Positions 1-64,000 of a stretch of DNA of 64,000 nucleotides are shown here, piece after piece (within the stretch, counting starts at the first letter, position 1; each line of letters opens with the position of its first letter). The stretch is from NCBI RefSeq assembly GCF_003018115.1, contig NZ_CP027457.1, one strand, 5' to 3'. Under the pieces are notes generated by a model, which was given only the letters and a program-made list of their open reading frames with translations, was not told the DNA's origin and did not search any database. Both the position numbers and the translations under genes were made by a program. The stretch comes from Escherichia coli. Lineage in GTDB: Bacteria; Pseudomonadota; Gammaproteobacteria; Enterobacterales; Enterobacteriaceae.

Positions 1-223
<223 letters not shown>

Positions 224-245
224 GTCTGACTTTATCTGATTTGAT

Positions 246-275
246 AATGCCAGCCTTCGGGCTGGCATTTTTTAT
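246..275. terminator. Intrinsic terminator between convergent eno and ygcG
   Basis: Hairpin aatgccagcc-ttcg-ggctggcatt followed by TTTTTT; A-rich on the other side, so plausibly bidirectional. Confidence 0.7.
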
Positions 276-282
276 GGTGGAG

Positions 283-1155
283 TTACCAGCGGCCGGATGC
301 GCCGCCACCGCCAGAAGAACCGCCCCCGCCGCTAAATCCGCCGCCACTTGAGCCTCCAGCGGAACCGCTGTTGTCTGAATGATAACTTCTACCAGATGCT
401 CTTTTCTGAAGTACACATAAACAGGTAAAGACCATAAATATGGTGAAAGTAAAAAAGAAGGAAAATACAGCAATGGAAAAAGTTTTATCGGAGAACAGGA
501 ATAAATCTAAAAGATGGATTGCTGAAATACAGACTCCACTTTTACATGCGCGACAAAAATTACTGCCTTGATGAAAAAACCAGAAAGGGAAGAACATCAC
601 TGCAAATACCCAAAAAATAGCAAAGTAATAATGATCAGTGGAAGACGTTGATTCACTTTCTGAAGGATTAGCCGGATATTGGTGTTGTGAAGTGAGTTGG
701 TTATTCAAAGCGATTATAGCTAACTCTAATCCCTTAGCTAATTTTTGTTGTTTAAATGCGGGTATCATGTTGCTACGGATGATATCTCCAGCCAGAGCAT
801 CGGTTACCTTTTCTTCCAGCCCATAACCTACCTGGATGCGGACAGTGCGATCCGACCAGGCAACAACGATCAGTATCCCATCATTACGTTTGGCATCTCC
901 TAAACGCCAATTGTCAAAAACTCTTGTAGCATATTGTTCAATTGTCTCATCTTTGGTTGTGGAAACAATTAATACAGCAATTTGCACTTGGGTATTATTG
1001 AAAATAGATTCTAACTTGTGCGTCAGTTCTTTCTTTTCTTGTGAGTTTAAGCTACTCGTAAGATCCGTAACTTGTTGCTGTAATTGTGGGACAATAGTTG
1101 GTTGGGCTGCAACAAAGGAACATACGAAAGTGAACATTAGTATGAAATAGCGCAT
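283..1155 (-). CDS. ygcG: TPM-domain membrane protein YgcG (signal peptide, C-terminal TM region and Gly/Ser-rich tail)
   Basis: ORF 283..1224 minus; start chosen at the internal Met ([19 protein letters not shown], signal-peptide-like) giving 290 aa; synteny eno-ygcG-queE. Confidence 0.8.
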
Positions 1156-1447
1156 TATAAATTTCTCATTAAATCTGGATAAATAAATTGACGGCGGCAT
1201 CGGTAATTTTAGATTCGTTATCATTAAAAACTAATACAGAAAAAATAAATATAATTTTGGTGAATGTTTTGACATGATTAAATCCATTTTATTTATTTTC
1301 TTCTGACATAATACGTTACTCCCTTTAATTATTAACGATATGTTTCGCATTTTTCTTTAAATCTGCATGTAACAGAATGTTAATAAGACATGATTGTTGC
1401 GGCAGGATCTGCAATAATTAACAATTATCCACTTCACAGAGAATGCT

Positions 1448-2119
1448 ATGCAGTACCCGATTAACGAGATGTTCCAGACCCTGCAAGGTGAGGGTTACTT
1501 TACCGGCGTCCCCGCCATTTTTATTCGTTTACAGGGATGCCCGGTTGGCTGTGCCTGGTGCGACACCAAACACACCTGGGAAAAGCTTGAGGATCGGGAA
1601 GTCTCCCTTTTCAGCATTCTGGCGAAGACCAAAGAGAGTGATAAGTGGGGGGCGGCGAGCAGTGAAGATTTGCTGGCTGTCATTGGTCGTCAGGGATATA
1701 CCGCGTGGCATGTGGTGATTACGGGTGGTGAGCCTTGCATTCATGATTTGCTGCCACTGACTGACCTGCTCGAAAAGAACGGTTTTAGCTGCCAGATCGA
1801 AACCAGTGGGACTCATGAAGTACGCTGCACACCGAATACCTGGGTTACCGTATCACCAAAGCTGAACATGCGCGGCGGCTATGAAGTGTTGTCACAGGCA
1901 CTGGAGCGAGCCAACGAAATCAAGCATCCAGTGGGGCGCGTACGTGATATTGAAGCACTGGATGAACTACTGGCAACGCTGACCGATGATAAACCGCGAG
2001 TCATTGCACTGCAGCCGATTAGCCAAAAGGATGATGCCACACGTTTGTGCATTGAAACCTGCATTGCGCGTAATTGGCGTTTGTCGATGCAAACCCATAA
2101 ATATCTAAATATTGCCTGA
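1448..2119 (+). CDS. queE: 7-carboxy-7-deazaguanine synthase (radical SAM)
   Basis: 223 aa; N-terminus MQYPINEMFQTLQGEGYFTGVPAIFIRLQGCPVGCAWCDTKHTW with a CxxxCxxC-type cluster motif typical of QueE. Confidence 0.9.
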   Translation: MQYPINEMFQTLQGEGYFTGVPAIFIRLQGCPVGCAWCDTKHTWEKLEDREVSLFSILAKTKESDKWGAASSEDLLAVIGRQGYTAWHVVITGGEPCIHDLLPLTDLLEKNGFSCQIETSGTHEVRCTPNTWVTVSPKLNMRGGYEVLSQALERANEIKHPVGRVRDIEALDELLATLTDDKPRVIALQPISQKDDATRLCIETCIARNWRLSMQTHKYLNIA

Positions 2120-2379
2120 TTAAACATTTATAAGCGTTATAAATGGGTGGAACCTGTAAAGACTTCTACTCATTTATATTGTTTGTCGCCTCTGAAAACT
2201 CCTCCATTTTCCCCATCCAGGGCTAATCATTAGCATTCTCTACAAATTCTGCGGCATTAATTTTTCGCTGGAGTGAAAATTATTGCGGCAAAGTTTGGTA
2301 GATTTTAGTTTGTATAGAGTTATTTTAAATATTTACCTTTTTAATCAATGGATTAAGCGCTCTTTAACATAATGGATGT

Positions 2380-2458
2380 GTTGTTTGTGTGATACTGTAA
2401 AGTTGGTAGATTGTGACTGGCTTAAAAAATCATTAATTAATAATAGGTTATGTTTAGA
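2380..2458 (+). promoter_or_regulatory. CRISPR leader (AT-rich) immediately upstream of repeat 1
   Basis: AT-rich ...tggtagattgtgactggcttaaaaaatcattaattaataataggttatgtttaga directly abutting the first repeat; resembles the E. coli I-E leader from memory. Confidence 0.6.
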
Positions 2459-3219
2459 GAGTTCCCCGCGCCAGCGGGGATAAACCGAAAATTGGGACGC
2501 TAACTCATGGGTCTGGGTAGAGTTCCCCGCGCCAGCGGGGATAAACCGGGAAAAACGCCTGTGGTTGGGGCTGAACCAGGGAGTTCCCCGCGCCAGCGGG
2601 GATAAACCGTCGGCGCGCTCTCTGTAGAGCGGTTGTGTGATGAGTTCCCCGCGCCAGCGGGGATAAACCGTCGTCGGGTCCGACAGGGGTCGGTTGTTCG
2701 CCGAGTTCCCCGCGCCAGCGGGGATAAACCGGCTTAATAAACGAGGAGAATACCGATGTTTTTAAGTTCCCCGCGCCAGCGGGGATAAACCGTTCTTTTA
2801 ATGGCGTCAGGCCCATTACAGAGCGAGTTCCCCGCGCCAGCGGGGATAAACCGTTTTGACGATTATTCTAAAAGTGAAAATAGCAGAGTTCCCCGCGCCA
2901 GCGGGGATAAACCGCACGCTGGAGTGACCGGGTGGCAGAGCATGACGAGTTCCCCGCGCCAGCGGGGATAAACCGCCATTTCATCATGAACGGCGGAAAT
3001 ATCGTGGGAGTTCCCCGCGCCAGCGGGGATAAACCGGTCAGTTCCCGGTTGATATATATGATGAGCATGAGTTCCCCGCGCCAGCGGGGATAAACCGCGC
3101 AATGGCGCGGCGATTGCTCTCGAGATCAAGTGTTCCCCGCGCCAGCGGGGATAAACCGGGTACAAAAGAGGCCCCATTCTGGCAGGGCTCGAGTTCCCCG
3201 CGCCAGTGGGGATAAACCA
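2459..3219 (+). CRISPR. Type I-E CRISPR array, 13 repeats and 12 spacers (queE-ygcE side)
   Basis: 29-bp repeat GAGTTCCCCGCGCCAGCGGGGATAAACCG at 2459, 2520, 2581, 2642, 2703, 2764, 2825, 2886, 2947, 3008, 3069, 3130, 3191 with exact 61-bp period and 32-bp unique spacers. Repeat 6 starts AAG, repeat 12 starts GTG, terminal repeat 13 is degenerate (..CCAGTGGGGATAAACCA). Confidence 0.97.
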
Positions 3220-3308
3220 CCATATAACCCGTTATCTCTTTCTCAAGTTTTTATATTAGCTGTACTTGTAATAAGCAACATATCCACGTAACACCTCATG
3301 TTCATAAT

Positions 3309-3332
3309 AGTTCCCCATGCCAGATAAGTTCA
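3309..3332 (+). repeat. Decayed CRISPR repeat remnant
   Basis: agttccccatgccagataag resembles the repeat with an internal deletion, about two repeat-spacer units beyond the terminal repeat. Confidence 0.3.
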
Positions 3333-3687
3333 CAATTATCGATACAAAAAATTAAAGTTAATCAAAGTGTTATTTGTATAATTCTTAAGCCGTTAAGAAA
3401 TTTTAATCTATTATTTTTTTAATATTAATTAATGCCTGTTAATTTTTTCTTTAGTATAACAGTGTGTTTTTTAAGCTTGTTATTCATTGATTAAGTAATA
3501 AATCTGGAAATTTGTCTTTGTTTTGAGGCTAATGAGTGGTTTTACATAACCGCCTCTATACGCTGTTGATGAATAGTTCTTATGAATAAAGATATCCAGT
3601 TCATACTTTAAGTGAAAATTGATAAAGTGCGATTCGTATTGTCTTTTATTCTAAAGACATCGAGTGTAGTTAATATTCCTTGTAAAA

Positions 3688-3810
3688 ACAGGGATAAACC
3701 GAACTAGTTGAAGTTTTTATTATGTTCCCTGCATCAGCGGGGATAAACCGGACTTGTTATCATTTTTTAAGTTGTCGAACTTATGTTCCCCGCGTCAGCG
3801 GGGATAACCA
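3688..3810 (+). CRISPR. Degenerate satellite CRISPR array (3 repeat copies, 2 spacers), preceded by an AT-rich leader-like stretch
   Basis: Partial repeat ..acagggataaaccg (3688-3701), 20-bp spacer, repeat ATGTTCCCTGCATCAGCGGGGATAAACCG (3722-3750), 32-bp spacer, repeat ATGTTCCCCGCGTCAGCGGGGATAACC (3783-3810). Confidence 0.8.
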
Positions 3811-3856
3811 TTCAGGTATGTTCAGGCCGGGCAGTTTCCCGCCCGGTCTTCCTCAC

Positions 3857-5335
3857 TTACGCATTCGACCAGCTCTGGATCGAATCCGCATTCCCCAATT
3901 CCCCATGCATCACTTCATACGATTTTTTCAGGATCACATCAGTATGTTTGGTTAGGGCTTTGAAAATACCTTTATTCATCGCGTCGTAGCGTTTGGCATT
4001 GCTCTCAACAGGCATAAAGATATCTTTCACGCGAACCATTTTGTCGACAGCCGTTGCGTAATCCGGGTATAGCCCCAGACCTACCGCCGTATTGATCGCT
4101 GCCCCCAGACTTGCACAACCGTTAATGGCGTTACGGCGTGCAGGAAGGTTGAACACGTCGGCAAAAATTTGCATAAATAGATCGCTGTTCGAACCGCCGC
4201 CAGTAATGATCACATGCTTTGCAAAGTGATTCATTTCATTACACATATTGTCGTAATTGTTCTTCAGCGTCAGCGCCACGCTTTCCAGTATCGAACGATA
4301 TATCCATGCGTAATCCATGCTGGAATCAAAGCCGATCATAATCCCACGTTTGTAGGGTTCCCACGGGTTGGTCAGCCAGTCCAGCACCGTCATCAGACCA
4401 TTACAGCCAGGCGGCACACAAGAAGCTTTTTTGTTGAGCAAATCTTCCGGTGAAAGATCCTGTGCTTTGGCATCCTGAATTAACGACTCGCCTAACATGT
4501 CGCGTAGCCAGCTCACCGTCCACATGCCTTTACGGATACCGTACCCTTCATACAGCAATGTTTCCGGAATAGAAGACATAATCGGCCAGTACGCCACCGG
4601 ATCTTTCGGCAGTGCTTTACCGTTCATCATCAGCGCGATGTAGGTGCCAAGAGAAATCACCGCCGTTTCATCATCCAGCAATCCGGCTCCCAGAGCTTCT
4701 ACCGGTTTATCACTGGTGGTACAAACAACCGGCAGCCCTGCCGGGAAATGTGTCGCCAGCGCGGCTTGAGGTGTGATCTGTCCAAGAACAGTGCCTGGCA
4801 TTTGCACATCAAACAGCATATGACGGGGGATATTAAACTTCTCCATGACTGCGGCATCTTCACTCCATGCCCAGCTCTTATAATCCACCGGCCACTGACC
4901 AAAATAGTTGGCGATATTGTCTTTAAACTCGCCGGTTAAGCGATGCGTCAGATAACCCGAAAAAGAGGTGACATATGCCACGTCAGGATTAGTGTGTTCG
5001 TAGGGACGCGTTACGCGTGCATCCTGCCAGCTAATCAATGGCGCAGCTGGCGTGCCATCGGCTTTCAATAACGCACGGCAGCAACGGATGGATCCCAGAC
5101 CAATACCGACAATATCTTCTTTATTCCCGGCAAACTGACTCATCAAATCGTGACCGGCAAAACATAATGATGCCCATAAATCGTCGTCAGGATGTTCTGC
5201 GGTATCGGCATCTGGCGTGTGCATCGGCTGCAATAAGCCTTTACCTTCGCAAACCACATTACCTTCCAGATCGTACATCACCACTTTTGTGCTCTGACTT
5301 CCGCCATCAATCCCTATGATGTATTTTTTCGACAT
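3857..5335 (-). CDS. ygcE: FGGY-family carbohydrate kinase
   Basis: 492 aa; N-terminus MSKKYIIGIDGGSQSTKVVMYD (FGGY kinase N-terminal motif); synteny. Confidence 0.88.
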   Translation of the reverse strand: MSKKYIIGIDGGSQSTKVVMYDLEGNVVCEGKGLLQPMHTPDADTAEHPDDDLWASLCFAGHDLMSQFAGNKEDIVGIGLGSIRCCRALLKADGTPAAPLISWQDARVTRPYEHTNPDVAYVTSFSGYLTHRLTGEFKDNIANYFGQWPVDYKSWAWSEDAAVMEKFNIPRHMLFDVQMPGTVLGQITPQAALATHFPAGLPVVCTTSDKPVEALGAGLLDDETAVISLGTYIALMMNGKALPKDPVAYWPIMSSIPETLLYEGYGIRKGMWTVSWLRDMLGESLIQDAKAQDLSPEDLLNKKASCVPPGCNGLMTVLDWLTNPWEPYKRGIMIGFDSSMDYAWIYRSILESVALTLKNNYDNMCNEMNHFAKHVIITGGGSNSDLFMQIFADVFNLPARRNAINGCASLGAAINTAVGLGLYPDYATAVDKMVRVKDIFMPVESNAKRYDAMNKGIFKALTKHTDVILKKSYEVMHGELGNADSIQSWSNA

Positions 5336-5361
5336 GATTTTTCTCCTGTAATTTTCCTGGC

Positions 5362-6639
5362 TTACTTGCTGCTAGCTATTGCGGGGGCGCTATCAGCAGT
5401 ACGAATTTTTTGGAACAGCAAAAAGGTAAAGACAATCACCATGGCAAGCGCCGCCATTCCCATCAGCCACATATTGCGGTAGGCTTCTGCTGCGGGCAGG
5501 GTGTCTTGCCAGTGGCCGATAATTGGGTAAACGAAGACATCCGGCAGGAATCCAATCACCGAACAAATACCTACCGTGGTGCCCATAATGTAAGACGGTG
5601 TTCTCGCTTCGCCAGGGCAGGCCCAGTACAGCCCGCGTGAGGCGTAACAGGTGAATCCCAGCAGTATAATCAGGCCAATCCCCATCGCGACCGATTGCGG
5701 GTTAGAGTTCGTGACGAGCAGGGCAGTTAACGCCAGCAGGCCGAGTACGGAAAGGATTTGGATCACGCGGGTAGGGGATTTCACTTTACTGTAGGTGGTG
5801 ATAATGCCGCCAAGTGGGCCGCACAGCGCGCGGAAGATTTTGTTGATCACAATCCCCATGTAGCTCGCCGCCACCAGCGACATGCCGTACATTTCGGTCA
5901 GATAGTTGGTGGAGTAACTCAGAATGGCGTAGATGGTGAAGACACCAAAAATCACCATGCTGCAATACCAGGTGGTGCTGATGCGCAAAACGGCCAGGAT
6001 GTCGCTAAGCTGGAATGACTGTTTTTCTTCGTTATTGGCACTGCGCAGGTTGTTGTTATCGCTAACAAAAAACCAGCACAGAATCCCCAACAAGATGTAA
6101 ACCACACTATAGATGATAATGACCGTTTTCAGGCTGGTGCTGTCATCCGGTGCAAAGCGAGAAAAGACCCACATGGTAAACACCGCCAGCGACATTACAC
6201 CGACGCCGCGCAGCCCTTCCATCCAGCCCATAATTTTCCCTTGCTCGCTATGATCGCCAAGCAACGAGGCGGCTTTAATCGACACCGACCACAGCATTAA
6301 AATCGTTGTTATCGCAAAGGCGACCTGAATACAGAGCATTACCCACAGCGGTGGATACGTTGCCATTAACAGACCCAGTAATCCGGTAATGATCATCGCG
6401 GAAGTAATCATTTTGCGGTGTGAAAATTTATCGGCAATAACGCCGCTGGGGGCATAAAGAATAATAGCCGCAATACCAAAGGTACTCATTATTAAACCTA
6501 TCTCGGTATTGCTGAATCCCATAAATTTCGCCATGGGAATTTGATAAATATAACGTAAATAAGCCAGGTCGAAACTAACGCCGCCGCTAAAACTAATTAT
6601 CGCGAGGGTTATCCAACGGCGATATGAGTTGTGTTGCAT
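5362..6639 (-). CDS. yqcE: MFS transporter
   Basis: 425 aa, multiple hydrophobic TM segments; 26 bp upstream of ygcE, likely co-transcribed. Confidence 0.85.
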   Translation of the reverse strand: MQHNSYRRWITLAIISFSGGVSFDLAYLRYIYQIPMAKFMGFSNTEIGLIMSTFGIAAIILYAPSGVIADKFSHRKMITSAMIITGLLGLLMATYPPLWVMLCIQVAFAITTILMLWSVSIKAASLLGDHSEQGKIMGWMEGLRGVGVMSLAVFTMWVFSRFAPDDSTSLKTVIIIYSVVYILLGILCWFFVSDNNNLRSANNEEKQSFQLSDILAVLRISTTWYCSMVIFGVFTIYAILSYSTNYLTEMYGMSLVAASYMGIVINKIFRALCGPLGGIITTYSKVKSPTRVIQILSVLGLLALTALLVTNSNPQSVAMGIGLIILLGFTCYASRGLYWACPGEARTPSYIMGTTVGICSVIGFLPDVFVYPIIGHWQDTLPAAEAYRNMWLMGMAALAMVIVFTFLLFQKIRTADSAPAIASSK

Positions 6640-6663
6640 ATCGTATTCCCATTTGTAATAGAC

Positions 6664-6711
6664 AAAAAAAAGAGAAAAGTAAGCCTCCCTTTCAGGTGGA
6701 TTACTTTTCTC
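6664..6711 (-). terminator. Intrinsic terminator in the yqcE 5' leader (minus strand)
   Basis: On minus strand: gagaaaagtaa - 18-nt loop - ttacttttctc followed by TTTTTTTT, ending about 25 nt before the yqcE ATG (6639). Confidence 0.55.
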
Positions 6712-6760
6712 AGGTCTCTAGTAATTGAAATAATAAATAACATGGAAAGCAGAGGTGTTG

Positions 6761-6776
6761 TGTGAGAGTAATCACG
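6761..6776. promoter_or_regulatory. CRP-like site (TGTGA-N6-TCACG), positioned for a class II promoter reading toward yqcE
   Basis: tgtgagagtaatcacg, 9/10 match to the CRP half-sites. Confidence 0.4.
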
Positions 6777-6817
6777 CTTCTGCTTTTTAAAATTATTTGA
6801 CAATACGAATATCACAC

Positions 6818-6833
6818 TGTGATTACGATCACA
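6818..6833. promoter_or_regulatory. Consensus CRP site (TGTGA-N6-TCACA) upstream of ygcW
   Basis: tgtgattacgatcaca, perfect match to both CRP half-sites; a TTGACA -35-like hexamer at 6797-6802. Confidence 0.55.
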
Positions 6834-6859
6834 TTAGCAGTTATGTCCTTATGCTAAAA

Positions 6860-6884
6860 ATTATCTCCAGTTACCAGAGATAAT
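6860..6884 (+). other. Leader RNA hairpin (8-bp stem, 9-nt loop) upstream of the ygcW leader terminator
   Basis: attatctc-cagttacca-gagataat perfect inverted repeat. Confidence 0.4.
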
Positions 6885-6890
6885 GAGAAA

Positions 6891-6933
6891 GGTAACTTCC
6901 CTCTCGCGGGGGAAGTTACCTTTCTTTTTTTTT
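6891..6933 (+). terminator. Intrinsic terminator in the ygcW 5' leader
   Basis: ggtaacttccc-tctcgcgg-gggaagttacc (11-bp perfect stem) followed by TTTCTTTTTTTTT, ending 25 nt before the ygcW ATG (6958). Confidence 0.75.
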
Positions 6934-6957
6934 GCCTTACGGAAATTGGAGCTAACT

Positions 6958-7743
6958 ATGTCAATCGAATCTCTCAATGCGTTCTCAATGGATTTTTTCT
7001 CCCTGAAAGGTAAAACAGCAATTGTTACCGGCGGGAATAGCGGTTTAGGTCAGGCATTTGCAATGGCGTTGGCCAAAGCTGGCGCAAATATTTTTATTCC
7101 AAGTTTTGTCAAAGATAACGGCGAAACAAAGGAAATGATTGAAAAACAGGGTGTTGAAGTGGACTTCATGCAGGTGGATATCACCGCAGAAGGCGCACCG
7201 CAGAAGATTATCGCTGCCTGCTGTGAGCGCTTCGGTACCGTCGATATTCTGGTTAACAATGCCGGTATTTGTAAGCTGAATAAGGTGCTGGATTTCGGTC
7301 GTGCCGACTGGGATCCAATGATTGATGTGAACCTGACCGCCGCATTCGAGTTAAGCTACGAAGCGGCAAAAATTATGATCCCGCAGAAAAGCGGTAAAAT
7401 TATTAATATCTGTTCATTGTTCTCTTACTTAGGTGGACAATGGTCACCTGCTTATTCAGCCACTAAACATGCTCTTGCCGGATTCACCAAATCCTATTGC
7501 GATGAATTAGGTCAATATAATATTCAGGTGAATGGTATTGCCCCGGGATATTACGCTACCGATATCACTCTGGCGACCCGTAGTAATCCAGAAACTAACC
7601 AGCGCGTTCTTGATCATATTCCGGCAAACCGTTGGGGCGATACTCAGGATTTAATGGGCGCAGCCGTATTCCTCGCAAGTCCGGCATCGAATTATGTCAA
7701 CGGGCATTTATTAGTGGTTGATGGCGGTTATTTAGTGCGCTAA
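6958..7743 (+). CDS. ygcW: Short-chain dehydrogenase/reductase (SDR)
   Basis: 261 aa from ATG 6958 (SD ggag upstream); TGGNSGLGQA Rossmann motif; ORF track start 6883 lies inside the leader terminator and is rejected. Confidence 0.88.
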   Translation: MSIESLNAFSMDFFSLKGKTAIVTGGNSGLGQAFAMALAKAGANIFIPSFVKDNGETKEMIEKQGVEVDFMQVDITAEGAPQKIIAACCERFGTVDILVNNAGICKLNKVLDFGRADWDPMIDVNLTAAFELSYEAAKIMIPQKSGKIINICSLFSYLGGQWSPAYSATKHALAGFTKSYCDELGQYNIQVNGIAPGYYATDITLATRSNPETNQRVLDHIPANRWGDTQDLMGAAVFLASPASNYVNGHLLVVDGGYLVR

Positions 7744-7812
7744 CCCATAACGGTGGTTTCTGTTTTCTCTTATTAATGATTATTCCATTTTTATTATCAG
7801 GAAGGAATTACT

Positions 7813-9267
7813 ATGTCTTTATCTCGCGCAGCGATTGTCGACCAGCTAAAGGAAATTGTTGGTGCAGATCGCGTAATTACCGATGAAACAGTATTAAAGA
7901 AGAACAGTATTGACCGTTTTCGTAAATTTCCGGATATTCATGGCATTTATACTTTGCCGATTCCGGCAGCGGTCGTAAAACTCGGTTCCACAGAGCAAGT
8001 ATCCCGTGTGCTGAATTTTATGAATGCGCACAAAATTAACGGTGTGCCGCGTACCGGTGCTTCCGCCACCGAAGGTGGGCTGGAAACTGTTGTAGAAAAC
8101 TCGGTGGTGCTCGACGGTTCCGCCATGAATCAAATCATTAATATTGATATTGAGAATATGCAGGCGACGGCGCAATGTGGCGTTCCGCTGGAGGTGCTGG
8201 AAAACGCGTTGCGTGAAAAAGGTTACACCACGGGGCATTCTCCGCAGTCAAAGCCGCTGGCGCAGATGGGCGGCCTGGTAGCAACCCGCAGTATCGGGCA
8301 GTTCTCCACACTCTACGGCGCAATCGAAGATATGGTCGTTGGTCTGGAAGCAGTATTGGCTGATGGCACCGTGACACGTATTAAAAACGTGCCACGCCGC
8401 GCGGCTGGCCCGGACATTCGTCACATCATCATCGGCAACGAAGGTGCATTGTGCTATATCACTGAAGTAACAGTGAAAATCTTTAAATTCACCCCGGAAA
8501 ACAACCTCTTCTACGGCTATATCCTGGAAGACATGAAAACCGGCTTCAACATCCTGCGTGAAATCATGGTGGAAGGGTATCGTCCGTCGATCGCTCGTTT
8601 GTATGACGTTGAAGATGGCACCCAACACTTCACCCATTTTGCCGACGGAAAATGCGTGCTGATCTTTATGGCTGAAGGTAACCCTCGCATTGCGAAGGCG
8701 ACGGGCGAAGGGATTGCGGAAATCGTTGCCCGCTACCCGCAATGCCAGCGCGTGGACAGCAAGCTGATCGAAACCTGGTTTAACAACCTGAACTGGGGAC
8801 CGGATAAAGTGGCTGCCGAACGTGTGCAGATCCTCAAAACCGGCAACATGGGCTTTACCACCGAAGTGTCCGGCTGCTGGAGCTGCATCCACGAAATCTA
8901 CGAAAGTGTTATTAACCGTATTCGTACCGAGTTCCCGCACGCCGACGACATCACTATGCTGGGCGGTCACTCCTCTCATAGCTATCAGAACGGCACCAAC
9001 ATGTACTTCGTCTACGACTACAACGTTGTCGACTGTAAGCCGGAAGAGGAAATCGACAAGTACCACAATCCGCTCAACAAAATCATTTGCGAAGAAACCA
9101 TTCGCCTCGGTGGTTCGATGGTGCACCACCACGGTATCGGTAAACATCGCGTTCACTGGAGCAAACTGGAACACGGCAGCGCGTGGGCGTTGCTGGAAGG
9201 GCTGAAAAAGCAATTCGATCCTAACGGCATTATGAACGCGGGTACTATCTATCCGATTGAAAAATAA
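7813..9267 (+). CDS. ygcU: FAD-linked oxidase (alkyl-DHAP synthase-like)
   Basis: 484 aa; synteny and size. Confidence 0.85.
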   Translation: MSLSRAAIVDQLKEIVGADRVITDETVLKKNSIDRFRKFPDIHGIYTLPIPAAVVKLGSTEQVSRVLNFMNAHKINGVPRTGASATEGGLETVVENSVVLDGSAMNQIINIDIENMQATAQCGVPLEVLENALREKGYTTGHSPQSKPLAQMGGLVATRSIGQFSTLYGAIEDMVVGLEAVLADGTVTRIKNVPRRAAGPDIRHIIIGNEGALCYITEVTVKIFKFTPENNLFYGYILEDMKTGFNILREIMVEGYRPSIARLYDVEDGTQHFTHFADGKCVLIFMAEGNPRIAKATGEGIAEIVARYPQCQRVDSKLIETWFNNLNWGPDKVAAERVQILKTGNMGFTTEVSGCWSCIHEIYESVINRIRTEFPHADDITMLGGHSSHSYQNGTNMYFVYDYNVVDCKPEEEIDKYHNPLNKIICEETIRLGGSMVHHHGIGKHRVHWSKLEHGSAWALLEGLKKQFDPNGIMNAGTIYPIEK

Positions 9268-9273
9268 TGTGTC

Positions 9274-9338
9274 AGGCAGCGTCCCGTGATGACGGGGCGT
9301 TGCCTTTTCGGCTTCTCAGGTGAGAAGCCGTTCTTATT
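9274..9338 (+). terminator. Tandem hairpins between ygcU and ygcS; the second is a terminator-like hairpin 23 nt before the ygcS start
   Basis: Hairpin 1 ggcagcgtcccg-tgatga-cggggcgttgcc (two G-U pairs) then CUUUU; hairpin 2 cggcttctc-aggt-gagaagccg then TTCTTATT. Confidence 0.5.
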
Positions 9339-9360
9339 ACCGGACAATGAAGGGGTAAAG

Positions 9361-10698
9361 ATGAACACTTCACCGGTGCGAATGGATGATTTACCGCTTA
9401 ACCGTTTTCACTGTCGAATTGCTGCGCTCACTTTCGGCGCACACCTGACCGACGGTTATGTTCTCGGCGTCATTGGTTACGCCATTATTCAACTTACGCC
9501 CGCCATGCAACTGACGCCGTTTATGGCGGGAATGATCGGCGGCTCGGCGCTCCTTGGTTTGTTTCTTGGCAGCCTGGTTCTTGGGTGGATCTCCGACCAT
9601 ATTGGTCGGCAAAAAATCTTCACCTTCAGCTTTTTGCTGATTACGCTCGCTTCGTTCTTGCAATTTTTTGCCACCACGCCAGAGCATCTTATTGGGCTGC
9701 GCATTTTGATCGGCATTGGGCTGGGAGGCGATTACTCAGTCGGTCACACCTTGCTGGCTGAATTTTCCCCGCGCCGCCATCGCGGTGTTTTGCTGGGCGC
9801 ATTCAGCGTGGTGTGGACCGTAGGCTATGTGCTGGCAAGTATTGCCGGACATCACTTTATTTCCGAAAACCCGGAGGCCTGGCGCTGGCTACTGGCATCG
9901 GCAGCTCTGCCCGCGTTGTTGATTACGTTATTACGCTGGGGAACGCCAGAATCGCCACGCTGGCTACTGCGCCAGGGGCGTTTTGCAGAAGCTCACGCTA
10001 TCGTGCATCGCTATTTTGGTCCCCATGTTTTACTGGGCGATGAAGTGGTAACGGCGACCCATAAACACATCAAAACCTTGTTCTCTTCGCGTTACTGGCG
10101 GCGCACGGCGTTTAACAGCGTCTTCTTTGTCTGCCTCGTAATCCCATGGTTTGTGATTTATACCTGGCTGCCAACTATCGCCCAGACTATTGGTCTGGAA
10201 GATGCGCTGACTGCCAGCCTGATGCTTAATGCGTTGTTAATTGTGGGCGCGCTGCTGGGATTAGTTCTGACGCACCTGCTGGCACATCGCAAATTTTTGC
10301 TGGGAAGTTTTTTGCTGCTGGCGGCAACGCTGGTAGTAATGGCCTGTTTGCCTTCCGGCAGTTCATTAACGCTGCTGCTTTTTGTTCTCTTCAGCACCAC
10401 CATTTCGGCAGTCAGTAATCTGGTGGGCATTTTGCCTGCGGAAAGTTTTCCTACTGACATTCGCTCGCTGGGCGTCGGTTTTGCCACCGCCATGAGTCGA
10501 CTTGGCGCGGCGGTAAGTACTGGCCTGCTGCCGTGGGTGCTGGCGCAGTGGGGAATGCAAGTCACCTTATTGCTCCTGGCGACAGTGTTGTTGGTTGGTT
10601 TTGTTGTGACCTGGCTATGGGCACCAGAAACCAAAGCCCTCCCGCTGGTGGCGGCGGGAAATGTAGGAGGTGCGAATGAACATTCTGTTAGCGTTTAA
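9361..10698 (+). CDS. ygcS: MFS transporter
   Basis: 445 aa from ATG 9361 (MNTSPVRMDD...); ORF track start 9286 rejected. Confidence 0.85.
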   Translation: MNTSPVRMDDLPLNRFHCRIAALTFGAHLTDGYVLGVIGYAIIQLTPAMQLTPFMAGMIGGSALLGLFLGSLVLGWISDHIGRQKIFTFSFLLITLASFLQFFATTPEHLIGLRILIGIGLGGDYSVGHTLLAEFSPRRHRGVLLGAFSVVWTVGYVLASIAGHHFISENPEAWRWLLASAALPALLITLLRWGTPESPRWLLRQGRFAEAHAIVHRYFGPHVLLGDEVVTATHKHIKTLFSSRYWRRTAFNSVFFVCLVIPWFVIYTWLPTIAQTIGLEDALTASLMLNALLIVGALLGLVLTHLLAHRKFLLGSFLLLAATLVVMACLPSGSSLTLLLFVLFSTTISAVSNLVGILPAESFPTDIRSLGVGFATAMSRLGAAVSTGLLPWVLAQWGMQVTLLLLATVLLVGFVVTWLWAPETKALPLVAAGNVGGANEHSVSV

Positions 10699-11455
10699 AG
10701 CCGAACCGGATGCCGGAATGCTGGCGGAAAAAGAGTGGCGGGCGGCGGCTCAGGGTAATAGCGGACCGGATATTTCGCTACTGCGAAGTTTACTCGGTGC
10801 TGATGAACAGGCTGCCGCCGCGCTGCTGTTGGCGCAGAGAAAAAACGGTACGCCGATGTCTTTAACCGCGTTGAGCATGGGGGATGAACGGGCGTTGCAC
10901 TGGCTGCGCTATCTCATGGCTCTTGGGTTTGAGGAAGCTGTATTGCTGGAGACGGCGGCAGATCTGCGCTTTGCGCCGGAATTTGTCGCTCGCCATATTG
11001 CCGAATGGCAGCGTCAGAATCCGCTGGATCTGATAATTACCGGCTGCCAAAGCAGCGAAGGGCAGAATGGGCAAACGCCATTTTTGCTGGCGGAAATGCT
11101 GGGCTGGCCCTGCTTCACCCAGGTGGAGCGTTTCACTCTCGACGCGCTGTTTATCACCCTCGAACAGCGTACTGAACATGGGTTGCGTTGTTGCCGGGTT
11201 CGCTTGCCTGCGGTGATTGCCGTGCGTCAGTGCGGTGAAGTGGCCTTGCCAGTACCGGGAATGCGCCAGCGAATGGCTGCGGGGAAAGCAGAAATTATCC
11301 GTAAAACTGTTGCTGCCGAAATGCCAGCGATGCAGTGTCTGCAACTGGCAAGAGCAGAGCAACGACGCGGAGCGACGCTGATTGATGGGCAAACGGTAGC
11401 AGAAAAAGCTCAAAAGCTATGGCAGGACTATTTACGCCAAAGGATGCAGCCATGA
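10676..11455 (+). CDS. ygcR: Electron-transfer flavoprotein beta subunit (FixA-like)
   Basis: 259 aa from ATG 10676 with SD aggagg; overlaps the ygcS stop. Confidence 0.85.
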   Translation: MNILLAFKAEPDAGMLAEKEWRAAAQGNSGPDISLLRSLLGADEQAAAALLLAQRKNGTPMSLTALSMGDERALHWLRYLMALGFEEAVLLETAADLRFAPEFVARHIAEWQRQNPLDLIITGCQSSEGQNGQTPFLLAEMLGWPCFTQVERFTLDALFITLEQRTEHGLRCCRVRLPAVIAVRQCGEVALPVPGMRQRMAAGKAEIIRKTVAAEMPAMQCLQLARAEQRRGATLIDGQTVAEKAQKLWQDYLRQRMQP

Positions 11456-12312
11456 ATATCGCAATTGTGACAATAAATCAGGAGAATGCCGCAATAGCAA
11501 GCTGGCTGGCGGCGCAGGATTTCAGCGGTTGTACCCTGGCGCACTGGCAGATTGAACCTCAGCCTGTAGTGGCGGAACAGGTGCTGGATGCGTTGGTGGA
11601 ACAGTGGCAGCGAACGCCTGCGGACGTTGTTCTCTTTCCGCCGGGAACGTTTGGCGATGAACTGTCGACCCGGCTGGCCTGGCGTTTACATGGTGCAAGC
11701 ATCTGCCAGGTGACTTCGTTAGATATTCCAACCGTAAGCGTGCGCAAATCCCACTGGGGAAATGCGCTAACGGCGACGCTGCAAACAGAAAAACGCCCGC
11801 TATGCCTTTCCCAGGCGCGTCAGGCGGGAGCAGCGAAAAACGCCACGTTGCCCTCTGGAATGCAACAACTGAACATTGTCCCGGGTGCGCTTCCCGACTG
11901 GCTGGTTAGCACAGAGGATCTGAAAAATGTTACTCGCGACCCATTAGCTGAGGCCAGACGGGTGCTGGTGGTGGGGCAGGGCGGAGAGGCAGATAACCAG
12001 GAAATCGCTATGCTGGCAGAAAAGCTGGGAGCCGAAGTGGGCTACAGTCGGGCGCGAGTGATGAACGGTGGCGTTGATGCTGAAAAAGTGATTGGTATTT
12101 CCGGACATCTGCTGGCACCTGAGGTGTGTATTGTTGTTGGCGCTTCTGGCGCAGCAGCGTTAATGGCGGGCGTACGCAATAGCAAGTTTGTGGTGGCGAT
12201 TAATCATGACGCCAGCGCTGCGGTATTTTCACAGGTAGATGTTGGCGTGGTTGATGACTGGAAAGTGGTGCTGGAGGCACTGGTGACAAACATTCACGCA
12301 GATTGCCAATAA
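11452..12312 (+). CDS. ygcQ: Electron-transfer flavoprotein alpha subunit (FixB-like)
   Basis: 286 aa; ATGA overlap with the ygcR stop. Confidence 0.85.
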   Translation: MNIAIVTINQENAAIASWLAAQDFSGCTLAHWQIEPQPVVAEQVLDALVEQWQRTPADVVLFPPGTFGDELSTRLAWRLHGASICQVTSLDIPTVSVRKSHWGNALTATLQTEKRPLCLSQARQAGAAKNATLPSGMQQLNIVPGALPDWLVSTEDLKNVTRDPLAEARRVLVVGQGGEADNQEIAMLAEKLGAEVGYSRARVMNGGVDAEKVIGISGHLLAPEVCIVVGASGAAALMAGVRNSKFVVAINHDASAAVFSQVDVGVVDDWKVVLEALVTNIHADCQ

Positions 12313-12317
12313 CGTGT

Positions 12318-12428
12318 TGCCGGATGATCCTGCCTACGGTTCTGGCCTGGGGACTTGTAGGCCTGATAAGACGCGTCAAGCGTCGCATCAGGCGCTGAAT
12401 GTCGGATGTGGCGTGCGGCCTACAAATC
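12318..12428. repeat. REP/BIME repetitive extragenic palindromes
   Basis: gccggatgatcctgcctacgg ... gtaggcctgataagacgcg...cgcatcaggcgc ... ggatgtggcgtgcggcctac: REP-type palindromic units between convergent ygcQ and ygcP. Confidence 0.75.
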
Positions 12429-12459
12429 AAACCAAATTCAATTGGTTACGATTATCCCG

Positions 12460-13035
12460 TCAAAGTAATTTTTTCGCTAACGTCCAGACCCCGGTATTCG
12501 TGGTGGAAAGCGCCACGACACCCGCGTTAATCGCATTACGCGCATCTTCTTCATCGCACACCAGCCCACCGGCAATCAGCGGTTGGCGGATTTTCTCTGT
12601 CACCCAGCCCAGCACTTTGGGCATACAGCCTGGCAGGATCTCAATACAATCCGGATTCGATTGCGCAACTTGCTTATCAATGTTGTGAAACGAAATTGAA
12701 TCAACAATAAACAGGCGATGAATACAGAAAAAACCTTCCGCTCTTGCCGCTTTCAACATTGAGGCTTTGGTACTGATAATGCCGTCCGCCTCGGTCACCA
12801 GTTTCAAAAACTGAATCACGACTTCTTTATTTGACGCGCCTTCCAGCAAATCAACATGAATAAAAGCATATTTCCCGGCGTTCTTAATCTTTTTAACGAT
12901 ATTACTGATGGTGCAGATATTGCCGTACAACACGGAAATAAACTGGCATTCAGAGTCGATTGCCAGTTGCAGGCTGGCATTATCTTTAACGGCAGCAATC
13001 ACCGGATTCTGGCGGAGCAGGTGTAAGAGGGGCAT
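12460..13035 (-). CDS. ygcP: GlpP-family (glycerol-3-phosphate-responsive type) transcription antiterminator
   Basis: 191 aa; size and family recalled for K-12 YgcP; synteny. Confidence 0.8.
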   Translation of the reverse strand: MPLLHLLRQNPVIAAVKDNASLQLAIDSECQFISVLYGNICTISNIVKKIKNAGKYAFIHVDLLEGASNKEVVIQFLKLVTEADGIISTKASMLKAARAEGFFCIHRLFIVDSISFHNIDKQVAQSNPDCIEILPGCMPKVLGWVTEKIRQPLIAGGLVCDEEDARNAINAGVVALSTTNTGVWTLAKKLL

Positions 13036-13051
13036 AAATTATCCTTATTAT

Positions 13052-13312
13052 TTATCCAAAGCGGTAGGTGATGCCGAATCCGGAAGGCGGATAGCGCCAC
13101 TGTTGTAGTGTGGATTCGTCGCACAGCAAACGGCAGGTGCCACACTCCAGGCAGCCGTGATAATCAACGCGTAAGTCACCTTCCGGTGTGAGCGAAAAAA
13201 GACCTGCCGGACAGGCGTTAATCAACCGTTGTACCATCTGACGCTCAACGGAGTCAGCCGGAACAATGTGCGGCGCATCAGCAACGCGCCAGAGATTATG
13301 GGCTACAGACAT
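13052..13312 (-). CDS. ygcO: Ferredoxin-like protein (FixX-like)
   Basis: 86 aa from the internal Met (MSVAHNLWRV...); CxxC...CxxC motifs. Confidence 0.8.
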   Translation of the reverse strand: MSVAHNLWRVADAPHIVPADSVERQMVQRLINACPAGLFSLTPEGDLRVDYHGCLECGTCRLLCDESTLQQWRYPPSGFGITYRFG

Positions 13313-14574
13313 CGCAGACTCCTGATAACATCGCCCGCCAGATGCCACAGGCCATGACGACGTAAATGACGCCAGAATAACTGGCGCAGCGGTGGAACAG
13401 GTTTATCACCCTGATCCCATAAATCGCGGGAAATATCCTGCATTAACGCAGGCCACGCCCGATACCAGCCAGGGCGTTGCAAAAGCGCCGGAACATGCTG
13501 ATAACGTTGTAGAACATCCCATAGCAGGCTGCGCTCTACGTTGTGATGATAAAGCGCAAACAGATTTTGCGGCTCGCGGTGCTGGCAGGCGCTTATCAGC
13601 GTTTGTGCCGCCGCCTGCGCGCCAGTCAGCGCCATATCCATGCCGCGCACGGAAATTCCGGTATTGACGCAACTGCGCAACGCATCGCCCACCAGCAGCC
13701 AGCCGTTACCGGCGTATTGCACCGGCATACTGTGCAAGCCACCTTCTGGCACCAGATGCGCACCATACTCCAGTGATTCCGTGTTTTTGATAAGCGGGCG
13801 CACTGCCGGATGCGCTTTAAAGCGAGTCAGCAGCTCGCTTGCCGGAACACGACTTTGCGTAAGGGAAGAGAGCGGGCAAACAATCCCTAACGAGAGCGTT
13901 TGTTGATTAGTATAAAGAAATGCGCCGCCGGGTAAGTCATCACAGATCCTGCCGCTGAACAGCAACGCTGCGCCTTCGTTTTTCTCCAGATGAAAACGTT
14001 CTTCAATAGCGGATGTTTCCAGCGACAGCACTTCTTTGATCCCCAACGCCATCGCTTCGCCAGCAGGACGAGTCACTAATCCGTGACGTTCAGCCAGGAC
14101 GCTGTTGGCACCTTCTGCCAGCACCACATAACGGGCGCGGAGAATATCGTCACCACAAATGACACCACACACCCTGCCGTTTTCTTCATACAGTGCATCC
14201 ACCGTCGCTCCGGGGATGCATTCGACACCTTCTTTTTCGGCTTCGGCAACCAGCCACGGATCGAACCGTGCACGTAATACACTCCAGGATTCACCGCCGG
14301 GCTGTAAGCTGGAAAACGTCGTTACGCCATCGGGCGTTAACAGGGAAAGGCTTTCGTGAGTGATGCGTCGTTCAAGAGGCGCGGTCAGATGAAACTGAGG
14401 GAGGAGTTCCGCGAGTGCATGGGTATATAACCGCCCGCCGGAAAGATTTTTGCTGCCGGGGATTTCAGCGCGTTCCAGTAACAAAACGGATAAACCCGCT
14501 CGCGCGCAGCGTAACGCGCAAGCGGTGCCTGCAATACCGGCACCAATAATAATAATGTCGCAGTCGTCTTCCAT
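13303..14574 (-). CDS. ygcN: FAD-dependent oxidoreductase (FixC / ETF-quinone oxidoreductase-like)
   Basis: 423 aa from Met MEDDCDIIIIGAGIAG (FAD-binding GxGxxG). Confidence 0.85.
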   Translation of the reverse strand: MEDDCDIIIIGAGIAGTACALRCARAGLSVLLLERAEIPGSKNLSGGRLYTHALAELLPQFHLTAPLERRITHESLSLLTPDGVTTFSSLQPGGESWSVLRARFDPWLVAEAEKEGVECIPGATVDALYEENGRVCGVICGDDILRARYVVLAEGANSVLAERHGLVTRPAGEAMALGIKEVLSLETSAIEERFHLEKNEGAALLFSGRICDDLPGGAFLYTNQQTLSLGIVCPLSSLTQSRVPASELLTRFKAHPAVRPLIKNTESLEYGAHLVPEGGLHSMPVQYAGNGWLLVGDALRSCVNTGISVRGMDMALTGAQAAAQTLISACQHREPQNLFALYHHNVERSLLWDVLQRYQHVPALLQRPGWYRAWPALMQDISRDLWDQGDKPVPPLRQLFWRHLRRHGLWHLAGDVIRSLRCL

Positions 14575-14651
14575 GTCATGCCCCAGATATCCAGAACACA
14601 ACACCCTAACATAGCGTTACTTAAGGGAAATTGACCGCCGACACACTCTTA

Positions 14652-15017
14652 TCATTCGCCGCGATAGATACAACCTGCGGTACAGGTTTCTTTTACCATC
14701 ACCGCACTTAACAGCGGCACAACGGGTTTAACCTGATCCCAAATCCATTTTGCTAAAACCTCGCTGGTTGGGTTTTCCAGACCTGGAATATCATTGAGAT
14801 AATGGTGATCGAGGCGCTCGTAGGTTGGTTTAAACGCCGCTTTTAGTTCAGCGAAATCGATAATCCAGCCCGTATGCGGATCGACTTCCCCGGTAATTTC
14901 CAGTCGCACCATAAAGGAATGCCCGTGCAGGCGACCACATTTATGCCCTTCCGGGACGTGTGGTAAGCGGTGAGCGGCTTCGAAGGTGAAATCTTTAAAT
15001 AACGTGGTGGACATCAT
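14652..15017 (-). CDS. queD: 6-carboxy-5,6,7,8-tetrahydropterin synthase
   Basis: 121 aa from [35 protein letters not shown] (His/Cys catalytic motifs). Confidence 0.9.
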
Positions 15018-15331
15018 AATTTCTCTACAGGACGATAAAACCGCCGTAGAGTACCGGAAAGGCTGTTTTTTCGCATTATCTAAAACGACTTTGTTGCGCA
15101 AAATCGCTGATTTATCTTAATGATTGGCTAAATTCATTTGTTTTTCATTGGGTTGGTTAATCTATTTTGTTGTTAAAGACTATTGCTAAAACAGGTTAGT
15201 CGATTTGGTTATTAGTTATCGCTATCCCGTCTTTAATCCACACCATTTGCCCCGTTAACCTTACCTTCTCTTCTGTTTTTGGGCGCTGACAGGGCGCAGA
15301 AACAGCTTTGCTTACTGGAACATAACGACGC

Positions 15332-17131
15332 ATGACGACACAGGTCCCACCTTCCGCGTTGCTTCCGCTGAACCCGGAGCAACTGGCACGCCTTCAGGCG
15401 GCCACGACCGATTTAACTCCCACCCAGCTTGCCTGGGTTTCTGGCTATTTCTGGGGCGTGCTCAATCAGCAGCCTGCTGCGCTTGCAGCGACGCCAGCGC
15501 CAGCCGCAGAAATGCCGGGTATAACTATTATCTCTGCTTCGCAAACCGGCAATGCGCGCCGGGTTGCTGAAGCATTACGCGATGATTTATTGACGGCAAA
15601 ACTGAACGTTAAGCTGGTGAACGCGGGCGACTATAAATTCAAACAAATCGCCAGCGAAAAACTGCTTATCGTGGTGACGTCAACGCAAGGGGAAGGGGAA
15701 CCGCCGGAAGAAGCCGTCGCGCTGCATAAGTTCCTGTTCTCCAAAAAAGCGCCAAAGCTGGAAAACACCGCGTTTGCCGTGTTTAGCCTCGGCGATAGCT
15801 CTTATGAATTTTTCTGCCAGTCCGGGAAAGATTTCGACAGCAAGCTGGCGGAACTGGGCGGTGAACGCCTGCTCGACCGTGTCGATGCCGATGTTGAATA
15901 CCAGGCTGCTGCCAGCGAGTGGCGCGCCCGCGTGGTTGATGCGCTTAAATCGCGTGCGCCTGTCGCGGCACCTTCGCAATCCGTCGCTACTGGCGCGGTA
16001 AATGAAATCCACACCAGCCCGTACAGCAAAGACGCGCCACTGGTGGCTAGCCTCTCTGTTAACCAGAAAATTACCGGGCGTAACTCTGAAAAAGACGTTC
16101 GCCATATCGAAATTGACTTAGGTGACTCGGGCCTGCGTTACCAGCCGGGTGACGCGCTGGGCGTCTGGTATCAGAACGATCCGGCACTGGTGAAAGAACT
16201 TGTCGAACTGCTGTGGCTGACAGGCGATGAACCTGTCACCGTCGAGGGCAAAACGTTGCCTCTGAACGAAGCGCTACAGTGGCACTTCGAACTGACCGTC
16301 AACACCGCCAACATTGTTGAGAATTACGCCACGCTTACCCGCAGTGAAACACTGCTGCCGCTGGTGGGCGATAAAGCGAAGTTACAGCATTACGCCGCGA
16401 CGACGCCGATTGTTGACATGGTGCGTTTCTCCCCGGCACAGCTTGATGCCGAAGCGCTAATTAATCTGCTGCGCCCGCTGACGCCGCGTCTGTATTCCAT
16501 CGCCTCCTCGCAGGCGGAAGTCGAGAACGAAGTACACGTCACCGTTGGTGTGGTGCGTTACGACGTGGAAGGCCGCGCCCGTGCCGGTGGTGCCTCCAGC
16601 TTCCTCGCGGACCGCGTGGAAGAAGAGGGCGAACTCCGCGTATTTATCGAACATAACGATAACTTCCGCCTGCCCGCTAACCCGGAAACCCCGGTGATTA
16701 TGATTGGCCCAGGCACCGGTATCGCGCCGTTCCGCGCCTTTATGCAGCAACGTGCTGCCGATGAAGCACCGGGTAAAAACTGGCTGTTCTTTGGCAACCC
16801 GCATTTTACGGAAGATTTCCTCTACCAGGTGGAGTGGCAGCGCTACGTCAAAGAGGGCGTGCTGACACGTATCGATCTCGCCTGGTCGCGCGATCAAAAA
16901 GAAAAAGTTTACGTACAAGACAAACTACGCGAACAGGGCGCGGAGCTGTGGCGCTGGATCAATGACGGTGCCCACATTTATGTCTGCGGCGACGCTAATC
17001 ACATGGCGAAAGACGTTGAGCAGGCACTTCTGGAAGTGATTGCCGAATTTGGTGGCATGGACACCGAAGCGGCGGATGAATTTTTAAGTGAGCTGCGCGT
17101 AGAGCGCCGTTATCAGCGAGATGTCTACTAA
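15332..17131 (+). CDS. cysJ: Sulfite reductase [NADPH] flavoprotein alpha subunit
   Basis: 599 aa; flavodoxin and FAD/NADPH domains; cysJ-cysI-cysH order. Confidence 0.95.
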
Positions 17132-18843
17132 TGAGCGAAAAACATCCAGGGCCTTTAGTGGTCGAAGGAAAACTGACAGACGCCGAGCGCATGAAGCTTG
17201 AAAGCAACTACCTGCGCGGCACCATTGCGGAAGATTTAAACGACGGTCTGACCGGCGGCTTTAAGGGCGACAACTTCCTGCTGATCCGCTTCCACGGCAT
17301 GTATCAGCAGGATGACCGCGACATCCGCGCCGAACGTGCTGAACAGAAGCTGGAGCCGCGCCATGCGATGCTGTTGCGCTGTCGTCTGCCGGGTGGGGTG
17401 ATTACCACTAAACAGTGGCAGGCGATCGACAAATTTGCCGGTGAAAACACCATCTATGGCAGCATTCGCCTGACCAACCGCCAGACGTTTCAGTTCCACG
17501 GCATTCTGAAAAAGAACGTCAAACCGGTGCACCAGATGCTGCACTCGGTCGGTCTTGATGCGCTGGCGACAGCTAACGACATGAACCGTAACGTACTCTG
17601 CACCTCGAACCCTTACGAGTCGCAGCTGCACGCAGAAGCGTACGAGTGGGCGAAGAAAATCTCTGAACATCTGCTGCCTCGTACCCGCGCGTATGCGGAG
17701 ATCTGGCTCGATCAGGAAAAAGTCGCCACCACTGATGAAGAACCGATCCTCGGCCAGACTTACCTGCCGCGTAAATTCAAAACCACGGTAGTGATCCCGC
17801 CACAGAACGATATCGATCTGCACGCCAACGACATGAACTTCGTGGCGATCGCCGAAAACGGCAACCTGGTGGGCTTTAACCTGCTGGTGGGCGGTGGGCT
17901 TTCCATCGAACACGGCAACAAGAAAACCTACGCCCGCACCGCGAGTGAGTTTGGCTATCTGCCGCTGGAGCATACGCTGGCAGTGGCGGAAGCAGTCGTG
18001 ACAACTCAGCGTGACTGGGGTAACCGAACCGATCGTAAAAATGCCAAAACCAAATACACGCTGGAGCGCGTGGGGGTTGAGACGTTTAAAGCGGAAGTGG
18101 AGCGTCGCGCGGGGATCAAGTTCGAGCCGATTCGCCCGTATGAGTTTACCGGACGCGGAGATCGTATTGGCTGGGTTAAGGGCATTGATGATAACTGGCA
18201 CCTGACGCTGTTTATCGAAAATGGTCGCATCCTTGATTATCCGGGGCGTCCGCTGAAAACCGGCCTGCTGGAGATCGCGAAGATCCACAAAGGTGATTTC
18301 CGCATTACGGCGAACCAGAATCTGATCATCGCCGGTGTGCCGGAAAGCGAGAAAGCGAAGATCGAGAAGATCGCCAAAGAGAGCGGGTTAATGAATGCCG
18401 TCACGCCGCAGCGTGAAAACTCAATGGCCTGCGTCTCGTTCCCGACTTGCCCGCTGGCGATGGCGGAAGCGGAGCGTTTCCTGCCGTCTTTTATCGACAA
18501 CATCGATAATTTAATGGCGAAACATGGTGTCAGCGATGAGCATATCGTGATGCGTGTAACAGGCTGCCCGAACGGTTGTGGTCGCGCGATGCTGGCGGAA
18601 GTGGGCCTGGTGGGTAAAGCGCCGGGTCGCTACAACCTGCATCTTGGCGGCAACCGTATTGGGACACGTATCCCACGGATGTATAAAGAAAACATCACCG
18701 AGCCGGAAATCCTGGCGTCGCTTGATGAACTGATAGGGCGCTGGGCGAAAGAGCGCGAAGCGGGTGAAGGCTTCGGCGACTTTACGGTGCGTGCGGGCAT
18801 CATTCGCCCGGTGCTCGATCCGGCGCGCGATTTGTGGGATTAA
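17131..18843 (+). CDS. cysI: Sulfite reductase [NADPH] hemoprotein beta subunit
   Basis: 570 aa; start overlaps the cysJ stop. Confidence 0.95.
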
Positions 18844-18846
18844 CCA

Positions 18847-18896
18847 TCAGCCCGGTCTTGTAGGCCTGATAAGACACGTGAGCGTCGCATCAGGCA
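18847..18896. repeat. REP element between cysI and cysH
   Basis: gcccggtcttgtaggcctgataagacacgtgagcgtcgcatcaggcaag. Confidence 0.75.
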
Positions 18897-18916
18897 AGGC
18901 AAACAGTGAGGAATCT

Positions 18917-19651
18917 ATGTCCAAACTCGATCTAAACGCCCTGAACGAACTGCCGAAGGTAGATCGCATTCTGGCGCTGGCGGAAACTAACGCCCAACTG
19001 GAAAAACTGGACGCTGAAGGCCGCGTAGCCTGGGCGCTGGATAATCTGCCCGGTGAATATGTGCTTTCTTCCAGCTTCGGCATTCAGGCGGCGGTGAGCC
19101 TGCATCTGGTGAATCAGATTCGCCCGGATATTCCAGTGATCCTCACCGATACCGGTTACTTGTTCCCGGAAACCTACCGCTTTATTGACGAGTTAACGGA
19201 CAAACTCAAGCTCAACCTGAAAGTGTACCGTGCTACCGAAAGCGCAGCCTGGCAGGAAGCACGCTACGGAAAACTGTGGGAGCAGGGCGTTGAAGGCATT
19301 GAAAAGTACAATGACATCAACAAAGTCGAACCGATGAACCGGGCGCTGAAAGAACTTAACGCGCAAACGTGGTTTGCTGGCCTGCGCCGCGAACAATCCG
19401 GCAGCCGCGCCAATTTACCGGTGCTGGCAATTCAGCGTGGCGTATTTAAAATGCTGCCGATTATCGACTGGGATAACCGAACGATATATCAGTATCTGCA
19501 AAAGCATGGCCTGAAATATCACCCATTATGGGACGAAGGATATTTATCGGTGGGCGATACCCATACAACCCGTAAATGGGAACCCGGCATGGCGGAAGAA
19601 GAAACGCGTTTCTTTGGCTTAAAAAGGGAATGTGGGTTACACGAAGGGTAA
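18917..19651 (+). CDS. cysH: Phosphoadenosine phosphosulfate (PAPS) reductase
   Basis: 244 aa from ATG 18917 (SD gagg; [12 protein letters not shown]...); ORF track start 18764 runs through the REP and is rejected. Confidence 0.93.
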
Positions 19652-19817
19652 ATATTGCCGGATAAATTAAACGCCTCTGTCAGAAATGATGGGGGCGTTT
19701 TTATTTTGCGAGCAGCATTCCTGATTTTAAACGTGAACGCCGCTGGAAGAATTATCAGGTATAGAATGGCGTCGGGTGCTTGAGGCTGTCTGGCGTTAAG
19801 CATTCGCGAGGTTCCAG

Positions 19818-19922
19818 ATGGACAAAAGCCCCAGGCGATATTTCTATCAACCTGAGGCTTACGTTCGAACCCAAACAATTCGAATGTTAGTCTCTTCTTT
19901 GCAGGGAGGCAAGACATGCTGA
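19818..19922 (+). CDS. mok-like upstream ORF (34 aa), translationally coupled to hok
   Basis: ATG 19818 with SD gagg 7 nt upstream; stop TGA overlaps the hok start (ATGCTGA). Confidence 0.35.
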
Positions 19923-20068
19923 CAAAATATGCCCTTGTGGCAATCATCGTACTGTGTTGTACAGTACTGGGATTCACGCTGATGGTAGGTGACTCGTTGT
20001 GTGAGTTGAGTATCAGAGAACGTGGTATGGAGTTTAAGGCAGTTCTCGCTTACGAATCGAAGAAGTAG
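19916..20068 (+). CDS. Hok/Gef-family type I toxin (50 aa membrane peptide)
   Basis: [50 protein letters not shown]; hydrophobic N-terminal helix plus the SLCE(I/L).(I/Y)R...EV.A..AYES.K signature of Hok proteins; SD ggagg 6 nt upstream; below the 60-aa cutoff of the ORF track. Confidence 0.8.
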
Positions 20069-20261
20069 CCACCACGCGGGGGTAAAACCCCGCGTACTGA
20101 ATTGTGATGGTTTGGTCTCCTGCACCCTTTTTTAAAATTTATATTTTTTATGTGAATATATAGTCTCTATTTATTATTATGAATTTCAAATGAAAATCAT
20201 TAATTTATTCATAATGTAAATGTTTTATTGGCTGATATATATCACAGATAATTTTTAAAAT

Positions 20262-22358
20262 ATGCGTAAATATCCTTTAAGTTTACTGAAGGATAAAAAT
20301 ATTGTGACTTTTTTTGATTTCTGGGGAAAAACCCGACGCGGCGAGAAAGACGGGGGCGACGACTATCACCTTCTTTGCTGGCATTCGCTGGATGTAGCCG
20401 CGATGGGCTATTTAATGGTTAAAAGAAATTGCTTCGGGCTGGCTGATTATTTTCGTCAATTAGGGATTTCTGACAAGGAACAGGCGGCTCAATTTTTCGC
20501 CTGGTTGCTGTGCTGGCACGATATTGGAAAATTTGCCCGCTCTTTTCAACAACTTTACCTGCCCCCTGAACTCAAGATTCAGGAAAGTGCCAGAAAAAAT
20601 TACGAAAAAATCTCTCATTCAACGCTGGGCTACTGGTTGTGGAATCATTATTTAAGTGAATGTCAGGAGTTACTTCCTTCATCTTCGCTCTCTCCGCGCA
20701 AACTTAGGCGAGTGATAGAAATGTGGATGCCCGTGACGACAGGGCATCATGGTCGGCCCCCTGATCGTATGGATGAATTGGATAATTTTCTGCCTGAAGA
20801 CAAAGCTGCAGCACGAGATTTTCTCCTTGAAATCAAACCACTGTTTCCGCTCATAGAGATCCCCGCATTCTGGGATGATGATGAGGGCATTGAACTTATA
20901 AAACACCTTTCCTGGTATATCTCTGCAACCGTCGTGCTCGCAGACTGGACGGGTTCGTCAACGCGATTTTTTCCACGCGTCGCACACCCAATGGATATTA
21001 AAGGTTACTGGCAGAAAACTTTAATTCAGGCTCAAAACGCCTTAACCGTCTTTCCTCTAAAAGCAAAAGTCGCGCCTTTCAACGGAATTAATACGCTGTT
21101 TCCTTTTATTGAGAATCCGACACCGTTACAGCAAAAGGTGCTGGATCTGGATATCAGCCAGCAAGGACCGCAGTTATTTATTCTGGAAGATGTGACTGGC
21201 GCAGGTAAAACAGAAGCGGCGCTTATCCTGGCGCACAGGTTGATAGCTGCGGGGAAAGCTCAGGGGCTGTTTTTTGGTCTGCCAACAATGGCAACGGCCA
21301 ATGCCATGTACGATCGGCTGGTCAAAACCTGGCTTGCTTTCTATTCGCCAGAATCCCGCCCCAGCCTGGTGCTGGCACATAGTGCCCGCACATTAATGGA
21401 CCGCTTTAATGAATCACTCTGGTCTGGTGATTTAGTCGGGTCAGAAGAACCGGATGAACAAACGTTCAGTCAGGGATGTGCGGCCTGGTTTGCCGACAGT
21501 AACAAGAAGGCGTTGCTGGCTGAAATTGGCGTCGGCACGCTGGATCAGGCGATAATGGCGGTGATGCCGTTCAAACATAATAATCTGCGGCTTCTGGGGC
21601 TGAGTAACAAAATCCTGCTGGCTGATGAGATCCACGCCTGTGACGCTTACATGTCGTGCATTCTTGAAGGGTTGATCGAGCGGCAGGCGCGTGGCGGAAA
21701 CAGCGTTATTTTGCTTTCTGCCACGTTATCTCAACAGCAGCGCGACAAACTCGTCGCTGCCTTTGCGCGGGGTACAGAGGGCCAGCAAGAAGCTCCGTTC
21801 CTGGAAAAGGATGATTACCCCTGGCTGACGCATGTCACGAAATCCGATGTGAACTCACACCGGGTAGCGACGCGCAAAGACGTTGAGCGTAGCGTCAGCG
21901 TGGGTTGGCTTCATAGTGAACAAGAGTGTATTGCGCGTATCGAATCGGCGGTAAGTCAGGGGAAATGCATCGCCTGGATCCGGAATTCTGTCGATGACGC
22001 TATTAAGGTTCATCGTCAGCTGCTTGCCCGCGGCGTCATTCCTGCTTCCAGCCTTTCACTTTTTCATAGCCGCTTTGCTTTTAGCGATCGCCAGCGAATT
22101 GAAACGGAAACGCTGGCACGCTTTGGTAAATATTGTAGTTTACAGAGAGCGTCGCAAGTCATTGTTTGTACACAAGTAATTGAGCAAAGCGTGGATATTG
22201 ACCTGGACGAAATGATCTCCGACCTGGCCCCTGTTGATTTGCTGATTCAGCGAGCAGGACGATTACAGCGGCATATCCGCGATATTAATGGTCAGTTAAA
22301 GCGTGACGTGTTCCCCGCGCCAGCGGGGATAAACCGGGTACACGGATATTCTGTCTAA
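20262..22358 (+). pseudogene. cas3: cas3 (type I-E HD nuclease / DExH helicase), 3'-truncated and fused to CRISPR repeat 1
   Basis: HD-domain motifs (CWHSLDVAA, HDIGKF), Walker A DVTGAGKTEAA, DEAH-type LADEIH; reading frame runs into the first repeat at 22308 (residues VFPAPAGINR encoded by repeat) and stops in spacer 1; about 680 aa of Cas3 sequence against about 890 expected. Confidence 0.85.
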
Positions 22359-22702
22359 AAGTTAACTAGTGTTCCCCGCGCCAGCGGGGATAAACCGACT
22401 GATAACGCCGGAGCCTTCTTTTTCAGCAAGTGTTCCCCGCGCCAGCGGGGATAAACCGAGGTTGACGTTGATTTTGTTCGTTATGTTGCCGTGTTCCCCG
22501 CGCCAGCGGGGATAAACCGACCTCGACAATGACACGGGCGCGAAAACAATCGTGTTCCCCGCGCCAGCGGGGATAAACCGTCGGTGGCTGGATTGAAAAA
22601 GAAGATAATCTGGTGTTCCCCGCGTCAGCGGGGATAAACCGGGCGCACTGGATGCGATGATGGATATCACTTAGAATTCCCCGCCCCTGCGGTAGAACTC
22701 CC
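22308..22702 (+). CRISPR. Type I-E CRISPR array, 6 intact repeats plus 1 degenerate terminal repeat, 6 spacers; no leader
   Basis: Repeat GTGTTCCCCGCGCCAGCGGGGATAAACCG at 22308, 22369, 22430, 22491, 22552, 22613 (61-bp period, 32-bp spacers); repeat 6 carries cgcgTcag; degenerate copy gaattccccgcccctgcggtagaactc at 22674-22702. Confidence 0.95.
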
Positions 22703-22722
22703 AGCTCCCATTTTCAAACCCA

Positions 22723-23760
22723 TCAAGACGCCTTCGCCAGCTCCTTCACCAGCGGTAGCATTATCCGCATAACATCACGGCAGCGACGTTCTATTCTTCC
22801 AGGAAGTGCCTTATCAATATGTTGTTGATTATCCAGTCTTACGTCATGCCAGCTATTTCCCGCCGGGAAGGCAGGTGTTTTTGCGCGTTGCTGATAACCA
22901 TCCTTATTCCCAAGATTCCAGTTAGTCGCTTCCACCGAAAGTACAGCAATGCCCGCTTTGTCGAATATTTCTGCGTCATTACAACACCCAGTGCCTTTCG
23001 GATAATTTTTATTCAAACCCGGATTGGTCGTTGCGGCTATTCCGTGACTGCGCGCAATTGCCAGCGCCCTGTCGCGCGTTAATTTCCTTACTGCTTCAGG
23101 GGTTTTTACACCGCTGTTGAAATACAATTTATCGCCAACAATTAAGTTATCGAGATTAATCACCAGCAGCGTATTTTTCTTTTCGGTGTCACTCATCCGC
23201 TTGAGTAAATTCTCAGCGCCTAATTTCCCTTCCTCTTCGCCGCTGGTCGCCACAAATCGAATACCATACTCGGTAGGCGTATTTTTCAGGCGTTCTGCCA
23301 ATTCCAGCATGACACCTAAACCTGCGGCGTTATCATCCATTCCTTGTAACGTCAGCCCGCCGAGATTGGCATCGGCGTCAGCATCGCTCAGCGGGGCGTA
23401 AGTATCCAGATGCGCCATAATGATGATCTGCTGCGGCGCTTTGCCTTCATGAGCGGCAATCACCGTACTTCCTGTCACGTTATGCCAGTTCTTGCGATTA
23501 TCGCGGGCGGTATAAATATACCGACTATTAAATGTCCGAATATCACTGCGATAACCCATTTGCTGAAACTGTTGGCGAATATAATCGGCAGATAACATTT
23601 CTGCAGGAGTTCCGGTCATGCGTCCCGGAAAGAAAGTAGCAATATGTCGTGCCTGAGTATTAGCAAAATCGCCAGGTTTAGGTGACGAGGCGTGTACGGG
23701 GAGAATAAAGCATACGCCGAGCGCCAGGGCAGCGGTACGGTGGCGCAATGCGGAAAACAT
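22723..23760 (-). CDS. iap: Alkaline phosphatase isozyme conversion aminopeptidase
   Basis: 345 aa with N-terminal signal peptide; synteny next to CRISPR and cysD. Confidence 0.88.
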   Translation of the reverse strand: MFSALRHRTAALALGVCFILPVHASSPKPGDFANTQARHIATFFPGRMTGTPAEMLSADYIRQQFQQMGYRSDIRTFNSRYIYTARDNRKNWHNVTGSTVIAAHEGKAPQQIIIMAHLDTYAPLSDADADANLGGLTLQGMDDNAAGLGVMLELAERLKNTPTEYGIRFVATSGEEEGKLGAENLLKRMSDTEKKNTLLVINLDNLIVGDKLYFNSGVKTPEAVRKLTRDRALAIARSHGIAATTNPGLNKNYPKGTGCCNDAEIFDKAGIAVLSVEATNWNLGNKDGYQQRAKTPAFPAGNSWHDVRLDNQQHIDKALPGRIERRCRDVMRIMLPLVKELAKAS

Positions 23761-24011
23761 AGTGAGTCCTTAAATACCATGCAAATTTTTTTACCGCCAT
23801 AGTATGAAACTGCCGCTGCGCTAAAACAATTTCAAATATTCCTAAACGCCCGAAATCCGGTGCCTTAAGCACTTTTTGATATTAGCTTTGCCAAATCGTT
23901 ATTCCGTTAAGGAACTACTCATTCTAATTGGTAATTTCATTCGTTCTCTTACGCTCCCTATAGTCGAAACATCTGATGGCAAGAAAATAGCGGTATTGCA
24001 AAGGAACGGTT

Positions 24012-24920
24012 ATGGATCAAATACGACTTACTCACCTGCGGCAACTGGAGGCGGAAAGCATCCACATTATTCGCGAGGTGGCGGCAGAATTCTCAAATCC
24101 GGTGATGCTCTACTCTATCGGTAAAGATTCCAGCGTCATGCTGCATCTGGCGCGCAAGGCGTTTTATCCAGGTACGCTGCCTTTCCCGTTGCTGCATGTC
24201 GATACCGGCTGGAAATTCCGCGAGATGTATGAGTTCCGCGATCGTACGGCGAAAGCCTACGGCTGCGAGCTGCTGGTGCATAAAAATCCGGAAGGCGTGG
24301 CGATGGGGATTAATCCATTCGTGCACGGCAGCGCGAAACATACCGATATTATGAAAACTGAAGGCCTGAAGCAGGCGCTGAATAAATACGGTTTTGATGC
24401 CGCCTTCGGTGGTGCGCGCCGCGACGAAGAGAAATCCCGTGCTAAAGAGCGTATCTACTCTTTCCGTGATCGCTTCCATCGCTGGGACCCGAAAAATCAG
24501 CGCCCGGAGCTGTGGCACAACTATAACGGGCAGATTAACAAAGGCGAAAGCATCCGCGTTTTCCCGCTCTCTAACTGGACCGAGCAGGATATCTGGCAAT
24601 ACATCTGGCTGGAAAATATCGACATTGTGCCGTTGTATCTCGCTGCGGAACGTCCGGTTCTGGAACGCGACGGTATGTTGATGATGATTGATGACAACCG
24701 TATCGACCTGCAACCGGGCGAAGTGATTAAAAAACGGATGGTGCGTTTCCGTACGCTGGGCTGCTGGCCGCTGACCGGTGCGGTGGAGTCAAATGCACAA
24801 ACACTGCCGGAGATCATCGAAGAGATGCTGGTTTCTACCACCAGTGAACGTCAGGGCCGCGTGATTGACCGCGACCAGGCGGGGTCTATGGAGCTGAAAA
24901 AACGTCAGGGGTATTTTTAA
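24012..24920 (+). CDS. cysD: Sulfate adenylyltransferase subunit 2
   Basis: 302 aa; PAPS-reductase-like fold; cysD-cysN-cysC order. Confidence 0.95.
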
Positions 24921-24921
24921 G

Positions 24922-26349
24922 ATGAACACCGCACTTGCACAACAAATCGCCAATGAAGGCGGCGTCGAAGCCTGGATGATTGCGCAACAACATAAAAGCC
25001 TGCTGCGTTTTCTGACCTGTGGTAGCGTCGATGACGGCAAAAGTACCCTGATTGGTCGCCTGCTGCACGATACCCGCCAAATCTACGAAGATCAGCTCTC
25101 ATCGCTGCATAACGACAGTAAGCGTCACGGCACCCAGGGCGAAAAACTGGATCTGGCTCTGCTGGTGGACGGCCTGCAAGCTGAGCGCGAACAGGGCATC
25201 ACTATTGATGTGGCCTACCGCTATTTCTCTACCGAGAAGCGTAAATTTATTATCGCCGACACCCCCGGGCACGAGCAGTATACCCGCAATATGGCGACCG
25301 GCGCCTCAACGTGTGAGCTGGCGATCTTACTGATCGATGCCCGTAAAGGCGTGCTCGATCAAACCCGTCGTCACAGTTTTATCTCCACGCTGCTGGGGAT
25401 CAAACATCTGGTCGTAGCGATCAACAAAATGGATCTGGTGGATTACAGTGAAGAGACGTTCACACGTATTCGTGAAGATTATCTGACTTTTGCCGGGCAA
25501 CTGCCGGGGAATCTGGATATCCGCTTTGTGCCGCTCTCCGCACTGGAAGGTGACAACGTGGCTTCACAAAGTGAAAGTATGCCGTGGTACAGCGGTCCTA
25601 CACTGCTCGAAGTGCTGGAAACCGTGGAGATCCAGCGAGTGGTGGATGCTCAGCCAATGCGCTTCCCGGTGCAGTACGTTAACCGCCCGAATCTCGATTT
25701 TCGTGGCTACGCCGGAACGCTGGCATCCGGTCGCGTGGAAGTCGGGCAACGTGTCAAAGTGCTGCCCTCTGGTGTGGAATCAAACGTCGCGCGGATCGTG
25801 ACTTTTGATGGTGATCGCGAAGAAGCCTTTGCCGGAGAAGCGATCACCCTGGTGCTGACGGATGAGATCGACATCAGCCGTGGCGATCTGCTGCTGGCGG
25901 CAGACGAAGCGTTACCGGCGGTGCAGAGCGCGTCGGTGGATGTGGTATGGATGGCGGAACAGCCGCTTTCTCCAGGGCAGAGTTACGACATCAAAATTGC
26001 CGGTAAGAAGACGCGCGCGCGTGTTGATGGCATTCGCTATCAGGTTGATATTAATAACCTTACCCAGCGTGAAGTTGAAAACCTGCCACTGAATGGGATC
26101 GGCCTCGTGGATCTCACTTTTGACGAGCCGCTGGTGTTAGATCGTTATCAACAAAATCCGGTGACGGGTGGGCTGATTTTTATCGATCGCCTGAGCAATG
26201 TGACCGTGGGTGCCGGTATGGTGCACGAGCCAGTTAGCCAGGCAACTGCTGCGCCATCTGAATTCAGTGCATTCGAACTGGAATTGAATGCTCTGGTTCG
26301 TCGCCACTTTCCGCACTGGGGCGCGCGCGATTTGCTGGGGGATAAATAA
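24922..26349 (+). CDS. cysN: Sulfate adenylyltransferase subunit 1 (GTPase)
   Basis: 475 aa; GTP-binding motifs [18 protein letters not shown]. Confidence 0.95.
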
Positions 26350-26954
26350 TGGCGCTGCATGACGAAAACGTCGTCTGGCATAGCCATCCGGTCACTGTGC
26401 AACAACGCGAGCTACACCACGGTCATCGTGGTGTAGTGCTGTGGTTTACCGGCCTCTCCGGGTCCGGTAAATCAACGGTCGCCGGGGCGCTGGAGGAGGC
26501 GTTACATAAACTCGGCGTCAGTACGTATCTGCTGGATGGCGATAATGTTCGCCACGGATTATGCAGCGATCTCGGTTTTAGCGATGCCGATCGTAAAGAG
26601 AATATCCGTCGCGTCGGTGAAGTGGCGAATTTGATGGTTGAAGCCGGACTGGTAGTGCTGACCGCATTTATCTCGCCACACCGCGCCGAACGCCAGATGG
26701 TTCGCGAACGCGTAGGAGAAGGGCGCTTTATCGAAGTGTTTGTCGATACGCCGCTGGCGATTTGCGAAGCCCGCGATCCAAAAGGCTTATATAAGAAAGC
26801 GCGTGCCGGTGAACTGCGCAACTTTACGGGAATAGATTCTGTTTACGAAGCGCCTGAATCGGCAGAAATTCATCTCAATGGTGAACAATTAGTAACAAAT
26901 TTGGTACAGCAATTATTAGATCTGTTGAGACAGAACGATATTATCAGATCCTGA
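26349..26954 (+). CDS. cysC: Adenylyl-sulfate (APS) kinase
   Basis: 201 aa; P-loop GLSGSGKST. Confidence 0.95.
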
Positions 26955-27003
26955 GACACCACCGGGTTTCCATGCCCGGTTCGTCAAAGTAACAGGATCA
27001 AAT

Positions 27004-27327
27004 ATGCGTAATAGCCATAACATTACACTAACAAATAACGACAGCCTTACTGAGGATGAAGAAACCACATGGTCACTGCCTGGTGCCGTGGTCGGTTTTA
27101 TCTCCTGGTTATTTGCGCTGGCGATGCCGATGTTGATTTATGGCTCTAACACGCTGTTCTTCTTTATCTACACCTGGCCTTTCTTTCTGGCGCTGATGCC
27201 CGTCGCGGTAGTGGTGGGGATTGCGCTGCATTCATTGATGGACGGAAAGCTACGCTACAGTATTGTTTTCACCCTGATGACAGTAGGCATTATGTTTGGC
27301 GCACTGTTTATGTGGCTACTGGGCTAA
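27004..27327 (+). CDS. ygbE: Inner membrane protein YgbE (DUF3561)
   Basis: 107 aa with hydrophobic segments; synteny cysC-ygbE-ftsB. Confidence 0.8.
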   Translation: MRNSHNITLTNNDSLTEDEETTWSLPGAVVGFISWLFALAMPMLIYGSNTLFFFIYTWPFFLALMPVAVVVGIALHSLMDGKLRYSIVFTLMTVGIMFGALFMWLLG

Positions 27328-27520
27328 TTTGTACTTTCTTGTCTCCTCTGTTCATAATTCAAACCGTAACTAATAATGAGATTATGTTCTGCACGCCCTG
27401 GGTATACGTAACAATGGACAAATGTGGTACATTTGCCCGCGTTGTCGCGGTATCCCCAACAGAGGATGTAGAGTCGTCTTCGGATGCATGGGATGATGAT
27501 GCCGTTTTTCAGGGGGCAGG

Positions 27521-27832
27521 ATGGGTAAACTAACGCTGCTGTTGCTGGCTATTCTGGTCTGGCTACAGTATTCGCTGTGGTTCGGTAAGAACGGTATACA
27601 TGACTATACCCGCGTCAATGATGATGTGGCGGCACAGCAAGCTACAAACGCGAAACTTAAAGCGCGAAACGATCAACTTTTTGCCGAAATTGACGATCTC
27701 AATGGCGGCCAGGAGGCGCTCGAAGAGCGTGCGCGTAATGAACTCAGCATGACCAGGCCGGGCGAAACTTTTTATCGTCTGGTGCCTGACGCGTCGAAGC
27801 GCGCACAGTCTGCGGGGCAAAACAATCGATAA
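27521..27832 (+). CDS. ftsB: Cell division protein FtsB
   Basis: 103 aa; N-terminal TM plus coiled coil ([29 protein letters not shown]). Confidence 0.92.
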
Positions 27833-27850
27833 ATCAGCCCGGGAATTAAC

Positions 27851-28561
27851 ATGGCAACCACTCATTTGGATGTTTGCGCCGTGGTTCCGGCGGCCGGATT
27901 TGGCCGTCGAATGCAAACGGAATGTCCTAAGCAATATCTCTCAATCGGTAATCAAACCATTCTTGAACACTCGGTGCATGCGCTGCTGGCGCATCCCCGG
28001 GTGAAACGTGTCGTCATTGCCATAAGTCCTGGCGATAGCCGTTTTGCACAACTTCCTCTGGCGAATCATCCGCAAATCACCGTTGTAGATGGCGGTGATG
28101 AGCGTGCCGATTCCGTGCTGGCAGGTTTGAAAGCCGCTGGCGACGCGCAGTGGGTATTGGTGCATGACGCCGCTCGTCCTTGTCTGCATCAGGATGACCT
28201 CGCGCGATTGTTGGCGTTGAGCGAAACCAGCCGCACGGGAGGGATCCTAGCCGCACCAGTGCGCGATACTATGAAACGTGCCGAACCGGGCAAAAATGCC
28301 ATTGCTCATACCGTTGATCGCAACGGCTTATGGCACGCGCTGACGCCGCAATTTTTCCCTCGTGAGCTGTTACATGACTGTCTGACGCGCGCTCTAAATG
28401 AAGGCGCGACTATTACCGACGAAGCCTCGGCGCTGGAATATTGCGGATTTCATCCGCAGTTGGTCGAAGGCCGCGCGGATAACATTAAAGTCACGCGCCC
28501 GGAAGATTTGGCACTGGCCGAGTTTTACCTCACCCGAACCATCCATCAGGAGAATACATAA
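27851..28561 (+). CDS. ispD: 2-C-methyl-D-erythritol 4-phosphate cytidylyltransferase
   Basis: 236 aa; ispD-ispF order. Confidence 0.93.
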
Positions 28562-29040
28562 TGCGAATTGGACACGGTTTTGACGTACACGCCTTTGGCG
28601 GTGAAGGCCCAATTATCATTGGTGGCGTACGCATTCCTTACGAAAAAGGATTGCTGGCGCATTCTGATGGCGACGTGGCGCTCCATGCGTTGACCGATGC
28701 ATTGCTTGGCGCGGCGGCGCTGGGGGATATCGGCAAACTGTTCCCGGATACCGATCCGGCATTTAAAGGTGCCGACAGCCGCGAGCTGCTACGCGAAGCC
28801 TGGCGTCGTATTCAGGCGAAGGGTTATACCCTTGGCAACGTCGATGTCACTATCATCGCTCAGGCACCGAAGATGTTGCCGCACATTCCACAAATGCGCG
28901 TGTTTATTGCCGAAGATCTCGGCTGTCATATGGATGATGTTAACGTGAAAGCCACTACTACGGAAAAACTTGGATTTACCGGACGTGGGGAAGGGATTGC
29001 CTGTGAAGCGGTGGCGCTACTCATTAAGGCAACAAAATGA
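28561..29040 (+). CDS. ispF: 2-C-methyl-D-erythritol 2,4-cyclodiphosphate synthase
   Basis: 159 aa; [13 protein letters not shown]... Confidence 0.95.
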
Positions 29041-30066
29041 TTGAGTTTGATAATCTCACTTACCTCCACGGTAAACCGCAAGGCACCGGGCTGCTGAAAG
29101 CCAATCCGGAAGACTTTGTGGTGGTGGAAGATTTGGGCTTTGAGCCTGATGGTGAAGGTGAGCATATTCTGGTTAGAATCCTCAAAAACGGCTGCAATAC
29201 CCGTTTTGTGGCGGATGCACTGGCGAAATTCCTGAAAATTCATTCCCGTGAAGTCAGCTTCGCTGGGCAAAAAGACAAACATGCTGTAACGGAACAGTGG
29301 TTATGCGCTCGCGTGCCGGGCAAAGAGATGCCCGATCTGAGCGCCTTTCAACTGGAAGGCTGCCAGGTGCTGGAGTATGCGCGGCACAAGCGCAAGCTGC
29401 GTTTAGGGGCGCTGAAAGGTAACGCCTTTACCCTGGTACTACGCGAAGTGAGCAATCGCGATGACGTTGAACAACGTCTGATCGATATTTGCGTAAAAGG
29501 TGTACCGAACTACTTCGGTGCCCAACGTTTTGGGATTGGCGGTAGCAACTTGCAGGGCGCGCTGCGCTGGGCGCAAACCAATACTCCGGTGCGCGATCGC
29601 AATAAACGGAGTTTTTGGTTGTCGGCAGCCCGCAGTGCGTTGTTTAATCAGATTGTTGCTGAGCGCCTCAAAAAAGCAGACGTTAATCAAGTTGTTGACG
29701 GCGATGCGCTACAATTAGCCGGACGTGGTAGCTGGTTTGTAGCAACCACCGAAGAACTGGCGGAATTACAGCGTCGCGTCAACGATAAAGAGCTGATGAT
29801 AACCGCCGCATTGCCGGGCAGTGGCGAATGGGGAACTCAGCGTGAAGCGCTGGCATTCGAACAAGCAGCTGTCGCCGCAGAAACTGAATTACAAGCTTTA
29901 CTGGTGCGCGAAAAAGTTGAAGCCGCGCGCAGAGCGATGCTGCTGTATCCGCAACAATTAAGCTGGAATTGGTGGGATGACGTCACCGTAGAGATCCGTT
30001 TCTGGCTTCCGGCGGGTAGTTTTGCAACCAGCGTTGTCAGGGAACTTATCAACACAACAGGTGATT

Positions 30067-30086
<20 letters not shown>
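29037..30086 (+). CDS. truD: tRNA pseudouridine(13) synthase
   Basis: 349 aa; synteny. Confidence 0.92.
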
Positions 30087-31448
<1,362 letters not shown>

Positions 31449-31587
31449 AACGTGAGGAAATACCTGGATTTTTCCTGGTTATTTTGCCGCAGGTCAGCGT
31501 ATCGTGAACATCTTTTCCAGTGTTCAGTATGGTGCCTTGCACGGTAATTATGTCACTGGTTATTAACCAATTTTTCCTGGGGGATAA

Positions 31588-32727
31588 ATGAGCGCGGGAA
31601 GCCCAAAATTCACCGTTCGCCGCATTGCGGCTTTGTCACTGGTTTCGCTATGGCTGGCAGGCTGTTCTGACACTTCAAATCCACCGGCACCGGTCAGCTC
31701 CGTTAATGGCAATGCGCCTGCAAATACCAATTCTGGTATGTTGATTACGCCGCCGCCGAAAATGGGGACGACGTCTACAGCGCAGCAACCGCAAATTCAG
31801 CCGGTACAGCAGCCACAAATTCAGGCTACTCAACAACCGCAAATCCAGCCAGTGCAGCCAGTAGCTCAGCAGCCGGTACAGATGGAAAACGGACGAATCG
31901 TCTACAACCGTCAGTATGGGAACATTCCGAAAGGCAGTTATAGCGGCAGTACATACACCGTGAAAAAAGGCGACACACTTTTCTATATCGCCTGGATTAC
32001 TGGCAACGATTTCCGTGACCTTGCTCAGCGCAACAATATTCAGGCACCATACGCGCTGAACGTTGGTCAGACCTTACAGGTGGGGAATGCTTCCGGTACG
32101 CCAATCACTGGCGGAAATGCCATTACCCAGGCCGACGCAGCAGAGCAAGGAGTTGTGATCAAGCCTGCACAAAATTCCACCGTTGCTGTTGCGTCGCAAC
32201 CGACAATTACGTATTCTGAGTCTTCGGGTGAACAGAGTGCTAACAAAATGTTGCCGAACAACAAGCCAACTGCGACCACGGTCACAGCGCCTGTAACGGT
32301 ACCAACAGCAAGCACAACCGAGCCGACTGTCAGCAGTACATCAACCAGTACGCCTATCTCCACCTGGCGCTGGCCGACTGAGGGCAAAGTGATCGAAACC
32401 TTTGGCGCTTCTGAGGGGGGCAACAAGGGGATTGATATCGCAGGCAGCAAAGGACAGGCAATTATCGCGACCGCAGATGGCCGCGTTGTTTATGCCGGTA
32501 ACGCGCTGCGCGGCTACGGTAATCTGATTATCATCAAACATAATGATGATTACCTGAGTGCCTACGCCCATAACGACACAATGCTGGTCCGGGAACAACA
32601 AGAAGTGAAGGCGGGGCAAAAAATAGCAACCATGGGTAGCACCGGAACCAGTTCAACACGCTTGCATTTTGAAATTCGTTACAAGGGGAAATCCGTAAAC
32701 CCGCTGCGTTATTTGCCGCAGCGATAA
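31588..32727 (+). CDS. nlpD: Murein hydrolase activator lipoprotein NlpD (LysM plus M23 peptidase-like)
   Basis: 379 aa; lipobox LAGCSD; Gln/Pro-rich repeats; LysM and M23 regions. Confidence 0.93.
31784..31855 (+). repeat. Three tandem 24-bp repeats inside nlpD (QQPQIQ units)
   Basis: cagcaaccgcaaattcagccggta / cagcagccacaaattcaggctact / caacaaccgcaaatccagccagtg. Confidence 0.7.
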
Positions 32728-32789
32728 ATCGGCGGAACCAGGCTTTTGCTTGAATGTTCCGTCAAGGGATCACGGGTAGGAGCCACCTT

Positions 32790-33782
32790 ATGAGTCAGAA
32801 TACGCTGAAAGTTCATGATTTAAATGAAGATGCGGAATTTGATGAGAACGGAGTTGAGGTTTTTGACGAAAAGGCCTTAGTAGAAGAGGAACCCAGTGAT
32901 AACGATTTGGCCGAAGAGGAACTGTTATCGCAGGGAGCCACACAGCGTGTGTTGGACGCGACTCAGCTTTACCTTGGTGAGATTGGTTATTCACCACTGT
33001 TAACGGCCGAAGAAGAAGTTTATTTTGCGCGTCGCGCACTGCGTGGAGATGTCGCCTCTCGCCGCCGGATGATCGAGAGTAACTTGCGTCTGGTGGTAAA
33101 AATTGCCCGCCGTTATGGCAATCGTGGTCTGGCGTTGCTGGACCTTATCGAAGAGGGCAACCTGGGGCTGATCCGCGCGGTAGAGAAGTTTGACCCGGAA
33201 CGTGGTTTCCGCTTCTCAACATACGCAACCTGGTGGATTCGCCAGACGATTGAACGGGCGATTATGAACCAAACCCGTACTATTCGTTTGCCGATTCACA
33301 TCGTAAAGGAGCTGAACGTTTACCTGCGAACCGCACGTGAGTTGTCCCATAAGCTGGACCATGAACCAAGTGCGGAAGAGATCGCAGAGCAACTGGATAA
33401 GCCAGTTGATGACGTCAGCCGTATGCTTCGTCTTAACGAGCGCATTACCTCGGTAGACACCCCGCTGGGTGGTGATTCCGAAAAAGCGTTGCTGGACATC
33501 CTGGCCGATGAAAAAGAGAACGGTCCGGAAGATACCACGCAAGATGACGATATGAAGCAGAGCATCGTCAAATGGCTGTTCGAGCTGAACGCCAAACAGC
33601 GTGAAGTACTGGCACGTCGATTCGGTTTGCTGGGGTACGAAGCGGCAACACTGGAAGATGTAGGTCGTGAAATTGGCCTCACCCGTGAACGTGTTCGCCA
33701 GATTCAGGTTGAAGGCCTGCGCCGTTTGCGCGAAATCCTGCAAACGCAGGGGCTGAATATCGAAGCGCTGTTCCGCGAATAA
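32790..33782 (+). CDS. rpoS: RNA polymerase sigma factor sigma-S (sigma-38)
   Basis: 330 aa from ATG 32790 ([21 protein letters not shown]...); sigma-70 family regions 2-4. Confidence 0.97.
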
Positions 33783-33797
33783 GTAAGCATCTGTCAG

Positions 33798-33835
33798 AAA
33801 GGCCAGTCTCAAGCGAGGCTGGCCTTTTTCTTTTG
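33798..33835 (+). terminator. rpoS intrinsic terminator
   Basis: aaaggccag-tctcaagcgagg-ctggccttt followed by TTTTTCTTTT. Confidence 0.7.
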
Positions 33836-33901
33836 TTTAGGAAGCTTGTGTTTTTGTCGCCTGGATAAGACACGTCAGCGTCCTACCCGGCAATTTGCAT
33901 C

Positions 33902-34309
33902 CTATGTGTTCATCATCTTGCGCACCAGCTGCACAAACAGCTCCTGCTCTTCTGCACTCAAACGCCCCAAAAATTCCTCATCCACGCTGTCACCAATCGG
34001 TATCGCCGCAGCAAGTATCTTTTCTCCTTCGGCAGTCAGCCAGACAAAGCGTCGCCGCTTATCAGCGGCGTCATGTTCACGTCTGACTAAGCCACGATTC
34101 TCCATTCTTGCCAACATTTCTGCCAACGTTGCTTTGGTGCTGACTGCTGCTTCTATCAGTGCCACCTGTTCGATACCAGGCTTATCAGCAATGGCGCGCA
34201 TCACCGCATACTGTGGTTTGGTCAGGTCAGGTAACTCGTGCTGCCAGCGAGCCGTGTGCTGCTGAAAAAGTTGTCGTAACAGATGGAACGCTTTATTTCG
34301 TAACGCCAT
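33902..34309 (-). CDS. hosA: MarR/SlyA-family transcriptional regulator HosA
   Basis: 135 aa from Met 34309 (SD ggag 6 nt upstream); winged-helix MarR signature; divergent from ecdB. ORF track start 34342 is an alternative. Confidence 0.8.
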   Translation of the reverse strand: MALRNKAFHLLRQLFQQHTARWQHELPDLTKPQYAVMRAIADKPGIEQVALIEAAVSTKATLAEMLARMENRGLVRREHDAADKRRRFVWLTAEGEKILAAAIPIGDSVDEEFLGRLSAEEQELFVQLVRKMMNT

Positions 34310-34424
34310 GTAAACTCCGGGCAAACTATCTGCCGCTATCATAGCGGTTTTTCAGTGACGAAGGGGATGTTGTTACTTTTCAGTGCTTGCCGCAATGAGA
34401 ACAGAGGCGTATTTTAATAATAAC

Positions 34425-34438
34425 GTTCGTATACGAAC
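34425..34438. promoter_or_regulatory. Perfect 14-bp palindrome in the hosA-ecdB intergenic region (candidate HosA operator)
   Basis: gttcgtatacgaac, 18 bp upstream of the ecdB start. Confidence 0.45.
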
Positions 34439-34455
34439 AATTAAGAGAATAAGCA

Positions 34456-35049
34456 ATGAAACTGATCGTCGGGATGACAGGGGCTACCGGTGCGCCTCTT
34501 GGTGTGGCATTACTGCAAGCGCTGCGGGAGATGCCGAATGTCGAGACTCATCTGGTGATGTCGAAGTGGGCGAAAACCACCATTGAACTGGAAACGCCTT
34601 ACAGCGCTCGCGATGTTGCTGCCCTCGCAGACTTCAGCCATAACCCGGCGGATCAGGCGGCGACCATCTCCTCAGGTTCCTTTCGTACCGACGGCATGAT
34701 CGTTATTCCGTGCAGTATGAAAACGCTCGCCGGTATCCGCGCTGGTTACGCCGATGGCCTGGTAGGGCGCGCGGCGGACGTCGTGCTCAAAGAAGGCCGC
34801 AAACTGGTGCTGGTGCCGCGTGAAATGCCGCTTAGCACCATCCATCTCGAAAATATGCTCGCACTTTCACGCATGGGCGTGGCGATGGTGCCGCCGATGC
34901 CTGCCTTTTATAACCATCCCGAAACGGTAGATGACATTGTCCACCATGTGGTAGCCCGCGTGCTGGATCAATTTGGCCTCGAACATCCCCACGCCAGGCG
35001 CTGGCAAGGGTTGCCGCAGGCCCGGAATTTTTCTCAGGAGAATGAATAA
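34456..35049 (+). CDS. ecdB: UbiX-like flavin prenyltransferase (Pad1 / phenolic acid decarboxylase subunit B)
   Basis: 197 aa; MKLIVGMTGATGAPLGV flavoprotein motif. Confidence 0.88.
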   Translation: MKLIVGMTGATGAPLGVALLQALREMPNVETHLVMSKWAKTTIELETPYSARDVAALADFSHNPADQAATISSGSFRTDGMIVIPCSMKTLAGIRAGYADGLVGRAADVVLKEGRKLVLVPREMPLSTIHLENMLALSRMGVAMVPPMPAFYNHPETVDDIVHHVVARVLDQFGLEHPHARRWQGLPQARNFSQENE

Positions 35050-36476
35050 TGGCATTTGATGATTTACGCAGCTTTTTACAGGCGCTTGATGACCACGGCC
35101 AGTTACTGAAAATCAGCGAAGAGGTGAACGCGGAACCGGATCTGGCTGCCGCTGCCAACGCCACCGGGCGTATCGGCGATGGTGCACCGGCGCTGTGGTT
35201 TGATAATATTCGCGGCTTTACCGATGCCCGCGTGGCGATGAATACCATCGGTTCCTGGCAGAACCACGCGATTTCCCTCGGCCTGCCACCAAACACCCCG
35301 GTCAAAAAGCAGATTGATGAGTTTATCCGCCGCTGGGATAACTTCCCGATTGCCCCGGAGCGCCGCGCCAATCCTGCCTGGGCGCAGAACACCGTCGATG
35401 GTGACGAGATTAATCTGTTCGATATCCTGCCGCTGTTTCGTTTAAACGACGGTGATGGCGGTTTCTATCTCGACAAAGCCTGCGTGGTTTCCCGCGATCC
35501 GCTCGACCCAGATAACTTCGGCAAGCAGAACGTCGGCATCTACCGCATGGAAGTGAAGGGCAAGCGTAAGCTCGGCCTGCAACCGGTGCCGATGCACGAT
35601 ATCGCCCTGCATCTGCATAAAGCAGAAGAGCGCGGTGAAGATCTGCCGGTTGCGATCACGCTCGGTAACGATCCGATCATCACGCTGATGGGGGCCACGC
35701 CGCTGAAATACGATCAGTCTGAGTATGAAATGGCAGGCGCGCTGCGTGAAAGCCCGTACCCGATCGCCACCGCCCCGCTGACCGGTTTTGATGTGCCGTG
35801 GGGTTCAGAAGTGATCCTCGAAGGGGTCATCGAAAGCCGTAAACGCGAAATTGAAGGGCCGTTCGGTGAGTTTACCGGGCACTACTCCGGCGGGCGCAAC
35901 ATGACCGTGGTGCGCATCGATAAAGTCTCTTACCGCACCAGGCCGATTTTCGAATCGCTGTACCTCGGCATGCCGTGGACCGAAATCGACTACCTGATGG
36001 GGCCAGCCACCTGTGTGCCGCTGTATCAACAACTGAAAGCCGAGTTCCCGGAAGTGCAGGCAGTAAACGCCATGTACACCCACGGCCTGCTGGCGATTAT
36101 CTCCACCAAAAAACGCTACGGCGGCTTTGCCCGCGCGGTGGGCCTGCGTGCGATGACCACGCCGCACGGTCTGGGCTACGTAAAGATGGTGATTATGGTC
36201 GATGAAGACGTTGACCCGTTCAACCTGCCGCAGGTGATGTGGGCGCTCTCCTCGAAAGTAAATCCGGCAGGGGATTTGGTGCAGTTGCCGAATATGTCCG
36301 TGCTGGAACTCGACCCTGGCTCAAGCCCGGCGGGGATCACCGACAAGCTGATTATCGACGCCACCACGCCTGTCGCCCCGGACAACCGTGGCCACTACAG
36401 CCAGCCGGTGGTGGATTTGCCGGAAACCAAAGCCTGGGCTGAAAAGCTGACCGCTATGCTGGCCGCACGTAAATAA
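35049..36476 (+). CDS. ecdC: UbiD-family decarboxylase (phenolic acid decarboxylase subunit C)
   Basis: 475 aa; UbiD-family size and operon context with ecdB/ecdD. Confidence 0.85.
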   Translation: MAFDDLRSFLQALDDHGQLLKISEEVNAEPDLAAAANATGRIGDGAPALWFDNIRGFTDARVAMNTIGSWQNHAISLGLPPNTPVKKQIDEFIRRWDNFPIAPERRANPAWAQNTVDGDEINLFDILPLFRLNDGDGGFYLDKACVVSRDPLDPDNFGKQNVGIYRMEVKGKRKLGLQPVPMHDIALHLHKAEERGEDLPVAITLGNDPIITLMGATPLKYDQSEYEMAGALRESPYPIATAPLTGFDVPWGSEVILEGVIESRKREIEGPFGEFTGHYSGGRNMTVVRIDKVSYRTRPIFESLYLGMPWTEIDYLMGPATCVPLYQQLKAEFPEVQAVNAMYTHGLLAIISTKKRYGGFARAVGLRAMTTPHGLGYVKMVIMVDEDVDPFNLPQVMWALSSKVNPAGDLVQLPNMSVLELDPGSSPAGITDKLIIDATTPVAPDNRGHYSQPVVDLPETKAWAEKLTAMLAARK

Positions 36477-36486
36477 GGAGAACAAG

Positions 36487-36723
36487 ATGATTTGTCCACG
36501 TTGTGCCGATGAACAGATTGAAGTGATGGCGAAATCGCCGGTGAAAGATGTCTGGACGGTATATCAGTGCCAGCATTGCCTTTATACCTGGCGCGATACC
36601 GAACCGCTGCGCCGTACCAGCCGCGAACATTATCCCGAAGCGTTCCGCATGACGCAGAAAGATATTGATGACGCGCCAATGGTGCCGAGCATCCCGCCGC
36701 TGCTGGCGGAAGGTAAGCGCTAA
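36487..36723 (+). CDS. ecdD: Phenolic acid decarboxylase small subunit D (zinc-ribbon)
   Basis: 78 aa; CPRC...CQHC zinc-ribbon cysteines. Confidence 0.8.
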   Translation: MICPRCADEQIEVMAKSPVKDVWTVYQCQHCLYTWRDTEPLRRTSREHYPEAFRMTQKDIDDAPMVPSIPPLLAEGKR

Positions 36724-36726
36724 ATA

Positions 36727-36757
36727 AAAGGTCCGATGCTCATCGGACCTTTTTATT
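36727..36757. terminator. Bidirectional terminator between ecdD and ygbN
   Basis: aaaggtccgatg-ctc-atcggaccttt followed by TTATT; A-rich on the other side. Confidence 0.7.
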
Positions 36758-36761
36758 AAGG

Positions 36762-38126
36762 TCAAATTACCGCCCATACGCACCAGGTAATTAAGAATCC
36801 GGTAAAACCGAGAATGGTCGTTAACACTGTCCAGGTTTTCAGACCGTCTGCTACCGACAACCCCAGATATTTGGTCACAATCCAGAACCCTGAGTCATTA
36901 ATATGTGACGCCCCAAGCCCACCAAAGCAGGCTGCCAGCGTCACCAATACGCACTGAATCGGATTCAATCCCATCACCGCTTCTGAGAGTAACCCGCCGG
37001 TTGTCAGTATTGCTACGGTTGCTGACCCCTGCGATGCACGCAGCGCCAGTGAAATAATAAATGCGGCTGGTAACAGAGGCAGGTCAATCATTTGTAACAT
37101 GTTGGCAAGGGCTTTGCCGACGCCCGATTCCACCAGCACTTTGCCAAATACCCCTCCAGCACCAGTAACCAAAATCACTACCGCCGCAGTAGGAAGCGCT
37201 GAGCCCATAATGTCGCTGGTGTGTTGTAAGCTCCAGCCGCGACGTAAAGCCAATAACCAGAATGCCAGCACCAGCGCAATCATTAGAGCTACCATTGGTG
37301 AGCCGATCAGCTGTAGCGTACCAAGCAGGGGATGCGAAGGCGGCATCAGTGTTGCGGAAACCGTACCCGCCATGATAATCGCGATAGGAATAACAATTAG
37401 CGAGGTGACCAGCGCGACGCCCGGTGGATTTATTTTATCGCTTAATTTTGTCGCGCCTTCCTCACTGGCCGGAGCCAGTTGCATCTGTTCCAGTACTTCC
37501 ACCGACATCGCATATTGGCGCTTATTGATTATTTTCGCTGCAAAGTAGCCAACAATCCCTACGGGAATAGAAATCGCAATACCGATGATGGTTAGCCAGC
37601 CGATGTCTGCGTGGAGTAACCCCGCTGCGGCGACAGGGCCTGGATGCGGCGGTACCGCCACATGTACAGTTAGCATGATCCCAGCGACAGGCAGGCCAAA
37701 TTTGAGTGGCGATATTTTGGCAACCTTGGCAAAACCGTAAATGATTGGCGCAAGAATAATAAAGCCGACATCAAAGAAGACGGGAATACCGAGGAAGAAC
37801 GCTGCCAGAGTCAGCGCAGCGATAGTTCGTTTGTCACCTAACTTGCGACTGAAATAATTAGCCAGTGACTCTGCACCACCAGAGTGTTCGATCATACGCC
37901 CCAGCATAGCGCCCAGACCAATAATAATAGTGACGGAACCAAGCACACCGCCCATCCCGGCGATCATCACTTTACCCACTTCGCCCGCCGGTATACCCGC
38001 CGCAAGTGCGACTAACAGGCTGACGAGGAGCAGAGCAACGAATGGTTGTACCTTTGCCTTGATGACCAGCAGCAACAGCATGATTACGCCAGTTAACGCA
38101 ATGCATAACAATGTAATTGTGGACAT
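36762..38126 (-). CDS. ygbN: GntP-family permease
   Basis: 454 aa polytopic membrane protein; synteny with ygbJKLM. Confidence 0.88.
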   Translation of the reverse strand: MSTITLLCIALTGVIMLLLLVIKAKVQPFVALLLVSLLVALAAGIPAGEVGKVMIAGMGGVLGSVTIIIGLGAMLGRMIEHSGGAESLANYFSRKLGDKRTIAALTLAAFFLGIPVFFDVGFIILAPIIYGFAKVAKISPLKFGLPVAGIMLTVHVAVPPHPGPVAAAGLLHADIGWLTIIGIAISIPVGIVGYFAAKIINKRQYAMSVEVLEQMQLAPASEEGATKLSDKINPPGVALVTSLIVIPIAIIMAGTVSATLMPPSHPLLGTLQLIGSPMVALMIALVLAFWLLALRRGWSLQHTSDIMGSALPTAAVVILVTGAGGVFGKVLVESGVGKALANMLQMIDLPLLPAAFIISLALRASQGSATVAILTTGGLLSEAVMGLNPIQCVLVTLAACFGGLGASHINDSGFWIVTKYLGLSVADGLKTWTVLTTILGFTGFLITWCVWAVI

Positions 38127-38214
38127 GGGAAACCCTGTCTGAAAGTTATAGTTAACCTACCCCATCCGTAGATGGGGGGATGTATGGGTACGTTGTAATT
38201 AGGGATTTAACGAA

Positions 38215-38991
38215 TTAGCGCCAGGCGTCAAACCAGCCAAGTCCTTCTTCGGTGAGGCCACGAGGTTTATATTCACAACCGATCCAGCCCTGATATCCCA
38301 CCTCATCGAACAGGCGGAACAGCCACGGATAGTTGATTTCTCCATCGTCCGGTTCATGTCGATCAGGTAGTCCGGCAATTTGTACGTGCGCATATTTCCC
38401 GGCGTAGTCGCGGATTAAATGCGTCAGGTTGCCATCTACTTTTTGCGCATGAAAAGTATCTAGTTGAATAAACACGTTATCTCGCGCAACTTCTTCAACA
38501 ATAGCCAGTGCCTGATACTGGCTGGAGAAGAGATAATGAGGCTTAACGCCGGGGCTGAGTGCTTCAACTAATATTCGCTTGCCGTGTGGCGCAAAGCGGT
38601 CGGCAGCGTAGCGGAGATTATCGATAAATACTGCCCGGTACCGTTCAGCATCTTCGCCAGCGGGCACGACGCCTGCCATTACATGGACTTGTTCACAATT
38701 GAGCTCCAATGCATATTCCAGTGCCAGGTCGATGTCTGCGTGTGCTTCGTGCTCACGTCCGGGAAGGGCGGATAATCCCCATTCCCCCGCATTAATATCT
38801 CCGGGAGCGGTATTGAACAGCGCCAGTGTCAGATGGTTTTGCTCCAGTTGCTTTTGGATTTGCAGGGTGGAGTAGTCATAGGGAAACAGAAATTCCACAG
38901 CATCGAACCCGGCTTTTCGCGCTGCGGCGAAGCGTTCAATAAAAGGAACTTCGGTGAACATCATGGATAAATTAGCTGCAAAACGAGGCAT
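38215..38991 (-). CDS. ygbM: 2-oxo-tetronate isomerase (hydroxypyruvate isomerase family)
   Basis: 258 aa; TIM-barrel xylose-isomerase-like; K-12 ygbM, renamed otnI. Confidence 0.88.
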
Positions 38992-38995
38992 TGCA

Positions 38996-39634
38996 TTAAC
39001 TCCTTAATTCCGCAATTTCACCTGCGGTCAGATAACGGATCGGGCGGTCACCGAGAATAAAAATCAGCTTTGCCGTTTCCTCCAGCTCTTCCATATTGTT
39101 GGCGGCTTCTTGCAGGCTTTCACCGCAAACCACTGGGCCATGATTTGCCAGTAAAAAAGCCTGATTGTCTGCTGCCAGTTCCGCCAGATCCTGTGCGATG
39201 CGTTTATCGCCCGGTCGGTAATAAGGCACCAGCGGGACATTTCCCATCCGCATCACCACGTATGGTGTGAACGGACGAATAACGTTGCTGCTGTCCAGCC
39301 CTTGCAGGCAGGAAAGCGCCGTCGACCATGTGCTGTGCAAATGCACCACCGCTTTACAGCGCGGATTGTTGCGATACAGCGCCAGATGAAAGAGCACCTC
39401 TTTCGAGGGTTTGTCACCACTTAACCATTCGCCATCCGCGGCGACTTTGGAAAGCCGCTGCGGATCGAGATTGCCCAGGCATGAACCTGTCGGTGTCGCC
39501 AGTAAATTCCCGTCAGGTAAAAGCAGCGACAGATTGCCAGCCGAACCGGTTGCATAGCCGCGCTGAAAGAATGAACTGGCAATCCGCGTCATCTCCTCTC
39601 GCAAAGACTGCTCTACTTTTGCGAAATCGCTCAT
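38996..39634 (-). CDS. ygbL: Class II aldolase/adducin family (3-oxo-tetronate 4-phosphate decarboxylase)
   Basis: 212 aa; K-12 ygbL, renamed otnC. Confidence 0.88.
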
Positions 39635-40893
39635 GATAAAAACTCTCTTTGGGCTCGTGAAAAAAAGGCTTCATCACCGAAGTTGCCAGATTTAAGGGCG
39701 AGTGAGACAGGCTTATCCAGTGCGTTTACCCACGGCACGCCGGGGGAAATGGTTGGGCCAATATGAAACCCTTTTATTCCCAGGCTCTGTGTGACTACGC
39801 CGGAGGTCTCACCGCCTGCGACAATAAAGCGTGTCACGCCTTCCGCTGCTAACCGCGCCGCTAGTTGAGAAAACAGTGTTTCTACTGCCTGACTGGCTTT
39901 TTGTGCACCGTATTGCTGTTGAATTGCTGCCAATGCGTCAGTGCTGGCGGTGGCAAAAACCAGTGGAGCAAGTACACTTTCCTGGCCCAGAACCCACTCT
40001 GCCAGTTCGTGTGCATAAGCGGCCAGAGTTTCAATTGAGAGGCAGCGTGCCACATCAACTTCACGGGCTGGTGCAATTTGACGGTAATGTGCCACCTGGC
40101 GGTTGGTCATTTGAGAGCATGAACCGGAGAGCACTACGCCGCGCCCAGCGAGCGGATGCCCTGCTTTGCGAGCCTGGTTACCGTTTTCTTGCGCCCACTG
40201 CCGGGCCAGGCCAATCGCCAGACCAGAACCGCCCGTTACCAGTGGGGCATCGCGCAAGGCTTCTCCCTGAATTTCCAGATGGTGTTCGGTCAGCGCATCA
40301 AGCACCGCGTAGCGGTAGCCCTCTTGCTGTAAGCGAGCCAGCTCTTGACGAACGGCATCCACACCTTGTTCGAAAACATGTGCCGAAACGACGCCGCAGC
40401 GCCCTGTGGATTGCGCTTCAACCAGACGGGGAAGATAGCTGTCGGTCATGGGATTTACCGGGTGATGGCGCATCCCGGATTCGGCCAGCAGTTGATTCAT
40501 TACGAACAAATACCCCTGATAAACCGTACGTCCGTTGACCGGCAGGGCCGGAGAGAAGACCGTAAACGGCGTGTCGAGAGCATCCATTAATGCATCGGTA
40601 ACCGGGCCGATATTACCTTTAGCCGTACTGTCGAAAGTAGAGCAGTATTTGAAATAGATCTGTTTGCAACCTTGCTGTTGCAACCAGCTCAGAGCCGCCA
40701 GCGATTGCTGTGTGGCTTCAACCACCGGACAGGAGCGCGTTTTCAGGCTGATCACCAGTGCGTCGATTGCTTCCGGCATTTTACCTGTTGGAACACCGTT
40801 AATTTGTACCGTTGGTAGACCGTTTTCCACCAGAAAACTGGCGATATCCGTCGCGCCGGTAAAATCATCGGCGATAACGCCAATCTTGATCAT
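39631..40893 (-). CDS. ygbK: 3-oxo-tetronate kinase (four-carbon acid sugar kinase family)
   Basis: 420 aa; MIKIGVIADDFTGATD; K-12 ygbK, renamed otnK. Confidence 0.88.
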   Translation of the reverse strand: MIKIGVIADDFTGATDIASFLVENGLPTVQINGVPTGKMPEAIDALVISLKTRSCPVVEATQQSLAALSWLQQQGCKQIYFKYCSTFDSTAKGNIGPVTDALMDALDTPFTVFSPALPVNGRTVYQGYLFVMNQLLAESGMRHHPVNPMTDSYLPRLVEAQSTGRCGVVSAHVFEQGVDAVRQELARLQQEGYRYAVLDALTEHHLEIQGEALRDAPLVTGGSGLAIGLARQWAQENGNQARKAGHPLAGRGVVLSGSCSQMTNRQVAHYRQIAPAREVDVARCLSIETLAAYAHELAEWVLGQESVLAPLVFATASTDALAAIQQQYGAQKASQAVETLFSQLAARLAAEGVTRFIVAGGETSGVVTQSLGIKGFHIGPTISPGVPWVNALDKPVSLALKSGNFGDEAFFSRAQREFLS

Positions 40894-41798
40894 GATTTCG
40901 CTCCCGGTAGAGTGATGCCAGAGAAAATCTTGATAACTGCGCTATCGTCTTCTTTCCCGTAACCCGCGTTACTGGCGCTGGTGAACATATTCAATGCTGT
41001 TGAGGCCAATGGCAGCGGGAAGTGCAGGGCTTTGGCTGTATCGGCAACCAGACCAAGATCCTTAACAAAAATATCGACGGCTGAATGCGGGGTGTAATCG
41101 CCATCCACCACATGACGCATCCGGTTTTCGAACATCCAGGAATTTCCGGCGGCATTGGTCACGACGTCATACATCACATCCAGCGGAATCCCCGCGCGGG
41201 CTGCAAGTGCCATCGCTTCGGCTCCGGCAGCAATATGTACGCCCGCTAACAACTGGTGAATAATTTTTACGGTCGAACCTAGTCCCGGTTCTGCACCTAT
41301 GCGATAAACTTTTCCGGCAACGGCTTCCAGCACGGGTGCCAGTCGTTCAAAGGCAATATCGCTACCGGAGGCCATGACAGTCATTTCACCGTTAGCGGCT
41401 TTTACTGCACCACCAGAAACTGGCGCATCCAGCATTTCCAGATCGAATCCAGCCAGAGCGGTAGCAATTTCTTGCGCATCAGCACTAGCAATAGTGGAAG
41501 AAACCATTACTGCCGTACCGGGTTTCAGATGTTGTGCAACGCCTGTTTCACCAAACAGCACCTGTTTAACCTGGGCCGCATTGACCACCAGCACCAGCAG
41601 AGCGTCCAGTTTTTCGGCAAACGTCGCGGCGTTATCAGAAACCCCGCAAGCACCTGCCTCTTTCAACGTAGCGCAGGCATTGCTGTTCAGATCTGCGCCC
41701 CAGGTAGAAAGACCTGCGCGGACACATGACAGTGCTGCTCCCATTCCCATTGACCCTAAGCCAACGATACCGACATGAAACTCAGATCCCGTTTTCAT
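40890..41798 (-). CDS. ygbJ: L-threonate dehydrogenase (3-hydroxyisobutyrate dehydrogenase family)
   Basis: 302 aa; NAD-binding GLGSMGMGAA; K-12 ygbJ, renamed ltnD. Confidence 0.88.
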   Translation of the reverse strand: MKTGSEFHVGIVGLGSMGMGAALSCVRAGLSTWGADLNSNACATLKEAGACGVSDNAATFAEKLDALLVLVVNAAQVKQVLFGETGVAQHLKPGTAVMVSSTIASADAQEIATALAGFDLEMLDAPVSGGAVKAANGEMTVMASGSDIAFERLAPVLEAVAGKVYRIGAEPGLGSTVKIIHQLLAGVHIAAGAEAMALAARAGIPLDVMYDVVTNAAGNSWMFENRMRHVVDGDYTPHSAVDIFVKDLGLVADTAKALHFPLPLASTALNMFTSASNAGYGKEDDSAVIKIFSGITLPGAKS

Positions 41799-41993
41799 CT
41801 GCTCTCCTTGTTAATTTAAGTGATATTTTGTTTGATATTGTGAATATAAGCGCTGGAAGATAACGATATGGTGAGCTGATTCACAAAAATTAACATTGTG
41901 TGTTATTTTATGTGAACTAAGCGTTAGTTGCGCCGCGCACGTTTCGCAGGCAAATAGCGTAGAATGTCAGCAGGACAAAGGAAGGAGCAAAAG

Positions 41994-42761
41994 TTGATAC
42001 CCGTAGAGCGTCGCCAAATCATCCTTGAGATGGTAGCTGAAAAAGGCATTGTCAGTATTGCTGAACTAACGGACAGAATGAATGTGTCACATATGACCAT
42101 TCGTCGGGATTTACAAAAACTGGAGCAGCAGGGAGCCGTTGTGCTGGTGTCCGGAGGCGTCCAGTCTCCGGGACGCGTGGCGCATGAACCTTCTCATCAG
42201 GTAAAAACTGCGCTGGCAATGACGCAAAAAGCGGCTATTGGCAAGCTGGCGGCAAGTCTTGTTCAGCCGGGAAGTTGTATCTATCTGGATGCGGGAACGA
42301 CCACGTTAGCGATAGCACAGCATCTGATTCACATGGAGTCACTGACTGTGGTCACAAACGATTTCGTTATTGCGGACTACTTACTCGACAACAGTAATTG
42401 CACAATTATTCACACTGGCGGTGCAGTGTGTCGGGAAAACCGTTCCTGTGTCGGGGAAGCCGCTGCGACCATGCTGCGCAGCCTGATGATTGATCAGGCT
42501 TTTATTTCTGCATCGTCATGGAGTGTGCGGGGGATTTCTACGCCAGCGGAAGATAAAGTCACGGTGAAACGGGCGATTGCCAGTGCCAGCCGCCAGCGAG
42601 TTTTGGTCTGTGATGCGACGAAATATGGTCAGGTGGCGACATGGCTGGCGTTACCATTAAGCGAGTTTGATCAGATTATTACAGACGACGGTTTGCCGGA
42701 GAGTGCCAGTCGCGTGCTGGCGAAGCAGGATCTCTCTTTGCTGGTAGCGAAAAATGAATAA
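41994..42761 (+). CDS. ygbI: DeoR-family transcriptional regulator
   Basis: 255 aa from TTG 41994 (SD aaggag 6 nt upstream); the ATG at 41964 has no SD. Confidence 0.8.
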   Translation: MIPVERRQIILEMVAEKGIVSIAELTDRMNVSHMTIRRDLQKLEQQGAVVLVSGGVQSPGRVAHEPSHQVKTALAMTQKAAIGKLAASLVQPGSCIYLDAGTTTLAIAQHLIHMESLTVVTNDFVIADYLLDNSNCTIIHTGGAVCRENRSCVGEAAATMLRSLMIDQAFISASSWSVRGISTPAEDKVTVKRAIASASRQRVLVCDATKYGQVATWLALPLSEFDQIITDDGLPESASRVLAKQDLSLLVAKNE

Positions 42762-42784
42762 TGGCCTGCAATAACACCGGGTTA

Positions 42785-42824
42785 CTCATGCTTCACAGAA
42801 GAAGCATGAGACTACTTTATTTTA
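42785..42824. terminator. Bidirectional terminator between ygbI and pphB
   Basis: ctcatgcttc-acagaa-gaagcatgag followed by actactttattttat. Confidence 0.65.
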
Positions 42825-43468
42825 TAAAATGACAGCCACCCACTTTTCGGCGATCCGGTATCAATATAAATCTGGTTAGCGAACGTCTGAATGTTATCAA
42901 ACATCATATGTCCAAATATAAAATAATCAGCGCCGTTTATTTGTTGTAACTCGCCATTTAGCGATTTCTGCACACGATCAACAGGCCAGAGTAATTCGAT
43001 CTCCGCTATTTCTTTACCAAAGAGATATTCATTCCCCGGATAATCTGCATGTGTGATGACATATTTTATGTTGTCGTTAGTGATTTCAATAATATGTGGA
43101 AGTTGATGAAATTTCAGCAACAGATCTATTGCCTCTTGTTGCTCTGAATCATTTAAATCGAAAAACCAGTCACCACCGCTGGCAAGCCACATATTGCCAT
43201 CGCCGGTCGCGAACGCATCCAGCGCCATTGCTTCGTGGTTGCCTTTAACGGAGATAAACCAGGGCTGGTTTAGCAGGCGCAGGACGTTAAGACTCTCCGG
43301 CCCACGATCAATATTATCGCCGACAGAAATAAGTAAGTCGGTTTCGGGGAAAAAAGAGAGTTGATGTAAGCGGGATTGTAATAACTGATATTCACCATGA
43401 ATATCACCAACGACCCATATATGGCGATAGTGATGGGCATTGATTTTTTGATAGCGTGTAGATGGCAT
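42812..43468 (-). CDS. pphB: Serine/threonine protein phosphatase 2
   Basis: 218 aa; calcineurin-like metallophosphatase motifs (GDIHG, GDNIDRG, GNHE). Confidence 0.92.
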   Translation of the reverse strand: MPSTRYQKINAHHYRHIWVVGDIHGEYQLLQSRLHQLSFFPETDLLISVGDNIDRGPESLNVLRLLNQPWFISVKGNHEAMALDAFATGDGNMWLASGGDWFFDLNDSEQQEAIDLLLKFHQLPHIIEITNDNIKYVITHADYPGNEYLFGKEIAEIELLWPVDRVQKSLNGELQQINGADYFIFGHMMFDNIQTFANQIYIDTGSPKSGWLSFYKIK

Positions 43469-43573
43469 GGTTTTACCCTGTAAAATAAGCTTTCCTATTA
43501 TACATGGTATTTTTATTTGATTCGTCAGCTGTAGATAATATTCCCGATAGTATTTTTCTACCGGGAATTATAA

Positions 43574-46135
43574 TTACACCAGACTCTTCAAGCGATAAAT
43601 CCACTCCAGCGCCTGACGCGGGGTGAGTGAATCCGGATCGAGGTTTTCCAGTGCCTCGACAGCAGGCGAGGTTTCTTCCGGTACGGACAGCAAAGACATT
43701 TGCGTACCATCCACTTGTGTAGCGGCGGCGTTCGGCGAAATGCTCTCCAGCTCACGCAGTTTCTGCCGCGCGCGTTTGATCACCTCTTTTGGCACGCCCG
43801 CAAGGGCTGCAACCGCCAGGCCGTAGCTTTTGCTCGCCGCGCCATCCTGCACGCTATGCATAAAGGCAATGGTGTCGCCGTGCTCCAGTGCATCGAGATG
43901 CACGTTGGCGACGCCTTCCATTTTCTCCGGTAACTGGGTCAGCTCGAAATAGTGGGTAGCAAACAGCGTCAACGCTTTAATCTTATTCGCCAGATTCTCC
44001 GCGCACGCCCATGCCAGTGACAGACCATCGTAAGTGGACGTTCCACGCCCGATCTCATCCATTAACACCAGACTGTATTCGGTGGCGTTATGTAAAATAT
44101 TGGCGGTTTCAGTCATCTCCACCATAAAGGTTGAGCGCCCAGAAGCCAGGTCATCTGCCGCGCCTACGCGGGTAAAGATGCGATCGATAGGTCCAATCTC
44201 GACTTTTTGTGCCGGTACATAGCTGCCGATGTAGGCCATCAGCGCAATCAGTGCGGTCTGGCGCATATAGGTACTTTTACCGCCCATGTTCGGGCCGGTA
44301 ATAATCAACATCCGGCGCTGCGGTGACAGATTCAGCGGGTTGGCGATAAATGGCTCGTTCAGCACCTGTTCAACCACCGGATGGCGGCCTTCGGTAATGC
44401 GAATGCCCGGTTTATCAATAAAGGTCGGGCAGGTGTAGTTCAGGGTATAGGCCCGTTCCGCCAGGTTCACCAGCACGTCGAGTTCCGCCAGCGCGCTCGC
44501 GCTCTGTTGCAACGCTTCCAGATGCGGCAACAGCAGGTCGAACAACTCTTCATAAAGCTGTTTTTCCAGTGCCAGTGCTTTGCCTTTTGAGGTAAGAACT
44601 TTATCTTCGTACTCTTTTAGCTCTGGAATGATGTAGCGCTCGGCGTTTTTCAGCGTCTGGCGACGCATGTAGTTGATGGGTGCCAGATGGCTTTGCCCAC
44701 GGCTGATTTGAATGTAGTAGCCGTGCACCGCATTAAAGCCAACTTTCAGCGTGTCCAGGCCGGTACGTTCACGCTCGCGGACTTCCAGACGCTCCAGATA
44801 ATCGGTCGCGCCGTCAGCCAGCGCGCGCCACTCATCCAGCTCTTCGTTATAGCCCGATGCGATAACACCACCGTCGCGTACCAGCACCGGCGGTGTGTCG
44901 ATGATTGCTCGCTCCAGCAGATCGCGCAGCTCGGCAAACTCGCCCATCTTCTCACGTAGCGCCTGTACCGGTGCACTATCGACAGTTTCTAACTGCGCAC
45001 GCAGCTCCGGCAGTTGCTGGAAAGCGTGGCGCATACGGGCCAGATCGCGTGGGCGAGCAGTTCGTAAAGCCAGACGTGCCAGAATACGTTCCAGGTCGCC
45101 GACCTGACGCAGTACCGGCTGTAGCCCGGCGGTGAAATCCTGCAATGCGCCAATAGTTTGCTGGCGCTCAAGCAACACGCGGGTATCGCGCACTGGCATA
45201 TGCAGCCAGCGTTTCAGCATACGACTACCCATCGGCGTGACGGTGCAGTCGAGCACAGAAGCCAGCGTATTTTCCGCACCGCCCGCCAGGTTCTGAGTAA
45301 TTTCCAGGTTACGACGTGTCGCGGCATCCATAATGATGCTGTCCTGCTCACGTTCCATGGTGATAGAACGAATATGCGGCAGGGTCGTGCGTTGGGTATC
45401 TTTCGCATACTGCAACAGACAACCGGCAGCACAAAGTCCGCGCGGCGCGTTCTCGACGCCAAAACCGACCAGATCGCGGGTGCCAAATTGCAGATTCAAC
45501 TGCTGGCGCGCGGTGTCGATTTCAAACTCCCACAGCGGGCGACGGCGCAGGCCGCGACGGCCTTCAATCAGCGACATCTCGGCGAAATCTTCTGCATACA
45601 GCAGTTCCGCCGGATTAGTGCGTTGCAGCTCTGCCGCCATCGTTTCGCGGTCGGCCGGTTCGCTCAGGCGAAAACGCCCGGAGCTGATATCCAGCGTCGC
45701 GTAGCCGAAACCTTTGCTGTCCTGCCAGATAGCCGCCAGCAGGTTGTCCTGACGCTCCTGTAACAGGGCTTCATCGCTGATGGTGCCTGGCGTAACGATA
45801 CGCACAACTTTGCGCTCAACCGGACCTTTGCTGGTCGCCGGATCGCCAATTTGTTCGCAGATGGCAACGGACTCTCCCTGATTCACCAGTTTGGCGAGAT
45901 AGTTTTCCACCGCATGGTAGGGAATCCCCGCCATCGGGATCGGCTCTCCCGCCGAAGCACCGCGTTTGGTCAGTGAAATATCCAGCAGTTGCGACGCGCG
46001 TTTTGCGTCGTCATAAAACAGTTCATAAAAATCACCCATCCGGTAAAACAGCAGGATCTCGGGATGCTGGGCTTTCAGCTTGAGATACTGCTGCATCATG
46101 GGCGTATGGGCATCGAAATTTTCTATTGCACTCAT
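43574..46135 (-). CDS. mutS: DNA mismatch repair protein MutS
   Basis: 853 aa; Walker [10 protein letters not shown]; N-terminus [25 protein letters not shown]. Confidence 0.98.
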
Positions 46136-46421
46136 GGGGTTATGTCCGGTTCCCTGATATTAAATGGGGTGTGATGGTTTTTATTTTCGTTGTAATCACA
46201 TAAGGCGCACATGATACCGGAGTTAATCATTTCAGGGGAAGAAGCGAACGGCGAGTTCTTGATGTTGGTTCCGGGAAAGATGCTGTTTTGCAGCTTTTGC
46301 GTGATGCTTATGAAGCAAGTACGCAAAATTGCGTCGGTTGAATAAACCTCCTCCTTCAGAGCCATAGTCCCCTTTCAAATTAAGTTGTAGTATAAATACA
46401 CCTTAAGAGTATGGAGGCAGC

Positions 46422-46775
46422 ATGTCCGGCAAGCGTATCTCTCGTGAAAAACTGACGATTAAAAAAATGATCGATCTTTATCAAGCGAAATGCCCGCAGG
46501 CGTCAGCGGAGCCGGAGCATTACGAGGCGTTGTTTGTTTACGCGCAAAAGCGGCTGGATAAATGTGTGTTCGGCGAAGAGAAGCCAGCCTGTAAGCAGTG
46601 TCCGGTGCACTGTTACCAGCCTGCAAAGCGTGAAGAGATGAAACAGATTATGCGTTGGGCCGGGCCGAGAATGCTGTGGCGTCATCCGATCTTAACCGTG
46701 CGTCATCTCATCGATGACAAGCGTCCGGTGCCAGAACTGCCGGAAAAATATCGTCCGAAAAAACCTCGTGAATAG
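46422..46775 (+). CDS. ygbA: Fe-S/zinc-finger protein YgbA (nitrosative-stress induced)
   Basis: 117 aa; cysteine-rich (CKQCPVHCY); synteny mutS-ygbA-fhlA. Confidence 0.85.
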   Translation: MSGKRISREKLTIKKMIDLYQAKCPQASAEPEHYEALFVYAQKRLDKCVFGEEKPACKQCPVHCYQPAKREEMKQIMRWAGPRMLWRHPILTVRHLIDDKRPVPELPEKYRPKKPRE

Positions 46776-46778
46776 TAT

Positions 46779-46802
46779 GCCGGACAGTCAGATCTGTCCG
46801 GC
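46779..46802. terminator. Hairpin terminator between convergent ygbA and fhlA
   Basis: gccggacag-tcagat-ctgtccggc. Confidence 0.55.
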
Positions 46803-46811
46803 AATTTGCAG

Positions 46812-48890
46812 TTAAATCAATGCCGATTTATCAATTCCCAGCCGCTTCATCCGTGACAGCAGGGTCGTGCGTTTCAGCCCCAGACGTTGCGCAGCGCCTT
46901 TAGGCCCGGCAACCACGCCGTTAGTTTCTTTCAGCACGCGAACAATCAACTGATATTCATCTTCGCCCTCCTGAGCGACAACCGTTGCGGCAGGCGGCGT
47001 TTCAGGTTCCGGTAAAGCAATATCTGGCAATGACAGCTGCAGCACGTTGCCGCGTGTTAGCAATACCGCGCGCTCAATGACGTTTTCCAGTTCGCGTACG
47101 TTACCCGGCCACTCCATATTGCTCAAGGTGCGCAACGTCTCGGCAGGAATGCTGTCGATATTGCGCCCCAGACGACGGGCAATTTTGAAGGTAAAGGCTT
47201 TCGCCAGCAGCGGAATATCTTCCGGACGCTCGCGTAGTGGCGGAAGGTGAATCGGGAATACGTTCAGGCGGTAATAGAGATCGCTACGGAACTCACGGTC
47301 GGCGACCATTTTTTTCAGATCGCGGTTAGTCGCGGCGATTAGACGCACGTCCGTCTGAATGATTTTGTTGCTGCCGAGGCGTTCAAACTCCTGTTCCTGC
47401 AATACACGCAGCAACTTCGGCTGTAACTCCAGTGGCATATCGCCCACTTCGTCGAGGAACAGGGAGCTTTTATCCGCCAGTTCAAAACGACCGATACGCT
47501 GGGCGCTGGCACCGGTAAAAGCCCCACGCTCATGACCAAACAGATCGCTCTCCAGCAATCCGGCAGGCATCGCCGCGCAATTCATTTTGACCATGCGGCG
47601 ATTATTACGCCCACTGAGATTATGGATAGCACGGGCAATCAGCTCTTTACCCGTGCCAGTTTCACCGAGGATCAGCACGGTACTGTCACTTTGCGCCACC
47701 ATTTCAACTTGTTTAAGCACACTGTACATGGCTTCGCTGCGGCCAATAATCTCGCCAAATTCACTATCAACATTGTTGAGCTGCTCGGTCAGGGCGAGGT
47801 TTTCATCAACCAGCCGTTCTTTCAGACGATGGATTTCCTGATAGGCGAGGGCGTTATCGACAGCGATTGCCACACGTTCGGCAATCTGGCGCAGTAAATT
47901 CAGATTGGTAGTGGTAAACACTTTCTCTTCACATTGCGCCAGTTTCAGCACGCCCAGCATGGTGTCGCCAGACATCAGCGGTAACAGGCACAAGGTTTGA
48001 ATCTGGTTGCCCCAGGTGTCGAACAACATGCGTTCATAGGGGGCTAAATCGTCCCGCTCGTGGAGATTGATCAGCAGCATCTCTTTACTTTTGAACACGC
48101 GTTCGGTGAGGGTTCCGGCTTCATCGACTTCGCTCTGTTCGTGGGCGGGATGTTGTTTATCAAGATAGTGAGTGGAGTAGATGTTGAGTTTGTTTTTACG
48201 GTGGCTGCGTAAGACAATGCTGATATCGTCAATGTCGAAATAGTAATGGATTTCTTTGGCGACTTCGCTGACCAGTTCGTCCATATCCAGGCGGGAAAGC
48301 ACCGCGTTGGTGATGGCGACCAGGATGCGGAAGTTATCGCGTTCCCGGCATAACAACTCATAGTCGACATTGTTAACGACGCGACTCTGGATTTGTTCGG
48401 TGACGACAGAAACGATCTGCGTAAATGTTTGCAGACGATTGAACTCTTTTTCGCTCCAGGGGCGATCGTCATAACGAATAAATTCACAGCCACCAAAAAT
48501 ATGCCCTTCCGCCGCCAGTGGCATCAGGCAATAGTGAGCAAATTTTGGGTATAGCCCACCTGCGGCCAGCTGCGGCCAGGTTTCACAAAATTCTTCGTAA
48601 CTGCAATGCAGCGTATCAGGGCGCGACAAAATGCTGCGTACCGGACCGTGTGCCAGAACAGTTTCGTCTTCATATTTAATGGGGGTGTCTTTTTCACGCG
48701 ATGCGTAATAAGACGCACGTTGAGTCTGCGCTTGCCACAACACAATAGCCGCGTTGTCGGCGAGCGCAGAACGCTTTACCAGTTGCGAAAGAGCCTCACA
48801 CAGCGAGGCCAGATCGGGCTGCTGCAATAGTGTCCGAGTGATGTCGAACAACCCTTGCTGTCCGAGATCACTCATCGGTGTATATGACAT
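46812..48890 (-). CDS. fhlA: Formate hydrogenlyase transcriptional activator (sigma-54 enhancer-binding protein)
   Basis: 692 aa from Met MSYTPMSDLGQQG; GAF domains, AAA+ sigma-54 interaction motifs (GETGTGKE, GAFTGA), C-terminal HTH. Confidence 0.95.
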   Translation of the reverse strand: MSYTPMSDLGQQGLFDITRTLLQQPDLASLCEALSQLVKRSALADNAAIVLWQAQTQRASYYASREKDTPIKYEDETVLAHGPVRSILSRPDTLHCSYEEFCETWPQLAAGGLYPKFAHYCLMPLAAEGHIFGGCEFIRYDDRPWSEKEFNRLQTFTQIVSVVTEQIQSRVVNNVDYELLCRERDNFRILVAITNAVLSRLDMDELVSEVAKEIHYYFDIDDISIVLRSHRKNKLNIYSTHYLDKQHPAHEQSEVDEAGTLTERVFKSKEMLLINLHERDDLAPYERMLFDTWGNQIQTLCLLPLMSGDTMLGVLKLAQCEEKVFTTTNLNLLRQIAERVAIAVDNALAYQEIHRLKERLVDENLALTEQLNNVDSEFGEIIGRSEAMYSVLKQVEMVAQSDSTVLILGETGTGKELIARAIHNLSGRNNRRMVKMNCAAMPAGLLESDLFGHERGAFTGASAQRIGRFELADKSSLFLDEVGDMPLELQPKLLRVLQEQEFERLGSNKIIQTDVRLIAATNRDLKKMVADREFRSDLYYRLNVFPIHLPPLRERPEDIPLLAKAFTFKIARRLGRNIDSIPAETLRTLSNMEWPGNVRELENVIERAVLLTRGNVLQLSLPDIALPEPETPPAATVVAQEGEDEYQLIVRVLKETNGVVAGPKGAAQRLGLKRTTLLSRMKRLGIDKSALI

Positions 48891-48963
48891 TTTGTTCTTC
48901 CAGGAAAGCACCGCAAAGCGGTGCAAAAGGTCATTGACTAACTATAGGAGATTTAGAATTTTA

Positions 48964-49974
48964 TTAGCATATACGCGGAAGCGGTTCGGCGTGTGGTAAA
49001 TCGAGGGTTCGTTTCACGCCATACAGACCGGCAAGACGAACACCTTTACGTTCCACCACTTCACCAATCAGAGCCGCGTCTTTCCCCAGTGGATGGGAAT
49101 GTAACGCTGCCAGCACTTGCTCTGCCGCGTTGCGTTCAACGGCGATCACCAGTTTGCCTTCGTTGGCAAAGTTCAGGGCGTCCAGTCCCAGCAATTCGCA
49201 AACGCCGCGCACGGCAGGTTTAACCGGCAGCGCTGATTCAGAAATTTCAATACCGCAACCGCAGGCTGCCGCGAACTCATGAACCACCGCGTTTACACCA
49301 CCACGGGTGGCATCACGCAGCGCTTTCACGCCGGGAATGTCACGCAGCGTCTGAATAAGCGGCGTCAGCACCGCGCAGTCGCTGACCAGTTCGCCATCCA
49401 GCCCCAGCTGCTCACGCAGGTTAAGGATAGTCGCCCCGTGGTCGCCGAGTGTACCGCTAACCAGCAATACATCGCCTGCGGTTAGCGTCTGTGCGCCCCA
49501 GTGAATATTCGCCGGAATTGCGCCCATGCCCGCGGTGTTGATAAACAGTTTATCTGCCGCGCCGCGCTGCACCACTTTAGTATCGCCAGTAACGATGGCA
49601 ATGCCTGCCGTGCGCGCGGTTTCTGCCATGCTGGTCACTACGGCTTTCAGTGTCTCCATCGGCAATCCTTCTTCGAGGATAAAGCCACAGGAGAGATAGC
49701 GCGGAATGGCACCACTGACCGCAACGTCATTGGCGGTGCCGCAAATCGCCAGCTTGCCGATATTACCGCCAGGGAAGAACAGCGGGTCAATAACGTAACT
49801 GTCGGTGGAGAACGCCAGACGGTCGCCTTCCGCTACCAGTTGCGCCAGATCAAGACGTGCCTGATCTTCCTGCTCTGCCAGCCACGGGTTGGCAAAGGCT
49901 TCCATAAACAGGCTGTTGATTAATTGCTGCATCGCCTGGCCTCCGCTGCCGTGGGCGAGTTGGATATTATTCAC
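48964..49974 (-). CDS. hypE: Hydrogenase maturation carbamoyl dehydratase HypE
   Basis: 336 aa; ends ...PRIC typical of HypE. Confidence 0.93.
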   Translation of the reverse strand: MNNIQLAHGSGGQAMQQLINSLFMEAFANPWLAEQEDQARLDLAQLVAEGDRLAFSTDSYVIDPLFFPGGNIGKLAICGTANDVAVSGAIPRYLSCGFILEEGLPMETLKAVVTSMAETARTAGIAIVTGDTKVVQRGAADKLFINTAGMGAIPANIHWGAQTLTAGDVLLVSGTLGDHGATILNLREQLGLDGELVSDCAVLTPLIQTLRDIPGVKALRDATRGGVNAVVHEFAAACGCGIEISESALPVKPAVRGVCELLGLDALNFANEGKLVIAVERNAAEQVLAALHSHPLGKDAALIGEVVERKGVRLAGLYGVKRTLDLPHAEPLPRIC

Positions 49975-51092
49975 GCTTCACTCTCCTGCTGACGATACTG
50001 ATACCACGCGGCGCACGCTCCTTCGGAGGAAACCATCAGCGCACCAAACGCGGTTTGAGGATTACAGGTGTTACCAAACAGCGGGCATTGATGCGGCTTA
50101 CATTTGCCCGTCAAGACTTCGCCACAACGCGCGCGCGGGTCATCGCAGACCTGCTGCGGTGCCGGGCGGAAATGTGCTTCGGCATCGAATCGTTGATAAT
50201 CCGGCGTCAGGTGCACGCCAGAAGATTCAATCACGCCTAAGCCGCGCCATTCGCTGTCGCCGTTGACACAGAACACATCGGCAATCGCCTGTTGCGCCAG
50301 CAGGTTACCGGCATCCGGTACCACCCGACGATACTGATTCTCTACCTTGCTGTGGGCCGCTATTTTCTGCTCCACCAGCATGACCACGCCTTGCAGTAGA
50401 TCAAGGGGTTCGAAACCAGCGACCACCAGCGGACGATGAAAATCGCTGGCGATAAAATTATAGGCATCAGTGCCGATAACCATACTAACGTGGCCCGGCG
50501 CGAGGAACGCGTCGATACCGTTATCCGGCTGTTCCAGCAAACTGCGAAGCGTCGGGATAAGCGTAATGTGCTGGCAGAAGAAGTAAAAATTCTGCACATC
50601 ACGCGCTTTCGCCTGTTGCAGAGTGATAGCGGTGGTCGGCATGGTGGTTTCAAAACCTAAGCCGAAGAACACCACTTTGCGGGTTGGATTCTCCTGCGCC
50701 AGTTTCAACGCATCCATCGGCGAGTAAACGATGCGCACATCGGCACCGCGTGCTTTTGCCTGCAACAGCGATCCCTGTTTCCCCGGCACGCGCATGGCGT
50801 CGCCAAAGGTACAGAAGATGACTTCCGGATGGCTGGCAATCTCCACGCAGGTGTCGATTCTGCCCATCGGCAGTACGCACACCGGGCAACCCGGACCGTG
50901 GATAAACTCAACGTTTTCAGGCAGTAACTGGTCGAGGCCGAATTTAAAAATGGCGTGGGTATGACCACCGCACACTTCCATAATCCGCAGAGGGCGTTCG
51001 GCTGTGTAAGAGAGATGTGAAGCACGTTCGCGCAGATGCTCAATTAACTGCATCACCTGTTCCGGCGCGCGATATTCATCAACAAAACGCAT
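49971..51092 (-). CDS. hypD: Hydrogenase maturation factor HypD
   Basis: 373 aa; conserved Cys motifs (CGxH, GPGCPVC). Confidence 0.93.
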   Translation of the reverse strand: MRFVDEYRAPEQVMQLIEHLRERASHLSYTAERPLRIMEVCGGHTHAIFKFGLDQLLPENVEFIHGPGCPVCVLPMGRIDTCVEIASHPEVIFCTFGDAMRVPGKQGSLLQAKARGADVRIVYSPMDALKLAQENPTRKVVFFGLGFETTMPTTAITLQQAKARDVQNFYFFCQHITLIPTLRSLLEQPDNGIDAFLAPGHVSMVIGTDAYNFIASDFHRPLVVAGFEPLDLLQGVVMLVEQKIAAHSKVENQYRRVVPDAGNLLAQQAIADVFCVNGDSEWRGLGVIESSGVHLTPDYQRFDAEAHFRPAPQQVCDDPRARCGEVLTGKCKPHQCPLFGNTCNPQTAFGALMVSSEGACAAWYQYRQQESEA

Positions 51093-51364
51093 TATTTTTC
51101 CTCGCCATACAACAGCGCGCCGACTTCCGGCTCAACGTCAAACATGTTTTGTAAGGCGTCGAGAGTGTCGCGTGCTTCGGCTTCATTAATTACGCTCATG
51201 GCAAAGCCAACGTGTACCAGTACCCACTGGCCCACGCGCGGCTGACCGTTTTCATCGCAGCTGCCGACTAACGTTAAATCGACATCGCGCTGAATGCCGC
51301 AGACGTCGACTTTCGCCTGGTTGCCGTCAATGGTGCGGATCTGGCCGGGAACGCCTATGCACAT
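51092..51364 (-). CDS. hypC: Hydrogenase maturation chaperone HypC
   Basis: 90 aa from [14 protein letters not shown] (the Cys2 N-terminus typical of HypC). Confidence 0.93.
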
Positions 51365-52227
51365 CGCTGTGTCTCCAGCCAGTTCAGCCACTGGTCCATC
51401 CCTTCGCCGCTGGTGGCGGAAATAAGGATGATTTCAATTTCTGGATTGACTTCGCGGGCGCTGGCGATGCACTTCTCAACGTCAAAGTTAAGATACGGCA
51501 ACAGGTCAACTTTGTTGAGCAGCATCAGCGAGGCGGCGGCAAACATATGCGGATATTTCAGCGGTTTGTCTTCACCTTCGGTAACGGAAAGCACCGCCAC
51601 TTTGTGTTTTTCACCGAGATCGAAGCTGGCCGGGCATACGAGGTTGCCAACGTTTTCGATAAACAGAATACCGTTATCGTCCAGTGGCAGACGCGGTGCG
51701 GCGTCGGCAATCATCTGTGCGTCAAGATGGCAGCCTTTACCGGTGTTCACCTGAATCGCTGGTGTGCCGGTAGCGCGAATGCGTGCGGCATCGTTCACGG
51801 TTTGCTGGTCACCTTCAATAACCGCGCACGGAACGCTGTCTTTCAGGCGCATTAAGGTTTCCGTCAGCAGGGTGGTTTTACCGGAACCTGGGCTGGAAAC
51901 CAGGTTGAGCACCAGTTGCTTGCGGGCAGCAAAGCGCGCGCGGTTGCGTTCAGCCAGACGGTTATTTTTGTCCAGCACGTCAATTTCGACTTCCAGCATC
52001 CGACGCTGGCTCATGCCCGGTGCGTGAGTGCCCGCTTCGCCATGACCGTAATGCAGGTCGCCTTCTTCAGTCTGGCTGGGGGTAAATTCAGGCGCTTTAA
52101 TGCCGGTGATTTTCATCTTCGGGCGTGCCGCCGGGGCAAATGGCGCGCTACGAAACGCGGAATGAGGGTTATGTTCATCACCCTCGATATACAGGTTGCC
52201 TTCACCGCAACCGCATGTTGTACACAT
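51355..52227 (-). CDS. hypB: Hydrogenase nickel-incorporation GTPase HypB
   Basis: 290 aa; N-terminal [10 protein letters not shown] metal site, P-loop GSPGSGKTT. Confidence 0.95.
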
Positions 52228-52230
52228 CGC

Positions 52231-52581
52231 TCACTCCTGGTCTATTTCTATCCGCCGAATCTGTAAACCGTCGTCTGCCACAATCTGTAGCATGTCACCA
52301 TGACACTGTGGACAGCGGCGGACGCGCTGGGTCAGTAGCGTCACATACTGTTGGCATGTTTCACACCAGCATTCGGCCTCTTGTTCTTCGAGGTGCAGTT
52401 TACAACCTTCCGCCACGCTGCCGCGGCAAACCAGATCAAAACAAAAGGCAAGAGAGCTGGTTTCGACACAAGAAAATGCGCCAATTTTGAGCCAGACCCC
52501 AGTTACGCGTTTTGCGCCGTGTTTTGCGGCCTGCTGTTCGATCAATTCCAGTGCCCGTTGGCAGAGGGTTATTTCGTGCAT
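52231..52581 (-). CDS. hypA: Hydrogenase nickel-incorporation protein HypA
   Basis: 116 aa from MHEITLCQ; CxxC...CxxC zinc site. Confidence 0.93.
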   Translation of the reverse strand: MHEITLCQRALELIEQQAAKHGAKRVTGVWLKIGAFSCVETSSLAFCFDLVCRGSVAEGCKLHLEEQEAECWCETCQQYVTLLTQRVRRCPQCHGDMLQIVADDGLQIRRIEIDQE

Positions 52582-52611
52582 ATCGCCTCCCATTAACTAT
52601 TGCCAGCTACA

Positions 52612-52627
52612 AGCAATAATTGTGCCA
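52612..52627 (-). promoter_or_regulatory. Sigma-54 (-24/-12) promoter for the hyp operon
   Basis: Minus strand TGGCACaattatTGCT; GG and GC spaced as in the TGGCAC-N5-TTGCW consensus. Confidence 0.6.
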
Positions 52628-52740
52628 GTGTTGATTATCCCTGCAGTGAATAATGTCGATGATGTCGAAATGACACGTCGACACGGCGACGAAATTCACC
52701 AAAATCTTAAAAATCGCTTTAATAACAATAAATTAAAAGT

Positions 52741-52756
52741 TGGCACAAAAAATGCT
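52741..52756 (+). promoter_or_regulatory. Sigma-54 (-24/-12) promoter for the hyc operon
   Basis: TGGCACaaaaaaTGCT about 37 bp upstream of the hycA start. Confidence 0.65.
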
Positions 52757-52792
52757 TAAAGCTGGCATCTCTGTTAAACGGGTAACCTGACA

Positions 52793-53254
52793 ATGACTAT
52801 TTGGGAAATAAGCGAGAAAGCCGATTACATCGCACAGCGGCATCGTCGCCTACAGGACCAGTGGCACATCTACTGTAATTCGCTGGTTCAGGGGATCACG
52901 TTATCGAAAGCGCGCCTGCATCACGCCATGAGCTGCGCGCCGGACAAAGAACTCTGTTTCGTCCTTTTTGAACATTTTCGTATTTACGTCACCCTGGCGG
53001 ATGGCTTTAACAGCCACACCATCGAGTATTACGTCGAAACAAAAGATGGCGAAGACAAACAGCGGATTGCGCAGGCGCAACTGAGCATTGACGGCATGAT
53101 TGATGGCAAGGTCAACATCCGCGATCGCGAACAGGTTCTGGAACACTATCTCGAAAAAATCGCTGGCGTTTACGACAGCTTATACACCGCTATTGAAAAC
53201 AATGTGCCGGTGAATTTAAGCCAACTGGTAAAGGGACAAAGCCCGGCAGCATGA
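52793..53254 (+). CDS. hycA: Formate hydrogenlyase regulatory protein HycA
   Basis: 153 aa; first gene of the hyc operon. Confidence 0.9.
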   Translation: MTIWEISEKADYIAQRHRRLQDQWHIYCNSLVQGITLSKARLHHAMSCAPDKELCFVLFEHFRIYVTLADGFNSHTIEYYVETKDGEDKQRIAQAQLSIDGMIDGKVNIRDREQVLEHYLEKIAGVYDSLYTAIENNVPVNLSQLVKGQSPAA

Positions 53255-53378
53255 GCTGAGGCTTTGCCCGTTTTGCAGGCGTTACGCCTGTTTGGGGATG
53301 GGCGTGTCGATGAGTGTCGAAAATGACATTTCATCGGCATGTTTTCGTCAAAAATGACAATCACCTGAGGAATGCCTG

Positions 53379-53990
53379 GTGAATCGTTTTGTAATTGCTG
53401 ACTCCACGCTCTGTATCGGCTGCCACACTTGTGAGGCCGCCTGTTCAGAGACGCATCGCCAGCACGGCCTGCAATCAATGCCGCGCCTGAGAGTGATGCT
53501 AAATGAAAAAGAATCTGCGCCGCAGCTCTGTCACCACTGTGAAGATGCACCCTGCGCGGTGGTCTGCCCGGTTAACGCCATCACCCGCGTTGATGGGGCC
53601 GTGCAGTTGAATGAAAGCCTGTGCGTAAGCTGCAAACTGTGCGGCATCGCCTGCCCGTTTGGCGCAATTGAATTTTCCGGCAGCCGTCCGCTGGATATTC
53701 CGGCAAACGCCAATACCCCGAAAGCGCCACCGGCACCGCCTGCTACGGCGCGTGTCAGCACATTGCTTGACTGGGTGCCAGGTATTCGCGCGATCGCCGT
53801 CAAATGTGACCTTTGTAGCTTTGATGAACAAGGTCCGGCCTGCGTGCGGATGTGCCCGACTAAAGCCCTGCATCTGGTGGATAACACCGATATCGCCCGC
53901 GTCAGCAAACGTAAGCGTGAGCTGACCTTTAACACGGACTTTGGCGATCTCACCTTGTTTCAGCAGGCTCAAAGTGGAGAGGCTAAATGA
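53379..53990 (+). CDS. hycB: Formate hydrogenlyase subunit 2 (4Fe-4S ferredoxin-type)
   Basis: 203 aa; four CxxCxxCxxxCP motifs. Confidence 0.95.
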   Translation: MNRFVIADSTLCIGCHTCEAACSETHRQHGLQSMPRLRVMLNEKESAPQLCHHCEDAPCAVVCPVNAITRVDGAVQLNESLCVSCKLCGIACPFGAIEFSGSRPLDIPANANTPKAPPAPPATARVSTLLDWVPGIRAIAVKCDLCSFDEQGPACVRMCPTKALHLVDNTDIARVSKRKRELTFNTDFGDLTLFQQAQSGEAK

Positions 53991-55813
53991 GCGCAATTTC
54001 CCTGATCAATAGCGGCGTGGCGTGGTTTGTCGCCGCCGCTGTTCTGGCATTTCTCTTTTCTTTTCAAAAGGCGCTAAGCGGCTGGATAGCCGGAATTGGC
54101 GGCGCGGTTGGTAGTCTGTATACGGCAGCCGCGGGCTTCACTGTACTGACTGGCGCGGTTGGCGTGAGCGGTGCGCTGTCGCTGGTAAGCTACGATGTGC
54201 AAATCTCTCCGCTTAACGCGATTTGGCTGATTACGCTCGGTCTGTGCGGTCTGTTTGTCAGCCTCTACAACATTGACTGGCATCGCCACGCGCAGGTGAA
54301 GTGCAACGGCTTGCAGATCAATATGTTGATGGCTGCCGCCGTCTGCGCCGTCATTGCCAGCAACCTCGGCATGTTCGTGGTAATGGCCGAAGTCATGGCC
54401 TTGTGTGCGGTGTTCCTCACCAGCAACAGCAAAGAGGGCAAACTGTGGTTTGCGCTGGGGCGTCTTGGCACTCTGCTGCTGGCGATTGCTTGCTGGCTGC
54501 TGTGGCAGCGTTACGGCACGCTGGATCTGCGCCTGCTGGATATGCGTATGCAACAGCTGCCGCTCGGTTCCGATATCTGGCTGCTCAGTGTGATTGGCTT
54601 TGGCCTGCTGGCCGGGATTATTCCGCTGCACGGCTGGGTGCCGCAGGCACATGCGAACGCCTCTGCGCCAGCTGCCGCGTTGTTTTCTACGGTAGTCATG
54701 AAAATTGGCCTGCTGGGCATTTTAACCCTGTCACTGCTGGGCGGTAATGCACCGCTGTGGTGGGGGATCGCGCTGCTGGTGCTCGGTATGATCACCGCGT
54801 TTGTCGGCGGTCTGTATGCGTTGATGGAGCATAACATCCAGCGTCTACTGGCTTACCACACCCTGGAAAATATCGGCATTATCCTGCTGGGGCTGGGCGC
54901 TGGCGTAACGGGTATCGCGCTCGAACAACCGGCGCTGATTGCTCTTGGCCTGGTCGGTGGTCTGTACCATCTGCTTAACCATAGCCTGTTCAAAAGCGTA
55001 CTGTTCCTCGGGGCGGGGAGCGTCTGGTTCCGTACCGGTCATCGCGATATCGAAAAACTCGGTGGTATTGGCAAGAAAATGCCGGTTATCTCCATCGCTA
55101 TGTTAGTCGGGCTGATGGCAATGGCTGCACTGCCGCCGCTGAACGGTTTTGCCGGGGAATGGGTTATCTATCAATCCTTCTTCAAACTGAGCAATAGTGG
55201 CGCGTTTGTTGCCCGTCTGCTGGGGCCGCTGCTCGCTGTGGGTCTGGCAATTACCGGTGCGCTGGCGGTGATGTGTATGGCGAAAGTCTATGGCGTCACG
55301 TTCCTCGGCGCGCCGCGTACCAAAGAAGCCGAAAACGCCACCTGTGCACCGCTCCTGATGAGCGTAAGCGTAGTGGCACTGGCGATTTGCTGCGTAATTG
55401 GCGGTGTTGCTGCGCCGTGGCTGCTGCCGATGCTCTCTGCTGCTGTACCTCTGCCTCTGGAGCCTGCTAACACCACCGTTTCTCAACCAATGATCACGTT
55501 GCTGCTGATTGCCTGCCCGCTGCTGCCATTCATCATTATGGCGATTTGCAAAGGCGATCGTTTGCCATCGCGTTCCCGCGGTGCGGCCTGGGTGTGCGGT
55601 TACGACCACGAAAAATCAATGGTGATTACCGCTCACGGTTTTGCCATGCCGGTGAAACAGGCGTTTGCGCCGGTGCTGAAACTGCGCAAATGGCTGAATC
55701 CGGTGTCGCTGGTGCCGGGCTGGCAGTGCGAGGGGAGTGCGTTGCTGTTCCGCCGGATGGCGCTGGTTGAACTGGCGGTACTGGTGGTGATTATTGTTTC
55801 ACGAGGAGCCTGA
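53987..55813 (+). CDS. hycC: Formate hydrogenlyase subunit 3 (NuoL/M-like membrane subunit)
   Basis: 608 aa polytopic membrane protein. Confidence 0.93.
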   Translation: MSAISLINSGVAWFVAAAVLAFLFSFQKALSGWIAGIGGAVGSLYTAAAGFTVLTGAVGVSGALSLVSYDVQISPLNAIWLITLGLCGLFVSLYNIDWHRHAQVKCNGLQINMLMAAAVCAVIASNLGMFVVMAEVMALCAVFLTSNSKEGKLWFALGRLGTLLLAIACWLLWQRYGTLDLRLLDMRMQQLPLGSDIWLLSVIGFGLLAGIIPLHGWVPQAHANASAPAAALFSTVVMKIGLLGILTLSLLGGNAPLWWGIALLVLGMITAFVGGLYALMEHNIQRLLAYHTLENIGIILLGLGAGVTGIALEQPALIALGLVGGLYHLLNHSLFKSVLFLGAGSVWFRTGHRDIEKLGGIGKKMPVISIAMLVGLMAMAALPPLNGFAGEWVIYQSFFKLSNSGAFVARLLGPLLAVGLAITGALAVMCMAKVYGVTFLGAPRTKEAENATCAPLLMSVSVVALAICCVIGGVAAPWLLPMLSAAVPLPLEPANTTVSQPMITLLLIACPLLPFIIMAICKGDRLPSRSRGAAWVCGYDHEKSMVITAHGFAMPVKQAFAPVLKLRKWLNPVSLVPGWQCEGSALLFRRMALVELAVLVVIIVSRGA

Positions 55814-55815
55814 GA

Positions 55816-56739
55816 ATGAGTGTTTTATATCCGTTAATTCAGGCGCTGGTGTTATTTGCCGTTGCGCCGCTGCTCTCCGGTATAACCCGCGTGGCGCGCG
55901 CCCGCTTGCATAACCGTCGCGGGCCGGGCGTGTTGCAGGAGTATCGCGACATTATCAAACTGCTGGGCCGCCAGAGCGTTGGCCCGGATGCCTCCGGCTG
56001 GGTGTTCCGCCTGACGCCGTATGTGATGGTGGGCGTCATGCTGACTATCGCTACTGCGCTGCCGGTGGTGACCGTCGGTTCTCCGCTGCCGCAACTGGGT
56101 GATTTGATCACCTTACTGTATCTCTTTGCCATCGCGCGTTTCTTCTTTGCCATTTCTGGTCTGGATACCGGTAGCCCGTTTACCGCTATCGGCGCGAGCC
56201 GTGAAGCGATGCTTGGCGTGCTGGTCGAACCGATGCTGCTGCTTGGTCTGTGGGTTGCCGCACAGGTTGCCGGTTCCACCAACATCAGCAACATCACCGA
56301 CACCGTTTATCACTGGCCGCTGAGCCAGAGCATCCCGCTGGTACTGGCGCTTTGTGCCTGTGCGTTCGCCACCTTTATCGAAATGGGCAAACTGCCGTTC
56401 GACCTGGCGGAAGCCGAGCAGGAGCTGCAGGAAGGTCCGCTCTCTGAATACAGCGGCAGCGGCTTTGGCGTCATGAAATGGGGTATCAGCCTGAAACAGC
56501 TGGTGGTGCTGCAGATGTTCGTCGGGGTGTTTATTCCGTGGGGACAAATGGAAACCTTCACCGTCGGTGGGCTGCTGCTGGCGCTGGTGATTGCCATCGT
56601 CAAACTGGTGGTCGGCGCCCTGGTTATCGCGCTGTTCGAAAACAGCATGGCCCGTCTGCGTCTTGATATTACTCCGCGCATTACCTGGGCTGGGTTTGGC
56701 TTTGCATTTTTAGCGTTCGTCTCCTTGCTGGCGGCGTGA
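55816..56739 (+). CDS. hycD: Formate hydrogenlyase subunit 4 (NuoH-like)
   Basis: 307 aa membrane protein. Confidence 0.93.
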   Translation: MSVLYPLIQALVLFAVAPLLSGITRVARARLHNRRGPGVLQEYRDIIKLLGRQSVGPDASGWVFRLTPYVMVGVMLTIATALPVVTVGSPLPQLGDLITLLYLFAIARFFFAISGLDTGSPFTAIGASREAMLGVLVEPMLLLGLWVAAQVAGSTNISNITDTVYHWPLSQSIPLVLALCACAFATFIEMGKLPFDLAEAEQELQEGPLSEYSGSGFGVMKWGISLKQLVVLQMFVGVFIPWGQMETFTVGGLLLALVIAIVKLVVGALVIALFENSMARLRLDITPRITWAGFGFAFLAFVSLLAA

Positions 56740-56756
56740 TTAAAGAGAGTTTGAGC

Positions 56757-58466
56757 ATGTCTGAAGAAAAATTAGGTCAACATTATCTCGCCGCGCTGAA
56801 TGAGGCATTTCCGGGCGTCGTGCTGGACCACGCCTGGCAGACCAAAGATCAGCTGACTGTCACCGTAAAGGTGAACTATCTGCCGGAAGTAGTGGAGTTT
56901 CTCTACTACAAGCAGGGGGGCTGGCTGTCGGTGCTTTTTGGTAACGACGAACGCAAACTGAATGGTCATTACGCCGTTTATTACGTGCTGTCGATGGAGA
57001 AGGGGACTAAGTGCTGGGTAACGGTTCGCGTCGAAGTTGATGCCAACAAACCGGAGTATCCGTCCGTGACGCCGCGCGTTCCGGCGGCGGTGTGGGGCGA
57101 GCGCGAAGTGCGCGATATGTACGGTTTGATTCCGGTTGGTCTGCCGGATGAACGCCGTCTGGTGCTGCCGGATGACTGGCCGGATGAACTTTATCCGCTG
57201 CGTAAAGACAGCATGGATTATCGTCAGCGTCCGGCACCGACCACCGATGCTGAAACCTACGAGTTCATCAACGAACTGGGCGACAAGAAAAACAACGTCG
57301 TGCCGATTGGTCCGTTGCACGTCACTTCCGACGAACCGGGTCACTTCCGTCTGTTCGTCGATGGCGAAAACATTATCGACGCCGACTACCGTCTGTTCTA
57401 CGTCCATCGCGGCATGGAAAAACTGGCGGAAACCCGCATGGGTTATAACGAAGTGACCTTCCTCTCTGACCGTGTGTGCGGGATCTGCGGCTTTGCTCAC
57501 AGCACCGCCTACACCACGTCGGTGGAAAACGCGATGGGTATTCAGGTGCCAGAACGTGCGCAGATGATCCGCGCCATTCTGCTGGAGGTGGAACGCCTGC
57601 ACTCGCATCTGCTCAACCTCGGTCTTGCCTGCCACTTTACCGGCTTTGACTCCGGCTTTATGCAGTTCTTCCGCGTGCGTGAAACCTCCATGAAAATGGC
57701 GGAGATCCTTACTGGTGCGCGTAAAACCTACGGCCTGAACCTGATCGGCGGGATTCGTCGCGATCTGCTGAAAGATGACATGATCCAGACCCGCCAGCTG
57801 GCGCAACAGATGCGTCGTGAAGTGCAGGAGCTGGTGGATGTGCTGCTGAGTACGCCGAACATGGAACAGCGCACTGTCGGCATTGGTCGTCTGGACCCGG
57901 AAATCGCTCGCGACTTCAGTAACGTTGGCCCGATGGTCCGCGCCAGCGGTCACGCCCGCGATACCCGCGCAGATCACCCATTTGTCGGCTATGGCCTGCT
58001 GCCAATGGAAGTCCACAGCGAGCAGGGCTGCGACGTTATTTCCCGTCTGAAAGTGCGTATCAACGAAGTCTATACCGCGCTGAACATGATCGACTACGGT
58101 CTGGATAACCTGCCGGGTGGCCCACTGATGGTGGAAGGCTTTACCTACATTCCGCACCGCTTTGCGCTGGGCTTTGCCGAAGCGCCGCGCGGCGACGATA
58201 TCCACTGGAGCATGACCGGCGACAACCAGAAGCTGTACCGCTGGCGCTGCCGTGCCGCGACCTACGCGAACTGGCCGACCCTGCGCTACATGCTGCGTGG
58301 CAATACCGTTTCCGATGCGCCGCTGATTATCGGTAGCCTCGACCCTTGCTACTCCTGTACCGACCGCATGACCGTGGTCGATGTGCGTAAGAAGAAGAGC
58401 AAAGTGGTGCCGTACAAAGAACTCGAGCGTTACAGCATTGAGCGTAAAAACTCGCCGCTGAAATAA
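56757..58466 (+). CDS. hycE: Hydrogenase 3 large subunit ([NiFe], NuoC/D-like)
   Basis: 569 aa from ATG 56757; NiFe-binding CxxC motifs (RVCGICGFAH; C-terminal DPCYSCTDR). Confidence 0.95.
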   Translation: MSEEKLGQHYLAALNEAFPGVVLDHAWQTKDQLTVTVKVNYLPEVVEFLYYKQGGWLSVLFGNDERKLNGHYAVYYVLSMEKGTKCWVTVRVEVDANKPEYPSVTPRVPAAVWGEREVRDMYGLIPVGLPDERRLVLPDDWPDELYPLRKDSMDYRQRPAPTTDAETYEFINELGDKKNNVVPIGPLHVTSDEPGHFRLFVDGENIIDADYRLFYVHRGMEKLAETRMGYNEVTFLSDRVCGICGFAHSTAYTTSVENAMGIQVPERAQMIRAILLEVERLHSHLLNLGLACHFTGFDSGFMQFFRVRETSMKMAEILTGARKTYGLNLIGGIRRDLLKDDMIQTRQLAQQMRREVQELVDVLLSTPNMEQRTVGIGRLDPEIARDFSNVGPMVRASGHARDTRADHPFVGYGLLPMEVHSEQGCDVISRLKVRINEVYTALNMIDYGLDNLPGGPLMVEGFTYIPHRFALGFAEAPRGDDIHWSMTGDNQKLYRWRCRAATYANWPTLRYMLRGNTVSDAPLIIGSLDPCYSCTDRMTVVDVRKKKSKVVPYKELERYSIERKNSPLK

Positions 58467-58475
58467 GGAATCGCC

Positions 58476-59018
58476 ATGTTTACCTTTATCAAAAAAGTTA
58501 TCAAAACCGGCACGGCGACCTCGTCTTATCCGCTGGAGCCGATTGCGGTTGATAAAAACTTCCGTGGTAAGCCAGAGCAGAACCCGCAGCAGTGCATCGG
58601 CTGCGCGGCCTGCGTCAATGCCTGCCCGTCAAACGCCTTAACGGTTGAAACCGACCTCGCCACAGGAGAGCTTGCCTGGGAGTTTAATCTCGGGCGTTGC
58701 ATCTTCTGTGGACGCTGCGAAGAAGTTTGCCCGACGGCGGCGATCAAACTGTCGCAAGAGTACGAACTGGCGGTGTGGAAGAAAGAAGACTTCCTGCAAC
58801 AGTCCCGCTTCGCGCTGTGCAACTGCCGCGTCTGCAATCGTCCTTTCGCCGTCCAGAAAGAGATCGACTACGCCATTGCGCTGCTTAAGCACAATGGCGA
58901 CAGCCGCGCGGAAAACCACCGCGAAAGCTTTGAGACTTGCCCGGAATGTAAGCGCCAGAAATGCCTGGTGCCGTCCGACCGTATTGAACTGACTCGCCAT
59001 ATGAAAGAGGCCATCTGA
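58476..59018 (+). CDS. hycF: Formate hydrogenlyase subunit 6 (2x4Fe-4S ferredoxin, NuoI-like)
   Basis: 180 aa; [12 protein letters not shown] and [12 protein letters not shown]. Confidence 0.95.
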
Positions 59019-59785
59019 TGAGCAATTTATTAGGCCCCCGTGACGCCAACGGCATTCCGGTCCCGATGACGGTGGATGAATCCATCGCCAGTATGAAGGC
59101 GTCGTTACTGAAAAAAATCAAACGCTCTGCCTACGTTTACCGCGTGGACTGCGGCGGCTGCAACGGCTGCGAAATCGAAATTTTCGCCACGCTTTCGCCG
59201 CTGTTTGATGCAGAACGCTTCGGCATTAAAGTCGTTCCTTCACCGCGTCATGCGGATATTTTACTGTTTACCGGCGCGGTCACCCGTGCAATGCGATCCC
59301 CTGCGCTGCGTGCGTGGCAGTCCGCGCCGGACCCGAAAATTTGTATCTCCTACGGTGCCTGCGGTAACAGCGGCGGGATCTTCCACGATCTCTACTGCGT
59401 GTGGGGCGGTACGGATAAAATCGTCCCGGTGGATGTTTATATCCCTGGCTGCCCGCCAACGCCTGCCGCCACGCTGTACGGCTTTGCAATGGCGCTCGGC
59501 CTGCTGGAGCAGAAAATTCACGCCCGTGGGCCGGGTGAGCAGGATGAACAACCGGCGGAGATCCTGCATGGCGATATGGTGCAGCCGCTGCGTGTGAAAG
59601 TGGATCGCGAAGCACGTCGACTGGCGGGTTATCGTTACGGTCGTCAGATTGCCGATGATTACCTTACACAGTTAGGGCAGGGCGAAGAACAGGTTGCACG
59701 CTGGCTGGAAGCGGAAAACGATCCGCGTCTGAACGAGATTGTCAGCCATCTGAATCATGTTGTTGAAGAGGCGCGTATCCGATGA
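59018..59785 (+). CDS. hycG: Hydrogenase 3 small subunit (NuoB-like)
   Basis: 255 aa; CGGCNGCE and GCPP motifs. Confidence 0.95.
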
Positions 59786-60192
59786 GTGAAAAGGTGGTGT
59801 TCAGTCAACTGAGCCGTAAATTTATTGATGAGAACGATGCCACGCCCGCCGAGGCGCAGCAGGTGGTCTATTACAGCCTGGCGATTGGTCACCACCTTGG
59901 GGTTATCGATTGCCTGGAAGCGGCGCTCACCTGCCCGTGGGATGAATATCTGGCATGGATTGCCACTCTGGAGGCGGGCAGCGAAGCCCGCCGCAAAATG
60001 GAAGGCGTACCGAAGTACGGTGAGATCGTCATCGACATTAACCATGTGCCGATGCTGGCCAATGCATTCGATAAAGCCCGGGCAGCGCAAACTTCGCAGC
60101 AGCAGGAATGGAGTACAATGCTGTTAAGTATGCTGCATGATATTCATCAGGAAAACGCCATCTATTTGATGGTGAGGAGACTGCGTGACTGA
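59782..60192 (+). CDS. hycH: Formate hydrogenlyase maturation protein HycH
   Basis: 136 aa; operon position. Confidence 0.9.
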
Positions 60193-60655
60193 CGTTTTAC
60201 TCTGTGTTGGCAATAGCATGATGGGTGATGATGGCGCAGGTCCGCTGCTGGCGGAAAAGTGCGCCGCCGCGCCGAAAGGTAACTGGGTGGTGATTGACGG
60301 CGGTAGCGCACCGGAAAACGACATCGTCGCCATCCGTGAACTGCGCCCGACACGGCTGCTGATTGTCGACGCCACGGATATGGGGCTAAACCCCGGCGAA
60401 ATCCGCATCATCGACCCGGATGATATCGCCGAGATGTTTATGATGACTACCCATAACATGCCGTTGAACTACCTTATCGATCAGTTGAAAGAAGATATTG
60501 GCGAAGTGATTTTCCTCGGCATCCAGCCGGATATCGTCGGCTTTTACTACCCGATGACCCAGCCGATTAAAGATGCGGTTGAAACCGTTTATCAACGACT
60601 GGAAGGCTGGGAAGGAAATGGTGGATTTGCGCAGTTAGCGGTGGAAGTAGAGTAG
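60185..60655 (+). CDS. hycI: Hydrogenase 3 maturation endopeptidase HycI
   Basis: 156 aa; [20 protein letters not shown]. Confidence 0.93.
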   Translation: MTDVLLCVGNSMMGDDGAGPLLAEKCAAAPKGNWVVIDGGSAPENDIVAIRELRPTRLLIVDATDMGLNPGEIRIIDPDDIAEMFMMTTHNMPLNYLIDQLKEDIGEVIFLGIQPDIVGFYYPMTQPIKDAVETVYQRLEGWEGNGGFAQLAVEVE

Positions 60656-60679
60656 TTTTTCATTAAGGAATTCAGGGAA

Positions 60680-61453
60680 TTGAACATCAGAACAGGGATG
60701 TGCGCTTTTTTATTGAGCTTAGTGCTGCCTGTACAGGCCACCAGCTTTACCGAATATCTGCCGATGAGTGACAGCGAATACGCGCAAAAGCGGGCGCTGA
60801 AACCTCTCCTGACCATGCCTTATGATGCCGAGCAAAACTGGCATTTTAGAAAAGTCGGCGTTGCTGGCGTGACGCTTGAAAAGATGCCAAATGATGATAG
60901 TGAATGGCAATTGAACGGTAAAGATCGCGCCGGTAAATCCTGGTCTGTGCCTGTGGGGGTGCTGCAAAATATGGCGGGTAATGCGCAACTTTACCGTGCC
61001 GATCTTGATCGTAACGGCATTCAGGATCTGGTTATCTGGCGGGGTATTTCAGGAAATGGTCTGGCACCTAACGCGTTTTTGATTCTGATGACCTTTAATC
61101 AGCAAGGTCGCCCGTGTGTTTTTCAGTCCGATGGTTTTTATACCGCAAGTGAAACTGGCATTGATGATTTGCTGGATTTACAAAGGAATGGCCACACGCA
61201 ATTGCTGGATATGCAGTTTGATTCCGGTTACTGGATAACCAGTCTGTATCAGGTAAAAGACGCCAAATGGCAGCGTGTTCACGGCTGGTTTGGCAAGTTA
61301 AGCTATCCCGCGCTCACGCGTTTTACTTATACCCCCAACCGTAAACTCGTCCTCAAACCCATCGCCGGGCGCGACCCGCAAACGGAAGATCTGGCGCAGA
61401 CGCAGCGTTGCTTGATAAAGGGGGATGTGCTTTATGGGGTGAACCAGAACTGA
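60680..61453 (+). CDS. Secreted protein of unknown function (signal peptide; Asp-rich FG-GAP/VCBS-like motif)
   Basis: 257 aa from TTG 60680, or 251 aa from ATG 60698; N-terminus MCAFLLSLVLPVQA|TSF is signal-peptide-like; motif ADLDRNGIQDLVIW; not in the K-12 hycI-ascB interval as I recall it. Confidence 0.6.
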   Translation: MNIRTGMCAFLLSLVLPVQATSFTEYLPMSDSEYAQKRALKPLLTMPYDAEQNWHFRKVGVAGVTLEKMPNDDSEWQLNGKDRAGKSWSVPVGVLQNMAGNAQLYRADLDRNGIQDLVIWRGISGNGLAPNAFLILMTFNQQGRPCVFQSDGFYTASETGIDDLLDLQRNGHTQLLDMQFDSGYWITSLYQVKDAKWQRVHGWFGKLSYPALTRFTYTPNRKLVLKPIAGRDPQTEDLAQTQRCLIKGDVLYGVNQN

Positions 61454-61523
61454 CTTTTTGCAGAGTGGCTATGAGGGGGATTACGTGCAGACAGACGTCA
61501 CGTTACTACAGAGAGAACAAAGA

Positions 61524-61943
61524 ATGACTGCTAATGCTGCACGCGCTGTTAAAGCAACAAGAGAACTGGTCAATGCAGTCCCCTTTCTGGGAGGCAGTGA
61601 CTCAGAAGATGATTATCGTGAAGCACTGGAACTGGTCGAATATTTGATTGAAGAAGATGACACCAATCCACTTATCGACTTTCTGGCGAGCCGCATTGCA
61701 GAGTATGAAAACAACAACGAAAAGTTTGCAGAGTTCGACAAAGCCGTTGCGGCAATGCCGGTTGGCGTGGCGTTACTTCGCACGTTGATTGATCAACATA
61801 ATCTGACCTATGCGGATTTGAAGAACGAAATCGGCTCTAAATCCCTGGTCAGTCAGATTTTGTCTGGACAACGATCCCTGACAATATCCCACATTAAGGC
61901 ACTTTCAGCCCGATTTGGCGTTAAGCCGGAATGGTTTCTTTGA
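61524..61943 (+). CDS. HigA-family HTH (XRE-type) antitoxin-like regulator, no cognate toxin adjacent
   Basis: 139 aa from ATG 61524 (alternative starts GTG 61485, TTG 61458); layout ...VPFLGGSDSEDDYREALELVEYLIE...NPLIDFLASRIAEYE...FAEFDKAVAAMPVGVALLRTLIDQHNLTYADLKNEIGSKSLVSQILSGQRSLTISHIKALSARFGVKPEWF parallels E. coli HigA as remembered. Confidence 0.65.
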   Translation: MTANAARAVKATRELVNAVPFLGGSDSEDDYREALELVEYLIEEDDTNPLIDFLASRIAEYENNNEKFAEFDKAVAAMPVGVALLRTLIDQHNLTYADLKNEIGSKSLVSQILSGQRSLTISHIKALSARFGVKPEWFL

Positions 61944-61959
61944 TTTTGACTGATGCCAA

Positions 61960-62045
61960 ACCCCAGATTGCCCGATGCGCTGCGCTTATCGGGCCTACAT
62001 GTCGCACGAACTATGTAGGCCGGATAAGGCGTTCACGCCGCATCC
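61960..62045. repeat. REP/BIME palindromic units
   Basis: gcccgatgcgctgcgcttatcgggcctacatg ... gtaggccggataaggcgttcacgccgcatccggca. Confidence 0.75.
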
Positions 62046-62056
62046 GGCACGGTTAC

Positions 62057-64000
<1,944 letters not shown>

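Follow-up and report, generated by a model that had tools for sequence, protein, structure and literature searches.

Four sites with REP-type palindromes in a 64-kb stretch of a non-K-12 Escherichia coli genome are very probably ordinary E. coli REPs (palindromic units). Two of them lie close to segments that differ from K-12, namely the hycI-ascB island and the hosA-ecdBCD cassette, and the boundaries of these segments were not made by REPs. A REP-mediated origin of the differences from K-12 is thus largely refuted. In other strains, the same elements are sites of variation in their own right, through the insertion of IS1397 and IS621 and through a series of alleles at the pair of REPs beside ascB. 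The location of REP/BIME elements at gene 3' ends, their variability between strains and their targeting by IS1397 and IS621 are already documented, and K-12 also has the elements at the two shared loci. As a discovery the present result is slight; its value is mainly corrective.

The window, that is, the whole stretch of 64,000 nucleotides analysed here, corresponds to the ygcG-to-ascF region of K-12 in reversed order. It was compared by megablast with 5426 complete E. coli genomes, with MG1655 serving as the K-12 reference, and the region around the first REP cluster was matched in 5425 of them. Relative to MG1655, the window is 97-99% identical and collinear outside two CRISPR arrays and three segments, located at 19918-22610 (cas), 33828-36723 (2.9 kb, hosA-ecdBCD) and 60676-61950 (1.3 kb, between hycI and ascB). 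The exact combination of these three segments was found in none of the 5426 genomes. The second CRISPR array, at 2459-3219 between queE and ygcE, consists of 13 repeats of type I-E with a 61-bp period, and its spacers differ from those of K-12.

The presence of REP-type palindromes had been claimed at four sites, and all four were confirmed as the only significant matches when the whole window was scanned by blastn-short with the y, z1 and z2 consensus sequences of E. coli (Table 1). No further REPs were found in the 64 kb, the remaining matches being 8-11-mers with E values of at least 0.3. The foot motif GTAGGCCNGATAAG occurs in the window in four exact copies, and in five when up to two mismatches are allowed, versus 0.9 expected. 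A GTAG foot opens the units at 12357, 18860 and 62015, and its counterpart CTAC stands at 61995-61998; this conserved foot is not kept in the decayed unit at 33856-33891, where it reads TTGTCGCC. The z1 units fold into a bulged hairpin whose 7-pair foot is separated from the upper stem by a 2x2 internal loop. All REP units are extragenic, lying between annotated genes, and queries containing the y unit match a median of at least 30-31 places per genome. An Rfam scan of the window gave no REP family among its matches, sok being the sole one.

These features resemble those of the E. coli REP family as described for its y, z1 and z2 types (Bachellier; Ton-Hoang et al. 2012, PMC3333891), including a length of 29-37 nt, an imperfect palindrome with a 2x2 bulge, a GTAG/CTAC foot, an extragenic position, a 92-100% match to the consensus and many copies per genome. 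In the four intact units, no departure from the family was found. Three others (12319-12337, 12401-12423 and 33856-33891) are decayed, by deletion of the hairpin tip or by loss of GTAG.

Table 1. Features of the window discussed in the text. Identities and E values of REPs are from the blastn-short scan; the strand of a REP remnant is the one that reads 5'-GTAG first.
Feature	Position	Strand	Details
y-type REP remnant, hairpin tip deleted	12319..12337	-	GCCGGATG joined to ATCCTGCCTAC; 7 nt after ygcQ stop codon; 18/19 bases fit y consensus ends, 15-nt internal gap; 8-mer seed in the scan
Intact z1 REP, between convergent ygcQ and ygcP	12357..12393	+	36/37 identical, E 6e-12; loop TCAA 12376-12379
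Second y-type remnant, internally deleted	12401..12423	-	GTCGGATGTGGCGTG joined to CGGCCTAC; 21/23 bases fit y consensus ends, 11-nt gap (direct sequence reading)
Single z1 REP, cysI-cysH intercistronic spacer	18860..18895	+	34/36 identical, E 2e-11; foot 18860-18870 is a perfect IS621 target
rpoS intrinsic terminator, left cassette junction versus K-12	33796..33829	+	15-pair stem, then T run
Decayed z1-like REP, 3' of hosA	33856..33891	-	GTAG lost, one indel; 19-nt z1 fragment 33864-33882, 18/19 identical, E 1e-3 (partial stretch)
ygbN terminator hairpin, right cassette junction	36723..36757	-	K-12 homology restarts here, AATAAAAGGTCCGATGCTCATCGGACCTTTTTATT
Island gene 1, 251 aa	60698..61453	+	First and last few bases kept in K-12
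Island gene 2, orphan HigA-like helix-turn-helix antitoxin	61524..61943	+	HTH_3, E 2e-9
ACTGA, right copy of 5-bp direct repeat	61949..61953	+	Left copy at 61449; brackets 500-bp K-12 deletion
z2 REP	61970..61998	-	23/25 identical at 61974-61998, E 6e-5; tail ATCGGGCCTAC 61988-61998; CT core 61995-61996
z2-y linker, 16 nt, tail to tail	61999..62014		Inverted relative to K-12
y REP	62015..62048	+	34/34 identical to consensus, E 6e-15; ends 8 nt before ascB stop codon

Together, the z2 and y REPs beside ascB (61970-62048) form one extended composite hairpin (-43 and -46 kcal/mol, z -3.5 and -3.9). By the definitions of Ton-Hoang et al. (PMC3333891), the pair is one BIME-2-type unit, as it combines z2 and y in inverse orientation around a short linker and varies between strains in both linker and units. 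The tandem copies of BIME-2 were not found at this locus, where a single unit is present in the window and in every allele aligned. Moreover, the pair resembles the REPINs, which are hairpin-forming REP doublets mobilised by RAYTs (Bertels and Rainey 2011, PMC3116915), in that it makes one long hairpin and differs in unit content between strains. It is unlike them in that its arms belong to different REP types. No RAYT gene lies within the 64-kb window; the tnpA-REP gene maps between yafL and fhiA (PMC3333891), at a great distance from it.

At least five alleles of the z2-y spacer were distinguished. The K-12 orientation of the linker, with the z2 tail CTTC, is carried by 2847 genomes, and the form of the window, in which the linker is flipped and CTAC is present, is found intact in 450 genomes and interrupted in 196. 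In at least 440 genomes the y palindrome is absent with GTAG kept, the linker is absent in two of the compared loci (L013 and L014), and 726 genomes have the B2 form, in which a foreign gene separates the z2 tail from the y loop. The flip is apparent from the linker 18-mer CATG..CATG, which agrees with the K-12 linker at 17/18 positions when the latter is reverse-complemented, versus 9/18 for the direct comparison. When the y-less alleles (L008, L012 and L015) are aligned with window positions 62015-62051, the empty site reads ...GCGAC(G/A)GTAG^(G)TTAC... (^ marks a joint or cleavage point here and below), and only the palindrome is missing.

The B2 form, exemplified by the ST131-type strain MNCRE44 (L009 4050-4740), has a 0.6 kb insert with a 145-aa gene, whose product shows a weak match to DUF4259 (E 0.004, under the Pfam cutoff). 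This form has lost ascG and ascF along with most of ascB, of which 60 nt at the 3' end remain. One of its breakpoints is at the z2 tail and the other in the y loop, and REPs are therefore not mere bystanders at the z2-y locus. Variability of BIMEs in linker and copy number has been published previously (PMC3333891).

The linker flip is bounded by perfect inverted repeats of at least 10 bp (GGCCTACATG and CATGTAGGCC) that run into the REP stems, so that inversion of a hairpin loop by template switching, or recombination between the inverted repeats, would suffice without any dedicated enzyme. This is the simplest cause of the flip. In general terms, paired REPs act as inverted repeats, and the linker between them may flip, vanish or take up foreign DNA.

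CC^TAC and, in linkers, C^T sites are cut by the REP-associated tyrosine transposase (TnpA-REP/RAYT). The linker flip, the loss of y with GTAG kept and the loss of the linker might accordingly be read as traces of the in vivo activity of this enzyme, and three observations point this way: units and linker are exactly what distinguishes the alleles, GTAG remains at the empty site, from which only the palindrome is missing, and the z2 tail bears the CC^TAC motif. Moreover, TnpA-REP cuts and recombines iREP and linker sites in vitro, and it has been proposed as a source of BIME variability (PMC3333891). Inversion of a duplex is, however, not an obvious outcome for a strand-specific Y1 enzyme, the inverted repeats already explain the flip, and the loss of y is explicable by excision of the hairpin through replication slippage. 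An involvement of TnpA-REP is thus rather improbable, and inversion through the hairpin loop or the inverted repeats is preferred. A flip driven by IS621 was also considered and is unlikely, as the reaction of this element is that of a donor with a target, not of two targets.

The same locus is of interest with regard to IS621, a bridge-RNA-guided element of the IS110 family (Choi 2003; Durrant 2024, PMC11208160). Its natural target is ATCAGGCCTAC, and the target loop of the bridge RNA encodes ATCGGGCCTAC (PMC11208160). Three exact targets, conforming to the 11-nt sequence ATC(A/G)GGCCTAC (ATCRGGCCTAC) with its CT core, are present in the window versus 0.07 expected: each z1 unit has ATCAGGCCTAC, and the z2 tail has ATCGGGCCTAC. 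In the ygcQ/ygcP unit, the perfect target is the z1 foot at 12357-12367, with ATCAGGCCTAC on the - strand. All three sites are empty in the window, in which respect they differ from the z2 site of other strains, where IS621 (about 1278 bp, donor ends ...ACAGTAT^CT^TGTAT...) resides at the CT core.

Alignments with the z2-y allele of the window begin exactly at the CT core in 196 genomes, and IS621 was confirmed at this position in all three of the genomes sampled among them. The joints read ...GGGCCT^TGTATT and ACAGTAT^CTACATG, the CT overlap being present on either side of the element, and two different left flanks are represented in the three carriers. Interruption at the CT core affects about 196/646 flipped alleles versus at most 1/2848 alleles in the K-12 orientation. 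The z2 tail of K-12 reads ATCGGGCCTTC where that of the window reads ATCGGGCCTAC, and this tail change accompanies the linker flip. A tentative reading is that the z2-y pair by ascB is a small switchable hotspot, in which the flip or the tail change from ATCGGGCCTTC to ATCGGGCCTAC sets the access of IS621; at present this is possible but doubtful.

The cluster between ygcQ and ygcP consists of an intact z1 unit and two y-type remnants, the units alternating in orientation as in BIMEs. The remnant at 12319-12337 cannot form a hairpin by itself. The cluster resembles BIME-1 (z1 and y with a long L linker that often contains an IHF site) in pairing z1 with y-type units, in their alternation and in its single copy, and it differs from BIME-1 in that both y units are internally deleted and the linkers measure 19 and 7 nt. 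Because the IHF consensus WATCAANNNNTTR has no match at 12300-12460 and no long L linker is present, the cluster is not a BIME-1; it is a decayed, atypical y'-z1-y' BIME.

This cluster is intact in 4801/5426 genomes, and in about 11% of genomes the alignment breaks inside its z1 REP. A joint in the z1 loop is carried by 285/5426 genomes, the element being annotated as IS1397 family. In strain ECSC054, an IS3-family element with TG...CA ends sits in the z1 hairpin loop with a duplication of TCAA, and the IS1397 joint in locus L005 reads ...GACGCGTCAA^TGAACTG...CAGTTCA^TCAAGCGTC... This agrees with the known target of IS1397, a member of the IS3 family that inserts specifically in the loop of palindromic units (PMC1525189) with a 3-4 bp duplication, here the 4 bp TCAA. 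The window differs from these genomes in that its ygcQ/ygcP site is empty. By targeting REPs, IS1397 (in the hairpin loop, with a 4-bp duplication) and IS621 (at the CT core of ...GGCCTAC) both give rise to variation in other strains.

The single z1 REP between cysI and cysH begins 16 nt past the cysI stop codon and ends 21 nt ahead of the cysH ATG. The first-pass annotation had regarded the REPs as marks of operon boundaries, which does not apply here, as this unit is intercistronic within cysJIH, the operon to which cysI and cysH belong; the other three sites do lie between convergent genes. The REP in this spacer is intact in 5419/5426 genomes, and at most 6/5426 depart from the common form of the spacer. 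Its persistence despite a perfect IS621 target fits selection against polar insertions in an operon. In a rare allele, that of strain N96 (L020 2388-2523), a z2-like and a y REP take the place of the single z1 in the cysI-cysH spacer.

The differences between the window and K-12 have other causes. Beside ascB, the REP pair had been placed at 61960-62045 as the right edge of a two-gene insert. This view has to be reversed: the segment is not an insert, and K-12 has lost an older island of three genes. The full island, as present in locus L007, comprises the 251-aa gene, higB and the higA-like gene. In the window, a stretch of 412 bp with higB and its promoter (L007 2177-2588) is deleted, and the HigA-like antitoxin has lost its partner. 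The form found in the window, with the 251-aa gene and the higA-like gene but without these 412 bp, is covered over at least 80% of its length by about 1330 genomes. Other variants have higB and higA only (L008), a truncated gene 1 with higA (L014 and L015) or gene 1 only (L013), and the island genes are absent from K-12 and L012. In total, at least six deletion variants were recognised across E. coli, several of which end at 61949, an endpoint also seen in L013. No Pfam family was found for the 251-aa protein in a Pfam search; a hydrophobic stretch is present at its N-terminus.

The hycI-ascB spacer of K-12 keeps remains of the island, corresponding to window positions 60686-60701 and 61434-61447. 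The first K-12 deletion runs between two copies of a 9-bp direct repeat, GGGATGTGC (60695 and 61422), and the second is bracketed by ACTGA. From these scars and direct repeats, it follows that K-12 underwent two microhomology deletions of an older island, which removed the 251-aa gene, higB and higA in its lineage. The supposed insert is thus apparently an ancestral, decaying toxin-antitoxin island. Its right-hand deletion endpoint (61949-61953) lies 16 bp ahead of the z2 REP, and the z2-y pair belongs to the flank common to all hycI-ascB alleles. No REP was found on the hycI side of the island, and no deletion endpoint lies inside a REP.

Downstream of rpoS, homology to K-12 ends at 33828, within the rpoS terminator, and is back at 36723, with 8 bp in between in K-12. 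At this locus, a cassette is exchanged between two terminators. The REP reported at 33846-33880, at the edge of the hosA-ecd segment, is a genuine, degenerate REP, located about 10 nt past the hosA stop codon. Rather than being on the shared flank, it belongs to the 2.9 kb cassette, whose left junction is 28 bp away. On the - strand, which is that of the hosA transcript, the remnant folds with -22.6 kcal/mol (z -4.7), and on the + strand with z -1.4; the O157-type allele L011 has an identical copy of it. No REP was detected by blastn-short at the ygbN-side edge.

The arrangement hosA-ecdBCD is known as pattern IV of the o454-nlpD region, K-12 having pattern II, O157 pattern I and B2 pattern III (PMC4209514), and patterns I-IV were all encountered among the genomes compared. 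Strain FEX669 (L010), of pattern III, has a cassette encoding a flavodoxin and an MBL-fold hydrolase, with its own decayed z1-like REP at 915-953, 3' of the first gene. Between the rpoS terminator and the REP, this cassette and that of the window have unrelated DNA, and the REP downstream of rpoS is therefore not a recombination joint shared by the alternative cassettes. The boundaries of hosA-ecdBCD owe nothing to REPs, and the remnant is cargo.

The third variable segment, that of the cas genes, has no REP at its junctions (19918 and 22610) in the blastn-short scan. In the window (20262-22654), a truncated cas3 (698-aa ORF) runs into a six-repeat CRISPR array (22308-22654) by iap, with the loss of casA through cas2. 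In F6326-C1, the closest complete genome, IS421 is located at the cas joint, which suggests that the type I-E interference genes were lost by an IS-associated deletion. The exact structure of this region was found in none of the 5426 complete genomes. Between cysH and cas3, the sok antitoxin RNA was matched by Rfam at 19774-19931 with 113 bits (gathering score 59). Related genomes annotate a Hok/Gef family gene at this site, and the break of K-12 homology at 19918 is at its edge; the stretch is a chromosomal hok/sok-type locus (sokX in K-12).

The first-pass annotation considered REPs at two of the three K-12-variable junctions consistent with REP-associated rearrangement. For the differences from K-12 this does not hold, given that no endpoint lies in a REP; for other strains it does, as attested by IS1397, IS621 and the z2-y alleles. 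A comparison of junctions between strains with and without the segments places the K-12 endpoints at direct repeats or terminators. That the island and the cassette were nevertheless created by REP-mediated recombination or REP-targeted integration is very improbable. Such an origin could appeal to the proximity of REPs, 16-28 bp from one edge of each segment, to the decayed z1-like REPs near the rpoS end of both cassettes, which could hint at an old shared REP, to the documented role of REPs as recombination and IS targets (PMC1525189), and to the B2 form, where a foreign gene did come to separate the z2 tail from the y loop. It is opposed by the internal island scars of K-12, with both deletions bracketed by direct repeats other than REPs, by the lack of REPs at the hycI-side and ygbN-side edges, by the unrelated DNA between the rpoS terminator and the REP, and by a third variable site without a REP.

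The caveat that REPs are simply common proved correct for their position near variable junctions. Among the eight convergent spacers of the window, three have a REP, five differ from K-12 and two do both (one-sided Fisher p=0.71), which also speaks against REP-mediated recombination. When all of the approximately 63 spacers are considered, the association between REPs and variability has a nominal p of about 0.06 in this one window, and a weak real link may exist. The apparent association is no more than would be expected if REPs and indels both gather in 3'-to-3' convergent spacers. It may be that such spacers tolerate extra DNA best, so that both would collect there. Deletion through microhomology in the hycI-ascB spacer, exchange between terminators downstream of rpoS and IS-associated deletion in the cas region are thus the preferred explanations of the three K-12 differences.

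REP DNA is a binding site for gyrase and DNA polymerase I. At the RNA level, REPs would be transcribed as part of 3' or intercistronic RNA, where their G+C-rich bulged hairpins may slow 3'-to-5' exonucleases and set the stability of the upstream message; for the copies in the window, such an RNA-stabilising role is inferred from what is known of the family. That the palindromes are instead Rho-independent terminators or chance G+C-rich hairpins is almost certainly wrong, since, despite their stable folds at gene 3' ends, no T run follows any REP, a terminator scan finds none inside the clusters, consensus matches reach E 6e-15 and the motif occurs in dozens of copies per genome. The only terminator-like sites nearby are the rpoS terminator and a weak site at 61914-61930, at the 3' end of the higA-like gene. 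A literature search on REPs near stop codons and tmRNA found nothing in the collection of papers searched.

Beyond the corrected boundaries, the analysis has a modest by-product, namely a clean natural case of allele-specific IS621 occupancy, that of the flipped z2-y allele, and this is its only mildly new point. The allele series at the z2-y locus is usable for studying how REP doublets change. If the relation between flip, tail change and IS621 is causal, micro-rearrangements of BIMEs or single-base changes would decide which loci are open to an RNA-guided recombinase in natural populations.

Follow-up and report, generated by a model that had tools for sequence, protein, structure and literature searches.

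A probable, structurally intact hokX/hokG-sokX toxin-antitoxin module beside cysH in Escherichia coli

The interval between cysH and cas3 in the 64-kb stretch of Escherichia coli DNA analysed here (from contig NZ_CP027457.1; this whole stretch is called the window below) contains a 50-codon open reading frame, and with it arises the question whether this interval encodes a toxin, how such a toxin would be kept in check, and whether the locus is new. A first reading of the letters (the sequence-only reading) took the ORF for an intact Hok/Gef-type toxin gene that had been missed by an ORF track limited to frames of 60 amino acids or more. The best explanation of the locus is, with high confidence, the chromosomal hokX/hokG-sokX module, i.e. 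a type I toxin-antitoxin system of the hok/sok type that is structurally intact in this strain, and the presence of this module next to cysH is typical of most E. coli. The hok gene between cysH and cas3 is thus real, but it was catalogued earlier and is an ordinary, known feature. Hence, the novelty implied by the words "missed by the ORF track" falls away, as the gene is part of the RefSeq annotation, has a Swiss-Prot name and appears in several papers. What the case does illustrate is that an ORF cut-off of 60 amino acids hides a real and widespread toxin gene.

The hok toxin ORF (HokX/HokG) lies at 19916-20068 on the plus strand, starts with ATG and encodes 50 amino acids. Its Shine-Dalgarno (SD) sequence GGGAGG (19904-19909, plus strand) is located 6 nt 5' of the ATG. 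In our comparative alignment, which comprises 39 distinct homologous mRNAs from 8 genera, the GGAGG core (columns G132-G136) is invariant and so is the hok start. The peptide matches the Pfam family PF01848 (HOK_GEF) with E=6.3e-10, hereby residues 5-46 align to model positions 1-42 of 42. Together with a match of 113 bits to the Rfam family RF01794 (see below), this confirms the proposed Hok/Gef-type ORF behind a strong SD. A transmembrane helix extends over approximately residues 6-24, where the 19-residue Kyte-Doolittle mean reaches its peak of 2.76, and the conserved SLCE motif is part of a polar C-terminal segment. Alignment to the Hok family, which had been suggested as a check, yields identities of 78% to K-12 HokE, 39% to HokC, 33% to HokB and about 42% to plasmid Hok proteins. 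Residues C14, L28, E30, E39 and A45 are invariant between the window Hok, HokE, HokC, HokB and a Klebsiella homologue, while the cysteine of the LCE motif (C29) is common to all of these except HokB, which has a Tyr at this position. Two NCBIfam cut-offs are missed by the peptide, namely those of NF007290 (HokA equivalog; 53 bits compared to 89) and NF007279 (Hok family subfamily; 39.5 bits compared to 73). The former result implies that the protein is not HokA.

Since K-12 annotates an sRNA alone in this interval and the ORF is short, the 50 codons might be a chance ORF in an sRNA region, in which only the Sok-like RNA is functional, as in K-12. The comparative data speak against this. A pattern scan with one genome per species detected 34 copies of hokE/hokG-type loci in other species, distributed over Escherichia, Klebsiella, Kluyvera, Pseudocitrobacter, Atlantibacter, Pseudescherichia, Enterobacter and Pluralibacter, and an intact, in-frame 50-codon hok is kept in 32 of them. 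The dN/dS ratio of the hok ORF ranges from 0 to 0.3 against all 38 other distinct homologues, well below 1, and the O157 allele differs by 6 synonymous and 0 nonsynonymous substitutions. Judged from these sequence comparisons, the peptide is under clear purifying selection across the 8 genera. Moreover, K-12 is devoid of the ORF through a deletion that starts at the ATG itself. Taken together with the Pfam and Rfam matches, the intact copies and the dN/dS values effectively refute a chance ORF, to which we assign next to no probability.

How widespread the gene is becomes apparent from existing records. The exact 50-aa peptide is Swiss-Prot HOKG_ECO57 ("Putative protein HokG") as well as RefSeq WP_000956458.1, and in a protein collection the identical peptide is found on at least 1000 contigs, also under the name "Hok/Gef family protein". 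With this name PGAP calls the gene directly 3' of cysH in many RefSeq E. coli genomes, either as WP_000956458.1 or as WP_000956460.1, the Phe15 version of the peptide; the next gene 3' of hok in these genomes is cas3, iap or an IS. Given the identical peptide and the position just 3' of cysH, the hokX/hokG-sokX modules of other E. coli represent the same locus as that of the window and not mere relatives, although E. coli B and CE10 carry Phe15 (WP_000956460.1) where the window has Cys15. The hok ORF and its 3'UTR are present in 4220 of 5426 complete E. coli genomes, hok being lost in 22%. Among 40 evenly spaced carriers that were sampled, 32 are full length, 7 end at window position 20090 and 1 is partial. 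A search for the locus in plasmid DNA returned mostly mislabelled chromosomes and hokE paralogues. The 4.9-Mb PLSDB "plasmid" NZ_CP141089.1, which has hok at 3,219,916, is distinct from the window DNA, with SNPs scattered along the alignment and complete divergence past 20135. The pair hokX/sokX is listed in TADB and was among the toxin-antitoxin genes screened in PMC11598369. According to PMC7232551, the cysH-iap region can contain a homologue of hokX of E. coli B; the E. coli B gene is inactivated by insertion, and NRG857c has an intact copy. Among 237 urological (UPEC) isolates, 90% possess hok and sokX beside cysH and the remainder sokX alone, as in K-12 (PMC12736100). Finally, a "hok sok system" marks CRISPR-I arrangements and is missing only with the K-12-type cas-E2 variant (PMC3903273).

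The sequence-only reading had supposed that K-12 annotates nothing but sokX here. In fact, sokX (b4701) is the only gene annotated between cysH and cas3 of K-12 MG1655, and comparison of the two intervals corroborates that K-12 keeps sokX alone. In an alignment of eight alleles, K-12 and the window run collinearly from cysH over the leader and the Sok gene past the hok SD; the last shared position is the G of the hok start codon (19918), beyond which the two sequences diverge completely. A deletion beginning at this start codon thus explains the orphan sokX of K-12. E. coli B has suffered a different lesion, as an IS421 insertion after the position that corresponds to window 20090 interrupts the 3' hairpin and thereby eliminates the fold-back-inhibition (fbi) element discussed below; K-12 hokE carries IS186 at the equivalent hairpin. 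Compared to the E. coli B and K-12 copies, the window locus is uninterrupted.

The full-length hok (hokX/hokG) mRNA is predicted to extend from 19774 to 20133 on the plus strand (approximately 355-360 nt). Hereby, we infer the 5' end from position 1 of the Rfam model and from the motif GGGUGC, which is invariant in the 39 homologues, and the 3' end from a T-run. The leader (19774-19931) matches the full model (1-157) of Rfam RF01794, named "sok", with 113 bits (gathering score 59) and E=2e-26, and RF01794 is the only Rfam family that reaches threshold within the whole 64-kb window. Since hok and this match share the same strand, the model represents the leader of the mRNA, which Sok overlaps, and not Sok itself. 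A putative -10 box of the hok promoter, TAGAAT, can be read at 19762-19767 (plus strand), 6 nt 5' of Rfam model position 1 and with a poor -35 region; ATAGAAT is conserved among E. coli alleles, and Klebsiella has GTAGAAT. Further upstream, the last position of cysH is 19651, and its terminator hairpin occupies 19669-19700. Two additional Rfam candidates at 19609-19709, ctRNA_p42d (24.9 bits) and Spot_42 (19.7 bits), score far below their gathering scores and coincide with this cysH terminator hairpin; they were hence dismissed as separate sRNAs.

For the antisense RNA, a minus-strand transcript over 19790-19870 had been guessed. Homology to sokX now places Sok close to this range, at the complement of 19818-19876: the predicted 59-nt RNA (SokX, minus strand) is identical to K-12 sokX (b4701) at 56 of 59 positions and occupies the same site. 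It is composed of a 5' tail, GUUUGGGUUCGAACGUAAG, which is complementary to the loop and the 3' arm of the target hairpin described below, a terminator-like hairpin and the U-tail CUUUUGU, an architecture common to the annotated SokB, SokC and SokE RNAs. Its predicted fold has a free energy of -24.7 kcal/mol (z=-4.4). The putative Sok promoter (19884-19911, minus strand) consists of the -35 box TTGCCT (complement of 19906-19911), a 17-nt spacer and the -10 box TAACAT (complement of 19884-19889), with a putative start at 19876, 7 nt downstream of the -10 box. The -35 box overlaps the hok SD, the overlapping columns being invariant in the 39 loci, and the promoter region is identical in K-12 (44 nt upstream of the annotated sokX). 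In a consensus promoter scan with a threshold of 9 out of 12 matches neither the hok nor the Sok promoter was called, the latter reaching 8 of 12; the assignments are therefore based on the location of the boxes, their conservation and the identical sequence 5' of sokX in K-12.

For the hok mRNA of plasmid R1, a scheme of fold-back inhibition and subsequent refolding was established by the Gerdes laboratory in the 1990s. The predicted folds of the full-length and truncated RNAs of the window locus match this scheme of fbi lock and refolding. A tac-like 5' element, GGGUGC..GAGGCU (19774-19787, plus strand), is complementary to the fbi element GGUCUC..GCACCC (20114-20127, plus strand), which is followed by the T-run at 20128-20133; the stretch 20114-20133 thus reads GGUCUCCUGCACCC and then the T-run. 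In the minimum free energy (MFE) fold of the full-length RNA (19774-20133; -129.8 kcal/mol, z=-3.8, 0 of 100 shuffled sequences being as good), positions 19774-19779 pair with 20122-20127 and 19782-19787 with 20114-20119. The 5'-3' pairing recurs in the centroid fold, in line with the fold-back that the sequence-only reading had suspected between the two ends. At the same time, 20098-20113 is predicted to sequester the stretch to which the Sok 5' end is complementary. RNAs that end at 20094 or 20098, as well as nascent 5' fragments, are predicted to fold differently, with a local 5' hairpin (19774-19783 paired with 19796-19805) and a putative Sok-target hairpin (19854-19894, plus strand; local fold -17.8 kcal/mol) that is seen in the 3'-truncated and nascent folds only and is absent from the full-length fold. 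The loop of the latter (19870-19878, CCCAAACAA) shows complementarity to the Sok 5' terminus. The hok SD is base-paired in both the full-length and the truncated fold. Between the ORF and the fbi element, a GC-rich stem-loop with 8 bp and the loop GUAAAA (20074-20095, plus strand) presumably stops 3' exonucleolytic trimming. It is also a hot spot for IS186 and IS421, and an IS is inserted in this hairpin in 7 of the 40 evenly sampled carriers, i.e. in about one sixth.

Across the 39 loci, 86% of the cells of the 5'-3' helix are paired. For the 3' hairpin the value is 98.7%, with one compensatory pair (CG/UA). The whole tested structure (5'-3' helix and 3' hairpin) reaches 90.7% compared to 31-61% when the partners are slid by 1-3 columns, figures to be read with the fact that the structure was derived from the window sequence itself and that its support consists mostly of conservation and one-sided changes, with only a single compensatory pair. 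Variation within the 5'-3' helix is mostly GC/GU exchange, one position showing CG/UA/UG, and natural variants of the fbi helix preserve pairing in the O157 (GC to GU), CE10 (GU to GC) and BH100 (UG to CG) alleles. The comparative data thus support the predicted 5'-3' pairing.

In addition to hok, the sequence-only reading had described a 34-codon ORF with its own SD that ends in an ATGCTGA overlap with the hok start, "as mok does". The ORF itself (19818-19922, plus strand), its SD (GAGG at 19808-19811, 6 nt 5' of the ATG) and the overlap are present; its TGA (19920-19922) overlaps hok codons 2-3. The analogy to mok is poorly supported. In K-12, mokB and mokC belong to modules of the same family, hokB/sokB and hokC(gef)/sokC, with Sok RNAs of 57-59 nt and the same hairpin motif, and start about 57 nt before hok, under the 5' end of Sok; mokB ends inside hokB and mokC runs in frame through hokC. 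In contrast, the mok-like ORF of the window starts 98 nt 5' of hok, where Sok has its 3' end, and terminates at the third codon of hok. Moreover, the mok-like ATG is present in 12 and absent in 27 of the 39 distinct loci, and in 9 of the 12 the ORF stops 25-77 nt short of hok, owing to stop codons or to insertions or deletions of one base within the Sok-target loop, which is variable. It reaches the hok start in only three of the 39 loci (window, SC418 and CE10). In the B2 strain BH100, which has the identical Hok peptide, ACG replaces the mok-like ATG, and the O157 allele carries a premature TAG in the ORF. A search of NCBIfam with the mok-like peptide gave no match, and the exact peptide is absent from a collection of 15 billion proteins. 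Given that so few homologous loci retain an ORF that extends to hok, translational coupling through this lineage-specific ORF of doubtful function appears doubtful, and textbook mok coupling is not conserved within the hokE/hokG subfamily. A 12-codon mini-ORF at 19884-19922 was considered as the "real mok" and rejected: it is conserved in most hokG-type loci but has no SD, and its conservation may be due to the hok SD and the -10 box of the Sok promoter, both of which it overlaps. Judged by the sequence comparison, hok of this subfamily is no less likely to be translated directly from its own SD than by coupling through mok.

The closest paralogue, hokE/sokE of K-12 in the ybdK-entD region (79-81% DNA identity besides the 78% at the peptide level), shares with the window locus the Sok hairpin core, the UACG/Y46 site discussed below and the GC-rich 3' hairpin, which IS186 has hit in K-12. 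It differs by its other chromosomal site, by a 5'-3' pairing through GGUGCC/GGCACC and by a mok-type ORF whose start is shifted by 5 nt and which, where intact, runs 89 nt into hok. The plasmid R1 hok/sok system (parB) and the plasmid Hok/SrnB/Flm group are members of the same family, PF01848. Like R1 hok/sok, the window locus has a predicted fbi lock, predicted 3'-end-dependent refolding and a predicted Sok RNA, about 60 nt long, whose 5' tail is single-stranded. Unlike R1 hok/sok, it is chromosomal with no plasmid to stabilise, its mok is not conserved and its hok SD is strong and invariant.

By homology to R1 hok/sok, the following mechanism can be proposed. A weak promoter would give rise to a hok mRNA of about 355 nt (19774 to approximately 20130), the 5' end of which would be locked onto the 3' fbi element so that the full-length RNA would neither be translated nor bound by Sok. 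Slow 3' processing, i.e. trimming back to the GC hairpin at 20074-20095, would then remove the fbi element, and the trimmed RNA would refold into the local 5' hairpin and the hairpin 19854-19894, the loop of which would be open to pairing with the Sok 5' end. The 59-nt Sok RNA, transcribed from a promoter of its own that overlaps the hok SD, would pair with the leader and block expression, presumably via cleavage of the duplex in an RNase III step. Once Sok levels fall, the 50-aa Hok would be translated and would exert its putative toxicity by inserting into the inner membrane and depolarising the cell. Hok translation may start from its own conserved SD instead of through mok. Since the mok ORF of the R1 model is not conserved in the subfamily, the R1 mechanism may not transfer in full to this locus.

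Is the hok mRNA made at all? Evidence from natural isolates comes from a study of A-to-I editing in UPEC (PMC13017025), in which "hokG" is edited in all ten isolates at levels of 10-37%. The supplement of that study gives the site as GUUCUCGCUUACGAAUCGAAG, annotated as WP_000956458.1 c.137A>G p.Y46C, with a coverage of 1270 reads in one isolate. This sequence is identical to window 20041-20061 (plus strand), a hairpin with a UACG motif in which A20052 corresponds to the reported TadA editing site that converts Tyr46 to Cys, and the validation primers of the study match window 19918-19937 and 20058-20077. The UACG motif is invariant in 39 of 39 loci and sits in a 9-nt loop of the predicted folds. 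As the hokG transcript was sequenced and found to be edited in UPEC, the sense mRNA of this allele is expressed in natural isolates.

These data bear on the alternative that the locus is a sequence-intact but silent, decaying relic from which no toxin is made, as for the K-12 hok loci, and which is kept by linkage only. Several observations would fit such decay: most homologues either lack the mok-like ORF or carry a disrupted version of it, both promoters are sub-consensus, the 3' hairpin is interrupted by an IS in about one sixth of the carriers, and hok has been lost from 22% of the genomes. Furthermore, a passage in PMC7232551 states, citing Pedersen & Gerdes 1999, that all five K-12 hok loci are non-functional. 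A silent relic would however hardly be expected to show clear purifying selection on its peptide across 8 genera (dN/dS 0-0.3), an invariant hok SD and start and a maintained 5'-3' pairing, nor an mRNA sequenced at good depth in clinical isolates (the 1270 reads at the editing site). We therefore consider the relic unlikely, and return to the intact hokX/hokG-sokX module as the preferred reading. For this module and its relatives, we tentatively suggest that the hokE/hokG(X) subfamily could be mok-independent: Hok would be translated from its own invariant GGAGG after refolding, Sok would act via duplex-triggered decay or structure only instead of blocking mok, and TadA editing of the invariant UACG (Tyr46 to Cys) would tune the activity of the toxin. 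This suggestion is a possibility to which we give rather less than even weight; if true, it would describe a mechanistic variant of the R1 paradigm and not a new kind of system.

Another question is raised by the gene 3' of hok, which the sequence-only reading had taken as plain cas3. The ORF at 20262-22358 is instead a truncated cas3 remnant that runs into six CRISPR repeats (22308-22641), to which it is fused from 22308 onwards. The repeats are followed by iap (22723-23760, minus strand) and by three ORFs (24012-26954), which we take to be cysD, cysN and cysC, also in view of the cysD annotation beside iap elsewhere. The window contains neither casA-E nor cas1 or cas2. CreTA is the name of RNA toxin-antitoxin pairs by which cas genes are guarded, and the hok/sok module could similarly be envisaged to secure the neighbouring type I-E CRISPR-Cas locus as an addiction or safeguard element, as hok is located directly 5' of cas3 in strains whose cas genes are of the E1 variant. 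In line with this, its presence correlates with the cas/leader variant (PMC3903273). This role is nevertheless rejected as highly improbable, since hok and cas genes occur independently of each other: the same hok allele is found in a cysH-hok-iap arrangement in strains without cas genes, including B2 strains; hok is intact in the window although casA-E, cas1 and cas2 are missing and cas3 is truncated; and K-12 has complete cas genes without hok. In addition, the Klebsiella homologue adjoins mutS, and Sok shows no obvious link to Cascade. The truncated-cas3 arrangement itself occurs in other E. coli as well, the closest relatives being O169:H41 strains.

None of the 39 aligned hokE/hokG-type loci departs from the UACG at the Tyr46 codon of hok (19916-20068, plus strand), which lies in the 9-nt loop of a hairpin (20041-20061), and among these loci the invariance extends to the surrounding synonymous positions. 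Within this motif, the A at 20052 is the position for which A-to-I editing by TadA (Y46C) has been published in hokG and in its paralogue hokE.

Further downstream, the hok 3' hairpin (GGGGG-N-CCCC; 20074-20095) is a repeated target of IS186/IS421, with the insertion point after position 20090. In an evenly spaced sample of hokX carriers the hairpin is interrupted by an IS in 7 of 40, and in every case of IS186/IS421 insertion into this hairpin the fold-back inhibition element fbi (20114-20127) is lost. The hokX of E. coli B carries an IS in the 3' hairpin, and K-12 hokE has one at the equivalent hairpin. Coordinates of such insertions in comparison loci are L008, 3122-4234; L010, 1508-2852; and L013, from 726 onwards.

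The RF01794 ("sok antitoxin") match of Rfam at 19774-19931 lies on the hok-sense strand: it marks the leader of the mRNA, while Sok is encoded on the other strand. Annotations based on RF01794, such as "sok_15/sokX" in an EDL933 study, place the antitoxin on the wrong strand. A weak, sub-threshold Rfam match, ctRNA_p42d at the cysH terminator hairpin (19669-19709), scores 24.9 bits, where the gathering score is 50, and most likely reflects a generic likeness to terminators.

Upstream of hok, a putative 12-codon mini-ORF (19884-19922), which has no SD, ends at the same TGA, overlapping the start of hok, as the mok-like ORF. It coincides with the -10 box of Sok and with the SD of hok, and is kept in most hokG-type loci across genera.

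Several genomes of Escherichia (E. coli, E. whittamii and Escherichia sp.; comparison loci L020, 4171-4696; L030, 3021-3546; L038, 8402-8926; L012, 498-1078) carry tandem hokE-type duplicates spaced about 500 bp apart. Klebsiella spallanzanii (L036) holds two copies 1.2 kb apart.

Next to the hok locus, the cas3 ORF is truncated (698 aa) and runs without a break into a six-repeat CRISPR array (22308-22641; GTGTTCCCCGCGCCAGCGGGGATAAACCG, 61-bp period), which is followed by iap (22723-23760, minus strand). In this region (20262-22700) casA-E, cas1 and cas2 are missing. Other E. coli have the same layout; O169:H41 strains show a 100% match but contain one additional IS421. Some 17 kb upstream of the hok locus there is a second type I-E CRISPR array (2459-3219; 13 repeats, GAGTTCCCCGCGCCAGCGGGGATAAACCG, 61-bp period).

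The chromosomal hok locus is also present in the PLSDB "plasmids" NZ_CP141089.1, NZ_OL790696.1, NZ_CP134663.1 and CP125156.1; these multi-megabase records (4.8-5.4 Mb) are evidently chromosomes filed as plasmids. Finally, hokX is found in RefSeq record NZ_CP026085.1, labelled "DH5alpha", which is unexpected in a K-12 derivative.

What the first reader, a model, noticed from the sequence alone, without database searches (positions are those of the whole stretch)
20262..22702. Cas-less type I-E locus: 3'-truncated cas3 reads straight into CRISPR repeat 1; Cascade, cas1, cas2 and the leader are gone
The only cas ORF has clear HD-nuclease and DExH-helicase motifs, but its frame continues into the first repeat of the iap-side array at 22308 (the last residues are encoded by the repeat) and stops in spacer 1. 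About 680 aa of Cas3 sequence remain against roughly 890 for intact I-E Cas3. No cse1, cse2, cas7, cas5, cas6e, cas1 or cas2 exists between cysH and iap, although both flanking genes are in place, and no leader precedes this array. This is therefore a deletion scar that orphans both arrays; I see no IS element or transposase at the junction.
Basis: partly seen in the sequence, partly recalled or inferred. Interest (0 to 1): 0.7.

Follow-up and report, generated by a model that had tools for sequence, protein, structure and literature searches.

The report
Truncated cas3 fused to CRISPR repeat

Summary
ORF 20262-22358 encodes residues 1-682 of the 899-aa E1 (O157-type) Cas3, then reads through repeat 1 (22308) and stops in spacer 1.

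Compared with an intact locus, 654 nt of cas3, cse1, cse2, cas7, cas5, cas6e, cas1, cas2 and the leader are missing. That is about 6.6 kb, and no IS element sits at the junction. No other Cas protein is encoded anywhere in the 64-kb window.

The junction is not an assembly error. Eleven complete genomes carry it, including ETEC O169:H41. Their arrays are ordered subsets of one ancestral array, which indicates a single origin followed only by spacer loss.

The new point concerns where the deletion ends. Twelve independent cas3::array fusions (eight in E. coli, two in Salmonella, two in another genus) start at twelve different cas3 positions. All of them end exactly at G1 of the repeat, which is the leader-side Cas1-Cas2 integration site. 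Only 1 of 12 has the acquisition PAM 33 nt upstream. The K-12-type (E2) variant shows no such event.

My best reading is that the integrase joined a cas3 coding-strand 3'-OH to the first repeat and so deleted its own operon. This is inferred, not shown.

The locus itself is an ordinary decayed system. The recurrent base-exact junction class appears to be undescribed.

The parts
19774..19931 (+). sok antisense RNA region of the hok/sok module that marks E1-type CRISPR-I loci (context, left of cas3)
   Evidence: Rfam RF01794, 113 bits. Almendros 2014 (PMC3903273) reports hok/sok in all arrangements except the E2 variant.
19916..20068 (+). hok toxin ORF (50 codons)
   Evidence: Read from the sequence. 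The same 153-nt gene is annotated as Hok/Gef in related loci.
20262..22307 (+). cas3 remnant: codons 1-682 of the 899-codon E1 cas3, with the HD nuclease and helicase core kept and the C-terminal ~217 residues lost
   Evidence: tblastn 99.7% identity over residues 1-682. NCBIfam HD domain 38-233 and cas3_core 306-676. PGAP annotates it as a pseudogene missing its C-terminus in the identical loci.
22307..22308 (+). deletion junction: cas3 nt 2046 (..AAGCGTGAC) joined to G1 of a CRISPR repeat, with a 1-nt G ambiguity
   Evidence: Alignment to intact locus L003.
22308..22358 (+). chimeric ORF tail encoded by repeat 1 and the start of spacer 1 (VFPAPAGINRVHGYSV, then stop)
22308..22702 (+). leaderless CRISPR2.1 array: six 29-nt repeats, six spacers and a degenerate terminal repeat (~22674-22702)
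   Evidence: The E1 leader is absent.
22723..23760 (-). iap, the normal right-hand neighbour of the array
   Evidence: annotation of identical loci
2300..3219 (+). second I-E array (CRISPR2.3 type, GAGTT repeats at 2459-3219) with its own leader retained (~2300-2458); also orphaned
3722..3811 (+). two degenerate repeats (CRISPR2.2 remnant)

Best explanation
Shown: this is a decayed E1-variant type I-E CRISPR-Cas locus. One 6.6-kb deletion removed the last 654 nt of cas3, then cse1, cse2, cas7, cas5, cas6e, cas1, cas2 and the leader. It fused cas3 codon 682 to the first nucleotide of a CRISPR repeat. The event happened once in an ancestor. Descendants have only lost spacers since, through repeat-repeat recombination, which fits the absence of Cas1-Cas2. 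The locus cannot acquire spacers, process crRNA or interfere, so both arrays are orphans.

Inferred: the deletion was probably made by the Cas1-Cas2 integrase. The right end is exactly the phosphodiester between leader and repeat G1. That is where the first, PAM-independent, leader-side transesterification of spacer integration joins a DNA 3'-OH to the 5' end of the repeat. If the 3'-OH came from a nick or end in the cas3 coding (top) strand, and not from a 33-nt prespacer, the top strand would then read cas3-G1 and skip the operon. The next round of replication would fix this as a deletion in one daughter chromosome. On this reading the adaptation enzyme deleted its own genes.

The confidence value refers to the integrase mechanism. 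The deletion-scar and orphan-array part is near certain (about 0.97).
For: Deletion anatomy.

Single origin with spacer loss only: the arrays of 7 fetched window-type loci are ordered subsets of [28,1,2,31-36,29,30,3,4,5,6], and 11 genomes carry the junction.

Recurrence and exactness: eight independent E. coli fusions at cas3 nt 1470, 1486, 1555, 1569, 1671, 2046, 2168 and 2459, plus four in Salmonella and another genus. All join directly to GTGTTCCCCGCG. Twelve of 13 array-joined fusions lie at the repeat 5' boundary, P = 2.5e-15 under uniform placement.

No PAM: the triplet 33-35 nt upstream is AWG in 1 of 12. Natural and experimental E1 acquisitions show 78-82% AWG (PMC3737337), giving P of about 5e-7 to 6e-8.

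Microhomology at the junctions is 0-1 nt. No IS element is involved.

Variant specificity: the E1 probe (cas3 5' end plus iap flank) found 70 genomes with the cas3 5' part within about 2 kb of iap, of which the G1-type fusions are a subset. The same E2 (K-12) probe found one, and that one is IS-mediated.
Against: No experiment links Cas1-Cas2 to these junctions. Integration of a long chromosomal 3' end has not, to my knowledge, been reported, and my literature search was limited.

The model does not by itself explain why the left ends of E. coli G1-type fusions all lie in cas3 (nt 1470-2459) and none in about 3.8 kb of surveyed cse1-cas5.

Those same cas3 zones are also endpoints of other deletion classes that do not involve the array. 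So the left end may simply reflect fragile sites.

One array fusion (EC596) joins inside the repeat 3' end and not at G1.

A check of the queE-side leader found only repeat-repeat collapse and no G1-type leader loss. Only one locus was inspected.
Confidence: 0.45

Rival explanations
1. Self-derived spacer followed by recombination. Cas1-Cas2 first acquired a normal 32-nt spacer from cas3 in direct orientation. Recombination between that spacer and its protospacer about 6.6 kb upstream then deleted everything between them, possibly under selection from autoimmunity. This would leave cas3 running up to the PAM-distal end of the protospacer and then into the next repeat.
For: It predicts exactly the observed geometry: cas3 contiguous up to G1, leader lost, direct orientation. 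Loss of I-F cas genes in E. coli has been attributed to cas-targeting spacers (PMC8616872 and PMC5972030). E1 Cas1-Cas2 is reported to sample DNA carrying its own genes preferentially (PMC3737337 outline). GF131 (ATG) and 2020CK-00188 (GAG) do have usable PAMs at -35..-33.
Against: Only 1 of 12 junctions has the E1 acquisition motif AWG at the predicted position, against 78-82% expected. No flipped-orientation PAM appears either (sequences). No cas3-derived spacer turned up among 99 spacers from the fetched loci. The genome-wide search for matches to cas3 nt 1420-2499 found nothing in any genome lacking cas3. Recombination on 32 bp across 6.6 kb should be far rarer than simple loss of the spacer between adjacent repeats. 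The model also gives no reason for cas3 to be the only donor gene.
Confidence: 0.2
2. Break at the integration site followed by end joining. Ordinary spacer integration nicks the leader-repeat junction. A replication fork converts the nick into a double-strand end that begins at G1. Microhomology-independent joining then links this end to a second break in a fragile zone of cas3. Cas1-Cas2 supplies only the nick, not the joining.
For: This would explain the fixed right end and the 0-1 nt of microhomology. The cas3 zones at nt 1458-1605, 2013-2046 and 2168-2184 are recurrent endpoints of other deletions too, and they lie near inverted repeats. From my own knowledge (Levy et al. 2015, not checked here), integration-dependent breaks at the array have been proposed.
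Against: A free end in E. coli is resected by RecBCD, yet 12 of 12 G1-type junctions retain G1 to the base. Three correctly oriented Chi sites lie between the array and cas3. The top-strand 5' end at G1 in an integration intermediate would carry the new spacer, and no such insert is seen.
Confidence: 0.2
3. Generic illegitimate recombination. The coincidence with the repeat boundary is chance or a hairpin effect, and the integrase plays no role.
For: Many other deletions in E1 cas operons are microhomology events, for example cas3::cas7e with TG, the TA class, an 11-nt repeat in P0096 and EC596 inside the repeat.
Against: Twelve of 13 array-joined events fall at one position of a 61-nt unit, P = 2.5e-15. 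G1 lies 5 nt outside the repeat's palindromic stem. There is no shared microhomology with the leader end.
Confidence: 0.04
4. Assembly or scaffolding artefact that collapsed an intact cas operon.
For: None found.
Against: The identical junction is present in 11 independently finished genomes, and PGAP annotates it as a cas3 pseudogene. The cse1, cas7 and cas5 probes find nothing elsewhere in F9792.
Confidence: 0.01

Closest known systems
Cas-E-less or partly deleted CRISPR-I (iap-cysH) arrangements of E. coli and Shigella (Almendros et al. 2014, mBio, PMC3903273; Diez-Villasenor et al. 2010)
   Same: Same chromosomal locus and the same E1 (O157-type) module with hok/sok. Arrangements with partial cas genes, and loss of the leader together with the cas genes, are described there.
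   Different: That work attributes most minor arrangements to IS elements and recombination between IS copies. Here there is no IS. In the text I could read, it does not mention base-exact joining of cas3 to the first nucleotide of a repeat, or its recurrence.
Orphan CRISPR4 (I-F) arrays of E. coli with anti-cas spacers (Almendros et al. 2016, as summarised in PMC5972030 and PMC8616872)
   Same: Arrays that outlive their cas genes, and the idea that the CRISPR machinery itself caused the loss of cas genes.
   Different: There the arrays carry spacers that match cas genes and keep their leaders. Here no spacer matches the deleted genes beyond a 17-nt partial hit, the leader is gone, and the predicted PAM is absent.
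Leader-side half-site integration intermediate of E. coli Cas1-Cas2 with IHF (Nunez 2016 and Wright 2017 as cited in bioRxiv 10.1101/608976)
   Same: The same phosphodiester (leader | G1, top strand), the same polarity (incoming 3'-OH joined to the repeat 5' end) and PAM independence of this first step.
   Different: The known substrate is a ~33-nt prespacer, and the reaction is completed at the spacer side. Here the inferred substrate is the chromosome's own cas3 strand, no second step occurred, and the outcome is a deletion.
Self-targeting-driven genome deletions by type I systems (e.g. Vercoe et al. 2013, cited in PMC8616872)
   Same: CRISPR-Cas activity leading to loss of chromosomal DNA and of immunity.
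   Different: Those deletions remove the target and have heterogeneous endpoints. Here the endpoint is fixed at the integration site, and no targeting spacer is evident.

Membership tests
[quoted passage not shown] | Full-length Cas3 (HD, helicase and C-terminal domain) | tested here: not met
   Only residues 1-682 of 899 are present. The C-terminal ~217 aa are absent in all frames.
[quoted passage not shown] | Cascade genes cse1, cse2, cas7, cas5 and cas6e | tested here: not met
   tblastn with E1 and E2 proteins finds none in the 64-kb window. None is found elsewhere in the identical-junction strain F9792 for cse1, cas7 or cas5.
[quoted passage not shown] | Adaptation genes cas1 and cas2 | tested here: not met
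   No match in the window.
[quoted passage not shown] | Leader with promoter and IHF site upstream of the cas-adjacent array | tested here: not met
   The E1 leader (L003 18114-18209) is absent. cas3 abuts repeat 1 directly.
[quoted passage not shown] | 29-nt I-E repeats with ~32-nt spacers | tested here: met
   Six repeats at 61-nt spacing.
E1 (O157:H7-type) variant of E. coli I-E | E1 cas3 allele, hok/sok next to cas3, GTGTT-type repeats in CRISPR2.1 | tested here: met
   99.7% identity to E1 Cas3 against 31% to K-12 Cas3. sok found by Rfam. Repeats start GTGTT. The criteria come from PMC3903273 and PMC3737337.
Orphan CRISPR array | Array present with no cognate cas genes available | tested here: inconclusive
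   Met for the window and for the I-E genes of strain F9792. The rest of this genome, including the I-F locus at clpA-infA, could not be examined.
IS-mediated cas deletion (Almendros 2014 arrangements D-G) | IS element or IS remnant at the deletion junction | tested here: not met
   No transposase ORF or IS sequence lies between hok and iap in the window. The junction is cas3 | G1 with nothing inserted.
Product of Cas1-Cas2 leader-side transesterification | Junction at the leader | repeat-G1 phosphodiester, with a 3' end joined to the repeat 5' end | tested here: met
   Base-exact in this locus and in 11 other independent events.
Product of Cas1-Cas2 leader-side transesterification | Dependence on Cas1 catalysis and IHF | not testable with these tools
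   Needs genetics or biochemistry.
Spacer/protospacer recombination after self-acquisition | Acquisition PAM (AWG for E1) at -35..-33 from the junction | tested here: not met
   The window has ATA. Across the 12 events, 1 of 12 is AWG.

The most novel reading that the evidence does not exclude
The CRISPR integrase Cas1-Cas2 can capture a 3'-OH in the coding strand of cas3, about 4.5-7 kb upstream in cis, and join it to the leader-proximal repeat. This excises its own operon in one step. On this reading, that reaction is a recurrent route by which E1-type I-E systems of Escherichia, Salmonella and relatives are lost in nature. The window carries one fixed product of it.
Probability: 0.4. Interest if true: 0.8.

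Novelty: new variant of a known kind. Interest (0 to 1): 0.55.

Why it matters
For this genome the conclusion is practical. The strain (an ETEC O169:H41-like lineage) has no I-E immunity. Its arrays are frozen and can only shrink, so they work as lineage markers and not as a record of recent phage exposure.

The wider point is how CRISPR-Cas systems are lost. Loss is usually put down to IS elements, random deletion or autoimmunity. A junction class that always ends at the integrase's own cleavage site, lacks the PAM, recurs in three genera and is confined to one system variant would be a natural footprint of off-pathway integrase chemistry on the host chromosome. That gives a directly testable mechanism for the patchy distribution of CRISPR-Cas. 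It also bears on the use of Cas1-Cas2 as a molecular recorder.

Tried and rejected
1. Recombination at repeat-like sequence in cas3. Intact cas3 has GTTCCCCCCC 14 nt past the breakpoint, but the junction is not in register with it. Rejected.

2. Canonical or flipped self-spacer. PAMs at -35..-33 and C|WT at the break were checked for all junctions. Not supported.

3. Surviving anti-cas spacers. Ninety-nine spacers from all fetched loci were compared with the intact operon. The only hit is a 17-nt partial match to cse2. No genome carries a spacer matching cas2 nt 62-131. For cas3 nt 1420-2499 no match was seen in any genome lacking cas3; 17 genomes that do carry cas3 have a second, uninspected match.

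4. A synthetic repeat-protospacer-repeat query for a spacer at the nt-2037 hot spot returned 'No match'. This was probably the low-complexity filter, so the test is uninformative.

5. Chi-directed ends. Chi sites lie at cas3 nt 2531 and in cse1 and cas5/6e, all in the top strand, but the left ends are not at Chi.

6. Selection for in-frame fusion. The G1 junctions use all three frames.

7. K-12-type control. It showed no equivalent events.

8. cse1/cse2 and cas7/cas5 anchored surveys. They found no G1-type fusions.

9. queE-side leader control. It found only repeat-repeat collapse.

10. Literature searches for a prior description of cas3::repeat junctions found none in the held library. Two further look-ups failed on syntax.
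Full report
**Observation.** The window carries cysJ-cysI-cysH, a hok/sok module, one cas ORF, a CRISPR array, iap (minus strand) and cysDNC. This is the E. coli CRISPR-I locus in the orientation opposite to K-12.

- ORF 20262-22358 is 698 codons.
- The array has 29-nt repeats GTGTTCCCCGCGCCAGCGGGGATAAACCG at 22308, 22369, 22430, 22491, 22552 and 22613, then a degenerate terminal repeat at about 22674-22702.

**What is missing.** An intact locus with a 100%-identical cas3 tail (strain 720632, locus L003) has cas3 of 2700 nt (899 aa), then cse1, cse2, cas7e, cas5e, cas6e, cas1e, cas2e, a 96-nt leader and the array.

- Window homology to L003 runs to L003 11601 and resumes in the array.
- At base level the intact gene reads ..AAGCGTGAC|GGAAAGG. 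The window reads ..AAGCGTGAC|GTGTTCCCCGCG. The leader-repeat junction reads ..GCTTAGT|GTGTTCCCCGCG.
- So 654 nt of cas3, seven genes and the leader (about 6.6 kb) are gone. The rejoining point is the first base of a repeat, with one ambiguous G.
- tblastn with all E1 and all K-12 Cas proteins finds only Cas3 residues 1-682 in the whole window. No Cas3 C-terminus appears in another frame, and there is no E1 leader.
- The remnant keeps the HD domain (38-233) and the helicase core (306-676).
- There is no transposase between hok and iap.

**Not an artefact, and not private to this genome.** The junction is 100% identical in ETEC O169:H41 strains F9792, F8111-1SC3, F6326-C1 and 2014EL-1345-2, and in LR882990. 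It is also present in OkiPb01716, JNE23-001, 13E0767, WEC, YZLc4-1 and O8:H8 16F5M1D1. NCBI's PGAP pipeline annotates it as a cas3 pseudogene missing its C-terminus.

The spacer orders of the window and the six fetched window-type genomes are all ordered subsets of one array, [28,1,2,31-36,29,30,3,4,5,6], with one duplication. That is the expected pattern for a single ancestral event followed only by spacer loss, with no integrase left to add spacers. In F9792 the cse1, cas7 and cas5 probes hit nothing else on the chromosome.

**A recurrent, base-exact junction class.** I built a synthetic query from cas3 nt 1-1500 plus 1.5 kb of the iap side. It ranks first those genomes where the two parts lie close together. 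Seventy of 5,426 complete genomes qualify.

Inspection of representatives showed eight different cas3 breakpoints in E. coli: nt 1470, 1486, 1555, 1569, 1671, 2046 (the window type), 2168 and 2459. In every case the cas3 sequence is followed directly by GTGTTCCCCGCG.

Chimeric proteins in the large protein collection revealed four more. Their C-termini are repeat-encoded (VFPAPAGINR, xVPRASGDKP or xCSPRQRG*). I confirmed them at DNA level: two in Salmonella (cysH-sopD-cas3 context) and two in another enterobacterial genus.

One further array fusion (EC596, from cse1) joins inside the 3' end of a repeat and is the only exception. Twelve of 13 at the repeat 5' boundary has P = 2.5e-15 if endpoints were uniform in the 61-nt unit.

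The same search design with K-12-type (E2) cas3 found a single genome, and that case is IS-mediated. So the phenomenon belongs to E1-like systems (P about 0.008).

**Which mechanism fits.** The leader | G1 phosphodiester on the transcribed-sense strand is where Cas1-Cas2 with IHF performs the first integration step. That step joins the non-PAM 3' end of a prespacer to the 5' end of the first repeat (bioRxiv 10.1101/608976). Two routes could leave cas3 abutting G1.

- *Route A.* A spacer is acquired from cas3 and then recombines with its protospacer. This predicts the E1 acquisition motif AWG (CWT on the other strand; 37/45 experimental and 43/55 natural spacers, PMC3737337) at -35..-33 from each junction. 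The observed triplets are ATA, ATG, GAG, CGT, GCT, GCG, CCA, GAA, CTT, GGT, GCG and CGA. That is 1 of 12, the chance level, and P is about 5e-7 to 6e-8 against canonical acquisition. No cas3-matching spacer was found in fetched arrays. The genome-wide search found none in any genome lacking cas3, although 17 cas3-bearing genomes had a second, uninspected match.
- *Route B.* The integrase joins a chromosomal 3'-OH in the cas3 coding strand directly to G1, as a half-site reaction with a very long 'prespacer'. The top strand then skips the operon, and replication segregates a deletion daughter. This accounts for the exact G1, the absence of a PAM, the 0-1 nt of microhomology, loss of the leader and the strand polarity.

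I favour route B, but it is an inference. A variant in which the integrase only nicks and host end-joining does the rest is harder to square with perfect retention of G1 in 12 of 12 cases, given RecBCD and three correctly oriented Chi sites in between.

**What remains unexplained.**

- In E. coli, G1-type left ends lie only in cas3 nt 1470-2459. Surveys anchored in cse1/cse2 and in cas7/cas5 found none (P about 1e-4).
- The same cas3 zones are endpoints for other deletion classes.
- cas3 nt 2037 (CAGTTA|AAG) is joined to at least seven different partners: cse1 nt 420, 906 and 1173, cas1 nt 222 and 411, and cas2 nt 62 and 70. In another deletion it serves as the right end.
- cas3 nt 1605 (GGGTA|GCG) is used four times.
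- cas2 nt 70 (GGCTA|CTGG) receives four different left partners.
- All these sites have TA just 5' of the break. The window's own breakpoint is 9 nt beyond the nt-2037 hot spot.
- Several zones flank inverted repeats.

These look like fragile or pause sites that could supply the 3' ends. I could not establish their cause.

**Function now.** With no Cas6e, Cascade, Cas1-Cas2 or full Cas3, the locus cannot make crRNA, interfere or adapt. Read-through from the cas3 promoter region may transcribe the leaderless array; a weak promoter-like site lies at 20232-20261, which is not evidence of function. The queE-side array (2459-3219) keeps its leader but has no partner proteins.

**Comparison with the literature.** Almendros et al. 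2014 catalogued CRISPR-I arrangements, the E1/E2 variants and partial cas genes. They mostly invoked IS elements. Cas-targeting spacers have been proposed to explain I-F cas loss. I found no description of base-exact cas3::repeat fusions or of their recurrence. The held library is incomplete, however, and the 2010 Diez-Villasenor and 2011 Touchon papers were not read.

**Verdict.** The locus is a known kind of thing: a decayed E1 I-E system with orphan arrays. The junction class it belongs to appears to be new and is mechanistically suggestive.

Noticed in passing
L003 11591 (cas3 nt 2037; window 22298/22299), 9 nt left of the window junction: cas3 nt 2037 (CAGTTA|AAG) is a nucleotide-exact deletion hot spot. 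It is the left end of fusions to cse1 nt 420, 906 and 1173, cas1 nt 222 and 411, and cas2 nt 62 and 70. In an internal cas3 deletion it is the right end. An AAG PAM sits immediately after the break.
   Followed up: partly
L003 17888/17889 (cas2 nt 69/70): Four independent deletions with different left partners (cas3 nt 2037, cas3 nt 1557, cse2 nt 105, cse1 nt 420) all rejoin at cas2 ..GGCTA|CTGGAAGTG. A fifth rejoins 8 nt upstream at ..CGCTA|TCTGG. All partner sites end in TA. No spacer matching the adjacent cas2 sequence exists in 5,426 genomes. The cause is unknown.
   Followed up: partly
L028 2846 (AR434): A cas3 nt 1765::cas7e nt 174 deletion with TG microhomology appears in about 5 of 60 evenly spaced rows of the ranking. 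That suggests a few hundred of the 5,426 genomes carry it, which would make it much the commonest E1 cas lesion.
   Followed up: partly
window 22459-22490 (spacer 3): Spacer 3 (AGGTTGACGTTGATTTTGTTCGTTATGTTGCC) has a 17-nt exact match to the 3' end of cse2 on the opposite strand (L003 14428-14444). About 0.004 such matches are expected over the whole comparison. The flanks do not match (19/32 overall).
   Followed up: partly
Non-IS deletions bringing the cas3 5' part next to iap occur in 70 genomes with the E1 variant. None occurs with the K-12-type E2 variant; its single case carries ISEc52.
   Followed up: yes
L025 2062-2107 (EC596): A cse1::array fusion that is not at G1. cse1 sequence is followed by ACCTA, then ATAAACCG (the last 8 nt of a repeat, i.e. 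the crRNA 5' handle), then a spacer. The join therefore lies at or near the position that corresponds to the Cas6e cleavage site in the transcript.
   Followed up: no
P0001, P0003-P0006, P0011-P0014, P0107/8: In-frame chimeric ORFs (Cas3-Cse1, Cas3-Cas1, Cas3-Cas6e, Cas3-Cas7) exist in public E. coli assemblies and are named after the second domain by some sources. They are products of internal cas-operon deletions.
   Followed up: partly
L003 12085, 13377, 16117: Three Chi sites (GCTGGTGG) lie between cas3 and the array, all on the cas coding strand and none on the other strand. All G1-type left ends lie to the left of the leftmost one (cas3 nt 2531).
   Followed up: partly
L001 1-1801 (F9792) vs window 19600-20260: Strain F9792 shares the junction at 100% identity, but it has IS186B and ISVsa5 transposase genes and a truncated hok upstream of cas3. 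The window has an intact hok/sok and no IS, so the window is not from F9792 itself.
   Followed up: no
L033 2227-2255 (GF3-3), corresponding to window 2459-3811: In strain GF3-3 (99% identical flanks) the whole queE-side array has collapsed to one hybrid repeat by repeat-repeat recombination, with the leader intact.
   Followed up: yes
L005 3051-3384 (JNE23-001): A window-type array with a tandem duplication of one spacer (order 29,30,30,4,5,6). This shows that repeat-mediated duplication, as well as loss, continues without cas genes.
   Followed up: no

What the first reader, a model, noticed from the sequence alone, without database searches (positions are those of the whole stretch)
20262..22307. 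The surviving cas3 does not look like the K-12 Cas3 sequence I remember (possible second I-E cas variant)
K-12 Cas3 as I recall it begins MEPFKYICHYWGKSS...; this ORF begins MRKYPLSLLKDKNIVTFFDFWGKTRRGEKDGG... and differs throughout while keeping the HD and helicase motifs. The repeats are nevertheless the canonical E. coli I-E repeat. This fits the two strongly diverged I-E cas gene sets described in E. coli, but my recollection of the K-12 sequence is approximate.
Basis: inference. Interest (0 to 1): 0.35.

Follow-up and report, generated by a model that had tools for sequence, protein, structure and literature searches.

The report
Truncated non-K-12 cas3 gene remnant
This is the front three-quarters of the common (non-K-12, "cas-E1") E. 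coli cas3 gene, cut off by a known deletion that fused it to a CRISPR repeat and removed every other cas gene, so it is an ordinary, documented remnant; the exact way it is fused to the repeat recurs in other strains.

Summary
Observation confirmed, interpretation supported, already known. Window 20262-22307 encodes 682 codons of Cas3. It is 31% identical to K-12 Cas3 and 679/682 identical to the 899-aa Cas3 of E. coli strains with the other I-E gene set, published as cas-E1 / cas-EO (K-12 carries cas-E2). HD and helicase motifs I, II and VI are present.

The gene is a pseudogene remnant. The last 217 codons, cse1 to cas2 and the CRISPR leader (at least 6.6 kb) are deleted, and codon 682 runs in frame into the first base of a CRISPR repeat. 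The same junction occurs in 11 of 5,426 complete E. coli genomes, including O169:H41, and was described in O156:H8 isolates (Geue 2017). Both arrays in the window are orphans, so no immunity is expected.

Side result: eight independent E. coli deletions and two in Salmonella join different cas3 positions to exactly base 1 of a repeat. They show no microhomology and no PAM; there is one counter-example. Base 1 is where the Cas1-Cas2 integrase makes its first cut, so integrase-made deletions are a plausible, untested explanation.

The parts
18917..19651 (+). cysH, conserved left flank of the CRISPR-I locus
   Evidence: ORF; same gene order and annotation in the 100%-identical strain F9792; CysH is 99% identical between K-12 and the cas-E1 strain
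19917..20069 (+). hok (Hok/Gef family toxin) of the hok-sok module that accompanies all arrangements except cas-E2
   Evidence: Sequence read; annotated WP_000956458.1 Hok/Gef in F9792 and UMB200201_11; association stated in PMC3903273
20262..22307 (+). cas3 remnant of the cas-E1 variant: codons 1-682 of 899 (HD nuclease, RecA1, RecA2); the C-terminal 217 codons are missing
   Evidence: annotated as an incomplete Cas3 pseudogene in F9792
22307..22308 (+). deletion junction: cas3 nt 2046 (...AAGCGTGAC) joined to base 1 of a CRISPR repeat (GTGTTCCCC...); G22308 is ambiguous
   Evidence: the same junction is described in PMC5359238
22308..22358 (+). 16-codon out-of-context tail of the ORF, read from repeat plus spacer to a TAA stop
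22308..22641 (+). CRISPR2.1 remnant: 6 repeats (GTGTT type, the last with one change) and 5 spacers; no leader
22642..22702 (+). conserved terminal 'anchor' spacer (GGCGCACTGGATG...) and degenerate last repeat
   Evidence: the same tandem is in K-12 and the cas-E1 strains; described in PMC3903273
22723..23760 (-). iap, conserved right flank
2459..3219 (+). second orphan array (CRISPR2.3, between queE and ygcE): 13 repeats, mostly GAGTT type, 12 spacers
   Evidence: flanks align to the K-12 queE-ygcE region, L003

Best explanation
The ORF is the 5' 2,046 nt of the cas3 gene of the majority E. coli type I-E gene set (cas-E1 / cas-EO). It was left behind by one deletion that removed the last 651 nt of cas3, cse1-cse2-cas7-cas5-cas6e-cas1-cas2, the leader and any leader-proximal repeats. 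That is at least 6.6 kb. The break is fused to the first base of a CRISPR2.1 repeat. Shown: identity, truncation, junction, and absence of the other cas genes between cysH and iap. Inferred: the locus is inert. A 698-aa HD-plus-helicase protein without the C-terminal domain could still be made. But with no Cascade, Cas6e, Cas1-Cas2 or leader here, the two arrays in the window cannot be processed, used or extended. The allele is inherited or exchanged among strains, and later repeat-repeat recombination trimmed spacers behind the fixed junction. My preferred but untested mechanism for the deletion is this: a chromosomal 3'-OH end inside cas3 was joined to the 5' end of the repeat by the Cas1-Cas2 integrase, or at a nick or break that it made. 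That position is where the integrase makes its first strand transfer.
For: Identity: 679/682 aa to full-length cas-E1 Cas3 and 31% to K-12 Cas3. About 2,461 of 5,426 complete genomes carry this cas3 type at >=80% cover. The operon-wide divergence pattern is and the literature. Truncation: the NCBIfam Cas3 equivalog matches only model positions 4-665 of 878 and scores 402.6 against a cut-off of 569. PGAP calls the identical sequence an incomplete pseudogene next to CRISPR and iap. Junction: read directly. The junction is in 11 genomes with different first spacers that fit one ancestral spacer order, and it is published for O156:H8. Mechanism: eight different cas3 positions in E. coli (nt 1470, 1555, 1569, 1671, 1694, 2046, 2168, 2459) and two in Salmonella enterica are each fused to repeat base 1. 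Forward microhomology is 0-1 nt. Taking a chance of 2/61 per event, 8 of 9 E. coli events at that base has P about 1e-11. The integrase attacks the leader-repeat junction first (PMC8616872). The region upstream of the array is a known break and spacer-source hot spot (PMC10011333). In STEC384 the spacer after the junction is the leader-proximal spacer of an intact strain.
Against: Function: the remnant keeps an open frame with only 3 substitutions, and a weak promoter-like site lies just upstream, so expression and some residual activity are not excluded. cas genes elsewhere in the genome cannot be seen from the window. Mechanism: nothing here shows the integrase acting. One array-ending deletion (EC596) ends inside a repeat instead. 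In every genome that holds it, the spacer next to the type A junction lies four or more spacers from the leader, so an internal repeat may have been used. A second class of deletions ends at one site in cas2 with 2-5 nt microhomology and needs another explanation. K-12-type operons show no such fusions, though most of those genomes are laboratory clones.
Confidence: 0.9

Rival explanations
1. The truncated Cas3 (HD nuclease plus both RecA domains, without the C-terminal domain) is kept by selection as a stand-alone nuclease-helicase. The clustering of truncation points near inferred domain boundaries reflects selection for tolerated or useful products.
For: The frame is intact over 682 codons with 3 substitutions. 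Truncation points cluster at aa ~518-535 (by my own reading between the RecA1 and RecA2 domains; not mapped with a tool) and aa ~679-688 (just after helicase motif VI) in independent events. Some truncated forms are abundant (P0084 609, P0015 650, P0104 486 member sequences).
Against: Near-identity to intact alleles fits a recent deletion as well as selection. Other strains with related deletions carry frameshifts and internal stops in the remnant. From established knowledge of the Cas3 structures (4QQW, 6C66; relatives listed), the C-terminal domain is needed to close the ssDNA channel and to work with Cascade. No partner genes remain.
Confidence: 0.07
2. The deletion arose by homologous recombination between cas3 and a spacer previously acquired from cas3 itself. 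A self-derived spacer would leave cas3 sequence abutting a repeat.
For: The geometry fits. It predicts cas3 ending exactly at a repeat's first base, with different cas3 positions in different events.
Against: The cas-EO system takes spacers next to CWT (AWG) motifs in 37 of 45 cases (PMC3737337). The triplets 33-35 nt upstream of the eight E. coli junctions are ATA, ATG, GAG, CGT, GAA, GCG, CAA and CCA, so only one fits. None of 74 spacers from the arrays examined matches cas3 or the rest of the operon beyond chance; the best is 17 nt exact, 19/32 overall.
Confidence: 0.04
3. The junction is an ordinary illegitimate or microhomology-mediated deletion, and its coincidence with the repeat boundary is chance.
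For: Many other deletions in this operon have unrelated right ends in cas1, cas2, cas6e, cas7 and cse1. One array-ending event (EC596) is inside a repeat with possible microhomology.
Against: Ten independent events end at exactly base 1, with essentially no microhomology. Chance probability is about 1e-11 for the E. coli set alone.
Confidence: 0.05
4. Self-targeting by Cascade-Cas3 (autoimmunity) drove the loss of the cas genes, with Cas3-made damage setting the end points.
For: AAG motifs lie next to two recurrent break sites: cas3 nt 2038-2040, and cas2 just after the ...GGCTA|CTGG site. Loss of cas genes is a known escape from self-targeting (PMC8616872).
Against: With an AAG on the + strand, Cas3 should move away from the deleted side. 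No genome of 5,426 carries the cas2 candidate as a spacer. No retained spacer matches the operon. AWG/CWT motifs occur about every 16 nt by chance.
Confidence: 0.1

Closest known systems
E. coli type I-E cas-E1 (cas-EO, O157:H7-type) gene set: Almendros et al. 2014 mBio (PMC3903273); Diez-Villasenor et al. 2013 RNA Biol (PMC3737337)
   Same: The remnant is 99.6% identical in protein to full-length cas-E1 Cas3. hok-sok lies upstream, the CRISPR2.1 repeats are the GTGTT type, and the position between cysH and iap is the same.
   Different: Only codons 1-682 of cas3 survive. cse1, cse2, cas7, cas5, cas6e, cas1, cas2 and the leader are absent.
E. coli K-12 Cas3 (YgcB) of the cas-E2 / cas-EK set
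   Same: Same family, domain order and catalytic motifs (HD, Walker A, DExH, motif VI), and the same chromosomal slot.
   Different: 31% amino-acid identity and no detectable DNA similarity. The K-12 CRISPR2.1 repeats are the GAGTT type, and K-12 lacks hok-sok at this site according to PMC3903273.
cas deletion of aEPEC O156:H8 isolates (strain 13E0767), Geue et al. 2017 Front Microbiol (PMC5359238)
   Same: Identical junction (Gly683 codon of cas3 to a CRISPR2 repeat). Strain 13E0767 matches the window's cas3-plus-iap query at 99.9%.
   Different: The first spacer after the junction differs (ACTGATAACG... in 13E0767), consistent with later spacer loss. Those isolates also have a 12-kb queD-to-CRISPR2.2-3 deletion; the window has about 12 kb between the CRISPR2.3 array and cysJ, but that interval was not read here.
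[quoted passage not shown]
   Same: The fixed end of ten independent deletions is the nucleotide where the integrase joins a 3'-OH to the repeat. The other end varies, and the joints lack microhomology.
   Different: The natural substrate is a 33-bp prespacer, not a chromosomal end. No experiment or earlier report that I found links the integrase to cas-operon deletions.

Membership tests
Cas3, type I-E (NCBIfam NF007248 / TIGR01587 / TIGR01596; Pfam PF18019, PF22590) | N-terminal HD nuclease domain with the H-HD-H motifs | tested here: met
   PF18019 aa 21-237 E 6e-33; TIGR01596 91.3 bits, cut-off 43.45; WHDIGKF and TGHHG align with the K-12 motifs
Cas3, type I-E (NCBIfam NF007248 / TIGR01587 / TIGR01596; Pfam PF18019, PF22590) | SF2 helicase core (motifs I, II, VI) | tested here: met
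   TIGR01587 cas3_core 221.8 bits, cut-off 102.45; TGAGKT, DEIH and QRAGRLQR conserved against K-12
Cas3, type I-E (NCBIfam NF007248 / TIGR01587 / TIGR01596; Pfam PF18019, PF22590) | Full length including the C-terminal domain (equivalog cut-off reached) | tested here: not met
   NF007248 scores 402.6 against a cut-off of 569, covering model positions 4-665 of 878; 217 C-terminal residues of the 899-aa protein are absent
cas-E1 (cas-EO) variant of E. coli | cas3 sequence of the E1 cluster rather than the E2 cluster | tested here: met
   679/682 aa to the Cas3 of a strain with a complete E1-type operon; 31% to K-12
cas-E1 (cas-EO) variant of E. coli | hok-sok module between cysH and cas3 (absent only in E2 strains) | tested here: met
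   hok ORF at 19917-20069, annotated Hok/Gef in identical strains; rule stated in PMC3903273
cas-E1 (cas-EO) variant of E. coli | CRISPR2.1 repeats of the type linked to cas-EO (GTGTT... in the transcribed orientation) | tested here: met
   All six repeats at 22308-22641 start GTGTT; K-12 CRISPR2.1 repeats start GAGTT; the link is stated in PMC3737337
cas-E1 (cas-EO) variant of E. coli | variant-specific leader (L1) next to CRISPR2.1 | tested here: inconclusive
   The leader is deleted: cas3 abuts the repeat directly, so this feature cannot be scored
cas-E2 (K-12) variant | high identity to K-12 cas3 | tested here: not met
   31% aa identity; no megablast DNA match to K-12 cas3
Complete, functional type I-E CRISPR-Cas system | Cascade genes (cse1, cse2, cas7, cas5, cas6e), cas1, cas2 and a leader next to the array | tested here: not met
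   Only 415 nt (22308-22722) lie between the cas3 break and iap, and they are all array; the identical region of F9792 is annotated with no other cas gene. cas genes outside the 64-kb window cannot be excluded

The most novel reading that the evidence does not exclude
Natural losses of the type I-E cas operon in E. coli and Salmonella are often made by the system's own Cas1-Cas2 integrase, or at the nick it leaves. A chromosomal 3' end inside cas3 is joined to the first base of a CRISPR repeat, the integrase's first attack site. This deletes cas1-cas2 and all other cas genes in one step, a self-inflicted, transposase-like adjacent deletion. The window's cas3-repeat junction would be one such scar.
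Probability: 0.4. Interest if true: 0.65.

Novelty: already known. Interest (0 to 1): 0.25.

Why it matters
For the finding as given, little. It is a reminder that K-12 carries the minority cas set, so K-12 sequences are a poor yardstick for most E. coli, and that this strain's arrays are orphan relics useful only for typing. The recurrent base-exact fusion of cas3 to a repeat is different. If the integrase makes it, that would give a concrete molecular route for the frequent loss of CRISPR-Cas in Enterobacteriaceae. It would also show that the adaptation machinery can rearrange the host chromosome. The idea is directly testable with cas1 and IHF-site mutants.

Tried and rejected
1. Spacer/protospacer recombination. 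All 74 distinct spacers from the window and 13 related loci were BLASTed against the intact cas-E1 operon, the K-12 operon and the masked window. Only chance partial matches appeared; the best was the spacer at 22459, 17 nt exact and 19/32 overall, against the end of casB. PAM triplets upstream of the junctions do not fit AWG.
2. Self-targeting at the cas2 break site. A repeat-spacer-repeat query was uninformative because BLAST pieces were joined. A tighter query showed that no genome carries that sequence as a spacer.
3. K-12-type control. A chimeric K-12 cas3 plus iap query found one deletion genome, which is IS3-family mediated, and no repeat fusions. This is weak evidence because most of those genomes are laboratory clones.
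4. Was the type A junction repeat the leader-proximal one? No genome has the CAAAATTT... spacer directly after the leader; it sits four or more spacers in. Undecided.
5. Chi and RecBCD. Three Chi sites in the cas-E1 operon (ref 2531, 3823, 6563) are all in the orientation seen by RecBCD coming from the array. 12 of 16 surveyed left ends lie in cas3 nt 1365-2700 rather than 2701-4900 (P 0.003). This is suggestive only; detection limits of the screen differ between segments, and left ends below nt 1365 were not surveyed.
6. The common cas-less arrangement (strain ZJ3920) is a module replacement with unrelated filler, not a simple deletion.
7. The Levy 2015 paper could not be read, so a review was cited instead.

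Full report
**1. What is at the coordinates**

The + strand carries an ORF at 20262-22358 (698 aa). Pfam and NCBIfam identify a Cas3 HD nuclease domain and the Cas3 helicase core.

The reading frame leaves cas3 at 22307. From 22308 it reads a perfect CRISPR repeat (GTGTTCCCCGCGCCAGCGGGGATAAACCG) and part of a spacer before a stop. Six repeats with 61-nt spacing follow (22308-22641). Then come the conserved terminal spacer, a degenerate repeat, and iap on the opposite strand at 22723-23760. A second array of 13 repeats lies at 2459-3219, between queE and ygcE.

**2. Comparison with K-12 and with the other gene set**

I fetched the K-12 MG1655 locus.

- BLASTP of the 682 retained residues against K-12 Cas3 gives 31% identity over 686 columns. 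The HD motif, Walker A, DExH and motif VI are aligned.
- Against the 899-aa Cas3 of strain UMB200201_11, which has a complete I-E operon between cysH and iap, identity is 679/682.
- Gene by gene, the two operons are 20-35% identical for Cas3, Cse1, Cse2, Cas7, Cas5 and Cas6e, and 85-86% for Cas1 and Cas2. The flanking CysI, CysH, Iap and CysD are 99-100% identical.
- About 2,461 of 5,426 complete E. coli genomes carry this cas3 type. Roughly 1,180 carry the K-12 type, judged from the extra places.

This is the published dichotomy: cas-E1 (majority, O157:H7-like) against cas-E2 (K-12 and a minority of group A strains) (Almendros 2014, PMC3903273). Diez-Villasenor 2013 (PMC3737337) called them cas-EO and cas-EK.

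Two published correlates of E1 are present. A hok gene lies upstream at 19917-20069. The CRISPR2.1 repeats are the GTGTT type, whereas K-12 CRISPR2.1 has GAGTT. The only correction is that the repeat is not strictly the K-12 one.

**3. The gene is a remnant**

The NCBIfam Cas3 equivalog matches only model positions 4-665 of 878 and falls below its cut-off. 217 C-terminal residues are missing.

In the intact strain the sequence continues ...AAGCGTGAC|GGAAAGGACGAG.... In the window it continues ...AAGCGTGAC|GTGTTCCCCGCG. The deleted stretch corresponds to L002 14209-20817: the rest of cas3, cse1 through cas2, and the leader. That is at least 6.6 kb.

With no Cascade, Cas6e, Cas1-Cas2 or leader in the interval, both arrays in the window are orphans. 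I infer no crRNA processing, interference or adaptation from this locus.

From established knowledge of the Cas3 structures (relatives 4Q2C, 4QQW and 6C66 found), the missing C-terminal domain is needed for the closed ssDNA channel and for working with Cascade. The ORF is otherwise intact, so a truncated protein may still be made. Function cannot be excluded from sequence alone.

**4. Distribution and prior description of this deletion**

A junction-spanning query and a chimeric query (cas3 remnant plus iap flank, which ranks deletion genomes first) find the identical junction in 11 complete genomes. These include two O169:H41 strains, F9792, F8111-1SC3, OkiPb01716, 13E0767 and O8:H8 16F5M1D1.

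The first spacer after the junction differs among these genomes: CAAAATTT..., GGTACACGG... (the window), ACTGATAACG... and GCAATTTGT.... These fit one ancestral spacer order, partly seen in intact strain MB165. Repeat-repeat recombination would then have removed spacers after a single founding event.

Geue et al. 2017 described this very deletion, from the Gly683 codon of cas3 to a CRISPR2 repeat, in O156:H8 isolates including 13E0767 (PMC5359238). The object in the window is therefore already known.

**5. A recurrent, base-exact junction (beyond the finding)**

The chimeric query showed 70 genomes with a cas3 remnant within about 2 kb of iap. I read representative junctions.

Eight different cas3 positions are each fused to exactly the first base of a repeat:

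| cas3 nt | Strains |
|---|---|
| 1470 | LHM10-1, AH04, VE-T9 |
| 1555 | N17 group |
| 1569 | STEC384 |
| 1671 | A20 group |
| 1694 | RMDEC465 |
| 2046 | the window's type |
| 2168 | GF131 |
| 2459 | 2020CK-00188 |

- Forward microhomology with the repeat is 0-1 nt.
- A protein search for truncated Cas3 ORFs whose tails read into the repeat recovered two of these events. It also found two more in Salmonella enterica (P0075 and P0104). Both were confirmed at the DNA level on cysH-sopD-cas3 contigs...GAGAGACAC|GTGTTCC and ...TTTTCACGA|GTGTTCC.
- One array-ending deletion, EC596, ends inside a repeat instead.
- With a generous 2/61 chance per event, 8 of 9 E. coli events at base 1 has P about 1e-11.

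Candidate explanations:

- **Recombination with cas3-derived spacers.** This would give the same geometry, but only 1 of 8 junctions has the required AWG motif 33-35 nt upstream (motif). No spacer examined matches the operon.
- **Integrase strand transfer.** Repeat base 1 on the transcribed strand is where Cas1-Cas2 joins a 3'-OH in its first, leader-side strand transfer (PMC8616872). The region upstream of the array is a known hot spot of breaks and spacer capture (PMC10011333). In STEC384 the spacer after the junction is the leader-proximal spacer of an intact strain.

My working model is that a + strand 3' end in cas3 is joined to the repeat by the integrase, or at its nick. That end could be a nascent leading strand, since GC skew and the K-12 map both indicate replication runs from cas3 towards the array. 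It could also be a RecBCD-processed end. One replication would then fix the deletion. This is inference; nothing here shows the enzyme acting.

Points against or undecided:

- For the window's type, the junction repeat cannot be shown to have been leader-proximal.
- K-12-type operons show no such events, but those genomes are mostly laboratory clones.
- I found no paper reporting the general pattern. The library is incomplete, so this is not proof of novelty.

**6. Other deletion classes**

- Five or six independent deletions have their right end at one site in cas2 (...GGCTA|CTGGAAGTGCG, or 8 nt upstream). Their left ends are at cas3 nt 1557 and 2037 (twice), casA and casB, always with 2-5 nt of microhomology. 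One form is an in-frame Cas3-Cas2 fusion.
- Others end in cas1.
- Others produce in-frame Cas3-Cas1, Cas3-Cas6, Cas3-Cas7 or Cas3-Cse1 fusion proteins.
- Left ends cluster at cas3 nt 1555-1605 and 2037-2062.

These patterns remain unexplained. A self-targeting explanation for the cas2 site found no support.

**7. Verdict**

The object is a documented cas-E1 cas3 pseudogene left by a documented deletion, so interest is low for the finding itself. The base-exact repeat fusions seen in ten independent events are the one thing worth following up.

Noticed in passing
window 2459-3219 and 22308-22641; K-12 loci L003 13951-14344 and L004 4878-5640: The repeat variant is swapped between the two arrays and between strains. 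In the window CRISPR2.1 uses GTGTT... and CRISPR2.3 mostly GAGTT.... In K-12 CRISPR2.1 uses GAGTT... and CRISPR2.3 GTGTT....
   Followed up: partly
L007, L025 (type B); L010, L012, L013 (type C); L018; L024; L027; site = L002 20487-20499 in cas2: A second deletion hot spot. Five or six independent cas-operon deletions have their right end at the same cas2 site (...GGCTA|CTGGAAGTGCG, or 8 nt upstream), always with 2-5 nt microhomology (TA, TAC, ACTG). Type C makes an in-frame Cas3(1-679)-Cas2 fusion. No genome carries the adjacent AAG-flanked sequence as a spacer. Unexplained.
   Followed up: partly
cas3 nt 1555-1605 and 2037-2062 (window 21816-21866 and 22298-22323 equivalents); P0008, P0010, P0096, L015, L018, L019, L022, L030: Break points of independent deletions cluster within cas3, both as left ends of operon deletions and as ends of internal in-frame cas3 deletions. 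By my own reading these positions lie at the RecA1/RecA2 boundary (not mapped with a tool) and just after helicase motif VI. Mutational hot spots and selection on the truncated product are not distinguished.
   Followed up: partly
L002 14693, 15985, 18725 (ref 2531, 3823, 6563): All three Chi sites (GCTGGTGG) of the cas-E1 operon are on the + strand, the orientation read by RecBCD entering from the array side; none is on the other strand. All eight E. coli cas3-repeat fusions have left ends 70-1,060 nt to the left of the Chi at ref 2531.
   Followed up: partly
L001 3359-5563 (strain F9792), equivalent to window about 20070-20100: F9792 is otherwise 100% identical to the window across cas3 and the array, but it has IS186B and ISVsa5 copies inserted between hok and cas3. 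The window lacks them, so the window is not from that strain.
   Followed up: no
window 22459-22490 against L002 17036-17052: One retained spacer shares 17 consecutive nt with the end of casB on the opposite strand, but only 19/32 overall and with no PAM. I judged this to be chance.
   Followed up: yes
L029 (strain ZJ3920), equivalent to window 20135-22712: The widespread cas-less arrangement replaces everything from just after hok to just before iap, including all repeats, with about 50 nt of unrelated sequence. It is a module swap rather than a simple deletion.
   Followed up: partly
proteins P0001, P0003-P0006, P0011-P0014: Public E. coli assemblies contain many in-frame fusion ORFs of the Cas3 N-terminus to Cse1, Cas7, Cas6e or Cas1. 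This shows that internal deletions of the cas-E1 operon starting in cas3 are common and diverse.
   Followed up: no

Follow-up and report, generated by a model that had tools for sequence, protein, structure and literature searches.

Repeat variants in three type I-E CRISPR arrays of Escherichia coli as probable historical marks, with a tetraloop substitution shared by two array ends

The repeat variants in three type I-E CRISPR arrays of E. coli are very probably ordinary historical marks. In the mechanism that we propose, a new spacer would enter beside the leader along with a duplicate of the repeat nearest to it. All later units would inherit any substitution in this first repeat, leaving an array uniform inside while arrays may differ from each other. 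The units at the trailer end would be the oldest and would never be renewed, keeping old alleles and accumulating changes. A C-to-T substitution at repeat position 13 (T13) would be tolerated because it affects the hairpin tetraloop and not the stem. It may be an old allele retained at the trailer ends of both Escherichia loci, which also arises or spreads repeatedly. The anatomy of the arrays, the population frequencies of the alleles, the loop position, its recurrence and a deletion at one locus, on which this explanation is built, were all observed directly.

From left to right, the window (the whole 64,000-nt stretch of DNA that was analysed) carries queE/ygcF, a leader, array A, a remnant array, ygcE, cysJIH, hok/sok, cas3, array B and iap (Table 1). 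The names cysJ and cysI rest on ORF lengths and K-12 synteny, and cysH was named in sequence matches. The repeats are far beyond chance, with 20 matches in the window and none in shuffled sequences. According to Almendros et al. 2014 (PMC3903273), the I-E layout of E. coli places CRISPR-II between ygcE and ygcF and CRISPR-I between iap and cysH, with 0.5 kb between CRISPR2.2 and CRISPR2.3. Array A and the remnant belong to CRISPR-II: they have the ygcE-ygcF (queE) setting, leader2.3 and a small leaderless second array about 0.5 kb off. The end of leader2.3 is the same in K-12, BL21 and others, and the E69 leader is 93% identical. Array A is annotated as a CRISPR in the near-identical strain F9792 (99.6% over 5 kb), and the CRISPR2.2 remnant is kept in 4,122 of 5,426 complete E. 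coli genomes.

Array B consists of type 2 repeats (GWGTTCCCCGCGCCAGCGGGGATAAACCG) with a 61-bp period and 0-1 mismatch in each of the six, which start at 22308, 22369, 22430, 22491, 22552 and 22613. It lies in the iap-cysH interval, with the anchor spacer and the degenerate repeat on the iap side (22642-22702), as expected of CRISPR2.1. The adjoining leader and complete cas-E operon of that locus are absent and a cas3 remnant alone is left; CRISPR2.1 of the window is in a decayed state that has been described in other strains too. The gene context shows that the earlier note had labelled the iap-side array and the satellite array correctly. Tandem Repeats Finder, which is unsuited to spaced repeats, returned fragments of array A only and missed array B. 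An Rfam scan of the window gave no match at the arrays and a single hit, the sok antitoxin RNA (113 bits, 19774-19931) in the cysH-cas3 gap; hok/sok is annotated likewise in other strains. Array-spanning mechanical ORFs longer than 100 aa (2505-2816, 2863-3177 and 22362-22670 on the minus strand) are artefacts of the repeat structure, not genes.

Table 1. Coordinates of the features of the CRISPR-II and CRISPR-I loci in the window
Feature	Position	Strand	Basis
queE (ygcF)	1448-2119		
queE (ygcF)-to-array intergenic region with AT-rich leader2.3, ending ...GGTTATGTTTAGA	2120-2458	+	direct reading
Array A, CRISPR2.3 (CRISPR-II locus), 13 repeats, 61-bp period	2459-3219	+	Hamming scan
AT-rich separator (28% GC), ~0.5 kb, CRISPR2.3 to CRISPR2.2	3220-3690	.	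composition
CRISPR2.2 satellite remnant, whole	3691-3811	+	Hamming scan, direct reading
CRISPR2.2 partial repeat	3691-3701	+	
Satellite repeat S2 (ATGTTCCCTGCATCAG...), ATG start, T9, A12, T13 at 3734	3722-3750	+	
Satellite repeat S3, ATG start, T13 at 3795, one A deleted from ATAAACC	3783-3811	+	
ygcE	3857-5335	-	
cas3 (E1/O157-type), C-terminus missing, open frame enters first repeat	20262-22307	+	RefSeq annotation 'missing C-terminus'
Array B, CRISPR2.1 remnant, six GTG repeats, 61-bp period, no leader	22308-22641	+	Hamming scan
Last intact array B repeat, C-to-T at 22625, second hairpin tetraloop base	22613-22641	+	scan, fold
Conserved anchor spacer, 32 nt, GGCGCACTGGATGCGATGATGGATATCACTTA	22642-22673	+	~3,277 genomes; PMC3903273
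Degenerate terminal (anchor) repeat GAATTCCCCGCCCCTGCGGTAGAACTCCC, 18/29 consensus matches, weak hairpin	22674-22702	+	direct reading, fold, PMC3903273
iap, marker of CRISPR-I locus	22723-23760	-	

Type 2 (I-E) repeats of E. coli occur as two main variants, CRISPR-A and CRISPR-T (Diez-Villasenor et al. 2013, PMC3737337), and in CRISPR2.1 the first goes with leader-A/cas-EO and the second with leader-T/cas-EK (PMC3737337). They are told apart by A or T at the second base from the leader-proximal end, and on the window strand GTG is CRISPR-A and GAG is CRISPR-T. At position 2, 6/6 repeats of array B have T and 12/13 of array A have A. As the earlier note had it, array A mostly starts with GAG (11/13 in a Hamming scan with the 29-nt consensus, plus one AAG at 2764 and one GTG at 3130), and all six repeats of array B start with GTG.

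Several single repeats of array A depart from this picture. The isolated AAG start (G1 to A, 2764-2792) recurs in CRISPR2.3 of strain E30 beside a different spacer (L004 3697-3725), and the GTG repeat among GAG ones is the second-oldest (3130-3158). In the same scan the terminal repeat, 3191-3219, combines a GAG start with T17 and A29. Its C17-to-T change, a G-U stem pair, is also found in O157:H7 and is absent from K-12, MB165 and RM13745; A29 is present in every strain examined.

The contrast between GAG and GTG, which the earlier note had drawn between the two main arrays, is real in this strain and is not a property of the loci. MB165, E30, RM13745 and O157 are arranged like the window. 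K-12 is reversed: its iap array is GAG and its ygcF array GTG, each with an oldest unit of the opposite type. Many strains have GTG at both loci: in BL21, E2865, 120899 and MS6192 the leader end of CRISPR2.3 is GTG, and GAG is found in the oldest units only. These five strains rule out a locus-specific signature. The end of leader2.3 is identical before GAG and GTG first repeats. In a BLAST search of 5,426 complete genomes both types were common, with GTG directly after leader2.3 in about 2,200-2,550 genomes and GAG in about 400-1,250, rough ranges that include partial matches, among them those to K-12-type leader-T and to repeats with an A before them. The copying of the first repeat would make each array internally uniform, and one array could thereby be GAG and another GTG.

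The only off-consensus repeat of array B is the last one, with C to T at 22625. The earlier note had matched this variant to the satellite, and T is indeed present at 22625 and at 3795. The 16-mer CCCCGCGTCAGCGGGG has exactly two copies in the window, 22618-22633 and 3788-3803, versus 0 expected. T13 is also found in the other satellite repeat (S2, 3734), which the earlier note had overlooked, so that the sharing was slightly understated there.

Frequencies in complete E. coli genomes were obtained with 40-mer searches in which each 28-nt seed was forced to cover the variable site or the anchor spacer. Directly before that spacer, the repeat carries C in ~1,168, T in ~898 and AT (GCATCAG) in ~1,201 of ~3,277 genomes, the C count being 1,332 matches at >=99% identity minus 164 partial ones. 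The last intact iap-side repeat thus has T or AT in ~64% of anchor-spacer genomes and C in ~36%. At S3, T was found in 3,331 genomes (2,922 exact matches) and C in 743 (18%). That the T alleles could be sequencing or assembly errors in this record, the condition under which the earlier note would have failed, can be dismissed with practical certainty, since the same alleles recur in hundreds to thousands of independent complete genomes: the 40-mer with T is exact in those ~898 genomes at the iap end, and S3 with T is exact in 2,922.

T13 is by no means confined to array ends. The GTG-type T13 30-mer occurs at 3,460 places in 1,561 E. coli genomes, up to 23 per genome, and the GAG-type reaches 35 in one E. 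coli genome; the two 30-mers share a 28-mer and their counts are not additive. Thousands of T13 repeats stand at non-terminal places in E. coli. Strain E30 has a complete cas operon, and in its CRISPR2.1 array T13 is carried by the five newest units as well as the last, with C in the three between (L004 31046-31562; leader to anchor, T,T,T,T,T,C,C,C,T). This block pattern implies two first-repeat switches or recombination between arrays. The type 2 consensus printed in the Introduction of PMC3737337, CGGTTTATCCCCGCTGACGCGGGGAACWC, has the T13 allele (A on that strand) and not the usual ...GCTGGCGC...

The iap-side locus of the window has been reshaped by a deletion. Its cas3 is cut after ~682 codons and fused straight to a CRISPR repeat (junction 22307/22308). 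The cas3 part has 89-100% identity to non-K-12 cas3, and K-12 matches cover the CRISPR part only. The mechanical cas3 frame, 20262-22358, continues through the first repeat and spacer, which is an artefact. Measured against MB165, the deletion spans 7,100 bp between cas3 codon ~682 and the repeat before spacer GGTACACGG... and took with it the 3' end of cas3, cse1-cas2, the leader and eight spacer-repeat units. There is 2-bp microhomology (CG) at the junction and no IS element. A cas3-array junction is shared by ~28 of 5,426 complete genomes; the best matches are O169:H41 strains (99.6% identity), which have IS elements that are absent from the window. No CRISPR2.1 leader, cas1-cas2 or cas6e was found within the 64,000-nt window. 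With the 3' end of cas3, cse1-cas2, the leader and the newer part of CRISPR2.1 gone, the window's repeat variants are relics that have no function at present, unless the genome carries cas genes at another place.

In silico, the repeat forms a hairpin with a 7-bp stem (positions 5-11 with 16-22) and a GCCA tetraloop, of which T13 is the second base. The predicted minimum free energies are -15.2 kcal/mol for C13, -15.2 for T13 and -14.4 for AT. The canonical, T13, AT, S2, S3 and T17 repeats are all predicted to adopt the same fold, a hairpin of the Cas6e type; T9 in S2 and T17 in the terminal repeat of array A turn G-C pairs into G-U with the fold kept. The degenerate terminal repeat folds poorly (-6.6 kcal/mol). 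T13 is probably neutral for Cas6e and for Cas1-Cas2. Indirect support comes from T13 repeats in the newest units of E30, with its intact cas operon, and in whole arrays of other genera.

The loop is also the variable part of the repeat. Among 41 arrays with 746 repeats, positions 12, 14 and 15 account for 33 of 95 core variant events versus 12% expected (p=7e-9), so that loop positions are about three times over-represented; position 13 is left out of this statistic, the multi-genus loci having been chosen for T13 or AT, which biases its counts. In this set, partly chosen for T13, C13 to T is the commonest single variant event, and in E. coli loci chosen without regard to T13 it makes up ~2 of ~8 independent events. 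Variant events have a mean relative position of 0.84 along the array, toward the trailer. Trailer ends gather variants anyway. Since C13 to T is the commonest repeat variant in this family, one substitution shared by both array ends is not strongly beyond chance.

In a single scan of 100,044 species-representative genomes with CCYGCRTCAGCGGGGATAA, 40 loci were returned. T13 is array-wide in Citrobacter sedlakii (24/25 repeats fit the T13/AT pattern), in two Atlantibacter arrays and in one Serratia inhibens array. In a Bacillota MAG it makes up an old block. It is sporadic within arrays of Enterobacter, C. youngae, Erwinia, Samsonia and Pseudocitrobacter, and stands at or near the trailer end in Dickeya, Leminorella, Pantoea, Raoultella, Salmonella diarizonae and two Citrobacter.

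Where flank matching indicated orthology, T13 was recovered at the same array ends. On the iap side, a variant of the same anchor spacer is preceded by a T13 repeat in Escherichia sp. MOD1-EC7003 (iap 93.7%). In E. albertii (iap 88.9%) the last intact repeat is ATGTTCCCCGCGTCAGCGGGGATAAACCG (ATG plus T13), which agrees with the 5' part of S3 at 25/25 bases. The last two iap-side repeats of S. diarizonae (iap 77%) have T13, and the two Citrobacter have it near the iap-side trailer end. At the other locus, E. whittamii and the E69 lineage (ygcE ~92%) have T13 in S3, and E69 has it at the leader end as well. The CRISPR-II locus of E. whittamii (L029 2966-2994) is one repeat right after the leader, with GAG, T13 and the S3-type 3' end ATAACCAT; judged by its composition, this hybrid looks like a recombination product of a first repeat and a satellite repeat. 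Enterobacteriaceae bacterium UBA5654 (L020 7176-7254) has a two-repeat CRISPR2.2-like remnant, one repeat S2-like (A1, T9, A12, T13) and the other S3-like (T13), with short cas3-like matches (75-79% identity) within ~2 kb.

The earlier note had suggested that the array ends share ancestry, and this is supported in part. In favour of it, T13 appears old at both ends in Escherichia; against it, T13 is highly recurrent and homology is seen in the repeat alone. Compared by eye, the spacers and trailers of the two ends show no resemblance outside the repeat, and on this by-eye reading the idea that one array end is a segmental copy of the other was rejected. A lone shared substitution at the repeat's most variable site is therefore weak evidence for common descent of both ends. 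From the distribution of alleles, T13 at both ends may descend from one ancestral repeat form. Its presence at the same array ends in other Escherichia species fits the retention of an old allele, which we regard as plausible, with a roughly even chance of being right. With C in ~36% of genomes at the iap-side repeat and in 18% at S3, either allele could be derived at either site. A further and tentative step would make the trailer-end repeats of both loci (T13, starting with ATG in the satellite and on the iap side of E. albertii) fossils of an earlier Escherichia I-E repeat that pre-dates a replacement of the cas-leader-repeat module.

The main rival of retention is independent recurrent mutation: the T at 22625 and those of the satellite would have arisen separately in a mutation-prone and unconstrained loop, and their match would be silent on ancestry. 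The frequency of C13 to T among variant events and the excess of loop events speak for it, as do the sporadic T13 repeats of Enterobacter, C. youngae, Erwinia, Samsonia and Pseudocitrobacter, the leader-end T13 of E30 and E69, the abundance of T13 away from the anchor in E. coli and a separate TT loop variant in K-12. However, three Escherichia species have T at this site at the iap end, as do three lineages at the satellite. In addition, two double matches are less likely to be independent: A12 with T13 (GCATCAG) in S2 and in the last repeat of K-12/O157, and A1 with T13 (an ATG start) in S3 and in the iap-side repeat of E. albertii. We give recurrent mutation a serious but less than even chance. 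Exchange between arrays, in which recombination or gene conversion moved the T allele and erased T in other strains, is unlikely as the main explanation. Recombination in E. coli arrays is documented (PMC4524480, PMC3903273) and hybrid repeats exist, that of E. whittamii for example; BL21 lacks one unit of MS6192, and its canonical last repeat could be a crossover product. Yet the window's arrays are ~19 kb apart, their two ends share by eye no tract beyond the repeat, and exchange accounts for the loss of T better than for T at both ends. Repeat-repeat recombination is thus a modifier of the history outlined above.

The GAG/GTG dimorphism, the anchor unit, the CRISPR2.2 remnant and the loss of cas genes in E. 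coli are all already known from publications. The additions made here are modest: the last intact repeat exists in three alleles, T13 is common and in circulation, and it is in the loop that the repeat varies. The allele tallies could aid CRISPR-based strain typing, and they carry a warning that single repeat SNPs are poor markers of array ancestry. If trailer-end repeats are indeed fossils, position 13 (and 1) could serve to date and order module exchanges across the genus. The importance of these observations goes little beyond bookkeeping.

The conserved iap-end anchor of CRISPR2.1 is described by Almendros et al. 2014 (PMC3903273) as a degenerate repeat together with one particular spacer. 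The window has both parts (22674-22702 and 22642-22673), with the T13 repeat directly upstream; the C/T/AT polymorphism at that place is not discussed in the accessible part of that paper. Like the cas-EO strains of PMC3737337, the window has a type A CRISPR2.1 that adjoins an E1/O157-type cas3 remnant. That study links repeat variants to leader and cas type for CRISPR2.1 only, whereas the CRISPR2.3 arrays sampled here switch types behind one leader. K-12 has the same loci, the same anchor spacer and the same CRISPR2.2 remnant with T13 in both repeats, but it differs in its intact E2-type cas genes, in GAG at iap and GTG at ygcF, and in AT instead of T in the last intact repeat. E. coli B/BL21 resembles the window in having lost the leader and cas-E genes with a short type-A CRISPR2.1 remnant left (PMC3737337). 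In BL21, however, IS421 lies at the deletion site and no cas3 remains, whereas the window retains 682 cas3 codons and a junction with 2-bp microhomology and no IS.
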